From: the human T2T-CHM13v2.0 reference genome, Homo sapiens
DNA length: 64,000 nucleotides
Direction: 5' to 3' (one strand)
Assembly: GCF_009914755.1 (NCBI RefSeq)
Contig: NC_060927.1
This document shows positions 1-64,000 of the stretch, piece after piece. The translations under genes and the position numbers were made by a program. How positions within the stretch are numbered: position 1 is the stretch's first letter; each line of letters opens with the position of its first letter. The notes below the pieces were generated by a model that ran no database searches, was not told the DNA's origin, and worked only from the letters and a program-made list of their open reading frames with translations.

Positions 1-1369
1 TTTCTTCCACTTGATCGAATCGGCTATTGAAGCTTGTGCATGTGTCACAAAGTTCTTGTGCCATGGTTTTCAGCTCCATCAAGTCATTTAAGGTCTTCTC
101 TACACCCTTTTTCTAGTTAGCCATTCATCTAATTGTTTTTCAAGGTTTTTAGCTCCCTTGTGATGGGTTCAAACCTCCTCCTTCAGCTTGGAGAAGTTTG
201 TTACTACTGACTTGCTGAAGCCTACTTCTGTCAACTCGTCAAAGTCATTCTTTATCCAGCTTTGTTCCATTGCTGGTGAGGAGCTGCAATCCTTTGGAGG
301 AGAACAGGCACTCTGGTTTTTAGAATTTTCAGCTTTTCTGCTCCAGTTTCTCCCCATCTTTGTGGTTTTATCTACCGTTGGTCTTTGATGTTGGTGACCT
401 ACAGATGGGGTTTTGGTATAGATGTCCTTTTTGTTGATGTTGATGCTGTTTCTTTCTGTTTGTTAGTTTTCCTTCTAACAGTCAGGTCCCTCAGCTGCAG
501 GTCTGTTGGAGTTTGCTGGAGTTCCACTCCAGACCCTGCATGCCTGGGTATCACCAGTGGAGGCTGCAGAACAGCAAATATTGCTGCCTGATCCTTCCTC
601 TGGAAGCTTCATCCCAGAGGGACAGCCACCTATATGAGGTGTCTGTTGGCCCCTACTGGGAGGTGTCTCCCAGTTAGGCTACACAGGGGTCAGGGACCCA
701 CTTGAGGAGGCAGTCTGTCTGTTCTCAGAGCTAAAACACTGTGCTGGTGAGAGAGAACCACTGCTCTCTTCTGAGCTGTCAGACAGGGATATTTAAGTCT
801 GCAGAAGTTGTCTGCTGCCTTTTGTTCAGCTATGCCCTGCCCACAGAGGTGGAGTCTAGAGCCAGTAGGCCTGATTGAGCTGTGGTGGACCCCACTCAGT
901 TCAAGCTTCCTGGCCACTTTGTTTACCTACTGGCCTCAGCAATGGCAGACGCCCCTCCCCCAGCCAGGCTGCTGCCTCACAGTTTGATCTCAGATTGCTG
1001 GGCTAGCAGTGAGCAAGGCTCCATGGGTGGCAGCCACCGAGCCAGGCAAGGAAGAGAATCACCTTGTCTGCTGGTTCCTAAGACCTTGGGAAAAGTCCAC
1101 AGTCTTTGGGTGGGAGTGTCCCATTTTTCCAAGTAGTGTGTCACAGCGTCTCTTGGCTAGGAAAGGGAAATCCCTGACCCCTTGTGCTTCCCAGGTGAGG
1201 CGATGCCTGCCCTGCTTCAGCTTGTCCTCCATGGGCTGCACCCACTGTCCAACCAGTCCCAATGAGATGAACCAGGTACCTCAGTTGGAAACGTAGAAAT
1301 CACCCGTCTTCTGTGTCGATCACGCTGGGAGTTGCAGACTGAAGCTGTTCCTATTCGGCCATCTTGGAA
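1..1369 (-). mobile_element. L1PA (about L1PA7/8-like) 5' UTR and start of ORF1; element continues beyond the left window edge
   Basis: Reverse complement begins CCAAGATGGCCGAATAGGAACAGC (L1 5' end with YY1 site). ORF1 N-terminus MGRNWSRKAENSKNQSACSPPKD... starts at 357 on the minus strand and is disrupted downstream. Confidence 0.92.
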
Positions 1370-1944
1370 AGTCTCATAATACTTTCATTTTTAAAAAAAA
1401 TACAGGGTATTAAAAATTTCAATATGATTTTAGGTCAGTTTTAGTAAGTTTGTTCTTTTAGAAATTTGTTTCCTTTAATCTAAGGTGTTAATTTTTTGCC
1501 ATAATACACTTCATACTATTTCAGTGTTAGCCTTTTAATATTTGTAGGATCTATCCTTTCTTTCATTTGTAGTAGTAACAGCTTTTGTTTTCCTTTCTTC
1601 TTGATCATCCTAACCAGGAGTTTACTGATTCCATTAAATGTTTCAAAAACCAACGTTTGGATTTGTTATTTTTGTATACTCTTTGTTTTCTAGTTTCTTG
1701 ATTTCTGCTTTATATTTATGATTTCTCTCCGTTCACAGATTTTGGGTTTAATTTGCTCTTCTTTTTTTAACTTCTTAAAATAGAAACTTAAAATAATTGA
1801 TTTTAAATCTTTCTTCTTTCCTAATATAAGCAATAGACACTAAAAATTTCCCTCTAGGCACTGCAGTGCTGCATCCCATAAAATTTGATATGTTTTAATT
1901 TCATTCAGTTCAAAAATATTTTCTAATTTCCCTGTGATTTCTTT

Positions 1945-2441
1945 TTTTTATTTAATAAAGTTTTGTTTTTCCAAATGTACAGTCAGTTGGACCTGTTCAT
2001 GCATCTTCACCAGCAGTTGTGGCATCTCCACTTTTGGTATTTCTGGTGTAAATGACTCGAGCTCTGTGTTTTGAAACCAGTTTGATAAGTCCTTTGCCAA
2101 GGAGCTCCTGTAGGGCTGCCCTGGCCAGGGAGCCTCGAATCTCCAATCTCTGAGAGACCACAGCTGGGGTTATAAACCTATAGCTGGAAACTTCCTTACA
2201 GAGTTTGTCATACAAAGCTTCCTTACAGTAGCATTGTCAAACAAGACTTGGTTATTGAGCTTATCCCAAATTTTGCCTTTGGACCACTCCTTTTTGGCTT
2301 TGCCCCTGGATTTGTTCACTGGGTTTTTGTCTTTTTTGGCCAACTTCCCGGGGTCTTTCCTCTTGTTGTCCTTGGATGGCATTGTGAAGCTTGCAGAGCA
2401 GCGGCAATCGCTGCAGCCTTGCTGAGATGTCAGACGAAAAG
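1945..2441 (-). pseudogene. Processed pseudogene of ribosomal protein S25 (RPS25), frameshifted
   Basis: Two minus-strand frames: [49 protein letters not shown] and [71 protein letters not shown]. Intronless, with 5'TOP-like start CTTTTCGTC, 3'UTR plus short poly(A), and TSD GTGATTTCTTT at 1934-1944 and 2441-2451. Confidence 0.96.
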
Positions 2442-2609
2442 TGATTTCTTTGATGCACAGGTTATTTGAAAATGTGTTGTTTAATTTTCAAATATTTGGG
2501 GGGCTGTAATAGATATCTTTTTGTTATTGATTTCTAATTTAATTTCAGCGTGGTTAGAAAACAATGTATATTCTGTGGTTGTTGAGTTTAGTGTTCTATT
2601 TTATTTATT

Positions 2610-2862
<253 letters not shown>

Positions 2863-3550
2863 TAAATGTCAATTAGGTTAAGGTGATTGATAGCATTGTT
2901 GAGATATTCTACATCATTTTTGATTTTTAATAATCTAGTTGTTTTGTCAATTACTGAGAGAGGGGTGTTAACATCTCTAACTATGATTGTGGATTTGTTT
3001 ATTTCTCCCTTTAGCTCTTTCAGTTTTTGCTTTATGCATTTTGAAGCTGTTATTAAACACACATTTATAATTGCTATGCCTTTTGATGAAATGACCCTTT
3101 TATCATTACGAAATATTGTTCTTTATTTTTGGTAATCTTTCTTATCCTGAAGTCTATTTTGACTGATATTAATCTAGCCATTCCATATTTCCTATGATTA
3201 GTGCTTGCATGATATTTCTTTTAAAATTTTTAAGTTTTAAACCTATATGTGTCTTTGTATTTAATGTATCTCTTGTAGATAACATATAGTTGGATCATAA
3301 CTTTTATCTACTATAAACAATCTATTTCTTTTTCTTATAGCATTTAGTCAATCTACATTTAAGATAATTATTGATATGGTTGGATTTAGTTCTCTCACTT
3401 TTATTTGTTTTCTATTTTTCTGATATGACTTGTTTCTTGGTTCCACTTTTCTTGCCTTTTTTGGGAATTAATATGGTTTAGTATTTCATTTTAATTTTTA
3501 GCTATAGCTCTTTGCATATTTTTAGTGGTTACTTTTGGGGTTAAAATAAT

Positions 3551-4800
3551 TTTTTTTAATATTTTAAGTTCTAGGGTACATGTGCAGAACGTGCAGGTTT
3601 GTTACATAGGTATACACATGCCATGTTGGTTTGCTGCACCCATCAACCTGTCATCTACATTAGGTATTTCTCCTAATGCTATCCCTCCCTGAGCCCCCCA
3701 CTCCCTGGCAGGCCCCGGTATGTGATCCCCTTCCCCCTGTGTCCATGTGTTCTCATTGTTCAACTCCCACTTATGAGTGAGAACATGCGGTGTTTGGTTT
3801 TCTGTTCCTGTGTTAGTTTGCTGAGAATGATGGTTTCCAGCTCCATCCATGTCCCTGCAAAGGACATCCTTTTTTATGGCTGCATAGTATTCCATGGTGT
3901 ATATGTGCCACATTTTCTTTATCCAGTTTATCATTGATGGGGATTTGGGTTGGTTCCAAGTCTTTATGTTCTATTATGAACAGTGCTGCAATAAACATGT
4001 GTGCATGTGTATTTGTAGTAGAATAATTTATAATCCTTTGGATATATACCCGGTAATGGGATTGCTGGGTCAAATGGTATTTCTAGTTCTAGATCCTTGA
4101 GGAATCACCACACTGTCTTCCACAATGGTTGAACTAATTTTCACTCCCACCAACAGTGTAAAAGCATTCGTATTTCTCCACATCCTCTCCAGCACCTGTT
4201 GCTTCCTGACTTTTTAATGATCGCCATTGTAACTGGCCGTGAGATGGTATCTCATTGTGGTTTTGATTTGCATTTCTCTAATGACCAGTGATGATGAGCT
4301 TTTTTCCATATGTTTGTTGGCTGCATAAATGTCTTCTTTTGAGAAGTGTCTGTTCATATCCTTCACCCACTTTTTGATGGGGTTGTTTGTTTTTGTCTTT
4401 TAAATTTGTTTAAGTTCTTTATAGATTCTGGATGTTAGCCCTTTGTCAGATGGGTAGATTGCAAAAATTTTCTCCCATTCTGTAGGTTACCTGTTTACTC
4501 TGATGACAGTTTCTTTTGCTGTGCAGAAGCTCTTGAGTTTGATTAGATCCCATTTGTCAATTTTGGCTTTTGTTGCCATTGCTTTTGTTGTTTTAGTCAT
4601 GAAGTCTTTGCCCATGCCTATGTCCTGAATGGTATTGTCTAGGTTTTCTTCTAGGGTTTTTATGGTTTTAGGTCTTATGTTTAAGTCTTTAATCCATCTT
4701 GAGTTAATTTTTTTATAAGGTGTAAGGAAGGGGTCCAGTGTCAGCTTTCTGCATATGGCTAGCCAGTTTTCCCAACACCATTTATTAAATAGGGAATCCT
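3551..4800 (-). mobile_element. 5'-truncated L1PA 3' end (3'UTR plus ORF2 C-terminus)
   Basis: ttttaagttctagggtacatgtgcagaacgtgcaggtttgttacataggt; translation WIKKMWHIYTMEYYAAIKK matches the ORF2 C-terminus. Confidence 0.93.
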
Positions 4801-5066
4801 TTTTATTGCCCTCTATATTGCTTGGGGAAATGCCCTCTATATTTTTTTAGTGATTTGTAGATTCTACTGAAAGAAAAATGAAAACTTGTTCACAGGCAGT
4901 GTTGAAAGGATAGCTTTCAACTTTTTAAAGGGTTGAAAATTTAAACTACTCTCCATAGTTTCCGGAAAACATCCTCAAGCCTTTACAATTGAGGGTGAGG
5001 GCTGTGGCAGCTTTAAAGTTCAAGAGAAGGAAAATACGTTAATTTTCAAAGTTTTCTCCTATTTCA

Positions 5067-5504
<438 letters not shown>

Positions 5505-7054
5505 TCAGGTGATCTGGGTTCATGGCCACACTGCATGACGTCTGTTCAGAGCAGCACCCAGGGGTTCTCTTCCTTAGCCAGTAGCTTTCTCAGCTTTCTC
5601 ATGGACCTAGGAACTCCCCAGTGCCTAGATGCAGTGGAGCACATAGATAGCCTTGTGTTGTCTGGAAATGTCTGTGTTTCTGTGTAGTCTCTGCCAGTCC
5701 AATCCCAGGATGGAGGGTGGATGTGGGAACCTCTGTTTTTTAATTAGCCTTTAGGGCATAGTCTGCTCTCCACACACTTGTCAGAACAAAGGGATCTTTT
5801 TTCTTCAGGGAATAGCATTAAGAAGCAGGAGGTGGAGTAGTATACTTGTCCTGTTTGAAATGGCTTTTATCTGCTGTTGCATCAGTGATCTTTGACAGCT
5901 GATCTGCAGTTCTGGCTTAACCATTTACTAGTTGCATAACCTTGGCAAACTCACATCCCAGCATAATGAATCTAGTTTACTCCTTTATGAACTGGAAGTG
6001 TTAATATTTTCCCTGACCTACCTCAGAGGCTTAAAGGGTTGCATGGAGATGAAAACCCATTATAAAAATAAATTATTACTATGAAGGGTTAGAGAAGTTT
6101 GTCTTAAGAAGAAGGGTAATTTTAAAAAAGAAGTCTTTGTTGCCCCCTGAGTGAGCACAGTTCTTGGGGTAGAAACGGGATATAGGACAATCTGGCACTG
6201 AGTCTGCTGAAGGCTGTCCTGCCACTGCTACATCTTGCCCTTCTCTCCTAACCTCACTGCCCCAGGGGTGGAGACAGTCATGACACTGGGCAGGCCAGCC
6301 CTCCTCTGTGCTGCTGGCCACCTATGCGGCACAGTCTTGTCAGAGAGCTGACAATCAGCTCCCTGCTGCTTTCTCATCTTTTAAAGTCCAATTAAACATC
6401 TCTGGCCACAGCATGATAATTGTCTGGGCTCCACACAGTGGAACGTGACCTGAGGTGGCATTAGGAGACCAGAAAAGAAAGAAAAGCCCTTTTATCTTGG
6501 AAAGATCATGTCCCCAGTTCCTTAAAGTGTAGAATCATTGTTCACATTGAGCAATTGCCCAGCTCAATTCCAAACGTCAAGATATCAAAAGGCATGCAGG
6601 AGATTTAACCGTGTCCACATGGACTCATGTGCCCAAGAAGCAATCTGGTGGCTTAAGAATTAGCAATGGCATAAGGTATGTGTGAGAAACAGTGAGTCTG
6701 AGTGGAAAGTTCCAGCAGGGAGGGATGCTGGAAGGCTAGGTTAGGGCCAGATTGCAGAGGACCTTGATGCCAGGGGTAAAAAGGTGAACTTTGCTTCAGC
6801 AGGATAATCAGGAGTCTTACATGGGATTGTAGGGCCTGGTCTCTGGTGGAAGGCAAGAAGATTCTGCTATGGACAGGGTGTCCTGCCTTGTAGATTGCCC
6901 TCTTATAACATCTTGCCATTAAATGTTTCCTGAGGTTTATATCCAGCCCTACTAATCATAGTGCATCAGCACATTGTCTGCTTGATGCAGTGGTGGCTCC
7001 CCTTAAACATTTAGGAAGTTGCTACATCTGGAAGGATAAAAAACTCAGAAATAT

Positions 7055-7365
7055 GGCCTGGCACGGTAGCTCATGCCTGTAATCCTAGCACTTTGGGAGG
7101 CAGAGGTGGGCAGATTGCCTGAGCTCAGGAGTTCGAGACCAGCCTAGGCAACATGGCGAAACCCCGTCTCTACTAAAAATACAAAAAATTAGCTGGGCAT
7201 GGTGGTGTGCACCTGTAATCCCAGCTACTCGGGAGGCTGAGGCACGAGAATTGCTTAACTCGGAGGCAGAGGTTGCAGTGAGCTGAATTCATGCCACTGC
7301 ACTCCAGCCTAGGTGACAGAGCGAGACTCTGTCTCAAAAGAAAACAAAACCAAACAAAACAAAAA
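7055..7365 (+). mobile_element. AluS-like
   Basis: Full dimer flanked by TSD aaaaact(c/g)agaaatatgg. Confidence 0.93.
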
Positions 7366-8074
7366 CTGAGAAATATGGACTTTGGTCCTGAACCTGCTAT
7401 TGATTAATTGGGTATCTGAGGAAGCTCTTTCTCTTGTCAGGGCTTCAGCTTCTACCAGAAAAATCTAGGGAGAGAGGGATGGTGAGACCAAGTGATCTCT
7501 TAAGTTTCTCTTCACTTGAATGTTCTTAGGAATAGCTTCAGTTGCTGACATGTCTGCAATTTGTTTATTACGATTTGCCTCCCATGTCCCTAGGATCATT
7601 CTGCTGGACCAAGTTTCTGAGGAGCTTTTTATTTTATTTTATTTTATTTTATTTTTTAGAAAGGGAAAATGACTTGCTAGCAGTTACAAGATGTGCCCAG
7701 TTTCCCTATCTCTTTTGGTCCAGTTTTCTTTCTGCTGTCAGCTGCAGAGCTTAGTACATGATGGGAGGATCACTGTACTTTCTATAGCGCTGGGAGATTA
7801 GAGGAAAAAGGGATTAATAAACCATGGAGTGGTTGGGGAAGACTAAATGGTAGATAAAGGCTTGGGCCCTTTGGGTCCTGATGGAGGGGTGAGGATGCAG
7901 AGAATTCTCACCAGGCAGAGAGAAGGGAGTCAGGCATTCCAAGTAAACCAGGATGGAGAGGAAGGGTCTGTGTCTGGATGTGTCAGGAGCTGGCCTGGTG
8001 AGAGAAGGAAGCACCAGGAAATGAGGCCAGGGCCTTAAAACCAGGCAGAATGGGAGATTAGACTTGATGCTCTA

Positions 8075-8776
<702 letters not shown>

Positions 8777-9983
8777 GAAATGCTGAATCTCAGGCCCAGC
8801 TCAGCCCTGCTGAATCCACATCTGCATTTTAACAAGATCCAAAGGTGACTTCATACCCCTTGAAGTCTGAAAAGTGCTATAGTTCAGGACATTTGTTCTC
8901 AGTGGTACTGATCACTGGGCCCCACCCCAGGCCCCCTGAATCAGAATTTTCTAGGGATGGGGCTTGGGCACTGGAAGTTTTAAGAAGCTCTAACCTGTAG
9001 CCAGGGCTGAGAACTACTGTTCTCATGGTTATAAAGCAAGAATGACAATGTCGGTTCACAGAAGAACATTTAATAAAGATCAGATAGGCAGCAGTATGAA
9101 GAGTGTACTCAGGAAACAGAAATTAATAGCAACGAACCAAATGTGCATAGTGAAGAAGACAGCTCCATCATGTTGAGTCCTGAGAGTTGAGAAAATGGCT
9201 GTGCTAGAAGTTGCTATGGGGAGCTGGTTTGTAGAGGATAATGAGAAGTGAATTTGGTTTTAGACATTTTCACTGAAATTTGATGGTGGCAACATCTACC
9301 AGGAATTAGTTGATGTGGCACTGAGCTTTGGTTAAAGGGCAGGACTGGAAATTTGAACTTGTAATTTATTATCACCAAGGTGGAAGCTGGAGTCATATAA
9401 ATGGTACAAGACAACCGGATAACAGAATAAAGGCTTTTGTTGTGTATAAATTAGAATTGTAGGCTTGGAAGGAATTTTAGATAACTTTAGGCTAAATGTC
9501 TATGCATGAACCAAGTGTACTGGCCTTAGTGATAGAGCAAGGGATGTCTTTTCACCTTGGCCATAGCAATCCTCTGCTTAGAGTCTGTGAAGGACCATGG
9601 CCTGGGCCACCTTCAGAGCCCTGTGGGGCTCATTACCAGAGGGCCTGGCCTATGTGAAGTTCCCCTGCCAACACTGTGACTCATCCACACACTTCCACAG
9701 TGATATTTTCAAAGTACAATTATGTGTAGCAGAATGTCTTTTCCATGGCTGACAATGTTGCCCATCTGTGAAGTCATTAAGCTCTTGTGCTCTAAAAGCA
9801 GGGAGGAGGTAAACAGTGGCAGCAAATTGGGAACCTGCTTGAATGATGGGAGCCTGGGATTCACACTCTATGCCGGGGCTCTGGATCCCTGATAACCTTC
9901 TTTTTAAGGGAGTATGGGAGTTGAGCATTAATGCATGGTTCATCCCTGCAGTTGGGTGCAAACCAGATTGAAAATACACACTG

Positions 9984-10285
9984 GGGCCAAGTGCAGTGGC
10001 TTATGCCTGTAATCCCAGCACTTTGAGAGGACAAGGTGGGAGGATCGCTTGAGACCAGGAGTTCAAGACAAGTCTGTGAAACATAGTGAGACCCTGTCTC
10101 TACAAAAATAAAAATTAAAAAATTAGCTGAGTGTGGTGGCATGCTCCTATTGTCCTACCTACGCAGGAGGCTGAGGCAGGAGGATTGCTTGAGCCCAGGA
10201 GGTTGAGGCTGAAGTGAGCCAGGATCATGCCTTTGCACAATAGCCTAGGTGATAGAGTGAGACACTGTCTCTAAAAAAAAAAATT
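9984..10285 (+). mobile_element. AluJ-like
   Basis: Dimeric Alu with ggaggatcgcttgag. Confidence 0.9.
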
Positions 10286-10321
10286 AAATTAAAAATGAAA
10301 ATGCACACAGATGAAAGAAGT

Positions 10322-10500
10322 AGGCTTGGAATTGGAAAACCAGGATTCAAATCTTAGTTCTGCCATGTATTGGCAGTAGCCAAGCCCAGGTTTCCTCCTT
10401 AGTAAATGAAGAATTTTGTCTTTTTCACAGGGCTGTAGTGAGCAAATGAATATTGTATGTGAGAGTGCTTTGCAAACTATAAGGTACAATACAAATATAA
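10322..10500 (+). mobile_element. MIR
   Basis: ggattcaaatcttagttctgcca...ggtttcctccttagtaaatga...gtgagagtgctttgcaaactata. Confidence 0.65.
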
Positions 10501-11394
10501 TACTTTTTAAAGAAAGGATGTATAGACAGGTGAGGAAGAAGAGAACCAAATACAATTGGAAGATCTATTGATCTATTTCCATGTTAATTTGGTGGTGGGG
10601 GTATGGTTAGGAGGGTGGGGATTGGGGGTGAGGGTTTTTATCTTTCCTAGTGTACCAAAAGGCAGGAATCTGCCCATTTACTTCTATCTCTGTTAAGGTC
10701 TACTCATTCTTCCTCCTTCAGCCTCCACAGTCAATCCTTAAGGTTTTTATGCACCTATATTGTACACCTGGTTATGTGTGCACACCTGGCCCTTGGCAAA
10801 ATTATGCAGAAAGCAAAGTTGCATATAGTGACCCTAGATATTCCCTTTGGAGTAGTCTTCTGAAAGCAGGTGTAGACATTCCACTTCCTGAGAACAAGGT
10901 GCTCATATCCTCTTTCTTCCATCTCTTACCTGAGAAGTAAAGGGCTTGTTATGATATTCCAGGGATATTTGCATTTCAGATGGAGGACTGGAGCTTTAAG
11001 CTATGACGTTGGAATTTCTGGCATCAGTGAACTGGGTGGAAAAGTGTAGAATTTGATCTTTCTGGCATCCTTGGAACCATAATACACAGTCTTCCATCAG
11101 GTCATTGGGCTAGCTTTGAGGCGGAATATTTTCCAGCCCTCAAAGCTGTCATAAATTGTATTATTTACGTGATAAGTCCTATGAGATTCTGTGAAACAGA
11201 TCCAGTTGCATTACTTTGCAGGGATTTTATGAGAATCAAGAAAAGAACAGAAGAGAATAAGCTATTGTGCTTTTCACATAAGTACTATTGAAACACAAGG
11301 GCATTAACATTCCTTATGCTGCCAGAATCTATTCAGAATCACAGAAAGCTACAACCAGAAGAAATCTTACAAAAAGCAATTCATCTGTACAGTG

Positions 11395-11578
11395 CAATGT
11401 CTTCAAACTTTAGAATGAATCAGAATCACTTGGAGGGTTTGCTGAGACAGACTACTGGGCCCCACCTCTAGAGTTTCTGATTCAGTAGGTCTGAGGTGAG
11501 TTGGAGAATCTGGATTTCTATCAAGTTCTCAGATGATGCAGCTGCTGCTGTCGGGGCAACTACACTGAAAACCATGGG
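11395..11578. mobile_element. MER5A-like MITE
   Basis: tcagaatcacttggaggg...ctgggccccacctctagagtttctgattcagtaggtctg...caagttctcagatgatgc. Confidence 0.8.
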
Positions 11579-11599
11579 TCTTGTGGTTTATTATGGATT

Positions 11600-11911
<312 letters not shown>

Positions 11912-13851
11912 TAGTTCTAAATTGTACCACTGCAGAGTTCTAGGATGTCAACTAAGTGTGGCCAGGAAGAGAACCTTGATCTTCTGCCTCGTCTTGTTAA
12001 ATCTTCCTCAGGATGATGACCTTGCCTTTAGCTGTCTCTGGTGAGCTATAATAATTGGGGCACTTTGGAGATTCATGAAGAAGTATTTAGAGGAGGAAGT
12101 AAAGGGACTAGAGGGAAGAAACTTCCAAGAAGAAAGGTCTATGGGTGATGAAAGGAACCCAGTTAGGCCCAAGGAGCTGGGAAAGGAAGCCAAGAAGTGG
12201 CCTGCTGAAGGGAAGGGAGGCAAGCTATGGGTAGAAAATTCAGAATCCTGAAAGACCTTTTTATACCACTTAGATATTTAGCTTCCTGGGACAAGATGTC
12301 CAATCTTCTATCTTTTGGCTATTCTGTCACATCATTAAAAGTCTAGTCTGTTTGTGATGTAGTGTGTTTGCAAAAACTCTCCCATACACCCTGGCATTCT
12401 TTGTTAATTGCCATTAAAGTCATGTCAGGTTTTGAAAAATTATGGTGTTCTTGACACTGTTCCCTTTCAGCCTCACGTGTTCCTTGTATTTATCACAATG
12501 GAACACTAACAAATATTTATTCAGTTTTATAGACATGTTGACAATAAAGTCTACCATGTGTGTCTCCCTGCCATGGTGATTATTTTGCTCAATATGTGAT
12601 TGACTGAGATTTTTCAGTGTATTATAAACACACATTAAAAATAGGAACATAAAAAAGATAAAACAGAAAAATGGAAAGTTCCATATTTCTGGATGCAATA
12701 CCATGCCAACCTGGTTATTAGGACACGAAACAGATAATTTTTAGTGAGTTATCTAAGTTTGTATAATGATTCTTCTTCAAATAAGTAGTTTTGGATCCCA
12801 TAACCTTCCTCTTCAAAAATTTCTCGAATTAGAACCTTTTAAAAAGTACTTTTTCCTCTGTGTGTTTGTTCCAATAACCTAGGAAATATAAAGTTTGGCT
12901 ATTTTACCAAACTTTCAAACCCACAGTCCAATTCCAATTTTTAGCATCCATTTTAAACCATAAGCATGAAGCTGCAAGAGGTCACTGCATTTTCATATTG
13001 CATTTTTGTCAAACAGAAAGAAAACTACTGAAGTGGCTAAGTCCTCTCTACTGTGTTAATCAAAGGGAATAGAGGGGTGGTGCTTATTTCAAAGGGTCTT
13101 ATTAGAAAACTGGGATTACAAAAGGTCAATATTTTTAATGATTTCCTATTTAATGATCCTCCAAAGTCCTGTTTAACAAGCTTATGTCAGTATTAAGGAT
13201 TTGTGACTTAGTGTTTTTTTTTTTTTAAGTAGTAAGAAAGGTAAACAGGTCCACATACATGGTAGGTGCCAAGTCGGAGAGACACTGGTGCCATTTAAAC
13301 TTCAGTTTTGTTTTGTGAATTAAATATTTAAACAACTGCTCTGAAGAAACAAAAATGTAACTGTAATGTTTGAACTATAAAATTTCTGACGTTTATTGAC
13401 TTTCTGGATCTCCCTAACAACTTCCTGTCCTCATAAATTTGCTCCTGTGGTTGATTGGATGCAGATCTGTGTGATTTTTTCATTGCAGTGTGTGACTATA
13501 CCAGTTTTATTTCCGGTAGCTAGCTTATGCTTTTAACCTGGAGATAGCTGTGTAGTGGTGTTGACTGAAACCAGTGTTGTGTGGGGTGTGTGTATGCCTA
13601 TAATTACATTCAGCATGAGCCATGGGGCTGCATTTATGTGCATGTGTGTAAATAGCTATTTCACTATGATCTCTGTCCTGCTTTGGGGTTGTCAGCATTG
13701 ATTACTGAATCTTAAATACTAAATAACAGAAATTAAAATTAAGCAAAATTCAAAGACTATTAAAAAAAACCACTGTGTTCAGTTGCTTTGGGACTGTATT
13801 TGAACGACAGAATGCACTTAAGAAAAAGGAGAGCCATTACAGTGGATTGTA

Positions 13852-13885
13852 TTAGGTCGGTGCAAAAGTAATTGCACCGACCTAA
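13852..13885. mobile_element. Internally deleted MADE1 (Hsmar1 MITE), perfect palindrome with TA target duplication
   Basis: TA-TTAGGTCGGTGCAA-AAGTAA-TTGCACCGACCTAA-TA. Confidence 0.88.
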
Positions 13886-14114
13886 TATTTTAATTGAGGT
13901 GGTGAGTTAAGTTCTAAAGTCAGGACATAAAGGTAAAAACTAAGACCAATCAAAGGAAGGACAGACTCCTGCCAGCACCACTTAAGTGGCTCCCTCCGTC
14001 CCTCTGTAACTGAGTATATTTAAATTCACATGAGTTATATGATTTAACTTGATGGTATGTGTCAGAAGCTCTGAAACAGTATTTTAAATGTTTGCAATAC
14101 ATAAACAAGATGGG

Positions 14115-14255
14115 TGATATTATCCCTGTTTTAAAGGTGAGGAAACTGAGGCCCTAAGAGGGTAAGTGACATCCCCCAAACAACATAGCTAGTAGCTGGC
14201 AGAGCCAGGATTTGGGCCCAGTTCTATGTGTCTCCAAAGTCTAGGCTCTCCAGTA
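14115..14255 (-). mobile_element. MIR
   Basis: tattatccctgttttaaaggtgaggaaactgaggcc...ggtaagtgac...ggcagagccaggatttg (MIR core). Confidence 0.8.
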
Positions 14256-15040
14256 CGCCATCCTAGAATGTGAAGAACTCTTAGGGATCATGTTATATAA
14301 CCAGTTTATTTCACAGATGGGAAACTTCAGACTTATTCCCTCCTTTCAGTCAGCATGGATAATGGGGTGTTGACTGCATATTCTAGACTCTGCCAGGATT
14401 TCCCAACTCTGGAAGTGGAGAGTACTTGGTGCATCAGAGAGTGATGGATAAGATTTAAGAATTGGGTCAAAGGGGATGGGAATGAACCAGTTAAAGGAAT
14501 TGGAATTACTTTGTCTGATGTGAAATGTAAATCCTATTCTTCGAGTGAACAGTCACTTGATGAAGGATAAAGACCAGCTGGACTCCATGCAATGAGGCCA
14601 AAGCAAGAAGAAAGGACTTTAAATTTTGCTGGGTGAGGCCTAAGTCAGTTGTAATGGAGAAGTCCTGATGGTGGTGGGGTATGGCGGTGGATGGGGAGAG
14701 TAGCGAGTTAGCACCATGGGGTAGGGGACCTCACTAGACAGTAAGCTGCCCTCTGCTGGCTTCCTGTTTTCCCTGCCCAATCTCAGAGTAGCGCCGCCCC
14801 TCACAGTAACTAAAGAAATTCATCAACAAATCTTGTATTGATTAAGACAAAAAGTGACATCTTCTTAATGGATCCGTCAGACCTTTCTGTGCTCTACAAA
14901 TCTTTTCATCCTCTGATCTACCTTGCCCACTAAGGTTAGAGCTATTTTCATGAAGTACGACTGATTCCATTTCTCTGCTCAAAAATGAACCAAAGCAGCC
15001 TGAGCAGCTGTTTTCAAAGTGTGGTCTATGGACCCCCAGA

Positions 15041-15097
15041 GGTAAGGTGGCCAATTGTGGCAAATTAAGCCCAAGGAAATTTCAGTTTCAAATAAAC

Positions 15098-15133
<36 letters not shown>

Positions 15134-15190
15134 TGTAAGTATGCCCCATGCAATATTTGGACATCCTGTATTTTATCTGGTAACCCTACC
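15041..15190. mobile_element. MER53-like MITE with expanded T-tract
   Basis: aaatttcagtttcaaataaaca...tagtgtaagtatgccccatgcaatatttggacatcctgtattttatctggtaaccctacc. Confidence 0.7.
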
Positions 15191-16407
15191 TGGGGGACCA
15201 AAAGGCCCTCTCTTTGAGGTCAAGACTATTTTCACGGTAACATTAAGACTTATTTGTCTTCCCTAATGTGTTGACATTGCACTGATGGTACAAAATCAAC
15301 AGTGTTTAAAACTGCTGGTGTCTTAGCATGAATCAGGGCAGTGACACCAAAGTGTACTGGTGGATGCTGCCTTATTCTGTCATGCACTCACTGTAAAAAA
15401 AAAAAAAAGCCAGTTTTACTTAATAATCTCCTTGATGAAGCAGTAAAAATAATTAACTTTATTAAATCTTAATCCTTGGGTAGATGTCTTTTTAATATTC
15501 TGAGTAACAAATTAGGACAAATGCATAAAACATTTCTGCTGTATATGATTGCCTCACTTGTGTGATGGTTTGAGGTAGGAAGCTGAATGGCTTTTTCATG
15601 GAACACCATTTTTACTGAAAAACTATGTTTATTCAGACCTAAGTATTTGGCAGTTATTTTCTTGAAAATGAATGAAGTAAGCCTGTTACTTTAAAGAAAA
15701 TCTTGACAGTATTTGTGCCAATTACAAAATTTCAGCTTTCAAGTGAAAATTAGAATTTTGAAAAACTTCTGTCTACCACAGGGAGCTTGACAGTTTCCCA
15801 ATACTTAAAGACTTTCTGATGAGATTGGTGGTGATAACAATGAATGTGGCTTTTTGATATTGTATAATGAAACGTGTCAACATTTGGAAAACCTGTGTAA
15901 CTCAGTGAACCAGGATTTTCCAAATGACCAATGCATAATGTTACCAAATCATGCATGGGTAAAAGATCCATTCAAACTGTGAAATAGACTGATAGAATTT
16001 AATGTAACATTGTAGAAAGTTTCACTGACATGGTTTGAAATAACACATTTCAACTAACTTTTAAAAGTCAAGTTTTGGTGTCATGGCAAAGAATAATATC
16101 CACGATTATCTGAAAAGGCGATTAAAACAGTCCTCCTATTTCCAGCTATATACCTGTGTGAGGCTGAATACTCTTCACATACTTCAGTCCAAACATTCTA
16201 TCACTACTGATTGAATGCAGGAGCACAAAGGAGAATCCAGCTGTCTTCAGCCAGACAGTGAAGAGATTTGCAAACAATAAGAACACCACTCTTCTCACCA
16301 TTTTGTTCTGGAAAACAGTTACTTTTCATTTTTAAAAGTATGTTAGAACACGTAATGGGCTTGTGACTATTTTCAAGTGAATTATAAATGATTTAAAAAA
16401 TGTTCTA

Positions 16408-16603
16408 AGCCGAGTGCAGTGGCTCATCCCTGTAACCCCAGCACTTTGGGAGGCTGAGGCAGGAGAATCATTTGACAAAGCGAGACCCCCATCTCTACAA
16501 AAAAATTTTAAAAAAGGTTGCAGTGAGCTGTGACTGTGCCACTACACTCCAGCCTGGGTGACAGTGAGACCCTGTCTCTGAAAAACAAAAACAGAAACAA
16601 AAA
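16408..16603 (+). mobile_element. Alu with internal deletions
   Basis: Left-arm start, A-rich linker, then a jump to ggttgcagtgagc. Confidence 0.85.
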
Positions 16604-18117
16604 GCTCTTTATAATTGTTAGGAGTCTAAAGAGGTCTGAGATTTAAAAAAAAAAAAAATCAGAACTGCTGGGGCAGGGTAACACCTAGACTGCTGAGCCA
16701 GACACTAGGGACCTGACACTACTTACTCTGTGCTGCCTTTGCAATCTTCCTTATCACCACTATCTCTTAAGTCCCCCTAGGTCCCAGCCTAACCATTTAC
16801 TTATTAATTTCTGCATGTACTCTGGACTTCTCAGCCTGACTTTGTGCATCCCATTCATTCCTCTACCTGGAACACATGTCCCCACCCGCTTAATCCGCCT
16901 GTTCTGGTGGTTAGTGGGTCAGGGCTATCCCCTCTTAGCACCAGGGCCTGTGGATGGAGGAACTCATTCAAACCCAACTACACAGTTTGTTTAAGGATAT
17001 GTTCTGCATATAGCCTTCAGGATCTGTTTATCTTCCTTAATTAGAATTCCTGGTGTGCAAAGGACCCAATTTTCCCTCTGTTTTATATTTTTACCATCTA
17101 AGGGCCAAGTGTGCTACCATAAACTTTATGGGATTTTTGTAAATATCAGCTGACAATTTCTGGTGATCTATGTGGGCTTTTATGATCCTGTGCAGACTAA
17201 TCAGAGTATTTAGTGCCCGCTGTGAGCATAACACTTAGCAGCAGGGAGAGGGGGTTAAGGAGGTGATCCTTGCTTAAGGACCCACACGGTGGTTGGAGAG
17301 ACAGGATTTATAGCCAAGAAGCAATCACACAAGACACAAGAATGTATGTCATCAAAGGGGAAGCCAGGTGCTGCAGGCCTTTAGGGAAGGGGAGGTGGGG
17401 GTGGGGGCACACGAGTGTCCATAGCAGCAGTAGCAATCAGAGAAGTCTTCTGGAGGAGGCAGAGACTTGACCGAGGCTTTTTCAATGGAGAGGGGTTAGT
17501 GAGAGGTCAGCAAGTCAACAAGGTAGGGATTCCTGGTCAGCGAATAAACAGGAGCCAAAGCAGAGAGTCAGAAATGAGCACAGCATGTTCACAGTCTAAT
17601 GAGACTGCTGACCACAGTTTAAAGTGAATGGTGCGAGATGATAAGGTTGAACGCTAGTCAGAGGAGTTTAGGTTGAATGTGGAAGGAAGGAGGAAGAAAA
17701 CATTTTTTGGTCAGGGAAGTGACATGGTGTGTTTTGAACAAGATGGATTATTTGTGGGAGGAAAAATGGAGAATGGGCATCTTGTGCATGACCTGGGGTG
17801 TGAGATGGTGAGGTTCTGGACTGGGCCATCAGCAAGGTTTTTTGAAATGCAGTGCACGCAGGTAATCATGTCTGGCATGCCAGCTCAGTGCGTTCAAGTG
17901 GGAGTGCTTTATAAATAAGGTCATGGAGATTAAGACCCCACAATAGTGTGTTAGCAACATAATTGGGTTGTAGCACATGTAGCTGATTTAGAGCTGAAAT
18001 CTTTTGTTTTAGCCTTTCCTCATGTCTTGTTGGCTCAGCTACTAAGTAATTGTGTGTGGTTTTGGGCGAGCTACTTAACTCCTCAGTGTCTTGGTTTTGT
18101 TGTCTGTAAAATGAGTT

Positions 18118-18405
18118 TTGTTTTTTTTTTTTTTTAGAGTTTTGCTCCGTTGCCCAAGCTGGAGTGCAGTGGCACAATCTCTGCTCACTGCAACCTCCAC
18201 CTCCCAGGTTGAAGTGATTCTTCTGCCTCAGCCACCCACGTAGCTGGGACTTAAGGTGCACGCCACCATCCCCAGCTAATTTTTGTAATTTTAGTAGAGA
18301 TGGGGTTTCACCATGTTGGCCAGGCTGGTCTCAAATTCATGGACTCAAGCCCGCCTTGGCCTTCCAAAGTGCTGGGATTATAGGCATGAGCCACTGAGCC
18401 TGGCC
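18118..18405 (-). mobile_element. AluS-like, inserted into a MIR (~18000-18500)
   Basis: Poly-T followed by antisense Alu; flanks aaaatgag; MIR ctgtaaaatgag...tacctcgtaggcttgttacgagaattaaatgag. Confidence 0.9.
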
Positions 18406-18700
18406 AAAATGAGGGTTTTATAGTACCTCGTAGGCTTGTTACGAGAATTAAATGAGTTAGTACATATAAAGTGCCTACCCTAGAACCTGGCACACAGGAA
18501 GCCTTTAAAAGATCTTATTATTTATTTATTCAGTAGTTTGCATTATCATGGGAATATAAATATTTAAATTACCCAATGGGCCAATGCATCTAGAGCTGTG
18601 CTGAATCAAGGCCCTCAAAAAAAAAAAATGCTTGCTGGAGACATCGCCAAGATGAGACTCATTCAGAAACTGGGATGGAATGTCAAAAACTCCAATTCAA

Positions 18701-18870
18701 GGCTGAGCAGTGGCTCATGCCCGTAATCCCAGCACGCTGGGAGGCTGCTGAGGCAGAACTGCTTGAAGCCAGGGCTTGCAGCTTACAGTGAACTATGATC
18801 ACACCACTGCACTCCAATCTGGGCAACATAGTGAGACCCTGTTTCTAAAAATAATTATTTAAAAAAAAAA
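18701..18870 (+). mobile_element. Alu monomer / deleted AluJ
   Basis: ggctgagcagtggctcatgcccgtaatcccagc...ccactgcactcca...gtgagaccctg. Confidence 0.8.
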
Positions 18871-19219
18871 CCCAAACCCTCCTGCAATACCATAAACTTG
18901 TTAAGATCTAACGCACAAAACCTGGAGACCGAAACCACAATTTAATCATGTCACTTTTGAGCTAAAACAACTTCACTGGCTCTCACTGCCAAGAAATTGA
19001 ATCTGGTCTTCTTAGCCAGCCAGCCTTCCTCCACAGATTTGGGTTGGCCTTTCCAGCCTCCTCCTCCTCTAGCCCAGGGGGTCTTTGCCTCAGCCACACT
19101 GTGCTCCTGCTCATTTTTAAACACACCCACCTTGCACTTCAGTCTCCCCTGTGCCTTTGCTCTTACCCCCAAAGCTCATTCCTCATACATCATTTATGCC
19201 CTGTAAAAGTAGTCACCTG

Positions 19220-19590
19220 TTTTTAATAGACTTTATTTTTTTTAAGAGCAGTTTTAGGTTTACAGAAAAATTTTGCAGCAAGGACAGAATTCCCACATAT
19301 TCTCTCCCCCAACAGTTTCTCCTATTAACATCTTGCATTAGTGAGCTACACTATATACACAGTTATAACACTGGTACACCCCAGTGTTATAATTGATGAA
19401 CCAATATTGTGGTACTACTATTAACAAAAGTCTATAGTTTGCATTAGGGTTTATGCTTTGTGGTGTACAGTCCAACGGGTTTTTGACAAACGCATAATGT
19501 CCTACGTCCATCATGGCAGTATCATAAAGAATAGCTTCACTGCCCTAGAATTCCCTGTATGCCACCTATTCATCCCTCTTTCTCCCGGTC
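19220..19590 (-). mobile_element. Old L1M (L1MC-like) 3' end
   Basis: ttttaagagcagttttaggtttacagaaaa...aattgatgaaccaatattg. Confidence 0.7.
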
Positions 19591-19736
19591 AGTTTTTAAG
19601 AATCAGTTCAAATGCCCTCTCTTCTGTGAAAACATCTCAGTTCCCTCAGTTACAATTAATCTGTCTGATGCTTGTATAGCGCTTTTTCATACTTGTTATA
19701 GCTGCTATGTTTGCATGGTATGAAAGAAGTATACAC

Positions 19737-20042
19737 GGCCGGGCGCGCGGTGGCTCACGGCTGTAATCCCAGCACTTTGGGAGGCCGAGGCAGGTGTATC
19801 ACCTGAGGTCAGGAGTTTGAGACCAGCCTGGCCAACACGGTGAAACCCCGTCTCTACTAAAAATACAAAAATTACCTGAGGGTGGTGGCGCGCGCCTGTA
19901 GTCCCACCTATTCAGGAGGCTGAGGCAGGAGAATCTCTCTTGAACTCAACAGGCAGAGGTTACAGTGAGCTGAAACTGCATCACTGCATTCCAGCCTGGA
20001 CAACAGAGTGAGCAAGACTCCGTCTCAAAAAAAAAAAAAAAG
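19737..20042 (+). mobile_element. AluS-like
   Basis: Full CpG-rich dimer; TSD aagtataca. Confidence 0.93.
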
Positions 20043-20193
20043 TATACAAACTTTTCTTCTGTCATTAGGTTGTCCTTGAGGAAGGAACTGTGCCATAGAT
20101 TTGTCCTGACATCTAGACCAGACCCTTATTCTTAACCGGTGCCTTATGAATGCTGGCTGCACTGAACTGAACAATGAGCAAATATGGTTCGGC

Positions 20194-21009
20194 TCAGTCA
20201 TCCACTAGATACAGTATTTTTCCCTCTAGACAGGAGCTGCTGTTTGCAAATCTCCCCCATTCCAAATCTGAGCCAGCAAAGGTATCATAAAACAAACTTG
20301 CTCAGGGAATTTTGTAGAAAAGGCCTCAAGAGGCAAGGCTTTAGACCAGGAGTTCTGAAAGTGACATGTGTACTTGTGAATTTCATACATGCTCCTTGGA
20401 TGGGCTAGTTTCTTTGGAGGGAACCGTCTTCTATTCCCTTCAGATTTTGGATCAGAAGCAGCCATAGGAGAGGTGGCCCAGGCCAGCTTTATATTGTTAC
20501 TAGACCGTAGGGCGATTTCTCGCCTCTCCAGTCTCCAAAAACAAAGCACAAAAAAGGACAAGAGCCTGGTTGTTTTCATCCTCACGGACCAGACACCCCC
20601 TCAGGAAGGCCTCTGGAGAGTCTTCTGTCTGGTCCCCAGTCTCTCTGCCCAGGTGCCCCCCAACAATTGAGGATGACTAGTGTGTTCTCTTTGGGTAAGG
20701 AGCACCTTCCCATAAACACTTATTTTTCTTAATTCACGCTGAGCTTTTACTTTATTTTCGCTTTAAAGTCACTGTTCTGAAACGTTCTAAAACGCCGTAG
20801 GAACATGCAGATAGGAACAAAAGCAAATAAATCGAATCCTGTGAAGTAACAAAGCAGACGCCCTTCTCCTAACAGGCAGCACAAAGCTAAATGAAAAATA
20901 TCAGTCATCCACTAGATAAAGTATTTTCCCCTTTAGACAGGAGCTGCCGTTTGCAAATCTCCCCCACCCTAAATCCAAGCCAGCGAAGGTATCAAAAAAT
21001 AAACTACTC
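20194..21009 (+). repeat. Dispersed direct duplication of ~110 bp (20194-20303 and 20901-21009)
   Basis: Hand alignment gives 88/100 identical positions with no gaps, starting tcagtcatccactagata. Confidence 0.93.
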
Positions 21010-21119
21010 CCTTCAGCTCCCAGACTGGAGGCAACAGTTTCAGCAGCACCGTCTATTTCCTTGAACAACACGAGCGGTTTGAAAGACCTTGGCTTTGACT
21101 TCCCTGTACCTGCCTCCAA

Positions 21120-23350
21120 ACACACGTGGGGGCGGGGTGGGGTGGGGGGAGATATTGCCCCCCATCCCCGTTGCCTTCCGCGACGCCAGGCCAGGCGCAG
21201 GGCAGGGGAGAAGATGGGGGGCGCCCTGGATTCGCGGTTCCAGCTGCAGGCAGTTACCTGGGGTAGTGAGTGCTCTCTACAGACCCGGGCTACCCCAACC
21301 CCCCCGATTCCAGAAAGGGCCGGAGAAAAGCAGGGGGCGCCTGCCCCGCTCCGGAGCAGCCAGGGAGCCCGGCCGAGCCTTGACGAGGATGAGCTCGGAG
21401 ACCGCAGCAGCTACCGCCCGCTAGCACCTGAGCTCCCAGGGGGCGGGGCCTCCTCCAGGTGTGCGCAGAGGAAGGCCGGCGCGGAGTCGGGGCCGGCGCG
21501 GGAGCCCGAGCTGTCCCCCAGCCCAGAAATGCGCGGGGAGGAGCGGTTCATCCGCACCCCAGCGCCGCGGGAGACACTGGCGCCGCCTGCCTCCTCCGGG
21601 TCCCGGGGGGAGAGCGCACCGTGCGGCGCGGAGGGGGTTAACCGGGCAGCCCGCCGCTGGAGCGCGCTTAACCCTTTGGAGCCCGCAGGTCAGCCGGGCC
21701 AGGCTGGGGTGGCGGCACCCCGAGTCCCACGCGACGGCCACCCCGAGCGCGCAAGTGGTGCCGGGCAGAACCGCGCGCCGGGCTGCAGACCCGCCGGGGC
21801 GCGGCGCGGCGCGGGCCGTGGGCGGCTCGGGGCGGGCGGAGGGCGGGGGACGGCGGCGGGCGCGCAGCGTCGCCAGGGCGAAGCCGGCGTGCGGCGCGGC
21901 GCGGCGGGCGCGGAGCGAGCGGGCGGGCGAGCGCCTCCGTCCCCGGATGTGAGCTCCGGCTGCCCGCGGTCCCGAGCCAGCGGCGGCGCGGGCGGCGGCG
22001 GCGGGCACCGGGCACCGCGGCGGGCGGGCAGACGGGCGGGCATGGGGGGAGCGCCGAGCGGCCCCGGCGGCCGGGCCGGCATCACCGCGGCGTCTCTCCG
22101 CTAGAGGAGGGGACAAGCCAGTTCTCCTTTGCAGCAAAAAATTACATGTATATATTATTAAGATAATATATACATTGGATTTTATTTTTTTAAAAAGTTT
22201 ATTTTGCTCCATTTTTGAAAAAGAGAGAGCTTGGGTGGCGAGCGGTTTTTTTTTAAAATCAATTATCCTTATTTTCTGTTATTTGTCCCCGTCCCTCCCC
22301 ACCCCCCTGCTGAAGCGAGAATAAGGGCAGGGACCGCGGCTCCTACCTCTTGGTGATCCCCTTCCCCATTCCGCCCCCGCCCCAACGCCCAGCACAGTGC
22401 CCTGCACACAGTAGTCGCTCAATAAATGTTCGTGGATGATGATGATGATGATGATGAAAAAAATGCAGCATCAACGGCAGCAGCAAGCGGACCACGCGAA
22501 CGGTGAGCAGCCAGAGCCCGGGCACCCGCTGCCAAATCCGATCCTGTCATGGTCCTCCAGCCCCCTCCCCCTTCCCCGCGGCGCTGGATGGGTTGAGGGG
22601 GTTGGAGAGGGTGCTGCCAGCTCGGTGTCGTCTACACAGAGAGGGGACATGCGTGACAGCCACTCCGCGCTCCCCTCCAGGCCCTGAATGTCAGAGTTAA
22701 TTCTGCATTTGTGGGGTGGGGGCGGCCGTGGAGTGTGTGGAGCGCGGTGCAGCCGGAGGGGCGGCGAGTCGGGGTGATTCGGGTTCAGTGTCCTCGGGCT
22801 CAACTTTCCTTCAACGCCCCCGAGCGATGGCAGGAGGGCCGCAAGTCTTCAGCCGGAGCCCCCTTGCCAGCCTCTTCTCGCCTTCCACTCCTCCCCCGCC
22901 CCCTCGTTGACTAGGAAGAAGGTCCCTGGTGGCATCCGGAAAATTCTAGGATTGCCCGGTTTCGCCCTCCGCGCCGGTGGGTGAAGCACACCCATCCCCT
23001 CGCGGGGGAGGCCCGGCCTCGGTATCGGGGAAAGGGGTTCGGGTGGAGCGTGCGTTCCCGCTCCCGTCGCCGGCTGTGCACACGTCGGTAACCTAGCAAT
23101 GCCCGGGGAGCCGCTGCCGCTGTGGGGCTCCCCTCCCCAGCTCTGGCCCGGGCACCACGTGCAGCTTCCACGCCGGCCGGGGCTGGGTCGAGGGAGGATG
23201 GAGCAGCTCCTGGCCAGCCCTCCCCTTTGGAGACCGCCAGTGCCCCCCAACCCCTGTCGGCTGGAAGCCTTTCCGGGTGAGCGCTCCCCTAGGGAGAAGC
23301 TTGACATGACTCGACTCGTCCCCGCTCCGATTGCCCGCCGCTCGCCCGCT
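21120..23350. promoter_or_regulatory. CACNA1D: CpG-island promoter of CACNA1D
   Basis: Very high GC and CpG density around exon 1, multiple GGGCGG boxes, ETS-like CCGGATGT at 21943-21950, no evident TATA box. The TSS cannot be fixed from sequence alone. Confidence 0.93.
22436..22502 (+). CDS. CACNA1D: Cav1.3 alpha-1D coding exon 1 ([23 protein letters not shown]), 67 nt
   Basis: Recognised Cav1.3 N-terminus; donor G|GTGAGC at 22502/22503; phase 1 joins exon 2 in frame. Confidence 0.98.
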
Positions 23351-24386
23351 TTGCCCTCTTCTCAGGCTTTCAGACCCGTGCTTGCTTTGACTCTTTACTT
23401 AGCAATAATTGGCTTTGCAAACGCCCATCTCTCTACCTTGCTGTCACCTCTCTCACTTCTGCTTCAGTGAGGAGACTGTGGCGGAAGGCGGCAGGTGCCT
23501 GGGAGATCTGCCTGGGAGATGGCCTGACCCAAAGCTGGCGGGGGCTTCGCATAGGGAGCCTCCTTGAGTTTCTGCCTTGTGTGCACCTGGATACCAACCT
23601 ACACGGAGATAATTCCCTCTTAGGCCTGGAGGCCCCTGGCATAATCCAGTCAGTCTATCCTAGGTGTAGGGGTGCAGGCTGACTGCCTTGTCTGTCTCTC
23701 TGGATGCTGGCTTGGCTGATGCTGCTGCAATTTAAAATGCAAAAAAGCCCTAAAGATGTTTTCTGTTTTCGGAAGCCTGTGGAGGAAATGAGTCCCAAGC
23801 ATCATGAATTTTCATTTGCAGGAAGTGTCAGTGCATAATCTAGATATTTGTTATGGGGTTTTTGGTATTGCCTGGGTGCCTATGGAAGATTTTTTTTCGG
23901 TACTGAAAAAAATGCATTTGTGGCTGTGGAAAGATGTTGGAGTAACACTCTGAAAATGATTAAGACTATTGAATTATTGGTACTGCCTTTTTTTTTCCCC
24001 TTGGTGATGGTGGTAGTTATGTTAGAGAAAAGCTGTTGTATGTATCTGTTACTCATTAGAGATAGATGGGTTTTACAAATCAGAGATGCGGAGTAAATGT
24101 GGGAATGACCTCAGTTTTGTCAGAAGAAATGCACTAAAAGACCCTTTGTGAAGACATGATGTGAAGGAGTACTAACCCCACTGGGTGTGATGCAGCGGTG
24201 ATCCTGTGTGATTGACACTGAGACCAGAGCTCGTGGACTTTTCTTGACTCTCCAGCTGACTAAAGCCCAGCTTGTGAAAAATAGCACATGAGATTCAAAA
24301 TGGAAACATAGGAGTGAATGATTCCCCTGTTATTGATGGGAGACAACCTTTGATTTTTTTCTCCTACCCACTGGATCCTCATTTAA

Positions 24387-29076
<4,690 letters not shown>

Positions 29077-32000
29077 TGAAGTTTATAGCTATGCATGTCG
29101 TGTTTCTTGGAGCTTTGCAACAGTGGTTTTTTGTTTGTTTGTTTGTTTTAACCTGTATTCTCAAATTTATACTGACTGAAAGTATTTAAAGTCATGAATC
29201 TTTTATAAATAGATATGGAATTTTTATGGAAGAGATTTGGAGCAGATTTTAAAATAACTGTTATCTCCACATAAGTTTTTGCTACCATTCTTTTCCTGAT
29301 AATATTAGCTTTTTTCTTTTCTTTTTTTTTTTTTGTTTTTAATCTAGTGTTCTTGGGAGTGGTGGGTACTTTGGTCAGTTGTTCTGGTAAGTAGAGAATT
29401 ATCGTAGACTTTGTACATGAACTATTTTTAGAGAAGTAGAATATAACAAAACTAATAAATCTACATAGAGCATAATTTGGAGAATAATACATGATATTAT
29501 TGAATACATGATATAATATTAAAGTTTCTACTCCACGTCCTATGAAATGCTCCAAGAGAAAATGATTGTATGGTTAAATAAATCAGGATGCTTCCATATA
29601 CTTTGCTGCCTTCTTAAAGATTTATAGTGCACATTAGCTTAGTAAAAGCTTTGGGAAGTTCTGCAGTTAAAAAACAGGTTTCCTTTTATTTAACTCAGCT
29701 AGTCCCTAAAAGTAATCAGTCATGAATTCTTTAAACATTTTTTTTTTTTTTTGGCAAAAGACTTTAACATCATGGAACCAGTGGTCCATGGAACTTCCTT
29801 TGGGAAAGGTTGATATAGTTTTTTTTTTAAAAAAAAAGCACTAAAGAGTACTAGACTGGGACTAGGATCTTGTCCCACTCACCTGTCAACTAGCTGTATT
29901 TGGGGTCATTTCTCATACCTTTCTGCATTGCTGTGCAGCCACCTGGCAATTAGGAGGATTGGGTAAGAAGATTGCTAGTATCGTTTTTACCTCTGACATT
30001 CTGCAATCTTTCTTTGATGATTCAGAAGCCATTTCAGGATTTTTCTGGTGCTGCAGCATCCTTCTTGCAAGGATTGGTTCTTTGCAATCAGAAGCCATGC
30101 AGAATGGGAGATGAAGGGGAGCCCATTCTGGATAACAGGAAACTCTATTGTTTTTCTTCTCTTCTCTTAGCTGGTTCCGTTTGTTTTTGGCTTCTCATGT
30201 TGAAGCTCTATTTTAGCAGGGCTGGATGTTCCTAACTGAGCGAGCGTTGTAAAGGCAAACACACTAGGCTCTCCCTTGTGTGGGAGAGCTCTGCTGGCTT
30301 CTGAAGATAGTGAAATTATGCTCTTGTGAATAAGCCTTAACGATTTATGTACAGGATTTCATGTTACATTTAAAATGTTGTGGCACATTTCAGATGTAAT
30401 GTGATGTCTATTTGTATGTGGGCTTTAGTAGTTTGATATCTAGAGAATTTTCTAAAAATTTTGGGAATTGATGCTGAAAATACAACTATAAATGGGAGTC
30501 GGATAACCACATAAACACTGGTAGTATATATTTGGACAATGCCAGAGATCATTTGTGTAACTTTGGACATTTTATGTAGCTTTTGATTTCTTTGTAGACA
30601 TGTGACATTAGATGATTGTTTTAAAGAAAAAGCAGAAGTGGTGGAAAGCCTCCCATCAATGGAGATAGATCATCGTAGTCTAGGCCACAGATGGTGTTAG
30701 CCTTGTTACCAAATTTAACGACGTGGATGGTGACCCAGATTGTTACTTTTCGTAGCTCAAGAGAACATGATTAAACAAACTTAGAAAATAAATACCTTTC
30801 AGAAAGGCAGATTAATTCAGATCAGTGGAATAATTAATGTAGCTGCATGTGTAAGCCAATTAATATTCTGAATTTTTCCCAGGGAAATTCAGGGCACTGA
30901 TATAGGCACTGTCAGACCATTTGGATTTCTCAGCTAAGAAGTCAGGAAATAAAATACAGGAAATGGATTAATCTTTCCCTTTTGCACCCCTTCTCCAGTG
31001 AATCTTTTCTTGACTATTCTTAAGCTTTGAACTTTTTTTTTTTTTTGTGGGGGGGGATTTGGCAGTGTGTTAATTTGGTGGGCCTTTCTAAAAGCCAACG
31101 TATATTCCTTTGACCTCTTCACATAGTATTCTGAAACTCATGGCATTCAACTTTGTGTCTTGCTTTCACTTGGGTGGTCACATGGCCAGATGAATTTTTA
31201 CTCTGCTTGACTCTTTAAATACTTCCTTTCCCACTGTGGGAAGGGAAGATCTTTGTGGATTTCCTTCTGACTCTAAGCAAGGTCCCATGCCATGTTGGTC
31301 CTCCCATGAGGGAGCTGGTTTTTTGTTTTTTTTTTTTAAATACATTTGACCCAATTTGTACTAGAGTGATTGCTCTATTTTTGGGATTGGTTTAGAGGCA
31401 GCTGAACGAAACTTATTTTTCATCTGTAGTAAATACCTTTCATTTAATGTGAATGGTAAAATCAAAGGGCAGACGCTGAAATGAGTTGCAAGGCTGCATG
31501 TATCTGGAAGCTGCTGGTTTTCTTTGCCTGATAGCTCCATGGGAAAGATGCATGTTGAGCGATAGAGTGAGATCCAGGGCCAGCTTTATGTATGATGTTT
31601 CTGCCTGTTACCAGTTACCTAGTAAAATTATGACTTTTTTTGGGGAAGAAACGTGGCCATCCCCATTGATCCAATGTGTCTTTGTTCTAGATAGTATGTA
31701 ACTCAGCTAGTTTTGGGATTTGGAGACTACCTTGGGGGGCAGAAGTTTTCCCAGGGATAGTTTTTGTTCTTTATTTTTTTAAAAATATAAACACTCTCAA
31801 GTTTCTCTGCAGCTTTCGTTTATGGACTTGCAGGGCTAGTGGAGGCTGGAGTCATGGAAACGGTGCAACTCAGTTCCCACAGTAATAGCCCTCCTAGTTC
31901 AGTCAATAGCAGTATTTCCTCAGTTCCACTTACTGAAAGCAAATACCATTGATTTTATTATTATTTTTTTTTTTAGCACAGAGGAGGGGAATGCCTCTGT

Positions 32001-32369
32001 ATCAAGTGTCAGAGTGGGGATGATTACAATATCATACTTCACTGTGATGAAAAATGCTTTATTTCATATCATTCAGTTTCTTATAAGCAAACCGACATGG
32101 TTGAACAGTTTTGAGTCTGTGTAATCTGTTCCTGGTACTCTTCCTCCCGGTGCTACCTCTTACTTCTCTGGAGTGTGGAACTGCTTGAAATTAAAAATGT
32201 CCAGAATGGAGATCTTCATCTGCCAAGTCAGACCTTCTTTGATCCCTACTGATGGCTGCACTCACCTCTAAGCCATCTCTGAACCAGCACTAAGCGCCCG
32301 GAGGCAAAGGCCCATGGCCCATGTCTCTCTATCCCCTTATCTAGCAAAGTGCCTGATGTACCAGGTGCT

Positions 32370-32679
<310 letters not shown>

Positions 32680-33739
32680 TATATGCACATCTTTATCCTC
32701 TGGAGCGTCTTCAAAATACAGTTAATAGTGAAGCATTCTGAATCCCCAGCCATGCCTGATGCAGTGGTAGGGGTATACAGTAGATGTTCAGTAAATAAGT
32801 ATTGCTGATGTGCACCAAGCGAATGACTTTCCCAGGAGAAGCGCCACCATCATTCCTTCCTCTGAGCCATGTTTCAGATTTTCTTGGGTGGCAGGTCCCT
32901 TTGTGGATTTCTTGCAGGTCCTTAGCTGGGAATGAGTGGGAAGGTGTACGTGTTATTCCTGAAAAGCTTAGGGTCTGCGGCCCTTCTTGTGCACCTCTGC
33001 TTAAAAGAGCCCACAGTGTTGGCTTTCATAGCAGAGCAGTCTAGGAAATTTTGTACTCTGGTTCCAGGGCTCAGAGTAGCAAGAGTGCTGGGACCTGTCT
33101 GAGAAGCAGTGCTGGGCTGTGGATGCTTGCCTGTGGCACCAGATGCCTTACAGTGGCCAGGAATGCTGCGGGACAGTCTACTTTGATTGCTTTCTTTCCT
33201 CCATGGCTGAGATCTGAGTGTAGTGTTAACTGGGCTTAAAAATCAAGTCCGTTGTATCTGCATGGTCACGTAGTTCGGCATCTCATGGCTTTTGCACCTA
33301 GAGGTGTGAACCATAATACCTGAAACACAATTTCATAACCTGGCTCCTTGGGCTTAGCCTATATGGTGGAGGTTAGGTCTGTATATCATCAAGACTGTGT
33401 CTTTGCATGGTTGTCATTCTGTTGGAATTGAACTTTCTTATTTCTGTAGGCCTAGGTTCTGTCTATTCTTCTCAGACAGCTCATATGCTGCTTCTTCCCT
33501 TCAGCCTTCTCTGATACTTGTCCACTCCCCGCCTGCCTACATCTGAGTACTTGCTTTCCCTCTGGACACCCCTGTGCCCAGTCCAACTCTCCTGTACAGA
33601 CACCAGCCCCTTTCCCCTGGTTTATAACTGTTGTGGGAAGTGGCGTGGAGTGTGATGGTCTGCTCATGGGCTGTGGGGTCTGACAGCCTGACTCTTTGGC
33701 TGATTAGCTGAGTGACTTTGGATGGAACTAGAATATGAG

Positions 33740-33865
33740 TTCCTAGAGGCTGAGACTGCAGTCTGATTTGGGTGTATAGCCTTGTGAACTTAATCCTGTG
33801 CCTGGCACACAGGAAGCACATCAGGAAATGCACGTCAAATGAGTGAATAAATAAATGAATGACCA
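33740..33865 (+). mobile_element. L2 3' tail
   Basis: ctagaatatgagttcctagaggc...gtgcctggcacacagga...tgagtgaataaataaatgaatga. Confidence 0.7.
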
Positions 33866-34196
33866 TACAAGGACTCCATGGTATATTCTTGTAGATCATT
33901 AGTTAATTATCAACAATTGGCTAATGATTAATGTTTGCCTGAGAGGCTGACTTTTTGTCCATTAGTAATGACATCCCAGGAAACACCTGGCAGAGTTCGT
34001 CTTTAATTTCAGGAGTATATCTTTCTTTCTTGGCAAATTTAACTATTAAAGAGAGAAGAAAGACAAGTACTTGATACTTTTTGAATCTGTAAGTTATAAA
34101 CCTGTCTTCTGTATTCAATGTTGTATATTAGCCACATTGCAGATGATTCTATTTGGATGGATGTGTGACTGTCACCTTTCACATAAAAATTGATTG

Positions 34197-34475
<279 letters not shown>

Positions 34476-34598
34476 CTATGTGCTATACAAATAATTATAT
34501 CTCTTTTGTTAAGCCTTACGTCATTTTGACAAAGGCTTTACTTGATTGAGTATTGACGGCTTTTCCAAAATAAAATCCAGCTCTTAATTGAGATTTGT

Positions 34599-34910
34599 GG
34601 CTGGGCATGGTAGCTCATGCTTGTAATCCCAGCACTTTGGGACACTTAGCAGGGAGGATTGCTGGAGGCCAGGAGTTCAAAACCAGAATGGGCAACATAG
34701 TGAGATTCCATGTCTCCCCCCGCCAAAAAAAAAAAAAAAATTAGCTGGGTGTGGTGGCGTGCACCTGTGGTCCCAGCTACTCAGGAGGCTGAGGTGGGGG
34801 GATTGCTTGTGCCTGGGAGGTCAAGACTATAGTGAGCTGTGATTATGTTACTGTACTCTAGCCTGGGTGACAGAATGAGACCCTGTCTCAAAAATAAAGG
34901 AAAAAAAGAA
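34599..34910 (+). mobile_element. AluJ-like
   Basis: Dimeric Alu. Confidence 0.9.
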
Positions 34911-35409
34911 GAATTTAGGTTTTTTACTATTAAAATTCCATAAGAGGAATTCCAGTGGGGGTCCTTGCTCATTTGGTTTGTTTTTTTACAATGTGAATAT
35001 CATTATTTTATAGTCATACCTTATACAACGAACCTCCCCATCTAGACCCTTCACTAGTGAGACTACCTTAGGGTGAGGATATTTGGGTATATTAGAGTAT
35101 TAGCCAGAACTCTTTGGGTTACAGATTGTGGGAATACAACTCACTCAAATTGGCTTAGCTGAAAAAAAAGTGCGTATGTATGTACAATTTATAAACTCAG
35201 TTAACCAAAGAGTCCACTGGGTAGAAATGGCATCAGACACAGCTGGAAAGGGGGGGCTGAAAAGATGTCACCAGCATTCTATCCCTGCCCTGCACCCTCG
35301 GGTTTCTGAGCCAGAGTCTGACTGACCTCTAGTAGGTCAGCCTCACGTTGCCTATGTGTACATCTTCCTCAGCTCATTTTGAGGAGGGCATGTGGGGACG
35401 TGCATTTCT

Positions 35410-35843
35410 TTCTTTTTTTCAAATTTTATTTTATTTTAAGTTCCGGGATACATGTGCAGGATGTGCAGGTTTGTTACATAGGTAAATGCATGCCACGGTG
35501 GTTTGCCGCACCTATCAACCCATCACCTAGGTATTAAGCCCTGCATGCATTAGCTATTTATCCTGATGCTCTTCCTCCCACATTTCTTTTTTTTTGTTTT
35601 TAGCATTTATTTTAGGTTTGGGGGTACATGTGAAGGTTTGTTACATAGGTAAACACAAGTCGCACAGGTTTGTTGTACATATTATTTCATCACCCAGGTA
35701 TTAAGCCTAGTACCCAATAGTTATCTTTTCTGTTCCTCTCTCTTCCCCCACCACCCCGCAACTCAAGTAGACCCAGTGTCTGTTGTTTCCCTCTGTGTTC
35801 GTAAGTTCTTATCATTTAGCTCCCGCTTATAAGTGAGAGCAAG
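35410..35843 (-). mobile_element. Two adjacent short L1PA 3' ends (~35410-35580 and ~35585-35843)
   Basis: Each begins with T-tract...gtacatgtg...ggtttgttacataggtaaa; outer TSD gcatttctttctt at 35402 and 35844. Confidence 0.88.
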
Positions 35844-37339
35844 GCATTTCTTTCTTAATCTCAGCTTAAGTTCGGCATTTTAACAATGATTGCATCAGAA
35901 ACAGAGACCTCTGTAGCAGATTGGTGGGTAGTTTTCTTTTTTTTTAACCTTCCTCATTGGTGTTTGTTTACTTTTTAACTGTCTGACAAATGTGAAAAGT
36001 ACCCAATACAGGGTGACAGCATGCCCAGCAGTAGAGACACTTGGGTGTTAAATACCAGTGGCGGTGGGGACACGCCCCAACAGACCCCAACAGCTTCTCA
36101 CCAAAGAAAGTTCCTAAAGGAATGGAAGAGGTTCTAGAATTCTGGAGGTGGGGTGTACAGGGAGGGACCATGTGCACTGTTACTGTTGAGTGGACAGATG
36201 TGCAGAAGGGAGGGGTGTCGGCGGGTGTCCCTGCCCCAGCAAGGGTAGAGGGCTGGTTAGCAGTTGATCCAGGAGTAGATGTTAGCATCCCCACCATGCA
36301 GCTACAGGATGTGGTCCTCAAGTCCTGTCTGCTCATGTGATGGAAATAAGGAGAGTGGTGGAGGCGGGGGCCTTCCTTTTTTAATTCAGGTGAGATTGGT
36401 ATTCTCCCAGCTGGGGTTCCTGTGGGCTGTAAGGGTGTTTGGCTGGGCAGGCAAAGCCGGAAATGGGTGGTATGGAGGAAGAAACAGAATAGCTGAAGAT
36501 GGGATGAAGGAGGAACTGCCTGAACTGATCAGTGAGCTCCACAGCCCCCTCTGTGTGTGTGTGTGTGTGTTTGAGAGAGTAAGAGAGAGCTCATGCTCAT
36601 GAGTGTGTGAGTTAGGGGAAAGGTGGAGGTGGGCATTGTTGACACAGGCCTTGCAGGACGAAGCCTTCCTTTGGTGGCTTTAATTAAGCAGGGCCCCAGA
36701 CACTGCCTGGGCTGGAGAAAATGACTTTCTTCTCCAGAACTTCAAAGCAATTATTTTTGCTAATTTTTTCCTTCCTCCCTGTTAGGTGAGTGGTAGTTTT
36801 AGAAATCACAGGACATCTGTTGAAATTATTGAATGAGTGAACGCGAGGTGAGGCTGGAGGGAATCAGGGGCTGACCCGAGGGAGGGCGGGGAGGCAGGTG
36901 CAGACTGCTCAGTGAGTGTGGTGGGATCCCGGTCTTGGCTGGCCCTGTAGGAGCCCAGCCAGGGAAGGCAGGAAGAGGTGGCCTAGGTTAGCTTTGCCTG
37001 GGGATTCAAAGGGGCCAGGCGAGAGGCTCATGCTCTTTCTCCTTCCCTTTCCCTGCCATGCTCATCTTCTGAGGGCTGACGCTGAATCCTTTTCCTGTGT
37101 CCGTCAGGGATTCCTGCATAACATAGACTCACAGATACTTTTTTACAGCTATAAGAGGACGTATTTATAAGAAAGGAAATTGAGGCAGCTTTATTCAACA
37201 AATATTGATTGAGACCTCCTGTGCAGAGCACAGCAGCCCTGTGTTTCTGCCTTCCAGCCCGCTGCTGTGGCTCCCCATGCCTTGTTGTGAAGGAAAACCT
37301 ACAGTGTGGGGTTGGAAAACAGCCAGATTTGTTTTCATA

Positions 37340-37960
37340 TTTTGCATTCTTACTATAAATCATCACTCAAAATTGACACAAGTAATACATGAATACATTG
37401 TTTCAAATAATTAAAACAATACAGATAAAGTAACAAACCCCTTTACCTACCCAACTCCTTCTAATTACAATGATCAGTTCCGTGTGTCCCTTCCGAATTG
37501 TTTTTCACAGCGTGTGTGTACGTATGTATATATCACCTGTGCATTTTGAAACATAAATACAGTTTGAGTATTTTAAATTTCGTGCAAGTGGGAACATGCA
37601 TTCTATGGCTTCCTTTTTCCCACTCAATAGACCTTACAGACCTTTCCATATCTGTATGCAGAAATCTAACAACTTCATAGTTGGTGTAAAATATTCCATG
37701 TATGAATGTACCACAGTTTATTTGTTTTCTTTGTGATGAACATTTAGGGTAATTCCAAAAGTTTTACTGTTTCAAATCATGCTGCATTGAATATCCTTTT
37801 GTATGCTTCTTTGTGCATGCAAGAAAACGTTTGTCTGGGATGACAACTCAGAAGTAAACTCTCCGGGTTGGAGGGTATGTGCGTTTTTAATATCCATGTT
37901 TATTGCCACATCATTCTTCACTAAGCCTGTACTCTTTTACCTCACACCACATCTCACTGC
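37340..37960 (-). mobile_element. Old L1ME-like 3' fragment
   Basis: aatattccatgtatgaatgtaccacagtttattt...gatgaacatttagg...gctgcattgaatatcctt. Confidence 0.65.
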
Positions 37961-40086
37961 CTCAGCAGTCATTTCACTCTGCAGAGTGACCTCATGTGTT
38001 CTGTATCTTAGGCTGTACAAAAGGAAGTCTTGGGGGTTGGGTCTGGCCTCTCTCTGGGATGTTAGTAGCATCTGGAGCATCTGGTTAGAGTAGAAAGTCC
38101 ACAAACCTGAGCCCTAGATTTTAGGAATCTATTTTGCACCAGTGACCAGATAAAAGGCACCAAAACTTATTCTTGTCTCCCTTGCTTTCAGTCCCAGGTG
38201 CTTAGATACTATTGTTTCTTTTGAGTGAAATATTCATTCCAGGTAGCTAATAGGTAAATAAGTTCCTAATACAAAAACTGAGTCTTATTTTGGAACGTTT
38301 GCTTGCTACGGACTGGTTTCATGACAAATACTGCCTTTATGTCCCTGTTAGTTGGGGAAGAAGAATATCCAATCCGGTATGTCTCTGATGTCCCGTGTTC
38401 TTATTATCTGTTTTATTTTCACACACAGTAAAATCTCGCTATTATTATGGTGTTTAGGGTTTGTGCCCTTCTTATTTCCGAAATCTCTGAGGTGGTTTAG
38501 AAAATAGAATTTGATGAAAGTGGGACAATGGGGAATGGAAGCAAAGTCTACTTGCCAGGGTGCTCGAGGGGAACTGATTGCTGACACCTGGACATGGAAT
38601 TGGCCTCAAGGTTTCCCAGCAGCGGCGGCGAAAAAGAGTACATCCTGACACACAGGGTTTTTATCCTTTCGACAAAGGGAAGCAGCCACGCTCATTCACA
38701 GCAGCACTTTCTAGGAAGCACATCCAAGGAGGAATCTCCAGCGCAGGTCCTTGTGTAAGGTACATTGTTGGAGCACAATGAGCCATGTCTTCGCCGTGCT
38801 TTTGTCGGGGTCAGAAATGCCGCGCAAGCAGATGGTCCCTGCATTCATGTTTTTCAGGGGTCAGGGCACGACATTAAACTGTGGTATAATGAAAATGGAA
38901 GTACTTCTCATTTCTATAAAAACGCTGCTTTTTGATTATATAAATTAGTATAGGATGAAAGCTGGGAAGATGAAAAAAGAGTAGTTTAACATAGCCATTA
39001 TTTAATCATTCATAAAGTACTTTTTAAAGCATTTATTACGGGTAAAATATAGTCCCATTAGACACATTCCCTCTTTGTGCTAACTTGGTTTAACTCAAAA
39101 TACAAAGGGATACAGGAATTTATGCAAAGAACATCCTCCCCTGCCCCCGTAAAACCATATTTGAATATATGTGGTTTTATTATTTTACTCTAATGTAATT
39201 TAAATAAATGACCAATATTTTTAAAAATAAGAAATCCTTGAATATTCTTCAGTAAATAGATAACAACAGGGTATAATGAAACACTGTTTATATTTAAATG
39301 ACTGCTTTGAAACGGTGTGAAAGCAGCTTAAATGGGTAAAATGCTGCCCTTTTATGTCAGTAATTAGCCCCTTGGTCTTTTTTCACGATAATGCAAAATT
39401 GTACTTCTCTGTAGGCTTACACAAATTCTGAATTATTGAAATATAAATTAATGGTGAATCTTTCTAAAGCTCTTTTCAGAATTTTTATCTGGTGGGAGTG
39501 AAATTAAAACATCCAAAATTCTAAATTAGAATGTGGCAAAGTAGAGACAGCCAGCTAGAATTTGGTAAAAGACAGGTGTTTAATAAATCTTTTCCTAGAC
39601 ATCCATGGGTTGGTACTAGTGTGGTGGGGTAGAGAAAGCTTTGGCGTGTTTTAGGTTGGCCAAATGAATCAGTTAATTGATGTTATTAAAGCCAGGTGGG
39701 ACAATAGTAGGTTAGACCGCCTGGTTTTGATTGACCCTGAATGAGGAATCACAGACATGATGAGGTTGGGATTGGAGAGGACATCAGAAACCTCCATATG
39801 GGTCTGTTCCTTTTTCAGACCCGCCAGCATGACCTGCCCTGGGTTACACAGTGAGAGACGAACCGCATGGGGATGTAGGGCAGAGCATCTGTCTCCCAAT
39901 CTGTTTTCTTCCTACCCACCTCAGTTACAACTATGACTCCAGGTTGAAGTTGGGCATCTCCTATCTGACCAAGGGACAGGGTCTAAGAACAGCAGGGGCA
40001 GTGATGACAAAAGATTGTCTCTTTAAAGCAAGCTGGGCATTGAGTCAACTTTTCATTATCTCTTCAATTATTTTCTTTGTGTAGTA

Positions 40087-40122
40087 TTAGGTCGGTGCAA
40101 ACCTAATGACGGTTTTTGCCAT
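40087..40122. mobile_element. Half MADE1 / Hsmar1 inverted-repeat remnant
   Basis: TA-ttaggtcggtgcaaacctaatgacggtttttgccat. Confidence 0.7.
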
Positions 40123-40466
40123 AATACATCTTCCGAAAGATAGTTTCCATCACCTCTCCCTCCCCTGCTTAATTTCATAAAATACTTTATTGCTTTCTTC
40201 ATACATACCAACCTGTAGAAATCATTTGACCATAGATTGCCACATTTATTTTATGGAAATAGCCAGGGCACAGGCCAGCGGATGTAGTAGGGCAGGAGAG
40301 AATCAGCAGAGCTGGCTAACAAATGCAGTGGGTCTTTCCTCAGTTTCTTGTTTTTGTGTGGTTAGCTTGCCCTGTCTTTCTGACTATAACTGGAGGCACA
40401 GTGGTTATTGCCTTTGTTACTAGCTGACATTGGCTGACATTGCTGAGCTAGGTGGGCTTTCTATAT

Positions 40467-41337
40467 AGGGTCCTGTGCTGAATAACAGTGTTTCAGTTCA
40501 TCAGCCAAGATCAAAGTCGGTGGTCCCATAAGATTATAATGGAGCTAAAAAATTCTTGTTGCCTAGTGACATCGTAGTCATTGTGCCTTTGTAACATTGT
40601 AGCACAATTACTTTATTTTAAAAATAAATTTGGTAGCCAGGCGTGCCTCACACCTGTAATCCTAGCACTTTGGGAGGACGAGGTGGGCAGATTGCTTGAG
40701 TTCAGGAGTTCGAGACCAGCTGGTGAAACCTCGTCTCTACCAAAAATACAAAAAAATTAGCTGGGCGTGGTGGCACACGCCTGTGATTGCAGCTACTCAG
40801 GAGGCTGAGGTGGGAGAATCACTTGAGCCTGGGTGATGGAGATTGCAGTAAGCCGAGATTGTGCCACTTTATTCCATCCTAGGTGACTGAGACCCCGTCT
40901 GAAAAAATAAAAATAAGTAAATTCAATGTAGTCTGAGTGTACGGTATTTATAAAGTGTATGGTAGTGTAGGCTTTCACATTCACTCATCACTACTGACTC
41001 ACTCAGAGCAACTTCCAGTCCTGCAAGCTCCATTCATGGTGAGTGCCCTCTACAGGTGTACTGTATTTTGGCTTTTATACAGTATTTTTACTGTACCTTT
41101 TGTATATTTAGATACAACTGGTGTTATAATTGCCTATAGTATTCAGCACAGTCACATGCTGTACAGGTTTGTGGCCTAGCAGCAACAGGCGATCCCATAT
41201 AACCTAGGTATGTAGTAGGTGGTACCATCTAGGTCTGTGTAAGTACACTCCGTGTTCACACAGTGATGAAATTGCCTAACAATGCACTTTTCAGGACCCT
41301 GTTGTTTATACCTGTTGTTAAGCTATGCATGACTGTA
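40467..41337. mobile_element. Tigger3-like DNA transposon with an Alu insertion (~40635-40915)
   Basis: ggtggtcccataagattataatggagct...gcctagtgacatcgtag; right end gttaagctatgcatgactg followed by TA. Confidence 0.8.
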
Positions 41338-41339
41338 AT

Positions 41340-41525
41340 CTCCTCTAATTCCCATTTAATCTTTACCATAAACCCACAAGGGAGATACTGTTAAAAAAAT
41401 CCTCATTTTACAGGTGAGGAAACAAGGCTAGAAATGGTTATATTGCTTGCACGAGGCCGTGCTCCTGGTAATTGGCAGGGCCAGGATTCACACCCGGACT
41501 TCTGACTCAAGCGCCCACGCTCAAG
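41340..41525 (-). mobile_element. MIR
   Basis: cctcattttacaggtgaggaaacaaggct...ggcagggccaggattcacacc. Confidence 0.78.
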
Positions 41526-44500
41526 TACTAGGCCATGAAAGGGAGTCCAGGCTCACAGGCTGATGATGCCTAAACACCAAGCGGAGGAGGGTATGACCAA
41601 AGGGCAGAGCCAGAGAGGAGACCATGGGGGAGCTGACGGCAGAACCTTTTGGGGGCGTGGGGGGTGGGGGTCTCTCTGGCTAGGCTTCACATTCATGCTT
41701 TTGATTAGTGATTGGAACCAAGGTCTGGGGACTGGCATAGAAACTTTCCAGGTTAGGATTCAGTCCCAGCTTTGCCTTTCACTGGCTCTGTGACTGGGTC
41801 AAGCCCTTTCTGCATCTGCTCTTTCTCTGTGGAAGAGGAAATAAAATGGCTAAAGGTGTTATCACAGGCCCTGGCTCCTAGAAAGCACTGTGCTGTGAGC
41901 CAGAGGTTTAAGATGGGCTTCAGCCTCACAGCAGTCCTGTGAGGTAGGTGTCGTTAGCCTTAGCTGTAGATGAAGAAACTGAGGCTTGGGAAGACCAGCC
42001 GGCTTGCTCTGGGGCACCTGGTGAAGAGCTGGCTGGATGGAGGATTGGATAGTGATGGGTCCCTCCTGCCATACTAGAAGAGCTTCCTGGACAGTTTGCT
42101 TGGATTGGAGTTTAATTTCTAAAGCCATTTTTTTAGGTGTTCTTACCAGACTGAGCTAGTGCATCTGTCCCACCGAATAGCCTAAGACTTTAGTGGTCAT
42201 AGAGGGTTTTGCAGCGGATCTGGTGAAGAAATGAACTGAAAATGAGCCTGCTGGCCATAGGAGGGCCTAGACCTGGACCATACCCCATCATCATTTAGAC
42301 AATAAAGGGTGGTTAATTCCCTTGGAACACCAAGGACAGAGAGGGGGCTAGTTTAATGGTCAGGATCTGATTCTGCTGCAGCTAGAAGACTGAAGCCTGC
42401 CTCTACATGGTGGTCCGGGGTAAAAAGTTCAAAGCTCAGCACACTACCCACAAGGCTTGGTGGTTTCTTTACGTGTGACTTTCTCAGCCGACTTGAAATC
42501 CACCAGGTGTCTCTTGTTCTCTGCTTGGCCCAGGTGGGAGCCCCTGATTGTCTCTTGACTTAAATGTTGCTCAGAAGAGGAAATAAAGCAGGAGCTAAGG
42601 AGCACAACGATGTCAGGGGGATTCTGGCCCGATGGTCGTGCAGTTCCTAGATTTGGAGTCGTGAAAACAATCACTAACACCTGCGTGGTCAGGGACGGCC
42701 TATACGGCACTTCATCATAGGGTCTGATTTTTATCCTCACAGCAGCCTTGTGAACATTGCTGATATTTGACACACCAGGCAGCCAAGGTGTGGGGCAGTT
42801 GAATGACTTGCCCAAGAGCAAACAGCAAGTAAGCAGCAGAATTAGGATGTGGACCTCTCCTGCCCTTTCTGCCACACTGTGTTCCTCGTGTCATGGAGTC
42901 CTCCCTGCAGGTCACTCGGGTAAGAGACCAAGGCTCACAGATGGGAGCTGGCTTGCCAGAGCTAGGGCTCCTCAGGACCCAGGTGATGGGCTTGCTTCTC
43001 TGACATGTGGTCCCTGACCTCTGTTTTCTCACCTGTAAGATGGGGATCATAGCATTATTAATAGTCATGTTGTTGAGAGGATTAAAGGCGATTTTGCAAG
43101 GGAACCCTCTGTGAACAACAGATGCTGGCCCATTGATTTCCTTGTGCATCTAGTCCCACTTTCTCAGGCATTTAGGCTCTGCCCTGCTCTGGCTCTCTCT
43201 CTCTTCAGCCTTCCACCGTATCAGGAGAGTGGAGACTCTGGAGGAAGACAGATCTTGGTTTGGTTTCTAGGTTTGATGCTGACTGACTGGGTTTGGGAAT
43301 GAACAAATGATCTCACCTCCCTTGGTCTGGCTTCCTCATCTGTAAAACAGAGATAATAATTCTCATCTCACTTTTCATGTGGGATCTTTGTGAGGAGTCA
43401 ATACAAATAATGTGCGAGGGAGCTCTCATTTACCAGAAGGCATTAGTTAACTGGTCAAGAATAGTTCAAGAGAGTCTTACCTCCCAGTGAAGTTTAAGGT
43501 TTGGCAGTATCTGAGCACTGGGGGAATCTTTTCCTATACCCCCCTTGAAGTGCCATAGGGTTTTGAGAATCAGTCACACGGCACACCTGTTAAATCCCTG
43601 TGTTCTTCCATGATTGCTGCCTTTCTTTGCCTTATGATTTTTTCCCTTATTGTGGCCTAGTCCACGGAGGTTGGAAAGAGGAGTGTGCCCTTCCCTTCCC
43701 TTCCCTTTCCTCAGCAAGGGGCTAGTTTCTACTCATAGCTCAGGGCTCACCCACAGCATAGCGCTGTGTGGAAGCCTGGTGGGGGCACTGGGTGAGTGGT
43801 GCTGCAGCAGAAAGGCCTCCTGCTGAGACGCTGAGGTCAGCATTTTCAGCGGCAGGGAGCCCTGTGACTGAAAGCAGAAAGACCAAGTACAGTGTGAGGA
43901 CTCGGGTTGGTGTTTGTGGCCACATTGATGGCTTCATGGAAGTATGTTCCCCTCTGTGCAATGAACTAGTAGGGCCTGTGTCTTGGGGCCTGCACCTTTT
44001 GATTGCAGGCACCAGGCCCAGCATTTTTTCTGTGTTGCCTATCTGGACGACAAGCCATACGGTAGTTACTAGCGTCCCCATTTTGCAGGTGAGGCAGATG
44101 AAGCTAGGAGGCGTTAACTTAAATGACTCTTTGCTGAGGGAATAAACCCATAAGATGACAAATGAGGTCTGTGGTCACTTTCTTCACTGTTGCAGTGCTG
44201 TGCCCAGCACTGAGTGTGAGGGATGTCATGGAGAGAATGCTGAATTTGGAGTCCGGTGGCCTGGCTTTGAGTCCCTGCTCTGTAACTTTACTTCGTTGTG
44301 ACCCTCACTTTCTTCATTGGTCATAAAGCAGGAGGTAAAAATTTAAATGAGATCTGTGTGAAAGCGTTTTATAATCTACGAAGCTATATACACATGGGCG
44401 GCATCATCCTTATGGCTGTCTGTTGAGAGAGGGCCTCGAGGAGAGGACTTGGCTTCATCTTGCCTTCTAATCCCTCACTGCAAGGCCCTGAATCCTAATT

Positions 44501-44714
44501 CCACTCCATCTCTCCATGATGCCAGTGCCACATCTGGGACCTACGCAGAAGAGTCATACCTGCCAGCACAGCTATGGTGATTGTGCTTGGGAAGAAGTTG
44601 AAGTTGCAGAAGGAAGGTGGTAGAGAGGGACTGAAAGAGCCAACCAGGCCAGAGCTCGACAGGACCCTCCCTCCTTCCCTACCCTTCAGACAGGAGCTGC
44701 ATCACCATTTTCTT

Positions 44715-45055
<341 letters not shown>

Positions 45056-47699
45056 TGACTGTTCCTTGAACTCCTTGAGATAGGTATTTACTGTGCTTGT
45101 GACATGCAAACTGCAAATGATTCTTGCCTCATAATGGATAGGCCTGTAACCCAGCCAGCCCTCTAGGCAAGCAAATGTTATTTCCTAGTTTTAAGTGTGA
45201 GCTTAATATGTGAATTAATTTCACATCTTCATCCTCTTCCTAAATCTGTCTTTGTTTTGTCTGATGAATAACTGAAGTAATGGATTTGGTCACACCACTA
45301 GCTGGGTAGCCACCTGAGGCTGGAGTTCTGATATGTGGGTCTTGCCTGCTTTCTCTGCACTGTGGCTTTGCACGTCGGGTGCTGAAGCTGGGGAGCTGGA
45401 ATCAGCTGGTGTGTTCTCTGTAGAACTGAGAGGACTAGCACCCTGGGGTGGAAGCAGCCCTGCCTTCTGAACCACAGACTTGCTTGTGTTTGATCTTATG
45501 CTGTTTTCTTACTATTTCTGATAAGAATGTGAACTCCTTGTGAGCAGGGACCCAGTGTCCCATTTCTCTTAAATCCTCTACAGCTGCTGGCATGGGATGT
45601 TTGGTAAATAATAGACCATTTAATGAAGCATCACTCTGTCTGTACCAGGCACCTTGAAGTTGCTTTGATTGCTTTGCCTGTTTTCCTAATAGGTGTCCGG
45701 TGGTCTCTCTTTCCAATGCAGGAACAGAGTGCTGGAGGTAGAGACTGTGATTGCTTAATGAAGATATCAGAACTTGCACAACCCACACATAGGGCTCCCA
45801 TCAAAGCAGTAGTTCTAGGGCTGCAACCTCTTCCCAAAGATGTTGCAACACTTGTCTTCAGAGCCAGTTTCTGCTTTTCATTTTCCTTTGCTTCTGGCTA
45901 AAAATGGGATCCTGTTGTCACTGACCTTACTCCCCGTCTTTTCTTTAAGAAACTCTTGAGTATTTGTAAGAAAATCAAATCTATCTTCAAATAACCAAGT
46001 TTTCTTATCTTTGAGAATCTTGAGTGCAATGTGTCATGGGCTCTGAAGGTCTTACGTTGAGGAATGGCAATATTATCAGAATTACGTGTCCAGCTTCCCA
46101 AGCTTACTACTTTGAAGGAACACATATTTACACAATTCTGATGTGTTTATTAAACAAACAGCTTTACCACTTCGCAGTCACGCTTCTCTAAGTCTGCAGT
46201 CTCGTCTGGCCTGACTTTCTCCTTGTGCCAAGAATTCCTTCACCTTTTCTCTTTAGCCTTTGGCCCCAGGAAAATGGGAAAGTAAGATATTTTACTCCTG
46301 GCCAATGCCTGATTTTTAGAAGCCTTCCTCACTCCCTGGCAAGGCACATTTTCCTGTTACCTCAGAGTAAAGAGACTCGGTTCTGGGGTTCTGCATAGTG
46401 ATGCTACATGCCTGACCCTTGCTAGGGTTTGAGGGTCCTTGGGAACTGATGCAATCGTAGAAGTCACAGCTGTCATTCAGGTTATTTACAGAAGTAGACA
46501 GAATTGCTTCACTTGCCAGCAGGGCGTCTTGAGCTTGACTCAGAAGGATATGTAAGTTTCTGCTTTTTTTTTCTTGCCTGTTTCAAAAACGCATTTTTGA
46601 TACCAGGAAAGTTAGACAATTTAATCTTATCTGTAGCAGAGGGAGCTTCATCCTTGCTGTGTGAAGCTGTGCGAGACGACAAAGACTGTTGTAGAAAGAG
46701 GCCTCTTGCTTATAATTGAAGCATCTTTGACCTGAGTCAGTGTTCTGCAGCCAGGATCAGATAATCAGCACTGGTCACTGGCACCTGGCATTGGGACCTG
46801 GAGGCAAAGAATAACAGAATTAATTGGTTTCCAGTAAGTAGCAGGGATCATGGCATGTTCATACTTTTTAAAAGAAGCCTTATTGAGATTGAGATATAAT
46901 TCACACACCCTATACTTAACTAATTTAAATCATACAATTCAGTGTTTTTTACTATATTCACCGTTAAGCAACCATCATCAAAATCAACTTTAGAACATTT
47001 TCATCACCCAAAGAAACCCCATACCTATTAGCTGTCACCCCATTTTCCATTCTATTCCCCCTCCCTAGCCCCAGCCCTAGGCAATTGCTAATCTGCTTTC
47101 TGTCTGTGGATTTACCTATTCTGAATATTTCATATAAACGGGATCATACAATATGTGTCCTTTTTGCCTGGCTTAGCATAATGTTTTCAAGGTTGATTCA
47201 TACTATCGTGTGTATCACTACTTCATTCCTTTTTATGGTAGAATAATCGTCCACTAAAGGGACATACCACATTTATTTATCTCTTCATCAACTGATGAAC
47301 ATTTGAGTGTTTTCCCCTTTTTGGCTATTATGAATAATGTTGCTGTGAACATTCATGTGCAAGTATTTTGTGAACTTAAGTTTTCAATTCTCTTGGCTAT
47401 ATTCCTGGGAGTGGAATTGCTAGGTCATATGGTAACTTTCCCATTTTGAGGGACTGCCAAGCTGCTTGCCAAAGCAGCTGCGCCATTTTACATTACCACC
47501 AGCAACATGTGGAGGTTCCAATTTCTGTACGTCTTTGCTAACACTTGTTATTGTCTATCTTTTTAATTATAGCCATCATAGTGCATATGAAGTGGTATCT
47601 CATTGTAGTTTTGATTTGCATTTCTCTGATGACTAATAATAGTGAGCATCTTTTCATGTGCTTATTAGCCGTTTGTATCAAATCCTTTGCTCATTTTTA

Positions 47700-48030
<331 letters not shown>

Positions 48031-48090
48031 TTATAAGACTTCTTCATATATTCTGTATACCAGTTCCTTTTTGGATTTATGATTTGCAAA

Positions 48091-48093
48091 CTC

Positions 48094-48144
<51 letters not shown>

Positions 48145-48310
48145 TTCTTTTCTTTTCTTTTCTTTTTCTTTCTTTTCTTTCTTTCTCCTTTCCTTTCCTC
48201 CTGTCCTTTCCTCTCTCCCTTTCTCTTTCTTTTCCTTTTCTTTCTTTCTTCTTTTTTTCTTTCTTTCCTTTTTTCCTCTCTCTCTTTCCCTATTTCTTTC
48301 TCTTTTCTTC
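48091..48310 (+). repeat. (TTTC)n / CT-rich polypyrimidine tract, ~220 nt
   Basis: Perfect TTTC array followed by a degenerate C/T tract; occupies the tail position of the adjacent antisense Alu. Confidence 0.95.
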
Positions 48311-48590
48311 AGGCTTTTGCCCTGCTGGCCATACTGGAGTACAGTGGTATCATCATAGCTCACTGCAACTTTGAACTCCTGGGCTCAAGCAATCCTCCTG
48401 CCTCAGCTTCCTGAGTAGCTAGGATTACAGGTGTGTGCCACCCAACCTGTGCTAATTTTTAAAAATTTTTGTAGAGATGGGGGTCCTGCTACGTTGCCCA
48501 AACTGGTCTTGAAATCCTGGCCTCAAGCGATTCCCTGCCTCAGCTTCCTAAAGCATTGGTGTTCCAGGCATGAGCTACTCACTGCTGGCC
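48311..48590 (-). mobile_element. AluJ-like
   Basis: ctggagtacagtggtatcatcatagctcactgcaac...ctcctgggctcaagcaatcctcctgcctcagc. Confidence 0.9.
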
Positions 48591-48984
48591 TCTTCAATTT
48601 CTTGATGGTATCCTTCAAGCACAAAAGTTTTTACTTTTGATGACGCGTAATATACATTGTTAGAAGGCCATAGCTGGATTGAGTCTTCAAGGTTGCCTGT
48701 TCCAACTCCCTTGTCGGAGTAACGGGAGGCACTGTGATCAGAGAGGAGGGGCCTTTCTGAGGGTCACAGACCCACAAAACCAGGACTGGAGTATAAGTCT
48801 CTGGACTTTCACCTTGGGACATTCTCAGTTTCCACCCCACTGTTTCTGAGGGTCGAAAGGTTTGGGTGTATATGTAGGGAAAGATAATTGGTAGGCTCTG
48901 AAGCACACAGTTCATTTGTTTTTCAATAAGGAAGAGTCATGTTAGAAATTTTGTCCTTTCTTCCAGAAGGTACACTATATAGCC

Positions 48985-49490
48985 TGGAGCCACACTGTCC
49001 AAAATGGTAGTCACTGGCCACATGTCATTATAAGAACTTAAACTAATTAAAATTAAATGAAATTTAAGATTCTCAGTCATAAAGCTGTATTTTGGCTAAG
49101 CATTGTGACTTATGCCCATAATCCCAGTATTTTGAGAGGCTGAGGCAGGATTGCTTGAGGCCATGAGTTGGAGAACAGCCTGGAAAACATAGTGAGACCC
49201 CATCTCTACCAAAAAAAAAAAAAAAAGAAATTAGCCAGGCATGGTGGTGTGTGCTTGTAGTCCTAGCTAGCTACCCAGGAGGCTGAGGTAGGAGGATTGC
49301 TTCAGCCCAGGAGTTCAAAGTTGCAGTGATTTGTGATCATGCCACTGCACTCTAGCCTGAGTGACAGAGCGAGAAGCTGGGGGAAAAAAAACCACATTTC
49401 CATTGTTCCTTATTTATATATGGCCACCGTATTAGACGACATACGGGTTGTTTCCATGATTGCAGCCAGTCCTGTTGGGCAGCACTGGCT
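48985..49490. mobile_element. MER3/MER33-like MITE split by an AluJ (49094-49390, +)
   Basis: cactgtccaaaatggtagtcactggccacatgt...taattaaaattaaat; resumes ccacatttc...ggccaccgtattagac...gggcagcactg. Confidence 0.7.
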
Positions 49491-49889
49491 ATACCCACTG
49501 GCATTCTGTCCACTCCTGACCCAGTGGTGCCCTAGACACCCAGCTGTGATCTGTCTTCTGTGGGTCCCTCATCTACCTGCTGCTCAGGCTTCTTCTTTAT
49601 GTAGTTGCCTCTGGGCTTCCTAGCAAGCCCCCTACCCAGACTAGATGGTCTGTGGGCCCTGCAGGCAGAGACACTTCTTCTGCATAGTTTTTGGATGTGG
49701 TTGCCAGTATAAAGGCTAGTGCCTTTCCTCACCTCAGCCAATAGGTGTGACTTGCAGAAATAGAGCTGAAAGATGCTTGCAAGAAGTGTGTTCTTTCTTG
49801 GAGAGGTTAGCTCCTAAAAGTGAATGCTGAATGAGTGGATGAATTGATCTACTCTTTGGACTAGGGGAAGATGTTGAAGAATTTTTTAT

Positions 49890-50300
49890 CGAAAATTTTA
49901 TTGATATGTAATAATTGTACATATGTATGGGGTACATGTGCTATTTTGATACATGCCTGTAAGGTGTAATGATCATAGTGGGTAATTAGGGTATCCGCCA
50001 CCTCAAACACTATTTCTTTGTGTTGGGAACATTTCAAATCTTCTATTTTGAAATATACAATAAATTATTAACTATTAGTCACCCTACTGTGCTATCAAAC
50101 ACTAGAGCTTATTTCTTCCATCTAACTGTGTGTTTGACCCATTAACCAACCTCTCTTCATCCCCCTCCAGCCCCTCTTCTCAGCCTCTGATAACTATTAT
50201 TCTACTCCCTGTCTCCATGAGATCAGCTTTTTTAGTTCCCACATAAGAGTGAGAACATGCGATATTTTTCTTTCTGTGCCTGGCTTATTTCACTTACCGT
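49890..50300 (-). mobile_element. L1MA-like 3' end
   Basis: aataattgtacatatgtatggggtacatgtg...cccacataagagtgagaacatgcgatattt...ctgtgcctggcttatttcactta. Confidence 0.85.
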
Positions 50301-53029
50301 GATGGAAGTTGGAGTACTCTCGAGTTTAGTTCTTTTGGCTGCATTGGTTGGTGGTGTTTTGGGTGGGTACTTCATTTTAGAGGCAGTCAGTTCCAAGAAT
50401 TTGCAAGATGCTGAGTGAAGTGGGGCAAGAGGCAGGAGTTGGAACACTGGGTGTTCTGAGACAGTGACATGAGGGAGATGGGTGTAGTCCTGCTGGGTGC
50501 CCTGTGTAGAGGTTTCCTTTATTTCAGGTTCCTGTAACCCTGAGGGCCATCTGAGCCATCAATCCAAGGTCAACAGGCTATGGAAAAAATCTCAAAACTG
50601 CTCTATGTAAAAGGATGTTTTACCCACATCTTAGTGATGGGAGATACTGTAGTTTGGACCAAGCTAGGATATTATAGACCAGAAATGAGTCTGGGGACTA
50701 TCTCAGACATGAGAAAGGATTGACCAAGAATCATAGCAAATTCACAGTGGCACAACTGAGACTGGCATCCAGGGCCTCTGGCGCTTCGCCATAGGCACAT
50801 TCCAAGTGCCATGGTGTATGTCTTCATTTACACAAGGACAGGTACTTCATACACACAAACAAGCAAAGCAACTTCTTGGAGACATTGCCCAGGCTTAGAT
50901 TTTAATTTATTTAACCCACGTTAGGCACTCAGTCCTGCCTTCAGGCCCCCCTTTGCCACTCTCATAATTAGAAGGTATTAAGAAACCTTTCAATTACGGC
51001 AAGATCACCAGGGTTCTCATTTCTTTTTCTTATCTCCAGCCTATCTCTAGAATCTATTTTTTGCAGGGAGGACTGTCCTTGACTTTAAAGAAAGCATTCA
51101 GAAACAAAGAGACTTGTTATTTTTGAGGTCAGCCTCCTCCACCAGACTCTGAGAGCCTTGAGGGCAAGGACAGTGTTGTCTCTTATCACTACTCAAGGAC
51201 TGGTGCAGAGTGTTCATTTGGTGAATATCTGTAAAATTCTCATTTTTAGGAGAACTCCCTTTTGCTGGGCTTCTCAGGTATGAGGTCCCTTTTCCATATG
51301 GTCCTGAAACTTTATCAATTCCAGTTTAGAAGTAGCGACCTGAGGAAATGGAATAATTCTTCTGTCCATGGTGAGGGGAGGATGGGGGGAAGGTGCTCAT
51401 TTTGCCTTTGAACTTGATAAGAGCAGAGAACAGTCAGGTTTGTGCTGAGAATGTAAGGGTTACTTTTTCCTGAATTGGGCAGTGGGTGGATGGAGCCCAA
51501 CAGGACATCCTGGGAAGGATTCCCAGAGCAGGGAGAGGGCAAGCACAGAATTGTGGAAGGAATTCCGTGCCATAAACACAGAATATCTTATTTAACAGTG
51601 GAACTTTTTTGCTGTCTTCTTTAGAGGTGGAAAACAGTTCTTTCCAAAGACAAGCTTAATGACTGCTGTGCCAACACACAAAACTACAAGATACATTTAA
51701 GCATCAGTTTAGCACCAGAAATGCAGTTTACAGAAGATTTGCATGAAAATCTTAAAAACAGGTTGAAAATGTCCTAGGCTCAGCTAGTGCACTTTTAAGT
51801 TAGTAGGAACAGGGCTCTAGGGATGAGATGATGGAGCAGGGATGTGACATAGGTCAGGGGTACATGTGTACCTGGCCTTTGAAGCCTCTTTTGGGGTTCA
51901 TTTTAATTAATTTCTTGTTCAGCTTTTACCATGGGCCTAAGTTTCTCTGGTTGGAGCAGAGTAAGTTTTCAGGCTGAATTTCTTGGATCATTGCCTTTGT
52001 TTTCTTTTTCACATAGCCTGTGGATGTCTGGCCTTTTCAGCCAAGGAAAGAAAATGGAAATGGTTTTAAACACTCACTCACTTGAGCCATGAATTTCAAC
52101 CATATATTAATTTTGCTTATTTTTGGATTTTCAAATCTTCTGAGAAGCAATGAAATGACACAGGGGCAGGCCACTAGGGTGCTTTGGAGGTTCTGCGTGG
52201 CCTGGAGCAGTGGGGAGAGGCTTGGGAGAGTGGAACTGTGCCCTCCCACTCGTGCTACCCACACAGCAGCCTCCTCCCTCACTCTCTCCTTCATGTATGT
52301 GTGTTTGAGGTTCTGCTTAGCACTTTATTTGGGGAAAATAAGTTTTCTGAAAACTTATTTTGTAGGCAATAGAGGAGAGATTGGTGTATGTCTTATCCTT
52401 ACTCGAGTTGGCAAGGACTCTGGGCCGAATATTTAGGGCTTGGCTCTTGCTCCCTCTACCTAGGTGGATTATGCAGTGAGATCTCACTTGCCTTTAACTC
52501 ATAGTTATTGCTTAGCTCTTAGGAGCAGTAGAAGTAAAAATCCTGGTATCGTAAATGAGCACAATCCCTGTAATAAGTGATTTCTGTGTATTATTGGTAG
52601 CTTGAAAAATATTAAGTGTTACCTCCATTTTTTAAATATGAAATAAAGGGCTAGATCAGGACATGAACTCATTCCTGTTGTCTTCCAGAGCTATTTTACT
52701 AAGGAGGAGATGACCCAGTGGTGAAGAGTAGGTAGCAGCATGTCAAACCTGGTAGCTTTGCAGTAGGGGAGGTGGGCAGTACAGTGGGAATAAGCTAGAA
52801 CTAATAATTCAGTGATCATATGGGGCCTTGCAGGTTTTTGTTATTTTCTGCTTGGGTGTAGGTTTTGCTTTGCAAAGTCTGAAGGTGACCTATATAATTC
52901 CCATATATTTGGAGCTCTCAGGATGTGCCAAGGATCAGCCCAATTCTCTGAACGTTAACTGAGGGAGTCAGGAGTCCTTCCTGACCTCAAGAAGCTCACA
53001 GTTCAGTTGGGGATAGATGGCCTTGAGCT

Positions 53030-53520
53030 TGTGTTTTAGAGCTCTGGTCCCAGGTAGTGAGCTCAAACCCAGCACAGACTAGATTAAGCCAAAGAGGAAT
53101 TTATTGGCTCACATTGCTGGCCAGTCCAGGGATAAACTGGAGTCAGCTCAGGCGCTCAAATGATGTCACCAGGATCTGGTTTCTCTCTCTCCAGCCTGGC
53201 TCCACTTCCTGTATGTTGATTCCATTCTCAAGAATTCTCAGACACGACCTCCCCTTGTAATTGCAGGATGGCTGCCAACAGTTTCTAGGCCTACGCCTTT
53301 CCACCTTCCAGCAAAAGAGAGTGTGAGAGTCTTTGTCCCAGTCCTTCCAGATGGAGTCTTGTTTCTTCCCATTGTCTCAGATTGGGTCACGCGCACATCC
53401 GGAACCAGTTGCAAGGCCAGGGACGTGTGCAGCACTGCTGACGTGGGGCCAGGTCATGTGCGTCACCCCTCGACCTGGGGAGGAGCCAACTCTACCCTAA
53501 GTTCCTGGGCTAAGAATGGA
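53030..53520. mobile_element. Ancient ERVL solo LTR (LTR33-like)
   Basis: ttaagccaaagaggaatttattggctcaca...ctcaaatgatgtcaccagga...gatggctgcc...gattgggtcac. Confidence 0.6.
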
Positions 53521-55279
53521 AAGAGAGTCAAGTATTGGTTATTGGGGAAAGGTAATGATGTAGGCTTGAACTCTGGCCTGACCCATTGTCAGGACAGCCT
53601 GAACTTGGGGCTGTATTCCCACCTGACATAGCCTTAAGTCAGAATTTATTCCAGTATGAGTACAGCATCTTGTTACCATGTGGTTTTAGCTGCACTGTGG
53701 ATTTAGACACCAAATCTTGTCTTCCCTGAGAACATTGTCCTTCCTAGAGGTGGGGTGGAAAACTTATTTCAGGTAAGCATTCGGACCTTGACCCTAACCT
53801 TAATGGTGATTACTGTTCGAGGTTTTTCAAACACATAGTGAATAAGGACAGCTGGTGCAATGGCACGCCCTCCAATTGGCTACGTTACACAGATAAACAT
53901 TCTTAATCTTTCTGAGGTTTTGTATAGAAGAGTGGAGAATTGTACCAACTTTTCTCCCCCCGGTTGTACATCTTCACTTTGTCACCAAGCCTGGATTCCT
54001 CATCTGTAAAATAGTATCCCCTCAGAGTTGCTATGAGAAATAAATGAAGTGATTTGAGTAAGGCATGGCACCTGGAACATAGTACATCGTGCATAAGAAG
54101 CAGCTATTGTTATTATCTCCTAATTTGTCAAATGAGCAGGGCGTATTGCCAGATAAGCTCTTTAAAGTTTTAATGTTCACATTCTATAAATCTAGGAAAA
54201 TCTTTCCTCCACTGCCCACCCACACTTGGATTTTGAGAACTGCATCTTCATTGAGGGTAACGTGTTAGAAAGCTCTCAAACATTATAGCCCTCACAGAAT
54301 GTATAGTACTTCATAATTCACCAAGTACTTTCGTGTCCATTCTCTCATTCAATCCTAGAACAATCTATGATGAAACAAAGCAGGTATCACAATTCCTGTT
54401 TTATAGATCAGAAAACTTAGGGCTTAGAGAGATCAAATGACTTACCCAAGGGCATAGTGGCTGGAAGGTTGCAGGGCAAGGCCTATTGCCAGAATCTTCT
54501 CAGATATCCCATGTCTGTTGGAGCATTCTTCTACTCCAGTGTGGATTTGCCTTTCTGATGGCTTTGACTGGAGAACTGTATTGGGTAGTTCATCAAAATA
54601 AGAAGCCTTGAGTTCATATAGTGAAAAATAAGATCACCTTTTCCCTTTGTTCATTGGCTTGATTTATTAGGATTGTATTCTCAAACCTTTCCTGCTATTA
54701 AAGGAAATGACCTTAGTTTGTGTTGCATGAAATAGCATTAAGTCAAGTTTACAACATTTCAAAGTTATGGTCAGTAGCATTCCAATTAGAACCTAAAAAG
54801 CTTACCTAGCTGAGGTTTAAGTCGTTGATCTTGGAAAAGGTAAAGACTTCTCAGGGAGGTTGGGCTGCTGTGTATGACAGCTAGACCCTCAGTTCTTGGT
54901 CTGTTAGCATGTGGCCCATTTCTTCCTATCCATGCCCCTCCATAAAGCTTTGTGCGCTGGTAGTATTTACAGTACTGGATGATAATTATGGCATTAATTA
55001 TTTGAGATAAATGGAGTGTGCCCAGTAGCCAATAGACTATTGTTAGAGTATTATTAGTATTTTTATAGGTCTTTTGGATAGCATTCTATTTCAAGACATT
55101 TGAAAATGTAGACCAGATTAGTCAAAAGCATTGTACATGATCTGTCCATGAGTGTAGGCTCTCATTAGAACTTCTGGAATCATTCTGAAATATACCCAGC
55201 TAGATAATACTAAGTCATACCAATTAAAAGGAAAGACTTGAGTTTGAGTTATAGAATGTTGGAGAGAAATCTAGTTTAT

Positions 55280-56770
55280 TACTTTTAATATTGAAGTCAA
55301 ATTTTGATTTTTCTTTTATGGTTAATATTACCTGGGTCCTAAGAAAGATTGCAAACATGTTTTCTTACCTTTTTTCTTGTAGAAGCTTTATATGATGTTA
55401 GCTTTTGCATTTAGGTCTGTGGTCCATTTCAAATTAATTTCTTTTCTATGGTATGAGGTTGGGGTTAAGAGGTTAATTCCAGCCACCTCCCTTGTGGGTA
55501 TCCAGTTGCTCCAGCAACATATGTTGAAAATGCTTTCCTGTCCTCATTTAATTGCTTTGGTACCTTTATTGAAAATCAATGGATCACATAAATTTGGTTC
55601 TGTTTCTAGGGTCTCTGTTCTGTTCCATTGACACATTTGTCTTTATGCTATCTCTGTACTGTTATTATTACTGATGCTTTGTTTTAAGTCTAAACATTGG
55701 ATTATATAAGTTCTTCCATTTTTGTTCTCCACCCCTCACTACAAGATTGTATTGGCTATTCTAGGTCCTTTGCATTTCTATCTAAATTTTAGAATTAACT
55801 TGTCAAGTTCTATAAAACAGCCCTCTGGGGTTTTGATTGAGATGACGTCGAATCTATAGGTCAATTTGGGGAGAAGGATAGCTTAAGAACATTGAGTCTT
55901 CTAATCACTGAGTGTGATGTATCTCTTTAGATCTTCTCTAATTTTTCTCAGCAATGTTATTAGTATAGAGGTCTTACATGTATTTTATTTATCCCTAATT
56001 TTTATATTATTTTTGATTTTATTGCACATAGAATTTTAAAAAGAATCTTCTAGTTGTTTATTACTAGTATATGGAAACATGCTTGATTTTTGTATATGTT
56101 GCCTTGTACATGCCACCTTGTCACATTTACTTATTACTTCCAGTAGTTTTTGAAGATTCTTTAGAATTTTCTATGAACACAATTATTTTGTGAATAAAGA
56201 TAGTTTTGTTTCTTCCATTCTAATACTTATTTATGTATATATGTATGTATGTATTTTTCTTGCCTTGTAACATTGGCTAAGACCTTCCATATGGTATAGA
56301 ATAGAAATGGTAAGAGTGTAGACATTCTTGCCTTCTTCTTGAACTCAGAAAGTGTTTATTCTTTCATCACTGAGTACAGTGTTAGTTGGAGGTTCTGCAT
56401 AGGTGTCCTTTATTGGTTGAGGAAGTTTCCTTCTGTTTCTATTTTCCTGAGAGTTTTTATTATGAAAGGATGTTGAATTTTGTCAAATGTCTTTTCTACA
56501 TGTATTGAGATAATCATATGGTTTTTCTCCTTTATTTTATTGTGGTAAATTCCATTGAATTTTGCATGTTAAACCAATTTTGCATTCCCAGGACGCACCT
56601 CACTTGGTCCTGATATATTATCCTTTTTATATATTGAGGGATTTGATTTTCTAGTATTTTAGCATAGGCTTTTTACATGTATGTTCTTGAGGGATATTGG
56701 GTCTGTACATTTTCTTTGTAATGTCCCTGTCTGGCTTTGGTGTCTGGGTTGTGCTGGACTCATAATGTGA
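55280..56770 (-). mobile_element. Old L1M ORF2 fragment
   Basis: tttaggtctgtggtccatttc...tatccagttgctccagcaacat...ttgaggaagtttccttct...tgttgaattttgtcaaatg. Confidence 0.82.
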
Positions 56771-58095
56771 GAAATAGTGTGGTACCAGTTGCTCTGTCAT
56801 GACCAGCAGCAGAAGTCTAGTTTTCTTTAAGTGTGTAGAGTGATGACTGTTAGGTAAAGAGTTAGAATTATTTTAATGATCAGCCAAGAGTCTCTGCTAA
56901 GTAACATGAGGTATCTGTGAAATGGCATACATAACTGTTGTGTATGAAGCAGTGCATCAGAGAGGCTGGGAAATACTTTAAGTGGGTTGAGCAACTCATA
57001 CCATTCCTTATGCTAAAATTGTACTTATATTTTATTAGCAAAATTTCTTTTATCACTGAGAGAATGAATTATCTATCTGATTGCCACTCATAATTTATGG
57101 AGTTATCAGTTAATAAGGTTTTATTGTATGTTAATATGAGACTCATTTTTTTCCTTTCTCTCCTCTTTGGGTTGTATTTCTTCCAAGTAAGAGCTTAAAT
57201 TCATGGGTCAGCTAGTACTGACCAGCATCTGTTGAGTTATTTTGCATAAATTTGGTTACCTGGCCTCAGATAAGAATGTTTTTTTAATCTGTATTGGTGG
57301 CATTGTTGGTTGCTGATACTGCTGTAGTTTGTTCTTGCAAGACTTCTGTTTAAAAGAAGGGTTATAAATTCAGTGTAACTCAGAGCAGAGGTAAAGTATA
57401 GAATGGAATTAGAAGAAAACGAAGCATCAATTTCAGTAAAGTAGAAATCGTTTATTAAATAAGCGGTGGGTGACAGGGAATTGGGAGTAACCATCCTGGT
57501 TCCCATAGTGATGGTGCATCCAGGAAAAATACAGGGAAAAAGGGAATCATTATGGAAGAGTTTTGGGTGTGTGTTGTCATGCTTTAGGAAACTTGCCAAT
57601 TTCTACACCTCTGTCTTCAGATTGTCGTGTTTAGACACACATCCCACACAAAGTGCTCAGCAGTACTTCTTGTGCTCGTCTTTATCCCCTGGAATCTAGA
57701 GGATGGCACCTCTGGGGGAGTTATTGTCTCACATGATTTAGAAAGACCTCCACTATTTTCTTTCCAAGAGTCGAAGGAAGGTGGGTGAGTTGGCCTGGCA
57801 CCTATAAGCAGGGACCTACAACACTGCTTGAAGCACCTGGTGACATCTGCTTGACAGGCTTCCCCTCCCCACTGTTGTCACCACTTCCATGGGTGGTGGG
57901 TGGTGTTGCACGGTGCCCATGGGGTGGTGTGCATGTTCTCCAATGCCACCTGCCCTGCCTCAGTGCTGCCTCCTGTAACAGTCTCATTTGTTTCGCTGGA
58001 GTATCCTTATCGAAAAGGTCTTGGGGACCATTTGCCTAAAATGTTCCCCAGCATGAAATGTCCCCCACACTTGCTCTGCACCCGTGCACATCCTC

Positions 58096-58398
58096 CTTTT
58101 CTTTTTTTTTTTCTGAGACAAGGTCTTGCTCTGTTGCCCAGGCTGGAGTGCAGTGGCACAATCAGTGCTCACTGCAGCCTTGACTCCTGGGCTCAAGCAA
58201 TCCTCCTACCTCAGCCTCCCGAGTAGCTGGGACTATAAGAGTCCCACCATGCCCAGCTAATTTTAATTTTTTTTTTTTTTTTTGTAGAGGTGAGGGTCTC
58301 AGTATGTTGCTTAGGCTGGTCTTGAACTCCTGGCCTCAAGCAGTCCTCTTGCCTCAGCCTCCCACTGGGATTATAGGCATGAGCCACTGTGCCCAGCC
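58096..58398 (-). mobile_element. AluJ-like
   Basis: Full antisense dimer. Confidence 0.92.
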
Positions 58399-61300
58399 TC
58401 CTCCTCATTTTTGTAGACATATCAAGTCTGGCCTCCTTCAGGAAGCCTTCCCTAACTAACTAATCAAGCTCCCCGTGTTTCTTTCCTTTAGGATCTATTT
58501 TTTGGATGTGTATGGTTTAATATACCCTTAAGAATAATGCGTTTGGAATTGTAATTGAGAAGACAAGGTTTACGTTAGCAGATTATAGTCTAACTCTGAT
58601 TTTTAGAAAAGTGATATAGAATAGAGACTTAAAAAAAATGACATTCTCACATAGGTTTTGGATATTTGGAGATAGGAGGAAAAACATGTCTTTAAACCAC
58701 ACAATGGGAAGTGAAGTGTTTGCAACAACCAGAACATTTAGGTTATAAAGTGTCAGAGCAGATAATTTAGGCTAAAAGAAACAAAGTTAAATGATTTGGT
58801 GGGGGCTTGATTTCTCTGGATTGACCCCCCTGGACTATTGGCTGTTTCCTTCACTTCCAGACTGTCTGGTAAGATTTTTCTACAGAGGTACCTTCTTATT
58901 AATGAATTCTTCCCATCACACCCACTCTGTTTGAATTTCTGAATTACCTTCTCCTTTTGGTTTCTGTATCTCAACTTTCTTCTTATTGAGTCTTCTCTGA
59001 CAGTTTCTTTGAGGGTATTGCTATCAGAGTCAGACATGCCCATGACAAGATTCCAGGCTGTGTAATCTTGAGCAAATCAATCTTGCTGGTCTACTTTTTT
59101 TCTTAAAAGAACAAGGAAGCTTGCCTTGCAGGGTGGTTAGAATTTGAGACAATGTATGTTGCATGCCCAGCAGGTGGCAGGTAGCTAATAACAGGTGTGT
59201 GCTTGCTCTACACCAGGGATCCCCTCGGTCTTTGGTCTTTGCATATCATAGATACTCAGTAAGCGCTCTCCCAAAGGATTACTGACTTAACAGGTAGGGT
59301 AATGTTTATAGCCAAGGGGAGGTGAGTGTCATCAGGCCCAGGTTTGTATGCCTATTTCTACTGAATTGTCGCAAAGTTATGTTTCATCCTATTTACCAAG
59401 TTGTATTTACAGAAGACTAGTCCTGTTATAACAAAGCCCATTGAAACAACACCCAGGAAGTAGACCACAAGAAGTCAGTGGGTATCTTACTCTGTGTCCT
59501 GCAGGGGGATCTGGAAATGAATAAGGGAGAGAGAAAATGTGGAGTGCAGAGGATGCTGCCTGGAGGTGAGACTTTAACCACATGATTATTCTCAGTTATG
59601 GAGCAATGGCTTTGTTCCAGGCATTGTCTCCAATAGTCACAATCACACCATAGGGCTGATGTTTTTTCTATCCCACTGAGGTGTAAACAGAGGCCCCAAG
59701 AGGTTGCATCTGGAGGTGCGTGAGCAAAATTTGGAGAGAAGTACCAAGTGGGCACTTCACAACAGGTGAAGAGAATGAAGAGATGGATAAAGATAAGTGT
59801 TAAGCACTTTTTGGTGGTACTGGAACTTTATCATGTCTCTTGATTTTTAAGAAAAGTGGCCTATTGACTAGAATTTGAGACTTTCATTATATTGTTCAGT
59901 TGGCTTTTGCATGTATATTGCTTTTATGTTTTTGATGCGTTTTTTCAAAACCCTTTAAATTAGTTGGATTTTATGTTGTTCTTAAGTTTGATGAGGTAGA
60001 CACTTTTTTAGCTGGGAGGAATAGAGAGGCAGTGAGTGTGTTAACAGAACACAGCAACCTCAGACTCCAGCCCCCGCTCTCCTTTTATCCAGCGGTGTGA
60101 CGTTGAGCCTGATGCATGACATCTTGGCAGCAGAGGTGCTGGTGCTCTGTCAGGCTCCGGGACCCCTGACTGAACATGCCTAGGGTCATGAGGAGGTTTT
60201 TGTTCCTGTAACATTGGCCACAACTGCACAGCCAGTGGGTGAGGATGCTGAGATACAAACTGAGAATTTTGCACTTCGACCTAGGCTCTTTGCTAGATCA
60301 AACTTCTTTTGATGTCTTAGCCATGATCCCTCTGAGATATCTCTCTCCAAGTTATTAATATATCTGTGTTTCCCATCATGTTTCCCCTTTTGTCTTGGCT
60401 TCAAAGAAGCTCAGAGCTAAATTTATTGCTTGATTATAGTTGCTGGATTGGCCAAGGTTTAAAATTTATGTTTTTAACTTTTTTATGTGATTCCCTCCCC
60501 ATTTTCATTTTGATAGTCTTATTGTTTATTGTATATCACCTTAAATACTTTGAGAAGTAGATCGGGTCTACGTTTAAAAATCGCGTATGTGGGAGGAGAG
60601 GGCCATTCGGCAAATGGGAAAGAGATTGGGGTGACTTTGGCCAAAAAAGTTTGGGATAGATTTTTGTATTCTCTTGTATTATGTTATTCCCTATCAGATG
60701 GTCTTTGCAGCTCATTTTTCTGTCTTCTTCTGTGTGGTCAGAATCAGGGGAGAGTTTTTCTTTATAAAAATGATTTGTTTTCCTGATAGAACAGTGCTGG
60801 TGGGTAACATTCAGTTCTGACCTTGTAGGCAGACCTGGGATTCCCAGAGGGTGCAGGGACCGCAGCACTCACTCTTCTTTGTGACAGGCCTGAGGCAGCT
60901 TCCCTGGGGTCCCCAGCCTGCCTCCTCCACGGCTGCTATGGCCGTGGGCGCTGAGCACGTGCAGCTGCTGCCTGATGCTCCTGGACAGGGAAGGATAGAT
61001 TTTGGGCATAGTTACTAGGTGTCACTGTCTCCTTTTTTCAGCCTGGCTTTTACAAGTAGTTGTAATTTACTTGACAAACACTTATTTGGCATTTCCTTCA
61101 ATACGCTGGGTACTGAGATGGTTACTGCATTTTTAGGCATTTAACGGGGATAATAGCATCATCGTTAATAATTACAAATATGATCGATCCATCATATAGG
61201 CAATACATTTCAGAAGAATATTATTAAAAAGACTCATAGTAGTGGGTGTATGCAGCTGTAGTAGAGGAGCTGAAGCCACTGAGTTACCCCGGGGTTCAAG

Positions 61301-63805
61301 ATGGGGAGCAGCATTCCCATCTGTAGGTTGTGTTCTTGAGTGGGAAGGCCTCCTTGGATACCTCTCGACAGTAATTCCAGGTACTTGAGCTCACAAAGAA
61401 AGTGTCTGGGGCCCTCAGCCCTTTGGTGTGGCTCCCAGGGACGCCTGAGTTATTTCCAGAAGTGGCGTGGTGGGTAGAGTGTGAGGGCAGGCCTCGCCTC
61501 CCTGCCCCTCTCCCCTGTGTGGCTTTTCCTTTCTGTAATTCAACTGATTGCTTTTCCTTCCAAATTGCTGGCTTAAGCTTTATCTTATCTAATTTTATCT
61601 CCTCCAGCCTTGTACGTCCAGAGCATCATTAGGGCCTGTGCCCATTCTGTCCCTCCCACTTCTCTTGGTCTCCCTCCACGTCCTGAGGGGATAGAAAGAC
61701 GGAGTCTGCATAACCTCCGCATCTTCCTGCCTGGGAGGGCGGCTAGGGTGGTGCCTGCAGCCTCTGGAACCTCTCCATTCTGTGTGCCCCTCAACCTCAT
61801 GGACATACTGGCGTTTCAGGACCTGGCCCTGCTTTCTCTGTCCCCGTCTCTCTCTGCCCACTGGTTTCTGTGACCCACGCCCTTCCCACCCCATTCTGCC
61901 CCTTTTCCTCACTTGCTTTTCTTACCTTCTGTCACATTCACATGCTCACTATTTCTTTTTACTCCAAGCATCTGTTCCTCTAAATCATGAACTGTAGTTG
62001 GCATAATTAAATATGTAATGTGTTTATTTTAATATCAATATGTCTTTTCATACACATATTAGTAAGAGACTTGGCTGTCAGCGCCGGGCCAGATCACCAT
62101 TTGCAGATGTCCACTCACGCCAGCTCCCCCACGGAACGTTTCTTATGCACCTCATCAGTTCTCTTTCTCCTTGTCTCTCTTTCTGTCTCTGTGTCTCTTT
62201 GTTCTGTGTACATCTCTCTGTATGTCCCTGGCTTCCTCTCTAACACAAATTGCTCCAATAGGCCGGCACCTTTTCCTCTCCGTAAACCCCAGTTTGTAGG
62301 TACACACAGGCACCCAGGCAAGGGTAGAGAAACCAAAGAGCGCTTGTTCACACTTGCTCACACAAGGACCAGCAGAGACCTAGAGCTGCATGCCACGTCT
62401 TTATTATCCTTGCTGCTAGCTCCTCTGGTACAGCAGCACTGTGACAGTTTGGAATTTGAGCCTGGGCACTCTCCCCTGAGTGCATCGGTGACGTAAAGGC
62501 AGGCAGGCAGGAGCAATCACAGCCTCCCGTCGCCTGTGTGTCCCAAGTGAGCCCCCTCCCCAAAGGGATGTAGGGAAGCCAGTCCATCTGCAAGGTATCT
62601 GGAGTGGAGTGACAGGAAGCAGAGGATCCAGTATTATTGGAATAGATTACATGGTATGTGCTTGTCACTTCCGTTTAAAGGTAAATACAAATCTGTCTTT
62701 GGCTTAGAATTCTAGCCTCCTGACCTGGGGGGTGAATATTGACTGGCAGGCTTTACCTCCCATGTAGAAAAGAGTTGCGTGCCAGGGTTATAAATTAGAG
62801 CTCTGCATTGGATGGATCTTCTTAATGTTTTCTGTGGAGTGGAATTAGAACATGTTGTTTCTTTTGAGGTTGCAAAAAGCAAACAAGGATCCCTTTCCTC
62901 CCAGACTAGTGGGAAGTAGACTAATTACTTGAAATCCTGTTTTATCAGCCATAAAACTGAGATGAAAGCTGGGGCAGTTATGAAGATCCTGATATATCCT
63001 AGACCACAAATTTCTATTCCTTTTCTGGAAGAGAAAAACTGCATTTTAGGTTTAGATAATTTGGTCAAATTTTTTAGGCTATCAAATGCAAAGATTAAGT
63101 TTCTAGAGTCTTGAATTTTAGCACAGAGATAGCATCACTTAACCTTCCCGAGTGAAAATTCCTGCCTTCTAGGTGGTGGGGAAGATCAAACGAGCTGTGG
63201 ATGCCAGCATACTTAATATGTGTTCAGTAGATATTAGTGACAGATTCAGTGGATATGACGGCTGAAGGCCTGGGTGGCTCTTCTGGGCTTGTTGGTTGGT
63301 TTCATTATAATGTATATGGTTGGACCTAAGATAACCCATGTTTGTGCTTCTGTGGACACTGGTGCTTTCAGGGTCTTAACTATATTGTTTTCATGGAAAC
63401 TTTGAAAGGACTCATGGCTCCAAAAGGGGCTGAAAAGTTTTGAATTTCCTTTTTTCTTTCTTTGCAAAAGATTTTACAGCTTAAGTCATGTAATTAATAA
63501 CAGGGGAGGTTAAGAGTCAAAGATTTTTCTCTTACCCTGGTCATTTTCGAAGCTGCACTTGGCATGGGTTGAAGCAAATTTGTGTCTTCTTGACCATTTA
63601 CTTTTTTTTTTAACTGAGAAAATAGATTCTATCTCTAATGAAGTAATTGTAAACAGCCTTGTTAACATATGGTACTGATTTTTTCACAGAAGCATTGTTG
63701 AAATGCATGGGAACTACCAGGTTAAAAGACATAAAAATAGACAATCTATATAGTCCAGATGGTATCTCCAAACTAGGGGATCCAAGTGGCATGAGAAACT
63801 GTCTA

Positions 63806-64000
63806 GAGCAGGAGTGGCAAACACGGCCCCCGGGCCAACACGGCCTTATGCCTCTTTTTGTATGGCCTGTGAACTAAGAATGGTGTTTTACATTTTTTAA
63901 TGTTTGAACAAATAGCTGAAGAATAGTAATATCTTGTGACATATAAAAATGGTACAAAATTCACATTTCAGTTACCATAAGTAAAGTTTTATTGGAACAC
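63806..64000. mobile_element. MER58B-like MITE (runs off the window)
   Basis: caggagtggcaaac...tttttgtatggcctgtgaactaagaatgg...taaagttttattggaacac. Confidence 0.75.

What the first reader, a model, noticed from the sequence alone, without database searches (positions are those of the whole stretch)
36756..36853. Textbook recursive-splicing site with a PTC-containing RS-exon in long intron 3
Seen: branch-point-like TGCTAAT (36758-36764), pyrimidine tract TTTTTTCCTTCCTCCCTGT, then TAG|GTGAGT (36785/36786). Splicing exon 3 to this AG regenerates a consensus donor (TTG|GTGAGT). A second strong donor GAG|GTGAGG at 36847/36848 defines a 62-nt exon that, in the exon-3 frame, reads VSGSFRNHRTSVEIIE-stop (TGA 36834-36836). 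Known: vertebrate recursive sites in long introns of neuronal genes have this AG|GT plus RS-exon design, often with a PTC. It lies in sequence I do not recognise as a repeat. Function is inferred; such motifs also arise by chance.
Basis: partly seen in the sequence, partly recalled or inferred. Interest (0 to 1): 0.7.

Follow-up and report, generated by a model that had tools for sequence, protein, structure and literature searches.

The report
Predicted, unconfirmed recursive splice site, CACNA1D
A rare and conserved stretch in the longest intron of the calcium-channel gene CACNA1D looks just like a recursive splice site followed by a small stop-containing exon, but it was already listed as a prediction in 2018 and no published RNA data set shows it in use.

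Summary
The motif is rare. Of 1,279 AGGT sites on both strands of the 149,048-nt intron 3, it alone has at least 16 of 18 pyrimidines upstream, and it alone combines a good tract with GTRAGT. A second top-0.4% donor lies 62 nt downstream, followed by G-runs. A generalised form of the motif occurs only 14 times in the genome. One of those is very probably the validated CADM2 recursive site, which has the same layout.

The site is not new. Zhang et al. 2018, Table S1, lists it as a "putative" recursive site on motif and conservation alone (3' site score 11.44, phastCons 0.965). It is absent from every read-supported list I could check. Those include a 900-sample human brain study that did call two other CACNA1D sites.

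My reading: a splice-competent, conserved cryptic recursive/poison exon that is used rarely or only in particular cell types. The main rival is an unused motif inside a conserved non-coding element. Use is not shown. Interest is low to moderate.

The parts
28884..28989 (+). CACNA1D exon 3, the upstream partner. It ends ...AACTTG in phase 0. Its native donor is TTG|GTAAGT at 28989/28990.
   Evidence: 483 nt of CDS, 161 codons; hub annotation. U1 duplex -11.0 kcal/mol.
36758..36764 (+). Branch-point-like TGCTAAT. CTAAT fits yUnAy. The candidate branch A is 36763, 22 nt before the G of the AG.
   Evidence: It is the only yUnAy in -50..-16. The consensus itself is recalled knowledge.
36764..36782 (+). 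Polypyrimidine tract TTTTTTCCTTCCTCCCTGT, with 17 uninterrupted pyrimidines and no AG before the acceptor.
   Evidence: 17 of 18 pyrimidines; the best of 1,279 AGGT sites in the intron, both strands. Zhang S1 MaxEnt 3' site score 11.44.
36783..36785 (+). Acceptor TAG; the 3' splice site lies at 36785|36786.
   Evidence: The same base as hg19 chr3:53543540 in Zhang S1 (a constant +3 offset for three sites).
36786..36791 (+). GTGAGT. After ligation to exon 3 it regenerates the donor TTG|GTGAGT (the RS-5'ss).
   Evidence: U1 duplex -10.3 kcal/mol, top 0.37% of 8,855 intronic GT. phastCons 0.965 over AGGT.
36786..36847 (+). 62-nt candidate RS-exon or poison exon. It is AT-rich (GC 0.33), non-coding (stops in all three frames), and shifts the frame by +2.
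36834..36836 (+). In-frame TGA, the premature stop if the exon is retained.
36848..36853 (+). RS-exon donor GAG|GTGAGG.
   Evidence: -10.2 kcal/mol, top 0.43% of intronic GT, and the only donor at or below -8.5 within 260 nt; 2.9% chance of such a donor at 30-150 nt.
36853..36952 (+). G-run-rich, GC-rich (0.66) stretch after the second donor. It has six runs of at least 3 G. Such runs are known intronic splicing enhancers (recalled).
   Evidence: top 0.6% of 100-nt windows in the intron.

Best explanation
This is a splice-competent, conserved cryptic exon of the recursive (RS-exon) design in the 149-kb intron 3 of CACNA1D, 7.8 kb (5%) into the intron.

Inferred mechanism:
1. U2AF/U2 bind the branch point, tract and AG, and U1 binds the donor at 36848, helped by the G-runs. 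Together they define the 62-nt exon.
2. The exon is joined to exon 3, which regenerates TTG|GTGAGT.
3. Either that regenerated donor is used, so the exon is lost without trace (recursive splicing), or the equally strong downstream donor is used. In the second case the exon stays, brings a TGA into frame, and the mRNA goes to nonsense-mediated decay.

The two donors are matched, and in mammals the exon junction complex represses regenerated donors. I therefore expect it to act at least as often as a poison exon as a traceless ratchet.

Its flux is low or restricted to particular cell types. It is not a major route of intron 3 removal in adult human forebrain.

What is shown: the sequence design, its rarity, its conservation (a published value), and its absence from the call sets. 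What is inferred: any use at all, and the outcome of the donor competition.
For: - Exact motifs at the stated places.
- It is the best composite site of 1,279 AGGT in the intron. Expected 0 to 0.03 per strand by simulation.
- The regenerated and downstream donors are both in the top 0.4% of 8,855 intronic GT.
- A second donor at 62 nt is expected at 2.9% of positions, and the G-run density after it is in the top 0.6%.
- Zhang 2018 S1 gives 3' site score 11.44 and phastCons 0.965 for this base. That score lies within the range of their sawtooth sites, 5.1 to 14.1 (part 1 of 2).
- Only 14 genome matches to the generalised motif. 3 of those 14 have an exon-like donor 20-100 nt downstream: this site, chr3:120.06 Mb, and chr3:85,303,944. 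The last is very probably the CADM2 sawtooth site, with a 73-nt exon full of stops.
- Zhang et al. report junction reads in ENCODE data for 60% of their putative sites (passage). They also report that 68% of RS exons bring a PTC.
- The competition and EJC rules come from Blazquez 2018 passages.
Against: No read-based support was found.
- CACNA1D is absent from Zhang S2 (342 sites with at least 3 junction reads), S3 (sawtooth) and S4 (lariats).
- It is absent from the Hoppe 2023 supplements (4 files), the PMC13105047 supplement and the mouse brain supplements (8 files).
- Bass & Salzberg 2026 analysed 900 brain total-RNA samples, about 102 billion reads. They list only GRCh38 53726038 and 53673713 for CACNA1D. 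No number starting 53507 to 53512 occurs anywhere in their file, including the S3 collation of Hoppe 100, Zhang 342, Sibley 434 and Wan 1,022.
- So nascent CACNA1D RNA was sampled and this site was still not called.
- A first-step product here should last as long as transcription of the remaining 141 kb takes (my inference). Even modest use should therefore have been visible.
- Conservation alone is weak evidence. Margasyuk 2024 state that cryptic exons make up about 0.1% of conserved intronic sequence (passage). 8 other AGGT sites in this same intron also pass phastCons 0.5.
- The RS-exon has lower GC than its downstream flank (0.33 against 0.66).
Confidence: 0.42

Rival explanations
1. This is an unused pseudo-splice site. 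The motifs sit by chance inside a conserved non-coding element, such as an enhancer in the 1.1-kb GC-rich block at 36000-37100. The element is conserved for reasons unrelated to splicing, and the site is ignored or actively repressed.
For: - Absent from all read-supported lists.
- 36,870 putative sites were listed against 342 with reads in Zhang 2018.
- 9 putative sites lie in this one intron, so conserved blocks are common here.
- Only about 0.1% of conserved intronic sequence is cryptic exon.
- The site lies in a GC-rich, G-rich block, where GGTGAGG-like words are easier to get.
- RefSeq lists several enhancers in the window (hub table).
Against: - Chance has to supply several things together: a 17 of 18 tract, an AG-free zone, yUnAy at -23, YAG|GTRAGT, and a top-0.4% donor at 62 nt.
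- The same strict design marks the probable CADM2 recursive site.
- The site is not inside any RefSeq functional element of the hub table.
- A nearby site of similar design at 36389 is not in Zhang S1. If its 3' score is at least 5 (not computed), conservation is local to this site.
Confidence: 0.35
2. This is a major, near-constitutive recursive ratchet used for most CACNA1D transcripts. The published pipelines missed it because of their filters: a SPLAM score below 0.5, an exon annotated at this base in GENCODE or CHESS, or low expression in the cell lines used.
For: - Signal strength is in the range of sawtooth sites.
- Bass & Salzberg remove loci that coincide with an annotated intron-exon junction, and they require SPLAM at least 0.5. 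I could not check either for this site.
- Zhang's cells (PA1, H9, forebrain progenitors) may express little CACNA1D (not checked).
Against: - Two independent human-brain analyses do not list it: Sibley's 434 sites as collated by Bass & Salzberg, and Bass & Salzberg's own.
- RefSeq has no exon there (hub table), and UCSC Known Genes 2013 had none, since the site passed Zhang's step 1.
- A cut at 5% of the intron shortens it little.
- The regenerated donor has no advantage over the downstream donor.
Confidence: 0.07
3. The element works through U1 binding without splicing. Two strong U1 sites 62 nt apart could protect the long intron from premature cleavage and polyadenylation (telescripting). 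Alternatively it could act as a decoy exon that stalls intron removal.
For: - Two top-0.4% U1-complementary sites. It is one of only two such pairs within 30-150 nt in the intron.
- ATTAAA at 37410, about 560 nt downstream.
- The telescripting and decoy-exon concepts are recalled or seen only in the search listing (PMC7373989 abstract).
Against: - This does not explain the excellent branch point, tract and AG.
- There is no data on polyadenylation or intron retention here.
- ATTAAA and AATAAA words are common in AT-rich introns.
Confidence: 0.06

Closest known systems
CADM2 recursive splice site (Sibley 2015 type; Zhang 2018 S3 sawtooth site at hg19 chr3:85288106)
   Same: The probable CHM13 counterpart at chr3:85,303,944 (+) has:
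- CTAAC at -35;
- an 18 of 18 pyrimidine tract;
- TAG|GTGAGT;
- a strong donor 73 nt downstream (TGG|GTAAGT, -11.9 kcal/mol);
- stops in all three frames.

Both sites belong to the 14 genome matches of the strict pattern. Both lie in the longest intron of a long neuronal gene.
   Different: - CADM2 shows a sawtooth pattern in H9 and forebrain cells. CACNA1D has no read support.
- 3' site score 14.09 against 11.44, and phastCons 1 against 0.965.
- CADM2 lies 279 kb into a 767-842 kb intron. This site lies 7.8 kb into a 149 kb intron.
- The identity of the CHM13 locus with the hg19 site rests on chromosome, strand, a 15.8 kb coordinate difference between assemblies, and its being the only 18 of 18 site among 239 AGGT in 60 kb. 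It does not rest on a liftover.
Putative RS sites of Zhang et al. 2018 (S1 Table, 36,870 sites)
   Same: This exact base is one of them. It meets their criteria: AGGT, an intron of at least 5 kb, more than 2 kb from annotated splice sites, 3' score at least 5, and phastCons at least 0.5.
   Different: That list is motif and conservation only. The RS-exon, the PTC and the donor competition described here are not in it. The site did not reach their candidate tier (at least 3 junction reads).
Conserved poison (NMD) cassette exons of ion-channel genes, such as SCN1A exon 20N
   Same: A short, conserved, stop-bearing exon deep in an intron of a voltage-gated channel gene. Inclusion would send the mRNA to NMD (the 20N example appears in a search-listing abstract, PMC11981616).
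   Different: 20N has measured inclusion and disease variants. This exon has no expression evidence. As far as I recall, 20N does not begin with a consensus donor.
Drosophila ratchet points / RS-exons (Ubx type)
   Same: A juxtaposed acceptor and donor with a cryptic downstream donor within about 100 nt (Blazquez passage).
   Different: In flies recursion is efficient and frequent (197 sites against about 10 in humans). In mammals the EJC represses the regenerated donor.

Membership tests
Vertebrate recursive splice site with RS-exon | AG|GT juxtaposition with a strong 3' splice site (branch point, pyrimidine tract, AG-free zone) | tested here: met
   The published MaxEnt score of 11.44 was not recomputed here.
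Vertebrate recursive splice site with RS-exon | Ligation to the preceding exon regenerates a strong 5' splice site | tested here: met
   TTG|GTGAGT has a U1 duplex of -10.3 kcal/mol, top 0.37% of 8,855 intronic GT. This is in silico only, and no MaxEnt 5' score was available.
Vertebrate recursive splice site with RS-exon | A downstream 5' splice site that defines a short RS-exon | tested here: met
   GAG|GTGAGG at +62 nt, -10.2 kcal/mol. In silico only.
Vertebrate recursive splice site with RS-exon | Lies in a long intron of a long gene | tested here: met
   Intron 3 is 149,048 nt in this assembly and 149,058 nt in hg19.
Vertebrate recursive splice site with RS-exon | Evolutionary conservation of the AGGT | tested here: met
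   phastCons 100-way of 0.965 in Zhang S1. I had no alignments, so conservation of the second donor and of the tract is unknown.
Vertebrate recursive splice site with RS-exon | Junction reads joining the upstream exon to the site (the first-step product) | tested here: not met
   Absent from Zhang S2 and from Bass & Salzberg S1, S2 and S3. Only published, thresholded call sets were examined, not raw reads.
Vertebrate recursive splice site with RS-exon | Sawtooth intronic coverage, or lariats from the site | tested here: not met
   No CACNA1D in Zhang S3 or S4 or in the Hoppe 2023 supplements. The expressing tissues were not specifically covered.
Poison (NMD-coupled) cassette exon | Flanking splice sites and a premature stop more than 50 nt before the last exon junction | tested here: met
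   TGA at 36834-36836, with 45 further exons downstream per the hub table.
Poison (NMD-coupled) cassette exon | Inclusion isoform detected and stabilised when NMD is blocked | not testable with these tools
   No RNA-seq access. RefSeq lists no such exon (hub table). GENCODE and CHESS were not available. The Margasyuk 2024 supplements were not seen.

The most novel reading that the evidence does not exclude
The 62-nt exon is a conserved, regulated dosage switch for Cav1.3. In particular cell types or stages (hair cells, sino-atrial node, adrenal glomerulosa, beta cells, developing neurons) the exon is defined and joined to exon 3. The balance between the regenerated donor (productive) and the downstream donor (PTC, decay) then sets CACNA1D output. 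Variants or antisense oligonucleotides at 36786 or 36848 would change channel dosage.
Probability: 0.12. Interest if true: 0.6.

Novelty: already known. Interest (0 to 1): 0.3.

Why it matters
If the site is used, it would add CACNA1D (Cav1.3) to the small set of human genes with a recursive or poison exon. Cav1.3 is involved in hearing, cardiac pacemaking, aldosterone secretion and neurodevelopmental disease. Such an exon would also offer a handle for antisense control of channel dosage.

As it stands, the site shows a general problem. Sequence design and conservation alone yield tens of thousands of putative recursive sites, and only about 1% gain read support. One useful by-product: perfect sites of this design are very rare in the genome (14 for the strict pattern, 150 for a looser one), and one of the 14 is very probably the validated CADM2 site.

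Tried and rejected
- **RNA structure.** The tract can pair with the downstream G-rich stretch in the minimum-energy fold of 36740-36905. The fold is no more stable than shuffles (z = 0.37; 130 of 200 shuffles fold at least as well). Dropped.
- **Known RNA family.** An Rfam scan of 35800-37800 gave 4 weak hits (E 0.096 to 0.84), all below gathering score, and none overlaps the site.
- **Repeat or paralogous copy.** The 301-nt region has one match in its own genome, itself. That tool skips very common words.
- **Coding exon.** Stops in all three frames.
- **PTC as evidence.** Weak, because 62 nt shifts the frame anyway.
- **Literature.** Four searches pairing CACNA1D or Cav1.3 with recursive splicing, poison, cryptic or pseudo-exon, novel exon, long-read or NMD found nothing about this site. 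The only paper holding both 'recursive splicing' and 'CACNA1D' mentions them in unrelated places. The review PMC9980663 deals with CACNA1C intron 3.
- **Sibley 2015.** PMC4471124 is not held. I know its list only through the collation by Bass & Salzberg.
- **Cross-species alignment, MaxEnt 5' scores, SpliceAI and any RNA-seq.** Not available with these tools.
- **Not seen.** Supplements of PMC11632617 (conserved cryptic poison exons), files 14-15 of Zhang 2018, and part 2 of its file 12. These may bear on the claim. One search did search all of file 12 for the gene name.

Full report
**Observation.**
- TGCTAAT lies at 36758-36764.
- The tract TTTTTTCCTTCCTCCCTGT lies at 36764-36782.
- TAG|GTGAGT lies at 36785/36786, and GAG|GTGAGG at 36847/36848.
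- Exon 3 ends AACTTG|GTAAGT in phase 0, after 483 nt of coding sequence.
- The 62-nt interval therefore reads VSGSFRNHRTSVEIIE and then TGA at 36834-36836.
- The candidate branch A (36763) is the only yUnAy in -50..-16, and no AG lies between it and the acceptor.

**Is it more than chance?** I fetched the rest of the intron from the window's own genome. Exon 4 starts at window coordinate 178038, so intron 3 is 149,048 nt.
- The intron holds 666 AGGT on the sense strand and 613 on the antisense strand. The site is the only one of these 1,279 with at least 16 of 18 pyrimidines at -21..-4 (it has 17). It is also the only one that combines GTRAGT with at least 13 of 18.
- Markov simulations of the intron (60 each at orders 1, 3 and 5) gave 0 to 0.03 sites of this quality per strand. 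The product of empirical frequencies gives 0.01.
- By U1 duplex energy, the regenerated donor TTG|GTGAGT scores -10.3 kcal/mol and the RS-exon donor GAG|GTGAGG scores -10.2. Both are in the top 0.4% of 8,855 intronic GT. The native exon 3 donor scores -11.0.
- Only 2.9% of intron positions have so strong a donor 30-150 nt downstream. The 100 nt after the second donor hold six G-runs, which puts them in the top 0.6% of windows.
- Genome-wide, the generalised motif (17 Y, N, YY, AG|GTRAGT) has 14 matches, against 51 for its mirror-image control. A looser motif, which this site does not fit because of the G at -5, has 150 against 228. Both counts are lower bounds by the tool's own statement.
- I defined the strict pattern from the site itself, so the significance is inflated. 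A scan of a whole genome will also turn up the best chance cases.
- The PTC adds little. 62 nt shifts the frame, and all three frames carry stops.

**Already in print as a prediction.** Zhang et al. 2018 (PMC6110456; passages, supplements) list 36,870 "putative" recursive sites in Table S1. Their criteria are AGGT, an intron of at least 5 kb, MaxEnt 3' score at least 5, and phastCons at least 0.5.
- For CACNA1D intron chr3:53535747-53684805 (hg19, 149,058 nt) the first of nine entries is 53543540. It lies 7,793 nt from the 5' site, with score 11.44 and phastCons 0.965.
- In this assembly the site lies 7,796 nt from exon 3. The next two listed sites map with the same +3 offset, so it is the same base.

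**No evidence of use.**
- searched files 1-12 of that paper. CACNA1D occurs only in S1. It is not in S2 (342 sites with at least 3 junction reads in PA1, H9 or forebrain cells) and not in S3 (sawtooth). S4 (lariats) has none either. Files 14-15 were not searched.
- The Hoppe 2023 supplements (4 files), the PMC13105047 supplement (1 file) and the mouse-brain supplements (8 files) hold no CACNA1D.
- Bass & Salzberg 2026 (preprint PMC13622621; abstract, sections 6, 11 and 19) aligned about 102 billion reads from 900 human cortex and hippocampus total-RNA samples to exon|AGGT targets. Tables S1 and S2 list only GRCh38 chr3:53726038 (324 target reads) and 53673713 for CACNA1D.
- The expected GRCh38 position of this site is about 53,509,513. 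I recalled the hg19-to-GRCh38 shift of 34,027 and checked it against data: 53673713 + 34027 = 53707740, the base after Zhang's intron end 53707739.
- No number beginning 53507 to 53512 occurs anywhere in their file. That includes Table S3, which collates Hoppe (100), Zhang (342), Sibley (434) and Wan (1,022 with AGGT).
- Caveats. Their pipeline drops sites with SPLAM below 0.5 and sites that coincide with an annotated exon boundary, and I could not check either for this site. One CACNA1D row shows 16 target reads, below the stated 40-read threshold, which I cannot explain. I saw call sets, not reads.
- My inference, using a recalled elongation rate of a few kb per minute: a first-step product here would persist while the remaining 141 kb is transcribed. 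Even a few percent use should then rival the 324 reads seen for a site in a 2.9-kb intron of the same gene. Heavy use in adult forebrain is therefore unlikely.

**What it works like.** The papers describe the mechanism as follows.
- An RS-exon is first defined and spliced to the preceding exon, which creates an RS-5'ss.
- Inclusion or loss of the RS-exon depends on competition between that site and the RS-exon's own donor.
- Efficient recursion needs the RS-5'ss to win, and the mammalian EJC represses RS-5'ss (Blazquez 2018 passages).
- In Zhang's set, 67% of regenerated donors are stronger than the RS-exon donor, and 68% of RS exons bring a PTC.

Here the two donors are matched and G-runs follow the second. 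If the exon is ever joined to exon 3, I expect retention (PTC, decay) at least as often as traceless removal.

The closest relative by design is one of the other 13 strict-pattern sites, chr3:85,303,944 (+).
- It has CTAAC at -35, an 18 of 18 tract, TAG|GTGAGT, a donor 73 nt on, and stops in all frames.
- It is very probably the CADM2 sawtooth site of Zhang S3 (hg19 85288106, score 14.09). It is the only 18 of 18 site among 239 AGGT in the surrounding 60 kb.
- Its downstream donor is also very strong (-11.9). Matched donors therefore do not exclude recursion.

**Other readings tested.** I found no significant RNA structure (z = 0.37), no Rfam family, no second copy in the genome and no coding potential. 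The site lies in a 1.1-kb GC-rich, CpG-poor block (36000-37100). Conservation could therefore belong to a regulatory element. Margasyuk 2024 note that cryptic exons account for only about 0.1% of conserved intronic sequence.

| Reading | Probability |
|---|---|
| Splice-competent cryptic RS/poison exon of low or restricted use | 0.42 |
| Unused motif in a conserved element | 0.35 |
| Major ratchet missed by filters | 0.07 |
| U1-binding or decoy role | 0.06 |

I do not file it as a proven recursive site, because the defining read evidence was looked for and not found. As a prediction it is already published. Interest is 0.3.

Noticed in passing
window 36389/36390: A second site of recursive design lies 396 nt upstream: CCTTCCTTTTTTAATTCAG|GTGAGA (14 of 18 pyrimidines). 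It is not in Zhang S1, so it presumably fails their conservation or score filter.
   Followed up: partly
window 41413/41414; also 42533, 58654, 62680: Four further Zhang S1 'putative' recursive sites of intron 3 fall in the window. The one at 41413 reads TTTTACAG|GTGAGG (3' score 8.6, phastCons 0.84). The one at 62680 has phastCons 0.998.
   Followed up: partly
L016 (G000:C3:120059300-120059900, minus strand): Another strict-pattern site: TTTTTCCTCTTTTTTCTTCTAG|GTAAGT, with a donor ATG|GTAAGT 58 nt downstream and stops in all frames. It has the same RS-exon design. The gene is unknown to me.
   Followed up: no
L020 (G000:C11:123223100-123223700, minus strand): Here the strict pattern is not an acceptor. 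The 'tract' is coding sequence, ATG TCC CTC CTC CTT CTC CTC TTG CTA G|GTGAGT, which looks like a poly-leucine signal peptide at the end of a first exon. From memory it resembles CLMP.
   Followed up: no
whole genome G000: Perfect acceptor-plus-donor composites are rarer than their mirror-image controls: 14 against 51, and 150 against 228. This could reflect selection against strong cryptic sites or plain word bias. The counts are lower bounds.
   Followed up: no
window coordinates 166227 and 166279 (outside the window, in L011): The only other pair of top-0.4% U1-complementary GT sites within 30-150 nt of each other in intron 3.
   Followed up: no
window 36000-37100: A 1.1-kb block of GC 0.5-0.6 with many G-runs and a low CpG ratio, set in a 30-40% GC intron. 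The site lies inside it. It could be a regulatory element.
   Followed up: partly
outside the window: GRCh38 chr3:53673713 and 53726038: Bass & Salzberg 2026 call two read-supported recursive sites elsewhere in CACNA1D. The first coincides with the start of an annotated exon (the base after Zhang's intron end, hg19 53707739). From memory this is one of the mutually exclusive exon 8 pair. It is listed with only 16 target reads, although the stated threshold is 40.
   Followed up: partly
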